A DNA stretch of 32,000 bases from Moraxella nasovis (GTDB lineage: Bacteria > Pseudomonadota > Gammaproteobacteria > Pseudomonadales > Moraxellaceae). Within the stretch, counting starts at the first letter, position 1, and each line of letters opens with the position of its first letter. Shown piece by piece: positions 1-32,000 of this stretch. A model generated the notes under the pieces. It did not search any database, was not told where the DNA came from, and worked only from the letters and a program-made list of their open reading frames with translations. The position numbers and the translations under genes were made by a program. The DNA is taken from assembly GCF_022701215.1 (NCBI RefSeq), contig NZ_CP089976.1, positions 840,001-872,000 of the forward strand, read 5' to 3'.

Positions 1-3
1 AGG

Positions 4-127
4 GTTCACCACCGCTTAGGTGGCTTAGAAAATTGTATAATTTTAAAATATGTTTACCACCGCTTAGGTGGCTTAGAAAGTTATATGATTGTAAAAAAGG
101 TTTACCACTGCAGAAGTGGCTTAGAAA
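4..127 (+). CRISPR. Three 28-nt type I-F-like CRISPR repeats (4-31, 52-79, 100-127) separated by 20-nt AT-rich, mutually related pseudo-spacers. Not a normal adaptive array; candidate repeat mimic or mini-array. May continue left of the window.
   Basis: R1 GTTCACCACCGCTTAGGTGGCTTAGAAA; R2 GTTTACCACCGCTTAGGTGGCTTAGAAA; R3 GTTTACCACTGCAGAAGTGGCTTAGAAA. Same 5+5+5+5+8 layout as the canonical I-F repeat GTTCA-CTGCC-GTATA-GGCAG-CTAAGAAA. R3 keeps the stem through a compensatory change (CCACT/AGTGG). Period is 48 nt. Confidence 0.6.
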
Positions 128-161
128 ATTATATGATTGTAAATCAGTAATAACTACCAAT

Positions 162-190
162 AAACCCCCAAACTTTGGGGGTTTATTTTT
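162..190. terminator. Bidirectional intrinsic terminator shared by the repeat cluster (+) and the endolysin gene (-)
   Basis: AAACCCCCAAACTTTGGGGGTTT hairpin, followed by ATTTTT on the plus strand and TTTATT on the minus strand. Confidence 0.75.
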
Positions 191-758
191 ACTTAAGCCC
201 TACTAGATACGTTGTCCGACCGCCACGCTTAACAGCTGTTAGAAACTGACTTCGCTGGTCACCAGCATTTGACTTGTAGCCTAAATGTATCCATGTGCTA
301 TTTTCGTCAGGGAATTCTAAAATAAGCTGGTCAAACTTTTTTAGCTTGTCTTTTAAAAAGTTAGCAATTTGTCGTGTTGTGCCAAATTCAGGACACTTAA
401 AGTCAATTGCTCGCCCAAAAGTGTGTGCTGATGTATTAGACCCACCCACCGCACGATTGACATTGGGCGAACGATAACCGCTAGATATATGAATGGGTTT
501 TCCAAGCAGGTCTCTGACAGGTTGCCACAGATTTACGCTACTATCTATCAAGTTTTGCAATACCCCAGCATCAGGGATATTATCAATGCCACGAGCTTTT
601 GCGGTATTGCTGTGTAATAGCTCGTTTAAGCTGATGTTTTGCGTGATTTTAATCGTCTTGCCTACAGCTAAAGCGTGCTTTAATGCACGCTGTGACTGCA
701 CCCCCCACACGCCGTCAGCAGGCGTGTTTATTTGTTCTTGAATGTGTTTGATGTTCAC
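189..758 (-). CDS. Endolysin, peptidase M15 (VanY / L-Ala-D-Glu peptidase-like) with an N-terminal peptidoglycan-binding-like segment
   Basis: Motif SGYRSPNVNRAVGGSNTSAHTFGRAIDF followed by WIHLGY (Zn ligands H..D...H). DGVWGVQSQRAL near the N-terminus. Confidence 0.85.
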   Translation of the reverse strand: MNIKHIQEQINTPADGVWGVQSQRALKHALAVGKTIKITQNISLNELLHSNTAKARGIDNIPDAGVLQNLIDSSVNLWQPVRDLLGKPIHISSGYRSPNVNRAVGGSNTSAHTFGRAIDFKCPEFGTTRQIANFLKDKLKKFDQLILEFPDENSTWIHLGYKSNAGDQRSQFLTAVKRGGRTTYLVGLK

Positions 759-1870
759 TCAAATCCCTCAACTTCTAAGGCGTCTGTGACTGCTGGTACT
801 TCAACGAGTTTAATCACACTAAGGCGATTTTCAAGCATAGCTTTAGTAATGCCTTTTGTGATGGTTGTGATGTCTTCTGGCAAGATTTTAACCGCTGCAG
901 CAGCCGTCAGTTTAGCTTGAGTTACCTTGTCATTTAAGGCGATAAGCTCATCAACGTCTTTTTGACTGATAATCTTATATTTGTCAATCTCTTGTCGCTT
1001 ATTGTATGCTATCTGCAAAGCTTGTTCAGCGGCTTTCACTCTAGTTTCAGTACTCTCAGGAATGCTGTCTAAGACAAGCCTTACTTCGTTTGCGTCTTCT
1101 TTTGCAGTATAATATTTTGAACTAAATAGACCAGCTGGCATATCATGTTTACCAGTTCTGTCTTTAAACTTAAAAACAAATTCATGTAAACCCTTACTAA
1201 ACGCATCGTCAAGATTAAGAAGAACCGCCCCATCAGGTGTAATGACAGTATCTTCATTAAAATTGATGGTTACGTCGCTGTGGTCATTTATAGCAATTAC
1301 CCGACCAATAAAATCTTTTAAGTTTACCTTAGGGGCTATAACGGGTTCTCCTTGATACGTAAGATGCAAATAAAACTGCAGAATACCATCATCACGCTTT
1401 TTGGCAGTGATATGCCAATCATCAGCTATTGGATAACTGGGCGTGCTTGTCTCATCTTTATGGTCTGAATGCTCCATCACTTCTGAATAATCACTATACC
1501 CATCATTATCGGTGTCTTTGTTATCAGGATTTGTGCCGTATTTTTCGTATTCATCATAATCTGTGATGCGGTCATTATCTGCATCTCTTTGTTTTTCGGT
1601 TAAAGCAACGGTTCTTAAAGCACGAGCCATTAATTTATCAAGCCCATCTAGGCGTGCCTTATTCTCACCATAATTTGCATCGATTTTTTCATTGATTTCA
1701 GCGATTTTTTTCTCAATGTCATCAATGCCTACCGTTTTATCGGTGCTTGTTGTTGTTTCGGTGTTGCTTGGCAACTTGTTAAGTTTATTATCAATCTTAG
1801 TCAAAAGCTCTTTAATCTCTATGATGTGTGTTGTGATAAGCTGTAATACGCTAGAAATGGTTGGTTTCAT
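755..1870 (-). CDS. Distal tail fibre / receptor-binding-like protein with N-terminal coiled coil and thrombospondin type-3-like Ca-binding repeats
   Basis: DADNDRITDYDEYEKYGTNPDNKDTDNDGYSDYSE matches the DxDxDGxxDxxE / GTdPxxxDTD pattern. Lies after gpJ and the fibre N-terminal gene. ATGA overlap with the endolysin. Confidence 0.5.
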   Translation of the reverse strand: MKPTISSVLQLITTHIIEIKELLTKIDNKLNKLPSNTETTTSTDKTVGIDDIEKKIAEINEKIDANYGENKARLDGLDKLMARALRTVALTEKQRDADNDRITDYDEYEKYGTNPDNKDTDNDGYSDYSEVMEHSDHKDETSTPSYPIADDWHITAKKRDDGILQFYLHLTYQGEPVIAPKVNLKDFIGRVIAINDHSDVTINFNEDTVITPDGAVLLNLDDAFSKGLHEFVFKFKDRTGKHDMPAGLFSSKYYTAKEDANEVRLVLDSIPESTETRVKAAEQALQIAYNKRQEIDKYKIISQKDVDELIALNDKVTQAKLTAAAAVKILPEDITTITKGITKAMLENRLSVIKLVEVPAVTDALEVEGFE

Positions 1871-1871
1871 G

Positions 1872-2204
1872 TTATGCTCCTGTAGTTAGTGCGGTTTCAA
1901 TGGTTTGTAAGATGTCATTGTCAATATGACTTTCTAGGGCTTGTAAGCGATTTTTAATGTCACCGATTTGCTTTAGCATTTCTGCTGTTGCCGAGCTGCC
2001 TTGTAGTGCGTCCTCAATTTCTTTTAATGTGTCAAACGCACTGCTTGCCCCATCTGTGATGTTGTGTACTTTTGTAGCAACTTCGTTAATTGCCCCTGCC
2101 AGCGTCTTATCATTTGTGCTAAGGTTTTGGGTATCGCCTATTTTCTGCTTGACGTTATAGACAGCGATAGCGACTTTTTTCATTGCTTGGGTTGTTTGGC
2201 TCAT
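1872..2204 (-). CDS. Tail fibre-like protein (N-terminal fibre motifs only)
   Basis: NLSTNDKTLAGAINEV and AFDTLKEIEDAL are motifs common in phage fibre proteins. Abuts the next gene. Confidence 0.5.
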   Translation of the reverse strand: MSQTTQAMKKVAIAVYNVKQKIGDTQNLSTNDKTLAGAINEVATKVHNITDGASSAFDTLKEIEDALQGSSATAEMLKQIGDIKNRLQALESHIDNDILQTIETALTTGA

Positions 2205-2205
2205 A

Positions 2206-2334
2206 TCATTCTCCGTAGGTTAGCCAGTGTTCTACTAATAGGACCAACTCGCCTTCTTGTTCAGGCAAATTGATGGGTGTAACATCGTCGATTTGAACTT
2301 CGATGTCTTGTTCAACGTGTAGCTCTATTTGCAC
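2206..2334 (-). CDS. Small acidic ORF, 42 aa, GTG start (VQIELHVEQDIEVQIDDVTPINLPEQEGELVLLVEHWLTYGE)
   Basis: Fills the gap between two genes. AGGGGA lies 6 nt upstream of the GTG. The TGA stop is 1 nt before the next ATG. Below the ORF-track size cutoff. Confidence 0.35.
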   Translation of the reverse strand: MQIELHVEQDIEVQIDDVTPINLPEQEGELVLLVEHWLTYGE

Positions 2335-2337
2335 ATA

Positions 2338-2688
2338 TCATCCCCTTTTTGTCATGTCATGGGTAAGGCTTATCACCCCCTGCACAAGCGTCTTAATACG
2401 CCCATCTTTCATCGTTGCTTGTAAGTCGTATTTTGCCATTGACCATGTTGCGTTATCTGTCATGTCGTGCGAAAAGTTCACGATAATAACGCCAGTATCT
2501 ACAATAAAAATGCCGTCATCGCTAGACAATGACAGCACTTGTGTACGCTTAGTTTTAGTTTCAGTGTATGCTTGTAAATCAAGCCTTGCAATTTGGCTTG
2601 TGTCGTATGGTGCATCGCCTTGCGTAAATCTAAATCGCTTGGCAATATCATCACCACGATACAAGCTAAGTTTGATTTTTGGTGGCAT
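2338..2688 (-). CDS. Hypothetical phage protein (beta-rich, fibre/baseplate-associated by position)
   Basis: ORF overlaps the upstream gene by TAATG. No motif I can name with confidence. Confidence 0.5.
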   Translation of the reverse strand: MPPKIKLSLYRGDDIAKRFRFTQGDAPYDTSQIARLDLQAYTETKTKRTQVLSLSSDDGIFIVDTGVIIVNFSHDMTDNATWSMAKYDLQATMKDGRIKTLVQGVISLTHDMTKRG

Positions 2689-3008
2689 TAGCTCCCCTTG
2701 TTGATTACGTTGTCATAGATTTTGGTTAACTGATTGATGGCATTACCGCCCAAGTGTCCGCTGATTGCCACAGCCACAGCGGTGATGTTTAAGGATAATT
2801 CCCATTCACGGCACAGTAAAAAGGTTGTAAGACCTGCAAAGCCACTTAAAAACAGTTCACCAAATAAGTTTAAAAATATCTTGCCTAATGGCTTAGGTTC
2901 GGTGGCAGTATTAAGTCGCATGATAAAGCTTGCCAAGCCACCTAATAGCGATAACACAAGCACATAAGGCAAGGTGACTAAGACTTGAAGCCACTGGTTT
3001 TCTGTCAT
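2688..3008 (-). CDS. Putative holin (three predicted TM segments, LydA-like appearance)
   Basis: 106 aa with hydrophobic stretches LQVLVTLPYVLVLSLLGGLASFI, LFGELFLSGFAGLTTFLL and ITAVAVAISGHLGG, and a polar C-terminus. GGAG lies upstream of the ATG. Confidence 0.5.
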   Translation of the reverse strand: MTENQWLQVLVTLPYVLVLSLLGGLASFIMRLNTATEPKPLGKIFLNLFGELFLSGFAGLTTFLLCREWELSLNITAVAVAISGHLGGNAINQLTKIYDNVINKGS

Positions 3009-3017
3009 ATTTTCTCC

Positions 3018-3042
3018 AATAAAAAACCGCCCATTAGGCGGT
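3018..3042 (-). terminator. Weak intrinsic terminator/attenuator overlapping the stop codon of the 58-aa gene
   Basis: Minus strand reads ACCGCC-TAATG-GGCGGT then TTTTTTATT. Confidence 0.45.
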
Positions 3043-3210
3043 AATCCACTTATCGTCTATCCAACGCCAAGGCTTGACGTTATCAGGCGGTGGGGTTAGG
3101 GTGAAATCTTTATCATCGGATAAATCACGTATGACACCATTTGGATTACCCACGTCTTGATAAAGATATTGACCTGTTGTCTTGTCATAGACATAAATTT
3201 GAATGAACAT
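3034..3210 (-). CDS. Small phage protein, 58 aa (tail-fibre-assembly-like C-terminal PPP..W.W pattern); start moved to the internal ATG
   Basis: AAGGAGTAAC precedes the ATG at 3210, whereas the upstream ATG at 3240 has no SD. Sequence MFIQIYVYDKTTGQYL...TPPPDNVKPWRWIDDKWITA. Confidence 0.6.
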   Translation of the reverse strand: MFIQIYVYDKTTGQYLYQDVGNPNGVIRDLSDDKDFTLTPPPDNVKPWRWIDDKWITA

Positions 3211-3268
3211 GTTACTCCTTAAAAACGAAAAAAAAGCCAAGTAACTTACACGAAAACGTATAATTTAC

Positions 3269-3297
3269 TTGACTTTTATTATAGGTTAATCTATAAT
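3269..3297 (+). promoter_or_regulatory. Consensus sigma70 promoter driving the plus-strand moron
   Basis: TTGACT (3269-3274), 17-nt spacer, TATAAT (3292-3297). Confidence 0.75.
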
Positions 3298-3375
3298 AAC
3301 ACCAACTTAGCAAGTGGTGGCACACTTGACTAAGGAAGCCCCAAAAAGGGAATATCAACCAACAGGAGATAACCA

Positions 3376-3429
3376 ATGAGAGTAGTCATTGTGATTATCT
3401 TGGTGTTATATAGCCTGCCAGCTTACTAA
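3376..3429 (+). CDS. 17-aa hydrophobic mini-ORF MRVVIVIILVLYSLPAY, candidate Ibs-like type I toxin
   Basis: AGGAG (3364-3368) lies 7 nt upstream of the ATG. Composition, length and C-terminal PAY resemble E. coli Ibs peptides as I recall them. About 75 nt downstream of the consensus promoter. Confidence 0.45.
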   Translation: MRVVIVIILVLYSLPAY

Positions 3430-3460
3430 CATCAAGCACCTAAGGGCATAGCCTAAGGTG

Positions 3461-3482
3461 GAGTTAGGGGAAACCCTAGCTC
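3461..3482 (+). other. 9-bp stem with GAAA tetraloop between the mini-ORF and the RHH gene
   Basis: GAGUUAGGG-GAAA-CCCUAGCUC, with one G-U pair. Confidence 0.5.
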
Positions 3483-3497
3483 ATCTCCTTAAATCTT

Positions 3498-3525
3498 ATA
3501 ATAACACACCACAGGAAAAAGTCAA
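3498..3525 (-). promoter_or_regulatory. Near-consensus sigma70 promoter convergent with the moron transcript
   Basis: Minus strand TTGACT (3525-3520), 16-nt spacer, TATTAT (3503-3498). Confidence 0.5.
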
Positions 3526-3726
3526 ATGCCAAAATACACCACAAATCCAAAATCACGCAATCAAATCCAATACGACAGCGATGCCAAGCGTGGCATGAAA
3601 ACCAAGGGCTTTAAGCTACACATAGACGACATCGCCATGATTGAACAGACCGCCAAACGCTTAGGTATTCCCCAAAACGAGCTGATTGTTCGTGCGGTGT
3701 TAGCGTTTGACCATCTAGACAATTAA
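3526..3726 (+). CDS. Ribbon-helix-helix (CopG/Arc/MetJ-like) DNA-binding protein, 66 aa
   Basis: KGFKLHIDDIAMIEQTAKRLGIPQNELIVRAVLAF fits a beta-strand/helix/helix RHH layout. Its stop codon overlaps the gpJ stop (TTAA). Confidence 0.6.
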   Translation: MPKYTTNPKSRNQIQYDSDAKRGMKTKGFKLHIDDIAMIEQTAKRLGIPQNELIVRAVLAFDHLDN

Positions 3727-6700
3727 AAGTACTTAAATTTAATGTTTTGATGGTCAATAAAATCACCTAAAAGCGTGATTGAGCTTTCACCGCCCCAGTT
3801 ATTGACGATAAGGCGTATCGTATGTTCGCCAGCTGGCAGTTGCAAATTAACGATTTTTCGTTCACGACCGCTATGCTGAAATTGCAACGTTTCATCAACA
3901 TAACAAAATAACGTATCATCAGCATAAACAAGCTTTTGGCTAACTTGTGTTGCCCTTTCAACAGTTACTTTCATCTCGTACATCGTAGCAGGAGTTTGAG
4001 AGCCATCACGCTGTGATGTAACGTGCTGAAGTCCGCCCAAAGACGGCAATACATGGCTATACTCGTAATCAAAGATTTTGGCAAACTTAGATGATTCTTG
4101 TTTAAACTGCCTAATTTGTTCTTCAAGCTCACGTATTTCACGACTAAGATTAATAATTAAATCGTTTTTTTCCGATTTTTCGGACAAAATTTTGTCAACG
4201 TTAAAATCCCAGCCCAAAAGTGAAAAAAGAGTTTGATTTTTTTCTTTTAGCAGTCGCTCTTTATCAGCCAGCTGTGCTTTAGCTTGTTCATCAAATGCAC
4301 CAAATTTATTAGGCTGGTTAATATCAGCTTGTGTTAAAACACGATTGGCATAATAAACCTTATAATGCGGAAATAAGACGGTTTCATCTAGCTGATTAAT
4401 GCCAATTTTACCTTGCAAGCGTTCAGCCTTAACAATACCACCAAACACACCGCTTTTGGCAGTCAGGTTGCCTTGTGCATCCACGATAAACTTATCATTA
4501 ATGTTAATTGTACCACCGCTGATGATGACATCGCCTTGCATATACATACCAGCAGGTACAGTTATGCCATTTATCGTCTGTGGGTGAGTTAATACCGTAA
4601 ACGGCTTTTTACCATCATTAGGATTGCCCAAATAAAACTGGTCAGCGTTAATGCCAAATCGGCTAGTAACACGCCCATTTTTAAGCTCGCTGATAAGCCC
4701 ATAGCCACTGATGACACCGTTATTATCCACCGTAACCGCTTTAATCGCACTTACGCCATCAATAGACTGCTCTACGTTACGGATTTTGGTGCTATAGCCG
4801 TTTACGTTCGTTTCAAGCTGTCGCACCTTTTCGCTGGTGGCTCGGATAGTACCGCCTTGCTGTGTAACCGTACTTGTCAAGCTGTTTAAGGCACTAGCAT
4901 TCGCTTTATTGCCAAGGTTTTGATTAAGCTGGGTTAGCTGTTGCCCTTGACTTGTAATATCACGCCCCTGCTGGCTAACGGTGCTTGATAGGCTACTGAC
5001 AACTGAACTGTCTGCTTTGCCATTTAATCTTGAATTAAACTGCCGAACTTGCCCACTGACCACGTTATCGGTTTGGGCTTTGGTGTAGTAGTTATTTAAG
5101 GCACTGGCACTAGCTTTACTCCCCAAATCTGCCCTTAATCGCTCGGTTTTTTCGCTTAACGCTTGTGTAGCCGTTGTCTGTGTCTGCTTAAACTCGGTTA
5201 AGTCAGCACTCACATCATCTATCGCCCCATCTATCACCTTTAAGCTTGCATTTGATACAGATATACGGCTTGTGTCACGGATATTGGTGCGATAAAAATG
5301 CAGTGCGTTATTACCGCTTATCCCAGCGTTCCACGTCAGCTGTTGGGGTGTGCCGTTGGCTGTGATACGCCCAATGCTATTTGCCCCTGCTGCACTTGAG
5401 TTATAAACAAGTAGCTCACTTTGGGGGTCGGTGGTGATACTAACTAGCACCTTTTGCCCTGTAGCTATGTTTTTTACGATGGGATAACTTGCCACCAAAA
5501 ACTGGTCCGTTGTACTATTTGTGGTATTTTGTAATAAGTTTTTAGAATTAAGCACCCCATCAAAGCGTGATTGCAAGCCATCAAGCCGTGATGATGCCGC
5601 CTGTGTGTTATCACTAATGGCGTTTACCTGCTGTACTACCCCTGCTACAGCCCTATCATTAGCCGTCTTGTAGCCATTTAGCTCTGATAAGGTTTGGCGG
5701 TTGGCGTCGCTGACATCATCAATACGCTGGGTTAAGCCTGTTTGCAGTCCGTTTAACAGCCCACGCACTTCGCCTGTTTTGGCATTGATGGCTTGCGTGC
5801 GGTTTTGGATTTCTTGATTGATGGCTGCCGTGCGGTTTTGGATTTCTGTCGCAAGATTCGTCTCATTTTGTCCGCTCTTATCATAGGCGGTGTTAATCTT
5901 ACCACGCAACGCATTATCTAGCATATCGCCTGTGATGTCATCAGATAATAGCGATAAAATCTGGCTGGTATCAGCAGACGTGGTAATCGTTTGCCACTCG
6001 CTCCAAGTACTCACATTGCCCAGCTTATCCACCGACCTTGCACGGTAATGGCGTGTCAGATTGCCTTGTAAGCCTGTAATATTAGCCGTGTTGGTCGGAT
6101 AGGCATATTGCCCAAGAATGCTAGTTGTTTGCTTATCATCACTCACCTCAATCTCGGCAAAGGCAATGTCTGTATCATCAGAATATTGCCATGATAAATC
6201 TATGCCAAATAATATGCCTTTACCGCTAAAGCTTGATAATGGCTTAGGCGGTGCGGTTTTATCGGTGATGGTGGTCTGATGGCTTAGCGTATAGCGACTG
6301 CTGTTGCCAAAGCCGTCCACCGCTTTTACTCGTGCCAGATATTCACCTGCTACTGCGTTATCAATATCAATACTAGTAGCGGTCGTTTCACCTAATAGCT
6401 TCCAGCCTGTGCCGTCTTTATTGTATTCTACGACATAGTAATCTGCTGCTAAGACTTGTGAATAATCAATGGTGATTTTGATTTGATTTAAGCCTTGGTG
6501 CGTGTAGTTAAACTGGCTGATATTGACAGATGACGGTGCGGTAAGTACCTGCTCATGCACTTTAACAGGCTTAGGCGGTATGGTGTAGCCGTGTTCTGCT
6601 ACGCTAAATTTAGCGATTTCATACTGCAACGCGGTGATGCTAAAGGTGTGGTCATCGTTATGCGTCATGTGCAAAATGCGGTAATTATCTGCCCCACCCA

Positions 6701-8636
6701 TGCTCCACACATCGCCAATATTCACTTTATCGCTAAGCAGTAGCTCATTGCCGTTTATGCTTTCAACGCTTAATGTGCGACCGCCTACGATGATGCTATC
6801 TTGGTCTTTGGGGGTGCGGTCTAGTACGACATGGCGTGTCTTGGTGGCGGTTAGGGTAACTTGATTGATGGTGCGTTCTTGGCGTGTGCTTGTGCGATAA
6901 ATATACAAATGACTGTTGCCACTTTTCCCCACGTTCCACGTCATCACAGCACGAGCTGTGCCATCTACCACGTTTATGCGACCAATCTCGTTTGCCGCCG
7001 CTGACTCTGAATTATAAATCAGATATTCACCATCGGTGGCACTAAGGCTGATGGTAACTTTATCGCCATCATTAAAAGCTTGCTTTAATGCCAAGCCCAC
7101 AATCAGATGATTAGATGTGGTGGTAGGGGTCATGCTTTCAACCAAATTAGCCGACCCCACAATCCGCCCACTAAGACCAGCGCGGCGGTTATCGGTAATA
7201 CTAATCACATCGCCCACTTTTGGGATAAAGCCGTCAAGCCCTACGCTAAAGCTTACCGTTTGTGTTTGCATCTGCTCGGATAATAACGCCCAGCGTCCTG
7301 CTCTGATGGCTTGGGTGCGACTGGTACAGCCAAAGGCGTTAATCTTAACGATACGTATGCCGTATTTGGCTATCGCTTGTTCATCTTTAACGTGAACATA
7401 ATCGGTCTTAAAGTCATTGTCAGGGTCATCATAAGCAATTTGGGCGATGGTGTGGCGGTCTCTTGCTCGTGTGCCTGTATAAACAAACTCGCCATTGACC
7501 ACGTTTGCCGTATTAAAATGATAACTCGGCTCTTTTGGCGTGTCAGCGTCAAAGACGATTTTTTCGCCGTCCCAAAAGCTCATCGCACGAAAGATAGATG
7601 ATAGGTTTTGTAAAACGCTAAACGCATTTTGGGCTTGCTGAATATACACATTGACACGAAAACGTGGTTCACGTCCGCCACGCCCATCGTCCACCAGCTC
7701 ATCGCAGTACTGGGCTAATTGGTACAAGCTCCATTTATCTACTTTGCCATCTAGCCGATTGCCCAGCCCATATCGTGTATGCGTGCAGATGTCGTATAGC
7801 ACCCATGCAGGGTTATCAGAATACGCCATCTTAAATCTGCCGTCCCAAAGCCCTGTATAAATGCGTGTTACAGGGTCATAATTGGTAGGTACTTGGATAA
7901 TCATGCCACGCATACGCACCGATAATTTGGCAATATTACCAAAGGTATTTGCGTCATATTTTAGGGCAAGTAGGGCGGTGCAAGGATAGCGTAATTTTGC
8001 GTCCACAACTTCGGTCAAAGCGATAATGCGCATTTTATCGCCGATAAGCTCGCTGTTTTGGTTGGGCGTTTTTCTACGAACTCGGATTGTCCAATGGTTT
8101 TTAGCTTTTGGCAGGTTGATTCTATGGCTTTTTTGATAGCCTTGCGACGCTTTTTCGTCAATAAAGGTATCTAATACGGTCAAATACGCCCCGTTATCAG
8201 TTTGTAAATCAATGGCATAATCAATGCGATAAGCCCCCACATCGCCATTGTCATGCGTTTTGTATAAGCCATTAAAGCCAATGCGAACCACCACAGCAGA
8301 CAGCTGGGTATTGGTAATCTCTTTGACAAAATGACGTGAACTATTTAGCTCAACGCCCACGCCAATCTCGTTTTCAACCGCATTAAAGCCGTCAATGTGT
8401 GTTTGGTCCAATGTACCAGCACGATACGACCATTCCACGCCATCAAAGTTAGGCTCGCCATTGTCATTGATGATAGGCGTGCCATCTAATTTAATAGATT
8501 TACCGCCATCAACAAGCCCTGCCACTTCACCTTCTGATAGCCCATACATCGCTTGTAATACGGTTGTGCTTTGGGCGGTGTCTTTGGCGATGTTTGGCTT
8601 GGCGTCTTTTTTTTTCTTAGCACCTTGAATTTGCAT
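3723..8636 (-). CDS. Tail tip / host-specificity protein, lambda gpJ-like (1637 aa) with FN3 domains, two inserted paralogous modules and a coiled-coil / C-terminal receptor-binding region
   Basis: Position after the gpI homologue and size. J-like core segments (YDICTHTRYGLG, VGDVISITDNRRAG, RFGINADQFYLG). Start chosen at the ATG at 8636, just after the gpI stop; an alternative upstream ATG at 8687 overlaps gpI. Confidence 0.9.
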   Translation of the reverse strand: MQIQGAKKKKDAKPNIAKDTAQSTTVLQAMYGLSEGEVAGLVDGGKSIKLDGTPIINDNGEPNFDGVEWSYRAGTLDQTHIDGFNAVENEIGVGVELNSSRHFVKEITNTQLSAVVVRIGFNGLYKTHDNGDVGAYRIDYAIDLQTDNGAYLTVLDTFIDEKASQGYQKSHRINLPKAKNHWTIRVRRKTPNQNSELIGDKMRIIALTEVVDAKLRYPCTALLALKYDANTFGNIAKLSVRMRGMIIQVPTNYDPVTRIYTGLWDGRFKMAYSDNPAWVLYDICTHTRYGLGNRLDGKVDKWSLYQLAQYCDELVDDGRGGREPRFRVNVYIQQAQNAFSVLQNLSSIFRAMSFWDGEKIVFDADTPKEPSYHFNTANVVNGEFVYTGTRARDRHTIAQIAYDDPDNDFKTDYVHVKDEQAIAKYGIRIVKINAFGCTSRTQAIRAGRWALLSEQMQTQTVSFSVGLDGFIPKVGDVISITDNRRAGLSGRIVGSANLVESMTPTTTSNHLIVGLALKQAFNDGDKVTISLSATDGEYLIYNSESAAANEIGRINVVDGTARAVMTWNVGKSGNSHLYIYRTSTRQERTINQVTLTATKTRHVVLDRTPKDQDSIIVGGRTLSVESINGNELLLSDKVNIGDVWSMGGADNYRILHMTHNDDHTFSITALQYEIAKFSVAEHGYTIPPKPVKVHEQVLTAPSSVNISQFNYTHQGLNQIKITIDYSQVLAADYYVVEYNKDGTGWKLLGETTATSIDIDNAVAGEYLARVKAVDGFGNSSRYTLSHQTTITDKTAPPKPLSSFSGKGILFGIDLSWQYSDDTDIAFAEIEVSDDKQTTSILGQYAYPTNTANITGLQGNLTRHYRARSVDKLGNVSTWSEWQTITTSADTSQILSLLSDDITGDMLDNALRGKINTAYDKSGQNETNLATEIQNRTAAINQEIQNRTQAINAKTGEVRGLLNGLQTGLTQRIDDVSDANRQTLSELNGYKTANDRAVAGVVQQVNAISDNTQAASSRLDGLQSRFDGVLNSKNLLQNTTNSTTDQFLVASYPIVKNIATGQKVLVSITTDPQSELLVYNSSAAGANSIGRITANGTPQQLTWNAGISGNNALHFYRTNIRDTSRISVSNASLKVIDGAIDDVSADLTEFKQTQTTATQALSEKTERLRADLGSKASASALNNYYTKAQTDNVVSGQVRQFNSRLNGKADSSVVSSLSSTVSQQGRDITSQGQQLTQLNQNLGNKANASALNSLTSTVTQQGGTIRATSEKVRQLETNVNGYSTKIRNVEQSIDGVSAIKAVTVDNNGVISGYGLISELKNGRVTSRFGINADQFYLGNPNDGKKPFTVLTHPQTINGITVPAGMYMQGDVIISGGTININDKFIVDAQGNLTAKSGVFGGIVKAERLQGKIGINQLDETVLFPHYKVYYANRVLTQADINQPNKFGAFDEQAKAQLADKERLLKEKNQTLFSLLGWDFNVDKILSEKSEKNDLIINLSREIRELEEQIRQFKQESSKFAKIFDYEYSHVLPSLGGLQHVTSQRDGSQTPATMYEMKVTVERATQVSQKLVYADDTLFCYVDETLQFQHSGRERKIVNLQLPAGEHTIRLIVNNWGGESSITLLGDFIDHQNIKFKYF

Positions 8637-8640
8637 GATT

Positions 8641-9297
8641 TTACCCTTTACCTTTAAATGCTTTTTTAATAAGGTCAGTAGCTGCATTGTGTAACGTTGT
8701 CATAACGACCCCTTGTATCATTTTATCTTGGGCATATACAGACGCAGATATTACAAATCCACCAATCTCACGCTCGCCATAAAGGATGGGTACAGGATTG
8801 CCTTGTGCTACTGTGGTAACCGCTGCCCCAAAGCCGTTATTGGCTTTATTACCGTCAGGGTCATCAGGTTCATGTTTTGGCGTGGGCATAAGTAGGCTTG
8901 AGACACCGCCCATCAAAAGCCCTGCACCAACACCGATTAAGGCAGATGACGCCCCTGCCGTAATAGTGCTGGAAAATACGCCAACACCAATCATCGCAAT
9001 CCCTGCCACGGTCTGTAAAATACCGCCAACCTTACCGCCAGCCCCTTCAATTTGTGGCACGATATGAATGTCAGATTTGGCGGTTTGGTTATGGATTTGA
9101 GTTTCACCAATGTTGTTTTTTAATACCTTATCGCCTAAAAATACGGCTAAATTTACGCCACGTTGTGCCATAAATGCTTTAAAGGCAGGTATTTGACACG
9201 CTAGGGCGTGCGTTGCCTCAAAAGCGGTCTTAACATCTAGCACAAAGGGCGTGCCGAATTTTTTAGCTAAAATGCCGTAAAAGTGGATGGTTTTCAT
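8641..9297 (-). CDS. Tail assembly protein, lambda gpI-like
   Basis: N-terminus MKTIHFYGILAKKFG.., Gly-rich hydrophobic middle and C-terminal GNPVPILYGE. Lies between the K and J homologues. Confidence 0.85.
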   Translation of the reverse strand: MKTIHFYGILAKKFGTPFVLDVKTAFEATHALACQIPAFKAFMAQRGVNLAVFLGDKVLKNNIGETQIHNQTAKSDIHIVPQIEGAGGKVGGILQTVAGIAMIGVGVFSSTITAGASSALIGVGAGLLMGGVSSLLMPTPKHEPDDPDGNKANNGFGAAVTTVAQGNPVPILYGEREIGGFVISASVYAQDKMIQGVVMTTLHNAATDLIKKAFKGKG

Positions 9298-9298
9298 T

Positions 9299-9326
9299 TG
9301 ACAGTACCTAAAATTATTGTATAATG
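9299..9326 (+). promoter_or_regulatory. Near-consensus sigma70 promoter of higBA, abutting the gpI start codon
   Basis: TTGACA (9299-9304), 16-nt spacer, TATAAT (9321-9326). Confidence 0.65.
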
Positions 9327-9353
9327 TATCTATACGCTATATGGATAATGTTT

Positions 9354-9635
9354 ATGATTGTGTCGTTTGCTCACAAAGGCTTAGAAAACTTTTTTACCAC
9401 AGGTAGTACCAAAGGCATTCAAGCTAAGCATAAAAACAAACTTGCCATACAATTAAACGCCCTAGATACCGCCAAAAGCCCCCTTGATATGAATACCGCA
9501 AATTGGCGTTTGCACCCTTTAAAAGGCAATTTGGCAGGGTATTGGGCAATAAATGTGAGTGGCAACTGGCGTTTAACTTTTCGCTTTAATGACGATGGCA
9601 ATGCCGAAATTGTAGATTACCAAGACTATCACTAA
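9354..9635 (+). CDS. higB: HigB-family toxin (RelE/ParE superfamily, plasmid maintenance system killer type)
   Basis: MIVSFAHKGLENFFTTGSTKGIQ...WAINVSGNWRLTFRF..G.A..VDYQDYH is the typical HigB pattern. Start moved to the ATG at 9354. Confidence 0.85.
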   Translation: MIVSFAHKGLENFFTTGSTKGIQAKHKNKLAIQLNALDTAKSPLDMNTANWRLHPLKGNLAGYWAINVSGNWRLTFRFNDDGNAEIVDYQDYH

Positions 9636-9645
9636 GGAGACTTTT

Positions 9646-9945
9646 ATGAGAATGCACAACCCCCCACACGCAGGGCTTGTTTTGCGTGAATATATAGACG
9701 GTCATAGCGTAACCGAAGTTGCCGAACGCCTAGGCATTACTCGTGCTAATCTTAGCCGTATTTTAAATGGCAGACAAAGCATCACCGCTGAGATGAGTGT
9801 TCGGTTGCATTATCTACTAGGAACAAATCCTAACTTTTGGCTGGATATGCAAAAAAAATACGACCTATGGCAAGCCGAGCATAACTCAAACATTGACTAT
9901 TCAGCAATCAAGCCTATTACTAGACCGCAAATTGCTTATGTCTAA
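9646..9945 (+). CDS. higA: HigA-family antitoxin (XRE HTH)
   Basis: HPGLVL-like N-terminus (HAGLVLREY), HTH VTEVAERLGITRANLSRILNGR, and the FWL.MQ..YDLW motif. GGAG SD. Confidence 0.88.
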   Translation: MRMHNPPHAGLVLREYIDGHSVTEVAERLGITRANLSRILNGRQSITAEMSVRLHYLLGTNPNFWLDMQKKYDLWQAEHNSNIDYSAIKPITRPQIAYV

Positions 9946-10687
9946 CCACCAACGCCGTCCGCTTACGCCATGTCTCGCCATACAGCTCACGCACCGACAG
10001 CGTGCCGTAGGGGTGATGTAGCACTAAGCCTGTCATGGGCGTAGGCGGTGTTTTTTCGCTCGTAAGCTTGCCATCATCAAGATAGATTAAAGCGTGGTTA
10101 ATGTGGTGCGTACGTCCGACATAGCAAAGTATCACGTCATGCTTTTGTAGCTCGTCTATCTCAATTTGTACAAAACCTGCTTTTTTAAAGTTATCTTGAT
10201 AAAGCGGTTTATGGTCTTGATTTTCCCACCATGCGTCTGTGCGGTCAAAATCAGGTAACGTTATGCCTAATTCACGCTCATAATAATCACGCACAAGGCT
10301 ATAACAATCTTGCACGCCGTGGTGATATTCACGCCCTAATAAGGGGGCGGTGTAGGCTTTTGGTTTATGGCTTTTGATATAAAACTGATTATCAGAACTA
10401 ATCGCACAAATTAGCCAGTCGGTGTCATGTACTGCCATCTGCACACGGTCAAGCTCGCTAGGCAGTACATCGCCATCAGGGTGGCTGTGGACGATGGCTT
10501 GTATCTCGCCCAAGCTTGAATACTTGATAAAGTCTTTTGGGCTAATGATAAAGGTGTCATTAGGGTTATCCGCCACGTTGTCGCATGGGTAATACTCACC
10601 GTTTATCACAAGACCGCAGCACTCTTTGGGGTACTCTGCCTTAGCGTGGTGTTCAATGGCTAGTTTTAGTTTTTTGGTGATTCTCAT
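9920..10687 (-). CDS. Tail tip assembly protein, lambda gpK-like (JAB/MPN + NlpC/P60 domains)
   Basis: ECCG...HSHPDGDVLPSELD (JAMM motif) followed by GVQDCYSLVRDYY...H (NlpC/P60). Confidence 0.9.
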   Translation of the reverse strand: MRITKKLKLAIEHHAKAEYPKECCGLVINGEYYPCDNVADNPNDTFIISPKDFIKYSSLGEIQAIVHSHPDGDVLPSELDRVQMAVHDTDWLICAISSDNQFYIKSHKPKAYTAPLLGREYHHGVQDCYSLVRDYYERELGITLPDFDRTDAWWENQDHKPLYQDNFKKAGFVQIEIDELQKHDVILCYVGRTHHINHALIYLDDGKLTSEKTPPTPMTGLVLHHPYGTLSVRELYGETWRKRTALVVRHKQFAV

Positions 10688-11343
10688 ATTAACCCTGCCG
10701 CCACAAATCCGCCAAAGCTGTCTTCATTGCCACGAAGTTTACAATCGCTCATTAAGCCCCCACATTTGTCTTGTTCTAAGTTATCCACAGGATTGCCTTG
10801 TTTATCAAACATCAATGCCCCTGTGTAACCGCATTCTTCACCCCGATAGCGGTTGCACATCTCCCAATGGCAATAGTTTGTGATATTTCTAACAGGGATT
10901 TTTTGACCTTCAAAGTCAATCGGGTTAGATAATTCAAACTCAACCACGCCATGCGTTGGGTTTTCGTTTGTCTTTTGTTCTATTTCCCAAATTTGTTTTT
11001 TGTAGTTGTGGGCGTCATCAAGATACTTGGAAAGGGTGTGATAGACGCTAAGCCTTGCCCCTGCAAAATCATGATACACCCTACATAAGGCACTAATCGC
11101 CCCTTGTACGCCATCTAAGTTATCAGCGACTATAAGCTTTGGCATACTTGCTGTGCCATCGCCGCGCATTTCTAGCCCATCAGCACGAATGGCAATGGGG
11201 TGGTAGTCTTCCCCTAGAAAATTAATCACGCCACTATGCCCATGAAAGCGATAAATGCCAGCCCCTAGGGGCGTGGCATCTAATTCATACAAGGTAACTA
11301 GCCCTGTAATTTCACGGCTCTTTATGTCATCGTTAAAGCTCAT
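10684..11343 (-). CDS. Minor tail protein, lambda gpL-like
   Basis: LYELD...YRFH N-terminal pattern and a C-terminal Cys cluster (CHWEMC...CGY...C...C) like the gpL Fe-S site. ATGA overlap with K. Confidence 0.88.
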   Translation of the reverse strand: MSFNDDIKSREITGLVTLYELDATPLGAGIYRFHGHSGVINFLGEDYHPIAIRADGLEMRGDGTASMPKLIVADNLDGVQGAISALCRVYHDFAGARLSVYHTLSKYLDDAHNYKKQIWEIEQKTNENPTHGVVEFELSNPIDFEGQKIPVRNITNYCHWEMCNRYRGEECGYTGALMFDKQGNPVDNLEQDKCGGLMSDCKLRGNEDSFGGFVAAGLI

Positions 11344-11348
11344 TGTGC

Positions 11349-11750
11349 TTACTCATCAGTTGCCTGTGCGTCAGTTACTTGCTCGTCAGTTGTCTGCTCG
11401 TCGGTTTCCTGTGCGTCTTGTTCATCAGTTGCCAACTCATCAGCTTGTGGCTCTTTGGTAACCATCTCAATAAAATATTGATTGTCTTTATATTCTAGTG
11501 CAAGCTTATCTACAATCAAACCATAATAACCAAAGCTGGTAATCTGATTATCAGCAAACTTAATTAGCTCAATATCAATTCTTGACGCACGACCTTTTTT
11601 GCTTGTTTTATCGGTAGAGACGCTAAAATCATCAGTAGTAGCATCATAGCTGATAGCTGCCTTACTAATGCCGTGATTTTTGGTTAAGTCTTCTATCTTG
11701 TAGCCAAAGCCTGTTAAGACGTTAAGCTCATCTGCGGTAATTTGTTTCAT
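11349..11750 (-). CDS. Hypothetical protein with a highly acidic repetitive C-terminal tail (TDEQ-type repeats), inserted between gpM and gpL
   Basis: AAGGAG SD. C-terminus EPQADELATDEQDAQETDEQTTDEQVTDAQATDE. No counterpart in the lambda M-L junction. Confidence 0.6.
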   Translation of the reverse strand: MKQITADELNVLTGFGYKIEDLTKNHGISKAAISYDATTDDFSVSTDKTSKKGRASRIDIELIKFADNQITSFGYYGLIVDKLALEYKDNQYFIEMVTKEPQADELATDEQDAQETDEQTTDEQVTDAQATDE

Positions 11751-11783
11751 GGTTGCTCCTTAAATAGCACCTTAAAAGGTGGT

Positions 11784-11812
11784 AAAAATAAAACCCATTG
11801 ATTATCAATGGG
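11784..11812 (-). terminator. Intrinsic terminator downstream of gpM
   Basis: Minus strand CCCATTGA-TAA-TCAATGGG followed by TTTTATTTTT. Confidence 0.6.
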
Positions 11813-11834
11813 CTTAAGTTTAAGTTAAGTGTTA

Positions 11835-12167
11835 CTAAAAAACACGCCTAATATTAAATGATAATTGCCAAACATCACCACCGATATTGCTTCGGCTTAT
11901 TTCACCGTCAAGCCTTACCGTGATGACAGGCTCACTAGGCACAGGCTGTATTGTAAAAGCATGAACGCCCTTTGTGCGTATCAAAAAGCCATAAGCGTTG
12001 TCTATTTGGCTTTTGGTATCTTGTAGTTTACAGCTCCATTTTTCATCAATGGTGTTAATGCCTTGGCTAAATACTTGTTCATAGCCATCACCAAATTTAA
12101 TGACGCTTGCCTTTGGGGTCGTGGTATGCACGCTATCAATCAGTAACCGATAATCAAAGTGTTCCAT
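11835..12167 (-). CDS. Minor tail protein, lambda gpM-like (110 aa)
   Basis: KFGDGYEQ motif and size. Start at the ATG at 12167, overlapping the tape-measure stop. The longer ORF-track start lies inside the tape-measure gene. Confidence 0.85.
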   Translation of the reverse strand: MEHFDYRLLIDSVHTTTPKASVIKFGDGYEQVFSQGINTIDEKWSCKLQDTKSQIDNAYGFLIRTKGVHAFTIQPVPSEPVITVRLDGEISRSNIGGDVWQLSFNIRRVF

Positions 12168-15100
12168 GTAATAATCCCCCTTGACGACGCTGTTTTTGTA
12201 GCTCAGTTTGCACGGCAAGCTTAATAGCATTGCCAAAGCCTTTGCCTAGCTCGTGCGATGTTTTTGTATCTGATGTGCCATCGCTGTTTACGGTAACATT
12301 GACGTTTACCACCGTACCACCGCCTTGCAGATTATTTAAGGTTCTATCCAAATTTTGAGCGGTGTGCTTAGGTAGCACTCGCTCGCCTTTTTCTAGATTC
12401 CACGTACCAGACTTCGGCACAGACATAATGCCGTCATGGGCTTGCCCTACTGGGGCTGATATGGCGTTTAGTGCCGCAACCAACGCTCCACTTTTAGCCG
12501 CTGCTACCGCGACCGCCCCTAAGTTAGCAGGAAATGGGGCAGACGCCCACGCTTGTGCTAATGTGGTTTGGTTTGCCACCAAAATACGCTTTAACGCCAT
12601 CGCTTTTTCAAAAGCAAATAACGCTTTATAAGCACGAGACCCTTCGCCAAACATCGCCTTAGCAGCACCTGTTATCGTGCCTAATAGTGATTGTTCGCTA
12701 CGTTCTTTGATTTGTTGTCGCGCCATTTCGTATTGCTGCATTTGTTCTAGGCGTGCTTGTTGTGCTTCGTATTCTGTGATGGTTTTAGCGTCCTCTTGTG
12801 CTTTGATTTTGTCAAGCTCAGCTTGGTGCTTTTCATCAAGCTGTTTTGATACGCTATAATTATCAAAGACGCTTGTAGCAATGTTAGCAATACCGCCTAT
12901 TGTGCTATTTGGTGCACCTAACGCCCCTTTAAGCTTATCAATCGTACCTTGATAAACGTTGGTGTTATTAGCTAATGCATCTTGAATGGCTTGTTGTGAT
13001 TGTACAAAATCAGCAAAGGCGTCCGCTTGCTTAGTTGCCATAACAATGCTATCTACTTGTGCATCAGTATAGCCTTTAAGCTTACTATCCCATTTTAAGC
13101 TTGCATACTTATCTGTGATATTCGCTAAGATATATTGGTTTTTGCTAAGCTCGCTATTGATTTTGGCAACTTCTTGGCTAACCGTATCATTAAGCTTATG
13201 CTCATCTAGTGCTTTTGATGTGTTGATGATGTTTTGCTTAATCTCATCTGATACGTCTTTGTATTCTTCTAGGGTATCTAATTCAAATTGCAACAGTTGC
13301 CATTTGTCCATGCCAACTTTTTTGATGGCATTTTCAAGCTCAATAACACGATTTAAGGCGTTTTGGCGTCTTTCATCAGCTTTGGCATTTTTTTGTATCT
13401 GCTCGTATTCTTGAGTAAGTTTACTAAGCTTAGTTGTATCAGCATTGCCGTATTTACCTGCTTTGATGTCGTATTGTAAGGCGTCAACACGGCTATCATT
13501 GCCAAATAGGGCTATCTCACGCTGTATGCTATCCACCGCGTCAGCCACCGCTTTTTTGGCGTCTTCTGCCATTTTTTGGGCAGCTTTAGCAGCTTTACTC
13601 GCATTATTACGAATGCCTAAGGCAAAACCATCAGCGGTATGCTTGCCTAGTGCTTTCATCACACGAGACGGTGAACGAATAATAAGTGTAGATTTTACGC
13701 TTGTAACGACAGAATCTGCTAAGTTTTTAGCCGTGCTTATTGCTGTATTAAACTTTTCTTTTATGCCGTTAATAAAGCCTTGGATAGCGTCACGTCCAGC
13801 TTGTAGTAGCTTACTACCCAGCCCCAAAAACGCTGTTGCAATGTTACCTAGCATGGTTTGGATGATGGCATAGGCGTTTTTTAAGCCATCAAAGATTGCT
13901 TTTTTTACGCCGTCCATATCACCTTGCACCAACGCCTTGATGACGTTAAAGGCGGTGGTAAAGGCGTTTTTAATGCTGTTAAATCCTGCGTTAAAAATAC
14001 TGGCAAAGACGGTAAGTCCTGCGGTGAATACGGCTTTTATGCCATTCATCGCCGCCGATACCACCGCTTTAATACCATTCCAAATGCTTTGTGTGATAGC
14101 TACCAAGACATTCCACGCACTTGAAAAAAAGCTGGCAATGCTTGTTATGACAGGCTTAATTGCATTGATTGTGCTTGCCACCGCCAATTTGACATTATGC
14201 CACACATCAGCTGCAATGGACACAATGCTTTGCCATGCACCTGCCACCGCTGATTTTAGCCCTTGCCAGATGCCGACCACTGCCACAAATACCGCCTGAG
14301 CTACAGTAGTGATGCCTGACCAAATGGCACTTGCAAGCGTTGCAATACCGCTAAATATACTAATGACATTGGTAACCATCTCCTGTACAGGGGCTGGCAT
14401 ACCAGACAGCCAAGCAAAAAATACCTGCTTAATCTCATCGATTTTGGTGGTGATTGCCTTTTTAATCGTGTCCCACACACCACCAATGACAGCACCCACA
14501 TCGGCGAAAGCCGACTGAATACCATGCCAAGCGTTAGACGCCATCTGTGGTAGGGCATTCCATAGCTCCACCGCCTTTGCCTTGACGGTGTCCCAATTTT
14601 TATACAGTGCCACACCTGCTGCCACCAATGCACCGATAGCAAGCACCGCTATCCCAATGGGGCTTGTGATAAATGCTAATGCCCCTGCAAAGGCGGTGGT
14701 AACAGACGCTGATAAAGCCACGATACCGTTATAAATACCAAGTGCGAAATTCCACGCTTTAAAAGCAGCTGCTGCACTTGCCACCCCTGCTGCAATGGGC
14801 GTTAAATACGGCTCTAATTCAATGATTTTAGCTACGACATCACCGACGATAGGCATGATGACATCAAAAGCTTGCTTTAATAAATCCCATGCGTCGCTAA
14901 GTAGCTGTGTACCTGTTTGCACGACTGTTAGCACCGATGGCATAGCCAAAAACTCTTTGACTGTTTCAGTAATTTTAGGGATTAATTGTGCAATTGATAT
15001 AACGATTTTAGCTAAAGTATCTGTAATGCCTGTTTGATTGACAAAAGTTTCAACCATCACCCCCCATTCATTTTCAACCACTTGCCGTGCTTGGGCAATG

Positions 15101-15840
15101 GTCATAGGCATTTTAGCTGCCTTTTCGCTTAGGTTGTCTGTTGCCCCTGCCATAGCGTTATAAAGCACATCAGCGGTAATTTTACCTTTTTTTGCCAAAT
15201 CATTTAGCTCGCCTGTGGTAACTTTTAAATGCTTGGCTAAAATGTTCATAATCTCAGGTGCTTGTTCAGCCACCGAGTTAAATTCATCACCACGCAATGT
15301 CCCACTTGCTAAGGCTTGCCCTAGCTGGCGTATTGCTGCTGCTTGACCTTCTGCCGAACCGCCACCTACTCTCATAGCAAGCGTTAAGTTTTTGGTAAAA
15401 TGGATTACTTCATCTTGGCTTTTACCAAGCTGGCTTAACGCCCTAGTGTTTGCTGTGTATAGCTCACCCACCGCTTGCATTGATGTGCCGTTAGCGTTAG
15501 CAATTTCACGCACCGATTGAAATGCTTTGTTATATTCATCTGTGCTATTTGTGGCAATACGGATTTGACTGGTTAATGTAGTCATCGCGTCAGCTGTATT
15601 TGTAATGTTACTTGCCACACCGATTGATAAATAGCCAACCACCGCTGTTTTTAACAATCCATAGGCTTTTGATAAGCCACCTGCTTGCTTACTTGCTTCT
15701 TTTGAGTGTTTGGCAACGTCATCAATGCCTTTGCCTGCTTGATGCGTCGTTTTATCAACGTCTTTTAATGCTTGTTGCAGTTTTGTTAATTGGTCTGCAT
15801 TTTTCACATCAATGGTGATGCTCATGCGTGTATCTGACAT
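12154..15840 (-). CDS. Tail tape measure protein (1228 aa)
   Basis: N-terminal tape-measure motif (LRGDEFNSVAEQAPEI), a long Ala/Ile/Gly-rich helical repeat core, and position after G/GT. Confidence 0.93.
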   Translation of the reverse strand: MSDTRMSITIDVKNADQLTKLQQALKDVDKTTHQAGKGIDDVAKHSKEASKQAGGLSKAYGLLKTAVVGYLSIGVASNITNTADAMTTLTSQIRIATNSTDEYNKAFQSVREIANANGTSMQAVGELYTANTRALSQLGKSQDEVIHFTKNLTLAMRVGGGSAEGQAAAIRQLGQALASGTLRGDEFNSVAEQAPEIMNILAKHLKVTTGELNDLAKKGKITADVLYNAMAGATDNLSEKAAKMPMTIAQARQVVENEWGVMVETFVNQTGITDTLAKIVISIAQLIPKITETVKEFLAMPSVLTVVQTGTQLLSDAWDLLKQAFDVIMPIVGDVVAKIIELEPYLTPIAAGVASAAAAFKAWNFALGIYNGIVALSASVTTAFAGALAFITSPIGIAVLAIGALVAAGVALYKNWDTVKAKAVELWNALPQMASNAWHGIQSAFADVGAVIGGVWDTIKKAITTKIDEIKQVFFAWLSGMPAPVQEMVTNVISIFSGIATLASAIWSGITTVAQAVFVAVVGIWQGLKSAVAGAWQSIVSIAADVWHNVKLAVASTINAIKPVITSIASFFSSAWNVLVAITQSIWNGIKAVVSAAMNGIKAVFTAGLTVFASIFNAGFNSIKNAFTTAFNVIKALVQGDMDGVKKAIFDGLKNAYAIIQTMLGNIATAFLGLGSKLLQAGRDAIQGFINGIKEKFNTAISTAKNLADSVVTSVKSTLIIRSPSRVMKALGKHTADGFALGIRNNASKAAKAAQKMAEDAKKAVADAVDSIQREIALFGNDSRVDALQYDIKAGKYGNADTTKLSKLTQEYEQIQKNAKADERRQNALNRVIELENAIKKVGMDKWQLLQFELDTLEEYKDVSDEIKQNIINTSKALDEHKLNDTVSQEVAKINSELSKNQYILANITDKYASLKWDSKLKGYTDAQVDSIVMATKQADAFADFVQSQQAIQDALANNTNVYQGTIDKLKGALGAPNSTIGGIANIATSVFDNYSVSKQLDEKHQAELDKIKAQEDAKTITEYEAQQARLEQMQQYEMARQQIKERSEQSLLGTITGAAKAMFGEGSRAYKALFAFEKAMALKRILVANQTTLAQAWASAPFPANLGAVAVAAAKSGALVAALNAISAPVGQAHDGIMSVPKSGTWNLEKGERVLPKHTAQNLDRTLNNLQGGGTVVNVNVTVNSDGTSDTKTSHELGKGFGNAIKLAVQTELQKQRRQGGLLHGTL

Positions 15841-15841
15841 T

Positions 15842-16560
15842 TTATCCCCTTACAATCTCATCTAATGCAAAAACAATATCATCAATCAGCCATCTTGCCA
15901 TGTTCACATGATACACCGCGAGTACATGGCTAACATCGCTAACCGATAGCGGTAAGGGCGTACCTTCTGCATAACGTCTTTCACGGCAAGCCATCACAAA
16001 TACATGGATAATATCATCAAGTAAAGCACTACCCAAAACCTCATTAGGCAAGGGTAGGTTTAACCTTTGATAAATCTCAATCCGCTTTGGGCTTAATTCT
16101 GACTTTGTTTTTTGCCAGTTGTAGTACTCGATGGCTTTTTTTTCATGCTTTGCACCTGCTCACTATATTCATGCCCCATCTCGGTAAAGGTGTCAAATAG
16201 CGTGTCTAACAATTCAGGCAAGCCATCACTGATATTTGCTAAGACAATAAGCAGGTTATCACCGCTAGGCTCTAAAGGCTCACCGTTTACATCTACATTC
16301 CATGATTTAATGTTGTATTCACCGATAACCATTAGTAAAGCTTCATTAGTTGTAATATCGGTTTGGTTAGCACGCTTTAAATCATCTTTTTTAATCTTGG
16401 TGTCATTCAATAAGGTTTGTACCTTAGATAAAGCCCTTTCAAAGGCGGTGTCTTGTTTGACAACAAGCTCAAGCTGTAAACCGCTTTTGTGCTTAATCGT
16501 GCGTACAACTTCGCCAACAACTTGATTTGGTTTTTTTAAGTCTTTTAAACTAAATGCCAT
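15842..16560 (-). CDS. Tail assembly chaperone fusion (gpGT analogue) made by a programmed -1 frameshift at A_AAA_AAG (16141-16135)
   Basis: The -1 frame is open from the slippery heptamer (..KKAIEYYNWQKTKSELSPKRIEIYQRLNLPLPNEVLG..) through the 69-codon ORF ending at 15842, which has no ATG or SD of its own. Confidence 0.75.
16093..16560 (-). CDS. Tail assembly chaperone, gpG analogue
   Basis: Position between the tail tube and tape measure genes. Ends just after the slippery run ATG AAA AAA AAG. Confidence 0.8.
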   Translation of the reverse strand: MAFSLKDLKKPNQVVGEVVRTIKHKSGLQLELVVKQDTAFERALSKVQTLLNDTKIKKDDLKRANQTDITTNEALLMVIGEYNIKSWNVDVNGEPLEPSGDNLLIVLANISDGLPELLDTLFDTFTEMGHEYSEQVQSMKKKPSSTTTGKKQSQN

Positions 16561-16571
16561 GTGTGTTCTCC

Positions 16572-17492
16572 TTATGCTTGGTGTTTTTCAATAATTGGGC
16601 TTTCTTCAACGACGGTATAGCTAACATCAACAGTAACAAGGTCAGACCCTGATGGGCTTGGAATTTCCCCTGATACTTGCATTTTTGGGATTTTGATGAT
16701 GTATTTATCTGTTTCATTAAATGAAATGGGGATTTCTAGCGATACGGTTGCCCCTGTTAATTGATTGACGATTAAATCATGCGATTTTACGCCATAGGCA
16801 AGCGTTAAACTGCCTGAAATATTAGCAAGCATAGCGACGATATTACCGCCATAAATGTTATCGCCTAAGCACTTTTGTACTTCTGCCCCATTGTCAATCT
16901 CAAAACTAAAGCTTTCAACACAAATACCAATATCAGCACCATCTTTTTTGATTGTACCGATGGATAAACCGCTTGCAGGTTTGCCTACAGTAGCAGTAGC
17001 AGGGCTTTTGGCAAATGATGTCTCTTTGCTATGCTGATAGCCTTGCCCCATCACCCCAAAATTAGCTTTGATAAGATTATCAGTCGTAATGTCAATTTTT
17101 AGGCTATTGATAACACAGCCTGTAAAGACGTGGTTTACGTTAATATCGCTAAAGTCTTTTGATATGGCAAACATCTTTTTAGTATCACCAATGCTAAGCT
17201 TTTTTAACTTAGTATTTCTTGCGTCTGCTTGCCATTCATTAAAAAATGCCGCTTCTAATAGCTCATCATAGACGCCATATTGTAATTCGGTTTCTATCTC
17301 GCCTGCTACTTCACCGCCTGTTACCATGCCTGCCGATTTAATCCGTGAACCTGATAACATTTCGCTATCAGTTAGTGTGTTATTAACCGATAAGCCGTTT
17401 TTGATATTTGGCAAGATTTTCCAGCCTGTAGTTGGCACGGTTTTTGTGGTCTGCTTGGCATACGCTGTTACTACTTTTGCACCGCTTGACAT
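16572..17492 (-). CDS. Major tail (tube) protein
   Basis: 306 aa, directly upstream of the G/GT chaperones and preceded by a terminator/strong-expression context. Assigned by position. Confidence 0.7.
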   Translation of the reverse strand: MSSGAKVVTAYAKQTTKTVPTTGWKILPNIKNGLSVNNTLTDSEMLSGSRIKSAGMVTGGEVAGEIETELQYGVYDELLEAAFFNEWQADARNTKLKKLSIGDTKKMFAISKDFSDINVNHVFTGCVINSLKIDITTDNLIKANFGVMGQGYQHSKETSFAKSPATATVGKPASGLSIGTIKKDGADIGICVESFSFEIDNGAEVQKCLGDNIYGGNIVAMLANISGSLTLAYGVKSHDLIVNQLTGATVSLEIPISFNETDKYIIKIPKMQVSGEIPSPSGSDLVTVDVSYTVVEESPIIEKHQA

Positions 17493-17503
17493 AAATTTAC
17501 TCC

Positions 17504-17539
17504 AAAAAAAAAGCCCTAATGGGCGATTGCTAAGGGCTT
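17504..17539 (-). terminator. Intrinsic terminator upstream of the major tail gene
   Basis: Minus strand GCCCATTAGGGC (or the longer AAGCCCT..AGGGCTT stem) followed by a run of nine T. Confidence 0.6.
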
Positions 17540-17660
17540 AACCAAAATGCACTAATGCAATGTTGGTAATTACCCATACTACTTTTAAAAACGCTATCAT
17601 TAGCACAATGTGCCAAAAGAATTTAATAAAATTGTCAGGCTTTAAATTGATAGATTGCAT
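17538..17660 (-). CDS. 40-aa single-TM mini-ORF MQSINLKPDNFIKFFWHIVLMIAFLKVVWVITNIALVHFG
   Basis: Occupies an otherwise empty 200-bp gap. Weak AGGG SD. Resembles the second mini-ORF at 23496-23669. Confidence 0.35.
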   Translation of the reverse strand: MQSINLKPDNFIKFFWHIVLMIAFLKVVWVITNIALVHFG

Positions 17661-17692
17661 ACTAAACCCTAGAATTTTAATCAAAAATTTGC

Positions 17693-18076
17693 TTACTTAT
17701 ACCGATAAGGCACTCTCACATTAACTTGCCACCAGTCGTTATCACTACCGACTATAACCACCGATGGCGTTAATAATTCTAAGTTTTCATCAGTATAATA
17801 CGCCAAATGATTAGCGATGGTGTCTGCTTGTTCTACTGCTCTTTTTTCGCCAATATTTTGCCTTGTAAATACTTGCACCACCACCGCCCCTATCTCACGG
17901 CTCATAGGCTTATCTGCCATACCGCTCATGATAGCCCCTGCACTTTGTAGGCTTAATCTATGCCATATATCGGTAGGCACATAGTTATGATTGCCTGTAA
18001 CCCATGCCTTAGGATTGTAATTTGGCATAGTAGCGATACGTTTGGCGATTAGTTTTTGTATGGTTGTGATGTTCAT
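17693..18076 (-). CDS. Tail terminator / tail completion protein (gpU analogue)
   Basis: 127 aa, last neck gene before the tail tube gene. Ends ..WWQVNVRVPYRYK, typical of this family. Mainly positional. Confidence 0.55.
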   Translation of the reverse strand: MNITTIQKLIAKRIATMPNYNPKAWVTGNHNYVPTDIWHRLSLQSAGAIMSGMADKPMSREIGAVVVQVFTRQNIGEKRAVEQADTIANHLAYYTDENLELLTPSVVIVGSDNDWWQVNVRVPYRYK

Positions 18077-19023
18077 ATCATTGCCCTAATCTCATCAAGT
18101 GTTCTAGGCTTAAAGTTTTTATCTAGCTGTAAATCGCTAAACTGTTTGGGTGATAAACCGCCATCACGAAATAACTTAGCACGTTCTTTACCTAGCACAA
18201 AATCTTGAAACTTATCATCTTGCGTGGCAAGCCATTCATAATAGGTTTGGTTTTGAACTACTCCGTGCATACTTGCACGAGTTTTTACATCTTTGCCATT
18301 CCATAAAATGTAGCTTGTACGGCAATTAACATGATAAGGCGGTTTTTGTGATAAAGGTAAGATTTGCCCATCAAGACTACGGCAAATGCTACTTGTGCGA
18401 CCGTCTAAGGTTGCTACTACTTTAATCTCATCAATACCCAGCTCTTTGGCAAGCTCTCCCCTAGCTTGTGACGCTTCATGCTGTACAACAGTTCTTACAA
18501 TGGCATTGGCATGGCGTTTGGTTACGTTGGTAATACCATCTTGATACCGCCTTGCTTTTGTACCTAATATGATTTGGCGTATTTGGCTGTTGGTTTTACC
18601 TTGATGACGGGCAAGCCGTATGGCGTTTATTATTCTTTGACTTTCGTTTGTCTCAAAGCTTTTTAATACTTCTGTTACCAAAGCACCCCCAAAGCTTGCC
18701 ATGGGTGTATCTTTTAGGGCAAGTGTGCCTATGCTTACCCCTAAATATTTACTTTCTGCGGTGTAGGCATAATCTGCAATGGCTTGGCTTGACTCATAAA
18801 AGGCTTTTGTTAGCAATACCATCTCATCTTTTAGCTCATCTTCCAAATCATTTAAAATAAGGGCAAATTTTCTTGGACTAATGTCTGTTAATTCATCAGT
18901 TGCTAATGTTTTTTGTACTGCTTTATCAATTAGGCTTAATGCCTTGATGAATTCTTTGACTTCATGGGCTTTTAGGCTTTCTAAATAAATCTGCATTCGG
19001 TTGATAAAACTGTTATAGTCCAT
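18073..19023 (-). CDS. Head morphogenesis protein, Mu gpF / SPP1 gp7 family
   Basis: ATLDGRTSSICRSLDGQILPL...PPYHVNCRTS matches the MuF signature (LD.rT..C..l.G....PP.H.nCR). Confidence 0.8.
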   Translation of the reverse strand: MDYNSFINRMQIYLESLKAHEVKEFIKALSLIDKAVQKTLATDELTDISPRKFALILNDLEDELKDEMVLLTKAFYESSQAIADYAYTAESKYLGVSIGTLALKDTPMASFGGALVTEVLKSFETNESQRIINAIRLARHQGKTNSQIRQIILGTKARRYQDGITNVTKRHANAIVRTVVQHEASQARGELAKELGIDEIKVVATLDGRTSSICRSLDGQILPLSQKPPYHVNCRTSYILWNGKDVKTRASMHGVVQNQTYYEWLATQDDKFQDFVLGKERAKLFRDGGLSPKQFSDLQLDKNFKPRTLDEIRAMI

Positions 19024-19372
19024 TTGACACCTGTTGCATTGATAAGGCGTATATGCCCTTTGGGGCTTGCTTTGACCAGCCGTGTTCTAGGCGGTAAGCA
19101 TAGGGCAAATTATTTTGAATAATAATCGGTAAAAACTTTTTACTGTTATAAAATCCTTTGGCATAAAGCCTTACTGTATTGCTATTGTTTACACTAAAAT
19201 CTTGACTGTTTACGGTCATAATATGATTAGCACGATAACGACCGCTATCCACAGGGGAATTGGCGATAATGGCGTTATAAAGCTCTAATGCTAAGTTTTC
19301 ATAATCACTTAGCACTTGTTTTTTGCTCTCGGTAAACATCTCATCAAGTGGGACTGTCCATGTAATACTCAT
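19013..19372 (-). CDS. Neck protein, HK97 gp10-like
   Basis: SPVDSGRYRANH resembles the gp10-family tPVDTGrLr motif. Position in the neck module. Confidence 0.55.
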   Translation of the reverse strand: MSITWTVPLDEMFTESKKQVLSDYENLALELYNAIIANSPVDSGRYRANHIMTVNSQDFSVNNSNTVRLYAKGFYNSKKFLPIIIQNNLPYAYRLEHGWSKQAPKGIYALSMQQVSNGL

Positions 19373-19743
19373 ATCGCCCTTAATTGTATTGTATAGCTGA
19401 CATCAGCAGGGTCTTTATTGATGGCAATAATGCGATACTTGTTATCATCGTTTATTATCACATCATCAACAGCAGGCGTGTCAGACACTTCTGTTTGTAG
19501 GCAAATTAGCCTTGTATCTGTTGCCAAAATGCTATTGCCATCAACTTCATGGGCGTTAAAGCCACCGAACACGCCACGTCCATCATAATAGCTTGTTCTT
19601 GTTTTATCATCATCGCCTAACCAATCGCCTAAGCCATCAATACGCCCATCTTTATGTTCGCCATCAAAATACTTTACAGCGTCATTTAAATCCGTATCAA
19701 AAGCATTGGCAATATCAGCACTAATTTCACTATTTAGCCCCAT
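19369..19743 (-). CDS. Head closure / head-tail joining protein (putative)
   Basis: 124 aa, translationally coupled within the neck module. Assigned by position only. Confidence 0.45.
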   Translation of the reverse strand: MGLNSEISADIANAFDTDLNDAVKYFDGEHKDGRIDGLGDWLGDDDKTRTSYYDGRGVFGGFNAHEVDGNSILATDTRLICLQTEVSDTPAVDDVIINDDNKYRIIAINKDPADVSYTIQLRAI

Positions 19744-19744
19744 A

Positions 19745-20116
19745 TTAGCCCCTTGTTACTGGCAAACTTAAAAACCCTGCATTTTTAACGATATACGGCT
19801 CAATTAAAGCAAGGGCTATCATCTCATGTTGCCCCATCGCCTGACCGTCTGCCCCACCAGCATAGCTTTTTGAGACAGATACCTCGCCTGCCTTTGATGA
19901 TTTAGATACGACGACGCCTTCATCACGCCCAGCTAATAGCTCACCTTTGATAAAGGCTTGTGCTAATTCCACGCCTGCTTGTTTGATAGGCTCTGGCACT
20001 TCATCGCCTGTAAATCGCACACCCTTATTTTTTAAATAGGCATTTATAATCAATAAAATGCGTGGTTTGTCATCATGTTCAATCGGTAAATCAGTTAGCA
20101 TTTTTTTTACCACCAT
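19745..20116 (-). CDS. Head-tail connector protein (putative); the start may be the internal ATG at 20101
   Basis: First gene after the capsid-module terminator. Assigned by position only. Confidence 0.45.
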   Translation of the reverse strand: MVVKKMLTDLPIEHDDKPRILLIINAYLKNKGVRFTGDEVPEPIKQAGVELAQAFIKGELLAGRDEGVVVSKSSKAGEVSVSKSYAGGADGQAMGQHEMIALALIEPYIVKNAGFLSLPVTRG

Positions 20117-20184
20117 TTATTTGATATTCATCATAGATTTTGTTAAAATCCTTATTGTTAAGCATTGTACAAATATCTTGTATT

Positions 20185-20219
20185 AAAAAACCCCAAAGAT
20201 TGCCGTCTTTGGGGTTTTT
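20185..20219. terminator. Strong intrinsic terminator after the capsid module
   Basis: AAAAAA-CCCCAAAGA-TTGCCG-TCTTTGGGG-TTTTT. Confidence 0.8.
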
Positions 20220-20222
20220 GCT

Positions 20223-20429
20223 TTAAGCTCCTACCTTGCCTGTTTCAGACTTACCGCCTGTTACTTCTTCGGTAACCTGCGGGTCTTTTATGCCGTAATC
20301 TACACCGCTTTTGGTAGTGTCGGTAACGGTGGCATTAGTAATACTTGCTTTACTGTCATCAAAATAATCTTTTTCTGATGGGTAAGTAAAGTTATAGGCA
20401 GGTTTTACTTTATCTTTTGGCAATCCCAT
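20223..20429 (-). CDS. Small hypothetical protein downstream of the major capsid gene (possible head accessory/decoration protein)
   Basis: 68-aa ORF with a GGAG-type SD (taaggagtaacatATG). Function unknown. Confidence 0.5.
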   Translation of the reverse strand: MGLPKDKVKPAYNFTYPSEKDYFDDSKASITNATVTDTTKSGVDYGIKDPQVTEEVTGGKSETGKVGA

Positions 20430-20439
20430 ATGTTACTCC

Positions 20440-21456
20440 TTAAAGGTTGGTGATTAAAAAGCGGATAGGCGTTTGTTCTACGCTTGCATCTAATCGCCAG
20501 TTAGCCGCTGCGGTCAAATCCGTCCAACTTGCTGATAAAGCTTCGTTTTTCGTACCGCCCGTTAATTGGTTGTCTTCGGCGATAAAGCTAAACCCTTGTG
20601 GGTGTATAAGCATATTGCGACGTGTCCATAGCGTGGTATGACCTGCACCGTTACCTGTGTTGGCTGTACGTTCAAGCTCTAAATCATCAAGCCCTGTTAC
20701 CATGTCAGCGGCAAACGCCCCACGACCTAGCAAGTAAGAGACATATTTAGCATTTTTGCCTGTGCCTAGTACTGTGCCTTTGGTGCTTTGCACGATAGTA
20801 CGACCGTTGTAAGTTTCCACAGGCGTTAGATTGTCTGATGTCGTTACACGTTCAACTAACTTTTGCTTACGCATTTTGGTGGCAATAAGTGGGTGTACTA
20901 CCATCACGCCTTGTCCTTGATACGCCTCATCAAGCGAGCCGTCTGCGTCAATAAAGGCGTTCACATCAAAACCGCTTGTCTCATCAGCGGTTGCTTTTGA
21001 AATATCAAAAGATAGTTTTTTACCGTTGGCTTGGTCATAATTTAACAGACCAAACAAGGTAGCAATCGCACGGTTTTCCGCTTGCGTTCGCCAAAAGTTA
21101 TCAATCATTTGGGCAATCATTTGTAGCGGTGATTGACCTGTTAGATAGCTTTCTAATCGGCTTTCAATAAAGCCTTCGTTTAAGAACGCCACACGCCCTT
21201 TTGATTTAGACCCTTCAATGGTGCGTGGCATGGCAATATCAGTCATAATCGTATTGCCGTAGTTTGCCTCAAGGTTGCCGTCAATTGGGTGGATAAAAGG
21301 CACTTCAAAGGTTTTTGAGCCACTTGTTAAAAGTGGGCGCAGGCGTGAGTCAGAGACAAACGCCCCTGATTGATAAAATTTTGAACGCTCTAAATTGTCT
21401 TTGACTTGATAAGACAAGGTTACGTTTTTATTAAAAAGTTCTCGTAAATTTGCCAT
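20440..21456 (-). CDS. Major capsid protein
   Basis: 338 aa, immediately after the scaffold gene and followed by a strong terminator. Assigned by position and size. Confidence 0.8.
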   Translation of the reverse strand: MANLRELFNKNVTLSYQVKDNLERSKFYQSGAFVSDSRLRPLLTSGSKTFEVPFIHPIDGNLEANYGNTIMTDIAMPRTIEGSKSKGRVAFLNEGFIESRLESYLTGQSPLQMIAQMIDNFWRTQAENRAIATLFGLLNYDQANGKKLSFDISKATADETSGFDVNAFIDADGSLDEAYQGQGVMVVHPLIATKMRKQKLVERVTTSDNLTPVETYNGRTIVQSTKGTVLGTGKNAKYVSYLLGRGAFAADMVTGLDDLELERTANTGNGAGHTTLWTRRNMLIHPQGFSFIAEDNQLTGGTKNEALSASWTDLTAAANWRLDASVEQTPIRFLITNL

Positions 21457-21459
21457 GTA

Positions 21460-22101
21460 TTAAACTCCAAATAATTGATGAAATAAAGCAGGGTTGTTAT
21501 TCGCTAATGTAATACGTTCGCTTTCGCTATAATCGCTTGCTTGCTTTGCACTTGTGCCTGTTGAACCTGTGCCTGATGCACGAACGCCCACAATTAAGCT
21601 GTCATACTTACCACTGCCCTTTAATTCATTTGCCAAATCGTCAAGCGTGCTTATTGTGATAGCACCGCCATCATCTAATACTTTGACTTGACCGTCTTTG
21701 GCTGATAATCTTTTTTCAATAACCATCTGCAAGATGGCTTGATTATTCGGATTATCCGATAGGCTACTAGCCAACTTCTCAGCGTGCGACTTTACTAAGT
21801 CTAAATCACGCTGTTTGTTTTGTTCATTGATTGTATTTTCAAGCTCGCTAATTCTTTGCTTGTATTGACTTTCTAGCGTCTCAAAATCGCCTTTTTTACG
21901 TGCAGTTTCTTCAGCTAGGCGGTCTTTTTCCGCTTGTTCAGCTTTACGCTTTTCTTGTTCGGCTTTTTTTTCTGCCAAGAGCGTCTCGCTATGTTTACGC
22001 AATTTTTCAACTTCTAATTTTAAGGCGTTGTAATCGTCTTGTGTAAATTCTTGCTTGCTAGCTTGTTCTTGGTTAGCTTGTTCGTTTGTTTGTTCAGTCA
22101 T
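21460..22101 (-). CDS. Scaffolding protein
   Basis: Highly charged coiled-coil sequence (EKKAEQEKRKAEQAEKDRLAEE..) between the portal and capsid genes. Confidence 0.7.
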   Translation of the reverse strand: MTEQTNEQANQEQASKQEFTQDDYNALKLEVEKLRKHSETLLAEKKAEQEKRKAEQAEKDRLAEETARKKGDFETLESQYKQRISELENTINEQNKQRDLDLVKSHAEKLASSLSDNPNNQAILQMVIEKRLSAKDGQVKVLDDGGAITISTLDDLANELKGSGKYDSLIVGVRASGTGSTGTSAKQASDYSESERITLANNNPALFHQLFGV

Positions 22102-23494
22102 AATCTGCTCCGTTTAATGGGTTATCGTTTTCAATTTGCGTTTTTGCTTGCTTAGCGTCTTCAATAAATGCAATCTCATCATCAACAAGTCTTGCACGGT
22201 ATTCGTCCCAAGTAATTGCACCGCCTTGCCATTCTGCAATAAGTTGCGCCCGTTCTTGTGCGGTCATTTTAGCGGTGTTAAATTTGGTGTTAAAAGTAAC
22301 TACGCATTCATGATTAGCCCCTAAAAGTTTTGCACAAAAATTAAAAGCACGGCTATAAGCGTCTGATAAGTTGTTAGCTAAATGGGCAAGCTGTGATGTC
22401 TTTTCTGCCATTTCAGCCCCTGCTTGTGTGGCTGTTTTGACACTGCTATCAGTGTCTATTAGCCTAGCCCCTAAGCCTACCATCAGCTCTTTTTTATCCG
22501 TCATGGCTTGATATAAGCCACTGTTTGCATTAGCTTGCAATAAAAAGGCATTTGCACCGCTGCCTAATAAATTAGCGGTTCTTGCCCCTAATCTAATCGG
22601 ATTGCCGTTTTTAATCACATCTTGATACCATTCATTGCTAACGCCTGTGATGAATAGGCTTGGCTGTCCTGCGATGAAGTTGCCTTCTTCATAATCTGCA
22701 CTGTTGCGATAATGTGCTAAATTAACGACCGCTAAATCATAAAGCGGTGCATCATCTACGGTCTCATCATTATCATTTGCCCCTATGAAGCTAAACGGTA
22801 TGCTATCGACGTTTTTCATGACACGCCAGCCTTTGCCTGTCCATTTTCCATTTTCTTTTCTAAAAATGTCAAACAAAACTTGTGCTTCATCTTGGCGTAT
22901 CACCAAAATCTGCTCGCCTACTTCGTTTTTGAATAAATCCCCATTTTCTTTAACGTAATTTTCTCTTAACGCTAATAAAGTAAGTACTCTTTTGTTATTG
23001 ATAATTTGGGTACGCCAATTGATGATATTTTCAGGGTCATACAGCTTAATTTTAGGTCTATTACCGCTGTCTTTTGTTGGTAAATAACCTTTCTCATTAA
23101 TTTCATGTAAATCTACCAAAAGACCGCCACGCCCTTTAAGTAATAACATCAAAAAAGCTTGGCGTGCTTGCCCTACTAGCGATAACGCACCGCCATCAAT
23201 GCTGTTTTTTAAGTATTCAAGCTCTTTTGGTATGTCAAGCGTTGGGTACTTAGCGAACACCATACCTGCCATGCCGTTAGCTGTGTGGCGTGTGGCGTTA
23301 TAAAAAACCGCTCTTTTTTGATAATCAATATACCGTTGGCGTTTTACCTCAAACGGCTCATCAATTGGGCTAGGGTTAGGCAGATAAACCTCACCCTTTT
23401 TATTGATGGCGTGTTGTCCTAAGTAGCAATCTTGCACCATCGCCCAAATGGGTATCTTTTCTAATAGCTCTGGTAAAATATAATCAGGGTTCAT
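22094..23494 (-). CDS. Portal protein (DUF4055-type)
   Basis: QRYIDYQKRAVFYNATRHTANGMAGMVFAKYP is typical of this portal family. Start chosen at the ATG at 23494, 1 nt after the stop of the upstream mini-ORF and preceded by GGTGGTGA. Confidence 0.85.
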   Translation of the reverse strand: MNPDYILPELLEKIPIWAMVQDCYLGQHAINKKGEVYLPNPSPIDEPFEVKRQRYIDYQKRAVFYNATRHTANGMAGMVFAKYPTLDIPKELEYLKNSIDGGALSLVGQARQAFLMLLLKGRGGLLVDLHEINEKGYLPTKDSGNRPKIKLYDPENIINWRTQIINNKRVLTLLALRENYVKENGDLFKNEVGEQILVIRQDEAQVLFDIFRKENGKWTGKGWRVMKNVDSIPFSFIGANDNDETVDDAPLYDLAVVNLAHYRNSADYEEGNFIAGQPSLFITGVSNEWYQDVIKNGNPIRLGARTANLLGSGANAFLLQANANSGLYQAMTDKKELMVGLGARLIDTDSSVKTATQAGAEMAEKTSQLAHLANNLSDAYSRAFNFCAKLLGANHECVVTFNTKFNTAKMTAQERAQLIAEWQGGAITWDEYRARLVDDEIAFIEDAKQAKTQIENDNPLNGADYD

Positions 23495-23495
23495 G

Positions 23496-23669
23496 TCACC
23501 ACCATTTAATTGCATTGATATAGTCAGGTAGTTTTACAAAGACAATCAGCACGCAAATCATATATGTGATTTTCCACAACAATTTGCCGATTTTCTCAGG
23601 TGTTACATTGGTGATTTCAATCATAAAAATACCTAGCAATTTTATAAAAAATCGTTTATCATTATTCAT
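23496..23669 (-). CDS. 57-aa (or 42-aa from the internal ATG) single-TM mini-ORF between terL and portal
   Basis: MNNDKRFFIKLLGIFMIEITNVTPEKIGKLLWKITYMICVLIVFVKLPDYINAIKWW. Stop is 1 nt before the portal ATG. Resembles the mini-ORF at 17538-17660. Confidence 0.4.
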   Translation of the reverse strand: MNNDKRFFIKLLGIFMIEITNVTPEKIGKLLWKITYMICVLIVFVKLPDYINAIKWW

Positions 23670-23697
23670 AAGTTTTCATCATTCCTTACTAATGTTG

Positions 23698-23735
23698 AAA
23701 ATAAAAAATCCCAAGTTCGCCAAAACTTGGGATTT
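23698..23735 (-). terminator. Strong intrinsic terminator immediately after terL
   Basis: Minus strand AAATCCCAAGTT-TTGGCG-AACTTGGGATTT followed by TTTATTTT. Confidence 0.75.
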
Positions 23736-23739
23736 TGCT

Positions 23740-24990
23740 TTATAGATACATACTCACATTAAATTGTGTAACAGGGCGTGATATAGGATAGCGATAGCTT
23801 AAAAAATACCCAAAAGCGTCTGTGATATGGTCAAGCCCATTGTCCTTGTCAGGCAAGCCATTTTTATCATACACCTGCTGTTCTAGTGCGTCTGTAAGCT
23901 CAGTGCATTGCTTGGTGTTTACTTTAAATGTTCGCTTACCTTGCCCATCTAAGATTAAGCGATTAACCGCATTTAAGCGGTCTTTAATGCTTGGATTGGT
24001 GCTATTTACATATACCTTTAAGCCATATTGCCTTAAAATATCATGGTCAGATAGGCTTGCGTTCTTACTGCTCGTGTTATGTCCTGACGCATCTGGGTAA
24101 ATACAAATTTCATGACCGCCATAGCGTTCTTTTAGTATCTGTGCCATCGTTGGCGTATCTCGCACGCCTGTGATTTCATCTACCGCCAAAGGCATACCAT
24201 CACGCACGACAAACACCACGCACGCCATTTTAAGCACGTTAAAGTCCATACCTATATGCAAGGTCTCGCCTGCTTGTATCGTAGCGTCTGTGTGATTTAG
24301 CGTGCGATTAAAGTCAGGGTAAACCGCACCGCTTGTTAAGTTGACAAATTGACCATTTAGATAAGCATCTAATAACTTTTGTGGATAACTTGCCTTTAAG
24401 CTGTCTATATAGCTTGGCGGTAAATAAGGATTTGACGCGGTTGGTGCTTGATACAGCTGATAGTGCGTACCGCTATTTTTTACCCAACGCTCATAACAAA
24501 AACGAAAGCCCTCTGGCGTTGTGCCAACTGCTGCCGTGTTTGGCTTGCCATCAGGCTTTTTTTGACGGCACCGCGCGATGATTTTATTCCACGCATTTTT
24601 AGCGTGTTCAGTCTTTAAGGTATCTAGCTCATCAATAACAGCGTCAGCAATTTCAAAACCAACAATGCTATCAGGATTATCCATGCTACGGCAAATAATC
24701 TCACCAAAACCTGCGATATAAAATATCTTTTCAGATTTATTAAGCTTAAACGACAAACCGCAATCTGTCAGCAGTTGGCTAATGCGTGGAAAAGCAATAA
24801 GCCGTATCAAATCATGCGTTGGAGCAAAATACCCTTGGCTTAACTGTCTGTATTTTAGCTTTTGGATAATTAAGCGTTTAAATAACGCTTCTGATTTACC
24901 GCTACCAAAACCACCGACAAATAGCGGATAAATCTCATCACTAAATACAAAGTCGTCTTGTGGAGCGGTCAGTGTTAAATCTAATTTCAT
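23740..24990 (-). CDS. terL: Terminase large subunit
   Basis: Walker A VGGFGSGKS near the N-terminus, 416 aa, follows terS with an ATGA overlap. Confidence 0.9.
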   Translation of the reverse strand: MKLDLTLTAPQDDFVFSDEIYPLFVGGFGSGKSEALFKRLIIQKLKYRQLSQGYFAPTHDLIRLIAFPRISQLLTDCGLSFKLNKSEKIFYIAGFGEIICRSMDNPDSIVGFEIADAVIDELDTLKTEHAKNAWNKIIARCRQKKPDGKPNTAAVGTTPEGFRFCYERWVKNSGTHYQLYQAPTASNPYLPPSYIDSLKASYPQKLLDAYLNGQFVNLTSGAVYPDFNRTLNHTDATIQAGETLHIGMDFNVLKMACVVFVVRDGMPLAVDEITGVRDTPTMAQILKERYGGHEICIYPDASGHNTSSKNASLSDHDILRQYGLKVYVNSTNPSIKDRLNAVNRLILDGQGKRTFKVNTKQCTELTDALEQQVYDKNGLPDKDNGLDHITDAFGYFLSYRYPISRPVTQFNVSMYL

Positions 24991-25451
24991 TCATTTTTAA
25001 CCCTTACCACGTTAATTTGAATTTCATTGCCTGTAGTGTCTATCATCTGAGCTTTTAGGCGGTCAATTTCAAGCTGTTTTAATTGGGCTTCTAACTCTTT
25101 AATCCTAATCTCTGATTTTGACTGCCTATCCATGCCTAAGACCTTAACTTTGGCATTAATGGCACTAATCATCGCCGTTGGGTTCTCGTTCAGTTTGGCG
25201 ATTTGATATGCTTCATCATAAGCTGATAACATCTCATCAATCGTCACATCATGGCGGTTGGCGTGGGCTTGGCGAAGTTCGTTTAATCTTGTTGTAATCT
25301 TGTTGTTGTCTAATAAGGCTTTTGCGTTGCGGTTAACCGTTTCATCTTTCATATTTTTAGCATTGTAGCTTTGGCGATAGGCTTCAGACGCATTGCCCAG
25401 CTCTATGTATTTTTGGCAAAATTGTTCTTGTTTTGGCGTAAGTTTCGCCAT
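24987..25451 (-). CDS. terS: Terminase small subunit (Terminase_2 type)
   Basis: LTPKQEQFCQKYIELGNASEAYRQSY...NAKALLDNNKI is the classic family signature. AAGGAG SD. Confidence 0.9.
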   Translation of the reverse strand: MAKLTPKQEQFCQKYIELGNASEAYRQSYNAKNMKDETVNRNAKALLDNNKITTRLNELRQAHANRHDVTIDEMLSAYDEAYQIAKLNENPTAMISAINAKVKVLGMDRQSKSEIRIKELEAQLKQLEIDRLKAQMIDTTGNEIQINVVRVKNE

Positions 25452-25502
25452 AGCTTACGCTCCTTTTTTATCAAATATTTTTAAAAATAACTCTAATAAC
25501 TC

Positions 25503-25531
25503 TTGAACTAATTGTCATTTGGGGTTATAAT
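25503..25531 (+). promoter_or_regulatory. Sigma70 promoter of hicAB
   Basis: TTGAAC (25503-25508), 17-nt spacer, TATAAT (25526-25531). Confidence 0.65.
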
Positions 25532-25560
25532 AACTCCATATTTACAACAGGAGTGATTAA

Positions 25561-25722
25561 GTGCAAAGCCGTGTTATCATCAAAATGCTCATTGATGACG
25601 GTTGGTATGAAGTAAACGTAGTTGGTAGCCATCACCAATACAAACACCCCACTAAAAAGGGGAAAGTTACGGTAAAGCACCCTGACAAAGACATACCCAT
25701 TGGCACCTACAAGAGCATTTAA
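25561..25722 (+). CDS. hicA: HicA-family mRNA interferase toxin, GTG start, 53 aa; C-terminally truncated relative to the family
   Basis: VQSRVIIKMLIDDGWYEVNVVGSHHQYKHPTKKGKVTVKHPDKDIPIGTYKSI*. AGGAG 7 nt upstream. The expected tail LKQAGLN* is encoded in the -1 frame at 25719-25742. Confidence 0.75.
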   Translation: MQSRVIIKMLIDDGWYEVNVVGSHHQYKHPTKKGKVTVKHPDKDIPIGTYKSI

Positions 25723-25774
25723 AACAAGCTGGGTTAAACTAACCCAGCTGGCACTTAATCCCATAGGAGAACCC

Positions 25775-26185
25775 ATGTATTACCCCATCGCCATTGAAAG
25801 CCCTGCCAATGATAATGAATGTTTTGGCGTGATTGTCCCTGACTTACCAGGCTGTTTTAGTGCAGGAAACAGTTTAGATGATGCCATCAAAAGCGTTCAT
25901 GAAGCCATCAGCCTACACCTTGACGGATTAGCAAAGGACGGTGATGACATTCCACTTGCCAAAAATGTTGCAGACCATGCAAAAAACCCAGACTATCAAG
26001 GCATGACATGGGCGGTGGTAGATATTGACCTATCTGCCTATATGGGTAAAAGCGAAAAAATCAACGTAACCTTGCCATCTCGTCTGATTGCACGGATTGA
26101 TGAAAAAGTATCCGCTCATAAATCGCTATATAAAAGCCGTAGCAACTATTTGGCACAGCTTGCCAGTCGTGATTTGATGGCGTAA
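25775..26185 (+). CDS. hicB: HicB-family antitoxin with a C-terminal RHH domain
   Basis: MYYPIAIE....FGVIVPDLPGCFSAGNSLDDAI..HEAI.LHL is the typical HicB N-domain. C-terminus is KINVTLPSRLIARIDE...SRSNYLAQLA. Start at the ATG at 25775 with a GGAG SD. Confidence 0.88.
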   Translation: MYYPIAIESPANDNECFGVIVPDLPGCFSAGNSLDDAIKSVHEAISLHLDGLAKDGDDIPLAKNVADHAKNPDYQGMTWAVVDIDLSAYMGKSEKINVTLPSRLIARIDEKVSAHKSLYKSRSNYLAQLASRDLMA

Positions 26186-26220
26186 AGCAAAAACTATCTT
26201 TTTCTTCTAGAAAGATTGGC

Positions 26221-26256
26221 AAATAAAAAACCCTTGCACGCCTGCAAGGGTTTTAA
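26221..26256. terminator. Bidirectional intrinsic terminator (ends hicAB on the plus strand and the short minus-strand RNA)
   Basis: AAAAAA-CCCTTGCA-CGCC-TGCAAGGG-TTTT. On the minus strand it is followed by TTTTTTATTT. Confidence 0.75.
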
Positions 26257-26304
26257 AATCAAATTCTTATAATAACCAAGAAAATTTACACACTTCTTGA
26301 TTAT
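26222..26304 (-). ncRNA. Predicted ~80-nt structured RNA: either the late-operon leader (lambda 6S/tR'-like) or a stand-alone sRNA
   Basis: Consensus promoter, 11-bp hairpin (AUAAUCAAGAA / UUCUUGGUUAU), AU-rich linker, then a GC hairpin with a U-tract. No ORF. Confidence 0.4.
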
Positions 26305-26310
26305 GGGTAG

Positions 26311-26339
26311 ATTATACCTGCTACTGGCTAGCCAGTCAA
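26311..26339 (-). promoter_or_regulatory. Perfect consensus sigma70 promoter with an upstream A/T tract; candidate late promoter (PR'-like)
   Basis: Minus strand TTGACT (26339-26334), 17-nt spacer, TATAAT (26316-26311). The palindrome ACTGGCTAGCCAGT spans the -35 and spacer. A -10-like CATAAT lies at 26305-26300. Confidence 0.7.
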
Positions 26340-26483
26340 GTGTTTTTTTTGATTTTAAAAAAAATTCTATTTTTTAAGTTTTTTCTTCTCTTGCAATATA
26401 TAACATCGCCAATTATCTAGTATTACTTTCACTTTTTCTACATTTATTTCATCATTGATAGCTACCTTACCAAAAATTTTAAC

Positions 26484-26512
26484 AGTAAAAACCGCCCCAA
26501 GTATGAGCGGTT
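26484..26512 (-). terminator. Weak intrinsic terminator after the secreted-peptide gene
   Basis: Minus strand AACCGC..(11 nt)..GCGGTT followed by TTTTAC. Confidence 0.35.
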
Positions 26513-26517
26513 CAAGT

Positions 26518-26691
26518 TTATCTGCAGACTTTCTCAGATTTGCTTATCGTACCATCTTTACACACGAATTTACCGTTACTGCAATGACTTATCCCACCCT
26601 TTTTACCGCTACAAGGTTGTTTACCTTTTGCTAGTGCTGGGGTTGTTACGAGTAGTGTGCTTGCGACTAGGGCTGTGATTAGCTTGTTCAT
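26518..26691 (-). CDS. Secreted Cys-rich miniprotein (57-aa precursor, ~36-aa mature)
   Basis: AGGAG lies 8 nt upstream of the ATG at 26691. Signal peptide [21 protein letters not shown], then [36 protein letters not shown] (4 Cys). Confidence 0.6.
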
Positions 26692-26721
26692 CTTTAAACT
26701 CCTGCAATAAATTGAGCTTAT

Positions 26722-26750
26722 ATAGTACACAACCTTTAAACTTTTAGCAA
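26722..26750 (-). promoter_or_regulatory. Candidate sigma70 promoter just downstream of Q, upstream of the secreted-peptide gene
   Basis: Minus strand TTGCTA (26750-26745), 17-nt spacer, TACTAT (26727-26722). Confidence 0.45.
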
Positions 26751-26768
26751 CAAAAAAGTAATATTTTT

Positions 26769-27119
26769 TTAACTCTCTACTTCAAGCACGCCTGCAATAA
26801 ACGCACACGCTTTTTCAAGCTCAATTTTGACACGATTACGCTTGTTTTTTAATATTCGCTCGTCTGCCATTTGGGCGATATTACGCTCACTTAGTCGTGC
26901 CAAATAATACATACAAAAGATTTGGTATTGCAAAAGGCTATACTTTGCCAATTTACACACCGCCTTATCAATCATCATCGCCCTATCGTCTGTGATGGTG
27001 TACGATAACGGCTCGCTTGGCACGTTATCCCGCATTATCATCTCAAGCCAAGGGGATGGATAGCCTAAACGGTCAGGGTTATGCCTTGCCCATTTGCCGT
27101 ATTCGTGAAATTCGTTCAA
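26769..27119 (-). CDS. Late-gene antitermination protein Q (phage 82/21 Q-like family), TTG start
   Basis: YGKWAR..., [15 protein letters not shown]..., [12 protein letters not shown]... and [10 protein letters not shown] parallel the WGAWA / DDDAM..C..L / YY..g.s...iA / kaEg.i.G.L pattern of PF06530-type Q proteins. AAGGGG SD. Position just upstream of the late region. Confidence 0.7.
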
Positions 27120-27129
27120 TTAAAACCCC

Positions 27130-28032
27130 TTATTTTGACATCTCGTATTGCTTTTTGAATTTCTCACAAATTCCCATGATTTTGTCAATAAAAGCTAAAA
27201 AGTTCATTGTAGGATTAAATAGTTGGCTTATCAAAAGCTTATTTTGTAGGCTGTTTTCAAGCTTTTTTAATACCAAATCATCAAGTTCATCATTTATCTT
27301 GTTAATATCAAAATCAGCCCATTCATCTTTGGTAGGTTTATTGGCGGTTTCCCATCTATCAGGGTCAATCTTAAAAGTGTCTTGGTATATCTCACCTGTT
27401 TTAAAATCCACAAACTCGCTTTGGTAGCTATCATCTGTCTTTTGCTTATCAATGATGAAAAATAGCACATCAATGGCGGTATCATCAAAAGCGTTGCTAA
27501 TACGACTACACTCTGCTAAGCGGTTTCCGATAATCGTGCGAAACGTCTTTTCTGTCGCACGATAGCCCACGCCTGCCGATAAGATATAAAAACCGTATCT
27601 TTTGGTATGCTTTAATGATTTTAAAACAAAAATATCATCTACCACGCCTGATTTTTTCCAAGTAAATTCGCTTTGGATAATCGTCCGCTCGCTGTCTGAT
27701 AGCTCTTTAAACTTGATAGAAAACGGTGGATTCATCACCACACAATCTGCTACATGGTCATCATTAAAATCAAAAAATGAGCCGTGATAAACCTTGCTAT
27801 TAGGGTAATTATCCAAAAACACTTCGCACGCTTTGTCTTGAATTTCTACGCCATAGACGTGCTTAGGGCTTATATGCTGTTCTAACTGCCCTGAACCTAC
27901 CGCTCCATCAAATACGCTAACGCTATCGCCTACATACTGTTTGACTTTATCAGCGACATATTGGCGTAAGGCTTGCCCTGTGATGAATTCAGCATGGGCT
28001 TTGGCGATTTTTCGGTTATTGTGTTCTTTCAT
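27130..28032 (-). CDS. N6-adenine DNA methyltransferase (orphan, phage-encoded)
   Basis: Motif I VFDGAVGSGQL and motif IV VVMNPPFS in gamma-class order. Confidence 0.8.
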   Translation of the reverse strand: MKEHNNRKIAKAHAEFITGQALRQYVADKVKQYVGDSVSVFDGAVGSGQLEQHISPKHVYGVEIQDKACEVFLDNYPNSKVYHGSFFDFNDDHVADCVVMNPPFSIKFKELSDSERTIIQSEFTWKKSGVVDDIFVLKSLKHTKRYGFYILSAGVGYRATEKTFRTIIGNRLAECSRISNAFDDTAIDVLFFIIDKQKTDDSYQSEFVDFKTGEIYQDTFKIDPDRWETANKPTKDEWADFDINKINDELDDLVLKKLENSLQNKLLISQLFNPTMNFLAFIDKIMGICEKFKKQYEMSK

Positions 28033-28056
28033 TTTTCCTATTTGCTTAACCGTTGC

Positions 28057-28830
28057 TTAACCATGTTCTTTCATTTCCCCCAACCTATCAATAATCTTTC
28101 GTTCACGTTCTGACAGCTCCCATATTTGGGCTTGTTTGGCTTGTTTGGCTTGTTTGGCTTGTTTGGCTTGTTTGGCTATGCGGTCAGATACCAAAAGCCC
28201 TGCCCCAAACATCTGCTTTTTATGCGACTTTTGGCTATCTAGTTGTCTGATAAAAACGCACTCATCTACTCTAACTTCAAAATCTACATCTATGTTATTA
28301 AAATCTTTTGCCATTAGTACATTGGGGGGATATTGATATTTTGGCAACTTATTAGCTTTGGCAAACAAGGCATTTATCGCCATGGCAAGACGTGGGGCGG
28401 ATTTGGCTTTAATATGTGGTGTTAAATTCGTTATAAATGCCGTTTTAACTTCTACCCCATTGCCATAGATGATTTCACTATTGGTAAAAATAACCGTCAA
28501 TCCATATTCTCTTGCCACCGTGCTAAACGCCGTCATGTTTTGACAAAATAAAAAGAATTTTACGCCACGTTCTTGATACCATCTGCAAATCTTAGAAAGT
28601 ATGCTAAATGGCGGATTATCAATGACAATATCATCATCGCCATAATCCACCGCTTGGTAATCGCCATCAGGATAAAAGGGGCGTACTACGTTTAAACCAT
28701 CTAAATTCATTATCTCATCATGCACATATTGACGGACAGCGTCATAGACAGCAGGTGGCGTAAATGCATCATCGCTTGTTGTGCGTTTTTCAAACTTTTG
28801 TAGCCAGTTGTAGTATTCTTTACTGTTCAT
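28057..28830 (-). CDS. Second putative DNA (adenine) methyltransferase with a C-terminal (AKQ)5 repeat
   Basis: Catalytic-type motif IVIDNPPFS. Possible AdoMet motif QMFGAGLL lies downstream (beta-class-like order). Class not certain. Confidence 0.55.
   Translation of the reverse strand: MNSKEYYNWLQKFEKRTTSDDAFTPPAVYDAVRQYVHDEIMNLDGLNVVRPFYPDGDYQAVDYGDDDIVIDNPPFSILSKICRWYQERGVKFFLFCQNMTAFSTVAREYGLTVIFTNSEIIYGNGVEVKTAFITNLTPHIKAKSAPRLAMAINALFAKANKLPKYQYPPNVLMAKDFNNIDVDFEVRVDECVFIRQLDSQKSHKKQMFGAGLLVSDRIAKQAKQAKQAKQAKQAQIWELSERERKIIDRLGEMKEHG
28129..28177. repeat. Perfect 9-bp tandem repeat GGCTTGTTT x5 (plus a partial unit) inside the methyltransferase gene
   Basis: Read directly from the sequence. 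Encodes AKQAKQAKQAKQAKQ in frame. Confidence 0.95.
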
Positions 28831-29222
28831 TTTTTCAACCTTTCAATCTCACGCTCAATATACCACTTGGCTTTTTGCAAGTCTTCAATCGCATTATCGG
28901 TTTTAAGCCCTGCTCGCCAGATGTATTTGACTGCATTACCAAGACAAAAATTCATGTGTTCCGTGATAGCAATGCACTCTACACCGCTTGGGTGGGATTT
29001 GTAATGAGATGGGTTGATATTGTCGTGCTTTTGACCGTCTTTGGTTTGTGCAGGCGTGGGATTTTCCAAGCTAAACCAATTTAAAAATTTTTGTTTGGGT
29101 GTGTAGCAAATAATGTTACCAACCTTAAAAAGCACTAAATCGCCCACTATCTTAATAACTTCGGCTTTTTCGCCATTTCTGATGTTTTGCCACACTTGCC
29201 CTATTTTAATCTCGCTCATCAC
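28827..29222 (-). CDS. DUF3310 (SaV-like) phage protein
   Basis: NPSHYKSHPSGVECIAITEHMNFCLGNAVKYIWRAGLK...EDLQKAKWYIERE is the family signature. Confidence 0.75.
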   Translation of the reverse strand: MMSEIKIGQVWQNIRNGEKAEVIKIVGDLVLFKVGNIICYTPKQKFLNWFSLENPTPAQTKDGQKHDNINPSHYKSHPSGVECIAITEHMNFCLGNAVKYIWRAGLKTDNAIEDLQKAKWYIEREIERLKK

Positions 29223-29276
29223 AACACCCCCATTCCATACACGCCTGCACTAAATAAAATAAAACACAAAATCAAA

Positions 29277-29609
29277 TCAGTTACTTTGTTCATGTCTCTG
29301 ACTGCCATTTTTCATCTGCTCTTTTTCTTGTTCGCTCATTATCATTTGCCACTTCTCCCTCAATCTATGACAGTCAATCATGACCGCTTTTGTCTGCATT
29401 TCCTGTAAACGTTTTGGCACATCATCAAAAATAAATGCCAATTTTTCTGCGTCATCATCGCTTAAATAACGTCTGTCATTAAGATAGTTTGCGGTTTTAT
29501 ACCATTCCCAACCTGTTCTGCCTTTTAAATCAAACATAGTTAGGTCATATTTGACTAACTGATGGCCTAGCCAAATTGCAAATTCGCTTCTAAAATAAAA
29601 ATCCTTCAT
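29277..29609 (-). CDS. Hypothetical early protein (110 aa)
   Basis: Start at the ATG overlapping the upstream stop (ATGA). No recognisable motif. Confidence 0.55.
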   Translation of the reverse strand: MKDFYFRSEFAIWLGHQLVKYDLTMFDLKGRTGWEWYKTANYLNDRRYLSDDDAEKLAFIFDDVPKRLQEMQTKAVMIDCHRLREKWQMIMSEQEKEQMKNGSQRHEQSN

Positions 29610-29866
29610 GATTGCGCCCCCATATGCCATTCAATCCAACTGAGCATATCATCAACATCAATACTCTTGCCCTTGTACCATTTCTTGCCATTGACATATA
29701 AAATAGACAAACTGGGATTTGACTTGACATATTTTCTGCGAAGAGTAGTTACTTGATTAAGATTAAGTATATGGCTTGGAAAACCACACTCCACATCTAA
29801 ATCCTCGTAAATAATGAAAAAACCCTTGTCTGTTACACCATAGCCATTTTTAAAATTGTTGTTCAT
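29606..29866 (-). CDS. Hypothetical early protein (86 aa)
   Basis: Start at the ATG at 29866, preceded by GGTGGGGA. The longer ORF-track start lacks an SD. Confidence 0.5.
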   Translation of the reverse strand: MNNNFKNGYGVTDKGFFIIYEDLDVECGFPSHILNLNQVTTLRRKYVKSNPSLSILYVNGKKWYKGKSIDVDDMLSWIEWHMGAQS

Positions 29867-29929
29867 AACGTCCCCACCATTAACATAGAAAAAATAAAAA
29901 CTGTGATTAACACAATACAATCAAATAAT

Positions 29930-30133
29930 TTACTCATCTCTTATCGTCCGCCTTGCTAATCTTATCGCCAACCGCCTTAATTGAAAGTCGTTTAGGGATT
30001 TTGGGCAATTTGCCATAGATACATAAACTATTCGTCCCCAAATTTTAACCACTGCTTTCATCGTGTATTCATCATCAACGATTAAGCTTAGGATTTCCCG
30101 CTTATTCTTCATATTCTTTGTTTCAACGTTCAT
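29930..30133 (-). CDS. Hypothetical early protein (67 aa)
   Basis: ORF overlaps the upstream gene by 11 nt. Confidence 0.5.
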   Translation of the reverse strand: MNVETKNMKNKREILSLIVDDEYTMKAVVKIWGRIVYVSMANCPKSLNDFQLRRLAIRLARRTIRDE

Positions 30134-30590
30134 AACACCACCTTAAATCATCAGGGATAGTCAAAACATAGCCAAGTCCCGTATAATGCACATACACATC
30201 GTCCAAATACCGCTTGTGCTGTTTAACCGTCATCAATCTAGTTACAGGAAAATCAAACGGCAATGCCATAAATTGTAGCTTTTGCTCATAGCTGTAACAG
30301 TATTTAACCCTTTCATCATAAGTTGCCCTAAATTCTTCGTTTTCATTGCGTAAAATCGGCACGCCAAAATGTAATTTACAATAAGCACGGTACTCTTCTG
30401 CGGTCAAATCGCCCTGCTCGGCTAGCTCATTTACCCAAAGACGTTGCAAGCGATTTTGGGCTTGACTTCTGGTCTCGTCCTTATCTGTGATGATGACATT
30501 GACTATCTCGCCTCGTTCTTGTCTTGTTAAGATGTCCGCCACGCAGTTTTGTAAGACATTGTCGCTTGTGATGCGATAGCGTTTACTCAT
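30123..30590 (-). CDS. NinB/Orf-like recombination mediator (tentative)
   Basis: VIITDKDETRSQAQNRLQRLWVNELAEQ parallels lambda NinB ..IQERNRSLDQNRKLWACLGDV.. Size and nin-region context fit. Confidence 0.45.
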   Translation of the reverse strand: MSKRYRITSDNVLQNCVADILTRQERGEIVNVIITDKDETRSQAQNRLQRLWVNELAEQGDLTAEEYRAYCKLHFGVPILRNENEEFRATYDERVKYCYSYEQKLQFMALPFDFPVTRLMTVKQHKRYLDDVYVHYTGLGYVLTIPDDLRWCYER

Positions 30591-30807
30591 AGATTTTTCT
30601 TAAATCTTTTTCCATGCGATAGTAAAGCGAAACAGCAAGCCAAATCACCGCCATAAGAATCGATATCTGTTTTTGTTCAGCATTAAAAAATACATCGCCA
30701 AAAATCATAGTGCCGTACATAGTGCCGTACATATAGAAACAAAAGGGTGACACAGTCAATACGCTAAAAACAATATAAAGCCAGTCGTACCATTTAAGAT
30801 TTTTCAT
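30583..30807 (-). CDS. Small membrane protein (2 TM), hypothetical
   Basis: Hydrophobic segments WLYIVFSVLTVSPFCFYMYG and ISILMAVIWLAVSLYY. ATGA coupling on the upstream side. Confidence 0.55.
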   Translation of the reverse strand: MKNLKWYDWLYIVFSVLTVSPFCFYMYGTMYGTMIFGDVFFNAEQKQISILMAVIWLAVSLYYRMEKDLRKIYE

Positions 30808-30968
30808 TTTGTTTCTCGTCTAAGTTCATAATCTTGTAATAGCTCGTCCCATGTGATAGTGATTAGCTTGCCGTCTTGTTCTATTTGTGCGTACTCAACA
30901 TTGTCATATCTGTAAGCTCTGACAACATCTATAACATCACCTGTCTGTTTGTGATAATACTTAGCCAT
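30804..30968 (-). CDS. 54-aa hypothetical ORF (MAKYYHKQTGDVIDVVRAYRYDNVEYAQIEQDGKLITITWDELLQDYELRRETK)
   Basis: Below the ORF-track cutoff. Coupled at both ends: TAATG with the upstream gene and ATGA with the downstream gene. Confidence 0.5.
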   Translation of the reverse strand: MAKYYHKQTGDVIDVVRAYRYDNVEYAQIEQDGKLITITWDELLQDYELRRETK

Positions 30969-31201
30969 TACACATACTCAAACACGACATTCTCACCATC
31001 AGATAGCCACGGCTTCATCTTGTCTTTTGCGTGCGTGTTTTTAATCCAATCCAACGCATCGTCTTTATCTTTAAAAGCACGCTCGTCGCTGTCATTTGTG
31101 TGCAAATTGTGATAGCAGACGGTTAAGATGTCTTTGCCCTGCTGTATCTTATAAACGTGTGTAGGGCTTGTGATTGTGCTGTCTTTGATAAATAGTTTCA
31201 T
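30968..31201 (-). CDS. Hypothetical early protein (77 aa)
   Basis: Start at the ATG overlapping the rusA stop (ATGA). Confidence 0.55.
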   Translation of the reverse strand: MKLFIKDSTITSPTHVYKIQQGKDILTVCYHNLHTNDSDERAFKDKDDALDWIKNTHAKDKMKPWLSDGENVVFEYV

Positions 31202-31572
31202 GGTAGTTCCCAAATATTTACAGTTACTGCATTTGTTTTTTCAATGCCACGCTCTACAATCAATTTATCAATTTGGCTATCATCTTGATACACGCCTGCG
31301 TGCGTTAAAGCGTCTAATAAGCCTTTCATGCGATTGTCTAAGTCGTTTTTACGCTTATCCTTAAAATTAAGCATAACGTACATTTTTAGGCGTTTGTCGG
31401 TGCGTATGTCTAAACCTGCTTTTTTGACGATTTGATAAACTTCGTGCTTGTATGCTTGGGCTTGCTTTGACAAATAAACTTTGACACCTTTTGCAAAACC
31501 GTTACTTGCAGAACGCCAGTACTGATTGACCGTTGGTGGCATAGGCAAAACCAAACTTGCTAAGTGTTTCAT
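31198..31572 (-). CDS. rusA: Holliday junction resolvase RusA
   Basis: LPMPPTVNQYWR ... DLDNRMKGLLDALTHAGVYQDDSQI is the RusA signature. Confidence 0.88.
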   Translation of the reverse strand: MKHLASLVLPMPPTVNQYWRSASNGFAKGVKVYLSKQAQAYKHEVYQIVKKAGLDIRTDKRLKMYVMLNFKDKRKNDLDNRMKGLLDALTHAGVYQDDSQIDKLIVERGIEKTNAVTVNIWELP

Positions 31573-31880
31573 ACTCTCACCACCGCATAGCTTTCAAAAG
31601 TATTAAATTGCCACTCTTTGTGTTCATCGATGATTTGCTTGCCCATTTGATAGATGACTTGTGAAAGCTCGTCTGCATAGCATTTAAATTCGCATACTTC
31701 ATGAACAGTTTTATCGCAAAGTGTTTTTAAGTAAAAACAGACTTTGAAATTACGCTGTTTTTTAAACGCTTTCTCTTTTTTCTTTTTGAACCTGTGTTGC
31801 CATTCGCCGTGTAGCTCCATGTTAGGTTCATCACTTTGGCTGTTCAAATATAATTTTAGATAGCCTGATAGTAAATTCAT
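31569..31880 (-). CDS. Hypothetical early protein (103 aa; start uncertain)
   Basis: ORF with ATGA coupling to rusA. Confidence 0.5.
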   Translation of the reverse strand: MNLLSGYLKLYLNSQSDEPNMELHGEWQHRFKKKKEKAFKKQRNFKVCFYLKTLCDKTVHEVCEFKCYADELSQVIYQMGKQIIDEHKEWQFNTFESYAVVRV

Positions 31881-32000
31881 GCTACTTTCTTCCCCAGTGT
31901 GCGTTTAATTTTGTCAATGTTCATTTGGGCTTCTTTGCCATCAACGGGCGTGTGCTTTTGTTCGTTTGATGATTGACTGATAGCGGTTGGCATAACGTAA
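31877..32000 (-). CDS. Partial or small ORF (38 aa from the ATG at 31993, or the 3' end of a longer gene running off the window)
   Basis: Frame is open to the window edge. ATGA coupling to the downstream gene. Confidence 0.3.
   Translation of the reverse strand, partial: YVMPTAISQSSNEQKHTPVDGKEAQMNIDKIKRTLGKKVA

Follow-up and report, generated by a model that had tools for sequence, protein, structure and literature searches.

Mini-arrays of the type I-F CRISPR system carried by prophages were described by Shmakov et al. (2023; PMC10120712). The example from the Moraxella osloensis FDAARGOS_1130 prophage contains three repeats and two near-identical spacers, and prophage regulatory mini-arrays also occur in A. 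baumannii and P. aeruginosa phages. The short guides of these arrays were predicted to target the cas8f promoter beside a CC PAM and with mismatches at position 6, and their stem-loops keep the structure while varying in sequence. In addition, the host I-F1 loci that co-occur with mini-array prophages were found to lack a mini-array of their own. Viral I-F Cracr arrays have guides of 17–21 nt (median 19) and mature RNAs of 46–49 nt, with a Csy complex containing four Csy3 (10.1101/2024.10.29.618823). They were reported to be multiplexed against the promoter variants of related strains, with some guides similar or identical, and to be linked to anti-CRISPR loci; Moraxella is absent from the main text of that preprint. 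Racrs, exemplified by RacrIF1, are phage-encoded mimics of the I-F repeat that are bound by Cas6f and Cas7f and compete with crRNAs (Camara-Wilpert et al., 2023; PMC10651486). By definition a Racr is a solitary repeat, unassociated with other full or partial repeats; Racrs often lie in acr loci, and their hosts usually have the matching CRISPR subtype.

The stretch of DNA analysed here (the window, 32 kb) is a lambdoid prophage of Moraxella nasovis. At its left end it carries three look-alikes of the type I-F repeat, each followed by a guide-like segment, and then a terminator and the convergent endolysin gene, as follows.

4–31, plus strand: unit 1, a type I-F repeat look-alike, GTTCA-CCACC-GCTTA-GGTGG-CTTAGAAA (Rfam RF01317, 34.9 bits, E = 3.6e-6)
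32–51, plus strand: guide-like segment S1, ATTGTATAATTTTAAAATAT, 20 nt (sequence reading and tandem repeat search)
52–79, plus strand: unit 2, GTTTACCACCGCTTAGGTGGCTTAGAAA (RF01317, 31.6 bits, E = 3.7e-5)
80–99, plus strand: guide-like segment S2, GTTATATGATTGTAAAAAAG, 20 nt (sequence reading and tandem repeat search)
100–127, plus strand: unit 3, GTTTA-CCACT-GCAGA-AGTGG-CTTAGAAA, with a compensatory stem change (RF01317, 28.9 bits, E = 2.6e-4)
128–147, plus strand: guide-like segment S3, ATTATATGATTGTAAATCAG, 20 nt, with no repeat hairpin after it (sequence reading)
159–187, both strands: bidirectional intrinsic terminator with a 13-bp stem, folded in the minimum free energy (MFE) and centroid structures
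189–758, minus strand: prophage endolysin (Peptidase_M15_3), 100% identical to an M. nasovis protein (domain and protein match)

The original prediction, made from the letters of the window, had described three 28-nt units separated by exactly 20 nt and forming a 48-nt tandem unit, assigned them to type I-F, and noted a compensatory stem change in the third unit and a bidirectional terminator common to the array and the endolysin gene; all of these points were confirmed. A tandem repeat search and TRF agree on 2.9–3 copies of the 48-nt unit at 3/4 to 143/147, the later copies being 85% and 77% identical to the first without indels. A degenerate 28-nt pattern spanning the three units has no matches in the window other than those at 4, 52 and 100, and 0.00 matches were expected from 100 shuffles. 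S1–S3 are AT-rich, with pairwise identities of 14/20, 14/20 and 17/20, and their conservation is much higher at positions 1–16 than at 17–20. The array comprises two complete repeat/guide/repeat units, each with a 20-nt guide; the third guide lacks a Cas6f hairpin on its distal side. Whereas a canonical array has a 60-nt period and unique spacers of about 32 nt, the window array has a 48-nt period and related spacers, and on this count it is not canonical. It may extend further left than the start of the window.

Rfam CRISPR-DR4 (RF01317), the family of the type I-F repeat, was found to match all three units over their full length at scores slightly under its gathering score of 35 bits. The units are therefore genuine I-F look-alikes that fall short of the curated cut-off, as expected of degenerate pseudo-repeats. 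Each has a 5-bp stem at positions 6–10/16–20, a 5-nt loop, a closing C6–G20 pair and the 8-nt 3′ handle CTTAGAAA, every invariant position of which is retained. The hairpins are present in the predicted MFE and centroid folds. Relative to units 1 and 2, unit 3 carries the paired changes C10>T and G16>A, which leave the 5-bp stem intact, besides two loop changes. Among 20 related units from phages, plasmids and host loci, the stem was observed to be 100% paired, and 5/5 pairs covary. Unit 1 is one nucleotide off the repeat of the Psychrobacter HD31 I-F array and two off that of a 104-copy Moraxella I-F array (L028). In the I-F locus of M. atlantae (L025), the crlRNA gene has a distal pseudo-repeat with exactly the hairpin of units 1 and 2, CCACCGCTTAGGTGG, down to the unusual GCTTA loop. 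Unit 3 is one nucleotide off a solitary unit upstream of cas1 in Endozoicomonas (L004), and it resembles the proximal pseudo-repeat of L025, CTACT-GCAAA-AGTAG.

The surroundings of the array are those of a phage. Its neighbours are lysis and tail genes, and no cas genes were detected in the 32-kb window. Judged from the sequence to its right, the array is virus-borne and lies outside any CRISPR-cas locus, as regulatory mini-arrays on viruses and plasmids do. The terminator has a T-run on both strands and adjoins the endolysin stop codon at 189. Because only 41 nt separate the array from this stop codon and the terminator is common to both, neither an att site nor the end of the prophage could fit between them. 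Related Moraxella prophages have an accessory region after the endolysin, with the integrase beyond it. The first 4 kb of the window gave no megablast match to phage genomes, and no acr or aca gene adjoining the array is visible inside the window. A promoter scan of positions 1–190 detected no sigma-70-like promoter on the plus strand; comparable arrays in two other loci (L019 and L091) have AT-rich promoter-like regions upstream, together with a terminator. S1 contains TATAAT and S2 and S3 contain TATGAT, but internal promoters in the guides received no support from the promoter scan, and these motifs are better explained as a copy of a promoter target. Further into the prophage lies one more feature.

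26129–26160, minus strand: protospacer-like site matching a spacer of the Moraxella I-F array L028 at 28/32 positions, flanked by CA, not CC (BLAST)

One spacer among 321 gave this match (BLAST E = 2.9e-5), which suggests that the phage lineage is under I-F pressure.

M. nasovis encodes a type I-F Cas6f (P0160), so the host carries the cognate CRISPR-Cas subtype; the nearest Cas6f proteins belong to I-F1 loci (70%). Three different Moraxella I-F loci were found to contain a crlRNA gene in the intergenic region between cas2/3 and the effector genes, close to a partial target flanked by CC, and in two of the three (L021 and L025) the host guide is exactly 20 nt long. Against the CC-flanked crlRNA target of L021, L023 and L024, S1 matches at 14–15/20 positions, in register (p = 0.003–0.005 by shuffling). 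In L021-type loci, the I-F1 loci with the Cas6f nearest to that of M. nasovis, this host target, which lies in the cas2/3–csy1 promoter region, is the top guide match among 850–961 CC-flanked 20-mers, its summed guide score being 40–43 against 31–33 for the next site. The guides match it at 13–15/20 positions (p = 0.002–0.01 per guide, composition-preserving shuffles), with mismatches at positions 3 and 9. Since the position-3 mismatch falls in the seed, the guides probably would not bind the L021-type promoters themselves. The conservation of the guides, with positions 1–16 kept and 17–20 divergent, parallels the reach of host guide–target pairing. AT-rich guides and AT-rich promoters are alike partly by composition, for which the shuffle test controls.

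No seed-perfect CC-flanked target of S1–S3 was detected in the window, the phage loci or five kinds of I-F locus, and S1–S3 have no match in the phage or plasmid collections or elsewhere in the window. A match to S1 at 7496 in the locus L009, apparently within an inverted repeat unit, sits in coding sequence and was dismissed. No cognate target of the guides came to light in these collections and loci.

Arrays of similar build were found on other mobile elements. An M. marmotae prophage carries a four-unit array between the endolysin and the integrase, beside an Aca2 gene, and a Shewanella conjugative plasmid carries an eight-unit array with 14–21-nt spacers and a terminator, also beside an Aca2 gene. 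Among the small proteins adjoining the M. marmotae array, only Aca2 has a Pfam or PDB match, so no known Acr can be named there. Two Acinetobacter plasmids (L092 and L093) contain orphan arrays with the repeat GTTCACCACCGCACAGGTGGCTTAGAAA, unique 32-nt spacers and a 60-nt period. In IMG/VR, one scan yielded no second array with the same spacing as in the window and a scan for the guide consensus likewise yielded none; the 62 matches of another same-spacing scan were all chance matches inside conserved phage genes. Metagenomes were scanned for the repeat ends of the window array spaced by a 14–26-nt gap, and the seven matches were all due to chance and in coding sequence.

Taken together, the element is probably a prophage-encoded type I-F crRNA-like regulatory mini-array, that is, a Cracr array that represses csy and competes for Cas proteins. 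Transcription would run rightward, probably from a promoter left of the window, and stop at the terminator at 159–187. Cas6f cleaves after G20 of the repeat. The host enzyme would bind each 5-bp hairpin and cut after the 3′ base of the hairpin, and the products would be 48-nt RNAs in which a 20-nt guide stands between the 8-nt handle CUUAGAAA and a hairpin part that makes up the 3′ 20 nt. Two mature RNAs are predicted on the basis of this cleavage position.

24–71, plus strand: predicted mature 48-nt RNA 1, with the handle CUUAGAAA, S1 and the first 20 nt of unit 2
72–119, plus strand: predicted mature 48-nt RNA 2, with the handle, S2 and the hairpin of unit 3

Their predicted size fits the 46- and 49-nt mature I-F Cracr RNAs (10.1101/2024.10.29.618823). 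Such short RNAs would assemble a Csy/Cascade complex with about four Cas7f, not six. The guided complexes may then occupy, but not cut, a CC-flanked site within the promoter of the host csy (cas8f–cas6f) operon, mimicking the host autoregulatory CreR-type RNA and keeping cas expression low. [quoted passage not shown] If this is true, the M. nasovis csy promoter is expected to overlap a site beside CC that can pair with ATTRTATRATTKTAAA, leaving aside positions 6 and 12, and, following Shmakov et al., the M. nasovis I-F locus is expected to be without a resident mini-array.

The original prediction had proposed a phage-borne RNA countermeasure to the I-F system, headed by an untargeted decoy and with short-guide regulatory crRNAs as a second mechanism. 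The general idea is well supported by comparison, namely by the host I-F Cas6f, the near-real Moraxellaceae repeats and the equivalent arrays in Aca2-linked loci. As to the mechanism, the sequence comparisons favour the regulatory short-guide reading over the untargeted decoy that had stood in the headline, because the guides resemble, in register, the CC-flanked promoter target of host crlRNAs. A decoy in the manner of a Racr, with hairpins that soak up Cas6f and Cas7f into non-functional subcomplexes and with 20-nt segments that are duplicated linkers, is unlikely, though some points speak for it. RacrIF1 acts as a decoy in a dose-dependent manner (PMC10651486), which tandem copies would enhance, no exact target was found for S1–S3, and related spacers match the outcome of simple duplication. 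However, Racr candidates are solitary units, whereas the guides here sit between handle and hairpin, as in a complete crRNA. A mere linker would also have to be exactly 20 nt three times over, the guide length of the host crlRNAs in L021 and L025, to resemble, in register and with the CC PAM alongside, the regulatory target of the host, and to be conserved at positions 1–16 but not at 17–20. Competition with crRNAs is reported for Cracr RNAs too, so that some titration is probable on either reading. It is improbable that the guides aim instead at some other AT-rich promoter of the host or of a rival phage, or that each 48-nt unit is a self-amplified cassette with its own −10-like box; if the former were true, the prophage would use Csy as a programmable repressor, for example of a receptor, another defence or a competing prophage.

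There are three further accounts of the units. That they are chromosomal, being the degenerate trailer of a host I-F array or a host regulatory mini-array next to the prophage end, might be suggested by the left flank, which lies outside the window, by the 3′-most unit 3 being also the most divergent, as trailer repeats often are, by an M. nasovis I-F system on the same chromosome, and by host crlRNA genes with very similar pseudo-repeats. This origin appears quite improbable, however: the spacers are 20 nt long and mutually related rather than 32 nt and unique, array and endolysin have a common terminator and only 41 nt between them, too little for an att site or the end of the prophage, the M. 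marmotae prophage has its repeat-like array within the mobile element, between endolysin and integrase, and the host crlRNA genes examined are situated between cas2/3 and the effectors, with a pair of pseudo-repeats each. An interference-competent orphan mini-array directed against competing mobile elements (superinfection exclusion) is very improbable, although such mini-arrays exist on viruses and plasmids and the orphan arrays of the two Acinetobacter plasmids have an almost identical repeat and unique 32-nt spacers. The guides here are 12 nt short of I-F spacers, are related to each other and match nothing in the phage and plasmid collections or the window, and pairing that is short and partial favours binding that does not lead to Cas2/3 cleavage (PMC10120712). 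Finally, covariance-model E-values of 3.6e-6 to 2.6e-4, zero matches expected by shuffling, units only 1–2 nt off real I-F repeats of the same bacterial family and the retention of every invariant position of the handle CTTAGAAA make it extremely improbable that the likeness to CRISPR is due to chance, the element being in truth a series of sites for DNA-binding proteins (such as recombination arm sites or iterons) repeated every 48 nt, or a cluster of terminator-like hairpins, even though the element is near the expected place of the integration module and its AT-rich segments alternate with a GC hairpin.

On the preferred reading of a csy-repressing regulatory mini-array, the element is a compact natural example of a phage turning the CRISPR autoregulation of its host against that host. 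Moraxella is a genus from which many protein anti-CRISPRs have come. With the window array, M. nasovis joins the species in which prophage I-F regulatory mini-arrays are known, and two more, apparently unreported arrays come to light, the four-unit one of the M. marmotae prophage and the eight-unit one of the Shewanella plasmid, each beside Aca2. Its novelty is lower than first assumed, since prophage I-F mini-arrays, including that of M. osloensis, and Cracr arrays with 17–21-nt guides had already been described. Phage counter-defence by regulatory mini-arrays had been described in work of 2023–2026, which includes another Moraxella prophage, and as a discovery the present array is incremental and not surprising. 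Such arrays flag anti-defence loci and offer ready-made short-guide scaffolds. In addition, the Moraxella host regulatory RNAs with 20-nt guides bear on a proposed size rule (viral guides 17–21 nt, bacterial guides 23–27 nt), on the basis of which AcrIF24 is said to tell viral from host guides.

How does the window array compare with the known systems? The units mimic the repeat of the host subtype in an intergenic region of a mobile element, as Racrs do, but three units in a regular 48-nt tandem are not solitary, and the array thus falls outside the definition of a Racr or solitary repeat unit (SRU). Moreover, Racrs are without a handle–guide–hairpin unit and do not guide binding to DNA, whereas the window has a regular tandem of crRNA-like units. 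The orphan mini-arrays of the Acinetobacter plasmids belong to the same I-F repeat family and likewise have no adjacent cas genes; they differ in having unique 32-nt spacers and a 60-nt period in place of related 20-nt guides and a 48-nt period. Host CreR/CreA RNAs (CreR, 10.1101/2023.03.10.532045; CreTA, PMC9458426) share with the window the order of degenerate repeat, short guide and degenerate repeat, and also AT-rich, promoter-like guides, which are 20 nt long in L021 and L025 too, compared with the 23–27 nt of bacterial guides in the Cracr preprint. Host crlRNAs, however, lie between cas2/3 and the effector genes and have one guide and a target in the same intergenic region, whereas the window array is prophage-borne and comprises three or more units, and the 32 kb of the window are free of cas genes. 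Cracr arrays and the window array are both viral units of pseudo-repeat, pseudo-spacer and pseudo-repeat outside cas loci, and a guide of 20 nt lies within the range of 17–21 nt; Cracr guides are recognized by at least nine PAM-proximal matches to a known CreR/CreA guide, a number that the window guides do not reach in the host loci obtained, and no acrIF24 is visible in the window. The M. osloensis mini-array, compared here by its description, is likewise of Moraxella, prophage-borne and of type I-F, with a different host species and prophage. Relative to it, the M. nasovis array has a third related guide after the last repeat and lies directly behind the endolysin gene, with which it has its terminator in common.

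The array at positions 4-147 consists of a 48-nt unit repeated three times head-to-tail, each copy comprising a 28-nt element that resembles a type I-F repeat and exactly 20 nt of AT-rich DNA. The parts of the array and its neighbour are the following:

4-31 and 52-79, plus strand: units 1 and 2, 28-mers GTTCA/GTTTA-CCACC-GCTTA-GGTGG-CTTAGAAA
100-127, plus strand: unit 3, 28-mer GTTTA-CCACT-GCAGA-AGTGG-CTTAGAAA, with a paired C>T and G>A change in the stem
32-51, 80-99 and 128-147: the guide-like segments S1, S2 and S3
159-187: strong bidirectional terminator, abutting the stop codon of the convergent endolysin gene
189-758, minus strand: endolysin gene (Peptidase_M15_3), product 100% identical to a Moraxella nasovis protein

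A pattern spanning the three units was found to have no other match in the 32 kb (0.00 expected by chance). The units were aligned end to end with the Rfam type I-F repeat model (CRISPR-DR4), with scores of 34.9, 31.6 and 28.9 bits (gathering score 35), and RNA fold prediction returned three hairpins and the terminator. Every particular of the 48-nt tandem and its bidirectional terminator, as described in the original prediction, was thus borne out by the alignments, pattern scan and fold. No cas genes lie beside the array in the 32-kb window.

The window is part of a lambdoid siphovirus prophage encoding a terminase, a portal-like protein, a tape-measure protein, tail proteins L, K-like and J, RusA and the endolysin, which is next most similar to endolysins from Moraxella prophages. 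After the endolysin gene, related Moraxella prophages have a short accessory region, with the integrase gene and att site beyond it; by this synteny, the array is assigned to the prophage accessory region. A type I-F Cas6f is on record for M. nasovis, and the lysogen therefore has the matching CRISPR subtype. Moreover, the 104-repeat I-F array of Moraxella L028 contains a spacer (14784) that agrees with prophage positions 26129-26160 (minus strand) at 28 of 32 nt, so Moraxella I-F immunity targets phages of this lineage. The flanking dinucleotide of this site is CA, not CC, which suggests either that the spacer came from a relative of the window phage or that the phage escaped through a PAM change. 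Elsewhere in the prophage, two adjacent minus-strand ORFs (27130-28032 and 28057-28830, the latter also with a (QAK)n repeat) both contain the NPPF motif typical of DNA N6-adenine methyltransferases and may, from their sequences, encode orphan methylases with an anti-restriction role. The 371-aa protein encoded between the tail-fibre genes and the endolysin gene (755-1870, minus strand), in which a GA-like domain occurs together with a bacterial TSP3 calcium-binding repeat, is unusual cargo for the lysis-module position.

True I-F arrays with a 60-nt period and nearly equal repeats were found in a scan of representative genomes. The repeat of Psychrobacter sp. HD31, GTTCACCACCGCATAGGTGGCTTAGAAA, differs from unit 1 by one loop base, similar repeats occur in several gammaproteobacterial MAGs, and the Moraxella genome of L028 has 104 copies of ATTCACCACCGCATAGGTGGCTTAGAAA, two bases off unit 1. 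More telling is the match to the crRNA-like regulatory (crlRNA) genes of Moraxella I-F loci. In the cas2/3-cas7fv intergenic region of M. atlantae (L025, ~7771-7838, minus strand), a 20-nt guide lies between two pseudo-repeats. The proximal one reads GTT-CTACT-GCAAA-AGTAG-CTTAGCAA; the distal one has the hairpin of units 1 and 2, CCACC-GCTTA-GGTGG, unusual loop included. The proximal pseudo-repeat is similar to unit 3, and only one base separates unit 3 from a solitary unit that an Endozoicomonas I-F locus (L004) carries upstream of cas1; unit 3 is therefore not merely a mutated unit 1, and both unit types occur as host pseudo-repeats. Among 20 such units compared, the 5-bp stem is always paired and each pair covaries. 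The Endozoicomonas unit, GTTTACCACTGCACAAGTGGCTTAGAAA, lies together with 24 nt of AT-rich sequence and a partial repeat (~790-860, minus strand), and the resident array there has a different repeat, GTTATCCGCTGCATAGGCGGCTTAGAAA.

In three kinds of Moraxella I-F locus, a crlRNA gene runs opposite to the cas genes and shares its intergenic region with a partial, CC-flanked target. The crlRNA genes and targets of the Moraxella I-F1/I-F2 loci are the following:

L021 ~6444-6571 (also L022-L024), I-F1: 20-nt guide ATAATTTGGTTTTAAAAAAT after handle CTTAGGAA; target CC-ATAATATGGTTTTAAAATGA, ~60-80 nt upstream of csy1; match in 16 of positions 1-17 (all but position 6)
L025 ~7771-7889: 20-nt guide GTAACACTTATGTATTGTCA; target CC-GTAACACTTATATATTGTGC; mismatches at position 12, then 19-20
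L028 5262-5457: 27-nt guide; target CC-ACTATTATAAATAAATAA; mismatches at positions 6 and 12
L094 3587-3972: crlRNA gene and CC-flanked partial target

By comparison with published examples, the first three entries bear the hallmarks of CreR-type autoregulators (10.1101/2023.03.10.532045; PMC10120712). The guides in L021 and L025 are exactly 20 nt, whereas 23-27 nt are reported as typical of bacterial CreR/CreA. The Cas6f of L021-L024, 70% identical to that of M. nasovis, is the closest among the available loci. The complete I-F1 locus of L021/L022 adjoins (at 215-1545) a Rep3-family replication gene with iteron-like repeats upstream of cas1, suggesting a plasmid-borne system. In L028 (I-F1), an extra 398-aa gene (5458-6654) between cas2/3 and csy1, directly downstream of the crlRNA target site, has a product with no Pfam match.

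The first 16 nt of S1-S3 follow a common consensus, ATTRTATRATTKTAAA, and positions 17-20 vary; the conserved stretch has the same extent as host guide-target pairing. S1-S3 were compared with all CC-flanked 20-mers of each L021-type locus (850-961 sites, 38-57 of these at least 80% A+T). In each locus, the most similar site was the host crlRNA's own target, with a summed identity of 40-43 versus 31-33 for the runner-up and p = 0.002-0.01 per guide (composition-preserving shuffles). On this sequence evidence, S1-S3 are taken to be homologous to the guide/target family found in the I-F1 lineage closest to M. nasovis. No such similarity was found to the L025 and L028 targets. S1-S3 fit the L021-type promoters poorly because positions 3 and 9 mismatch, and their true target would presumably be the allele of M. 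nasovis or those of other hosts.

Comparable elements occur on other mobile DNA. The M. marmotae (strain ZJ142) prophage L019/L020, whose endolysin is 62% identical to that of the window, has four I-F-like hairpin units (~6999-7222, plus strand) in its accessory region, which separates endolysin from integrase. Their stems all differ (CAGGC, CAGAC, CGACC, CGGTC), their loop type and handle are alike, and their linkers are irregular (26-60 nt). The units are flanked by a divergent promoter region and a terminator, and lie next to an Aca2 gene (7293-7748, minus strand; above the Pfam cut-off); divergence between the L019 and L020 copies starts only past the integrase. Units A and B are preceded by 9-nt segments, CACAGGTTG and CAACCTGTG respectively, that are complementary to each other. 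The Shewanella baltica conjugative plasmid pSB01-1 (L091, NZ_CP146611.1, ~4810-5190) contains eight I-F-like units, spaced by 14-21 nt and closed off by a terminator; two of the units almost equal units 1 and 3 of the window. This array adjoins a small upstream ORF and a DUF1870 gene, which we take to belong to the Aca2/YdiL Pfam family. The IMG/VR contig UViG_3300045988_120157 (L001, 463-700) has two I-F-like units that have separate TTGACA-type promoters and terminators. Their 5' leader (ACAGAGG or GCAGAGG) pairs with a CCTCTGCAC segment just before the T-run, and the stretch behind the handle of the second unit agrees in 15 of 20 positions with a CC-flanked site beside the cas7fv start of M. 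atlantae L025 (7994). Acinetobacter plasmids L092 (2501-2700) and L093 (2501-2590) carry orphan I-F mini-arrays of the same repeat family without cas genes; in contrast to the related 20-nt segments of the window, their spacers (three and one) are canonical, unique and 32 nt long. These mini-arrays adjoin Dot/Icm transfer genes and runs of small ORFs, and are probably tools of inter-plasmid conflict.

By analogy with other I-F examples, the window array would be transcribed from the left up to the terminator and cleaved by Cas6f after G20 of each hairpin, yielding 48-nt RNAs (24-71 and 72-119), each made up of 8 nt of handle, 20 nt of guide and 20 nt of hairpin. These RNAs would form shortened Csy complexes that bind a promoter without recruiting Cas2/3, and would also compete with immune crRNAs. 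Experiments on those examples have demonstrated every one of these steps: the mature RNAs measured 46 and 49 nt, the complexes held four Csy3 subunits, promoters were repressed in a guide-dependent manner, and arrays were multiplexed against promoter variants (10.1101/2024.10.29.618823).

Some form of RNA counter-defence directed at type I-F systems is a fairly confident assignment for the element, and a Cracr-type array, a viral multi-guide regulatory mini-array, is favoured somewhat less firmly. The original prediction had proposed an RNA anti-CRISPR or decoy, or alternatively short-guide regulatory crRNAs. This family of ideas stands, with the regulatory variant preferred. A pure decoy of the solitary-repeat (Racr) kind would act by titration, which probably contributes to the effect of the array; as a full account it is less likely, since Racrs are single units and the window linkers are length-exact, seed-conserved and target-like.

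The novelty of the element was overestimated in that prediction. Prophage I-F regulatory mini-arrays were reported in 2023 from P. aeruginosa, A. baumannii and Moraxella osloensis (PMC10120712), and the Cracr work of 2024-2026 generalised and tested the principle (10.1101/2024.10.29.618823); the window element therefore belongs to a known kind. It falls outside the Racrs, which are solitary by definition, and outside canonical arrays by its related 20-nt spacers and the absence of cas genes. With Cracr arrays it shares all structural criteria, and its guides resemble the L021-type host targets, with mismatches at positions 3 and 9.
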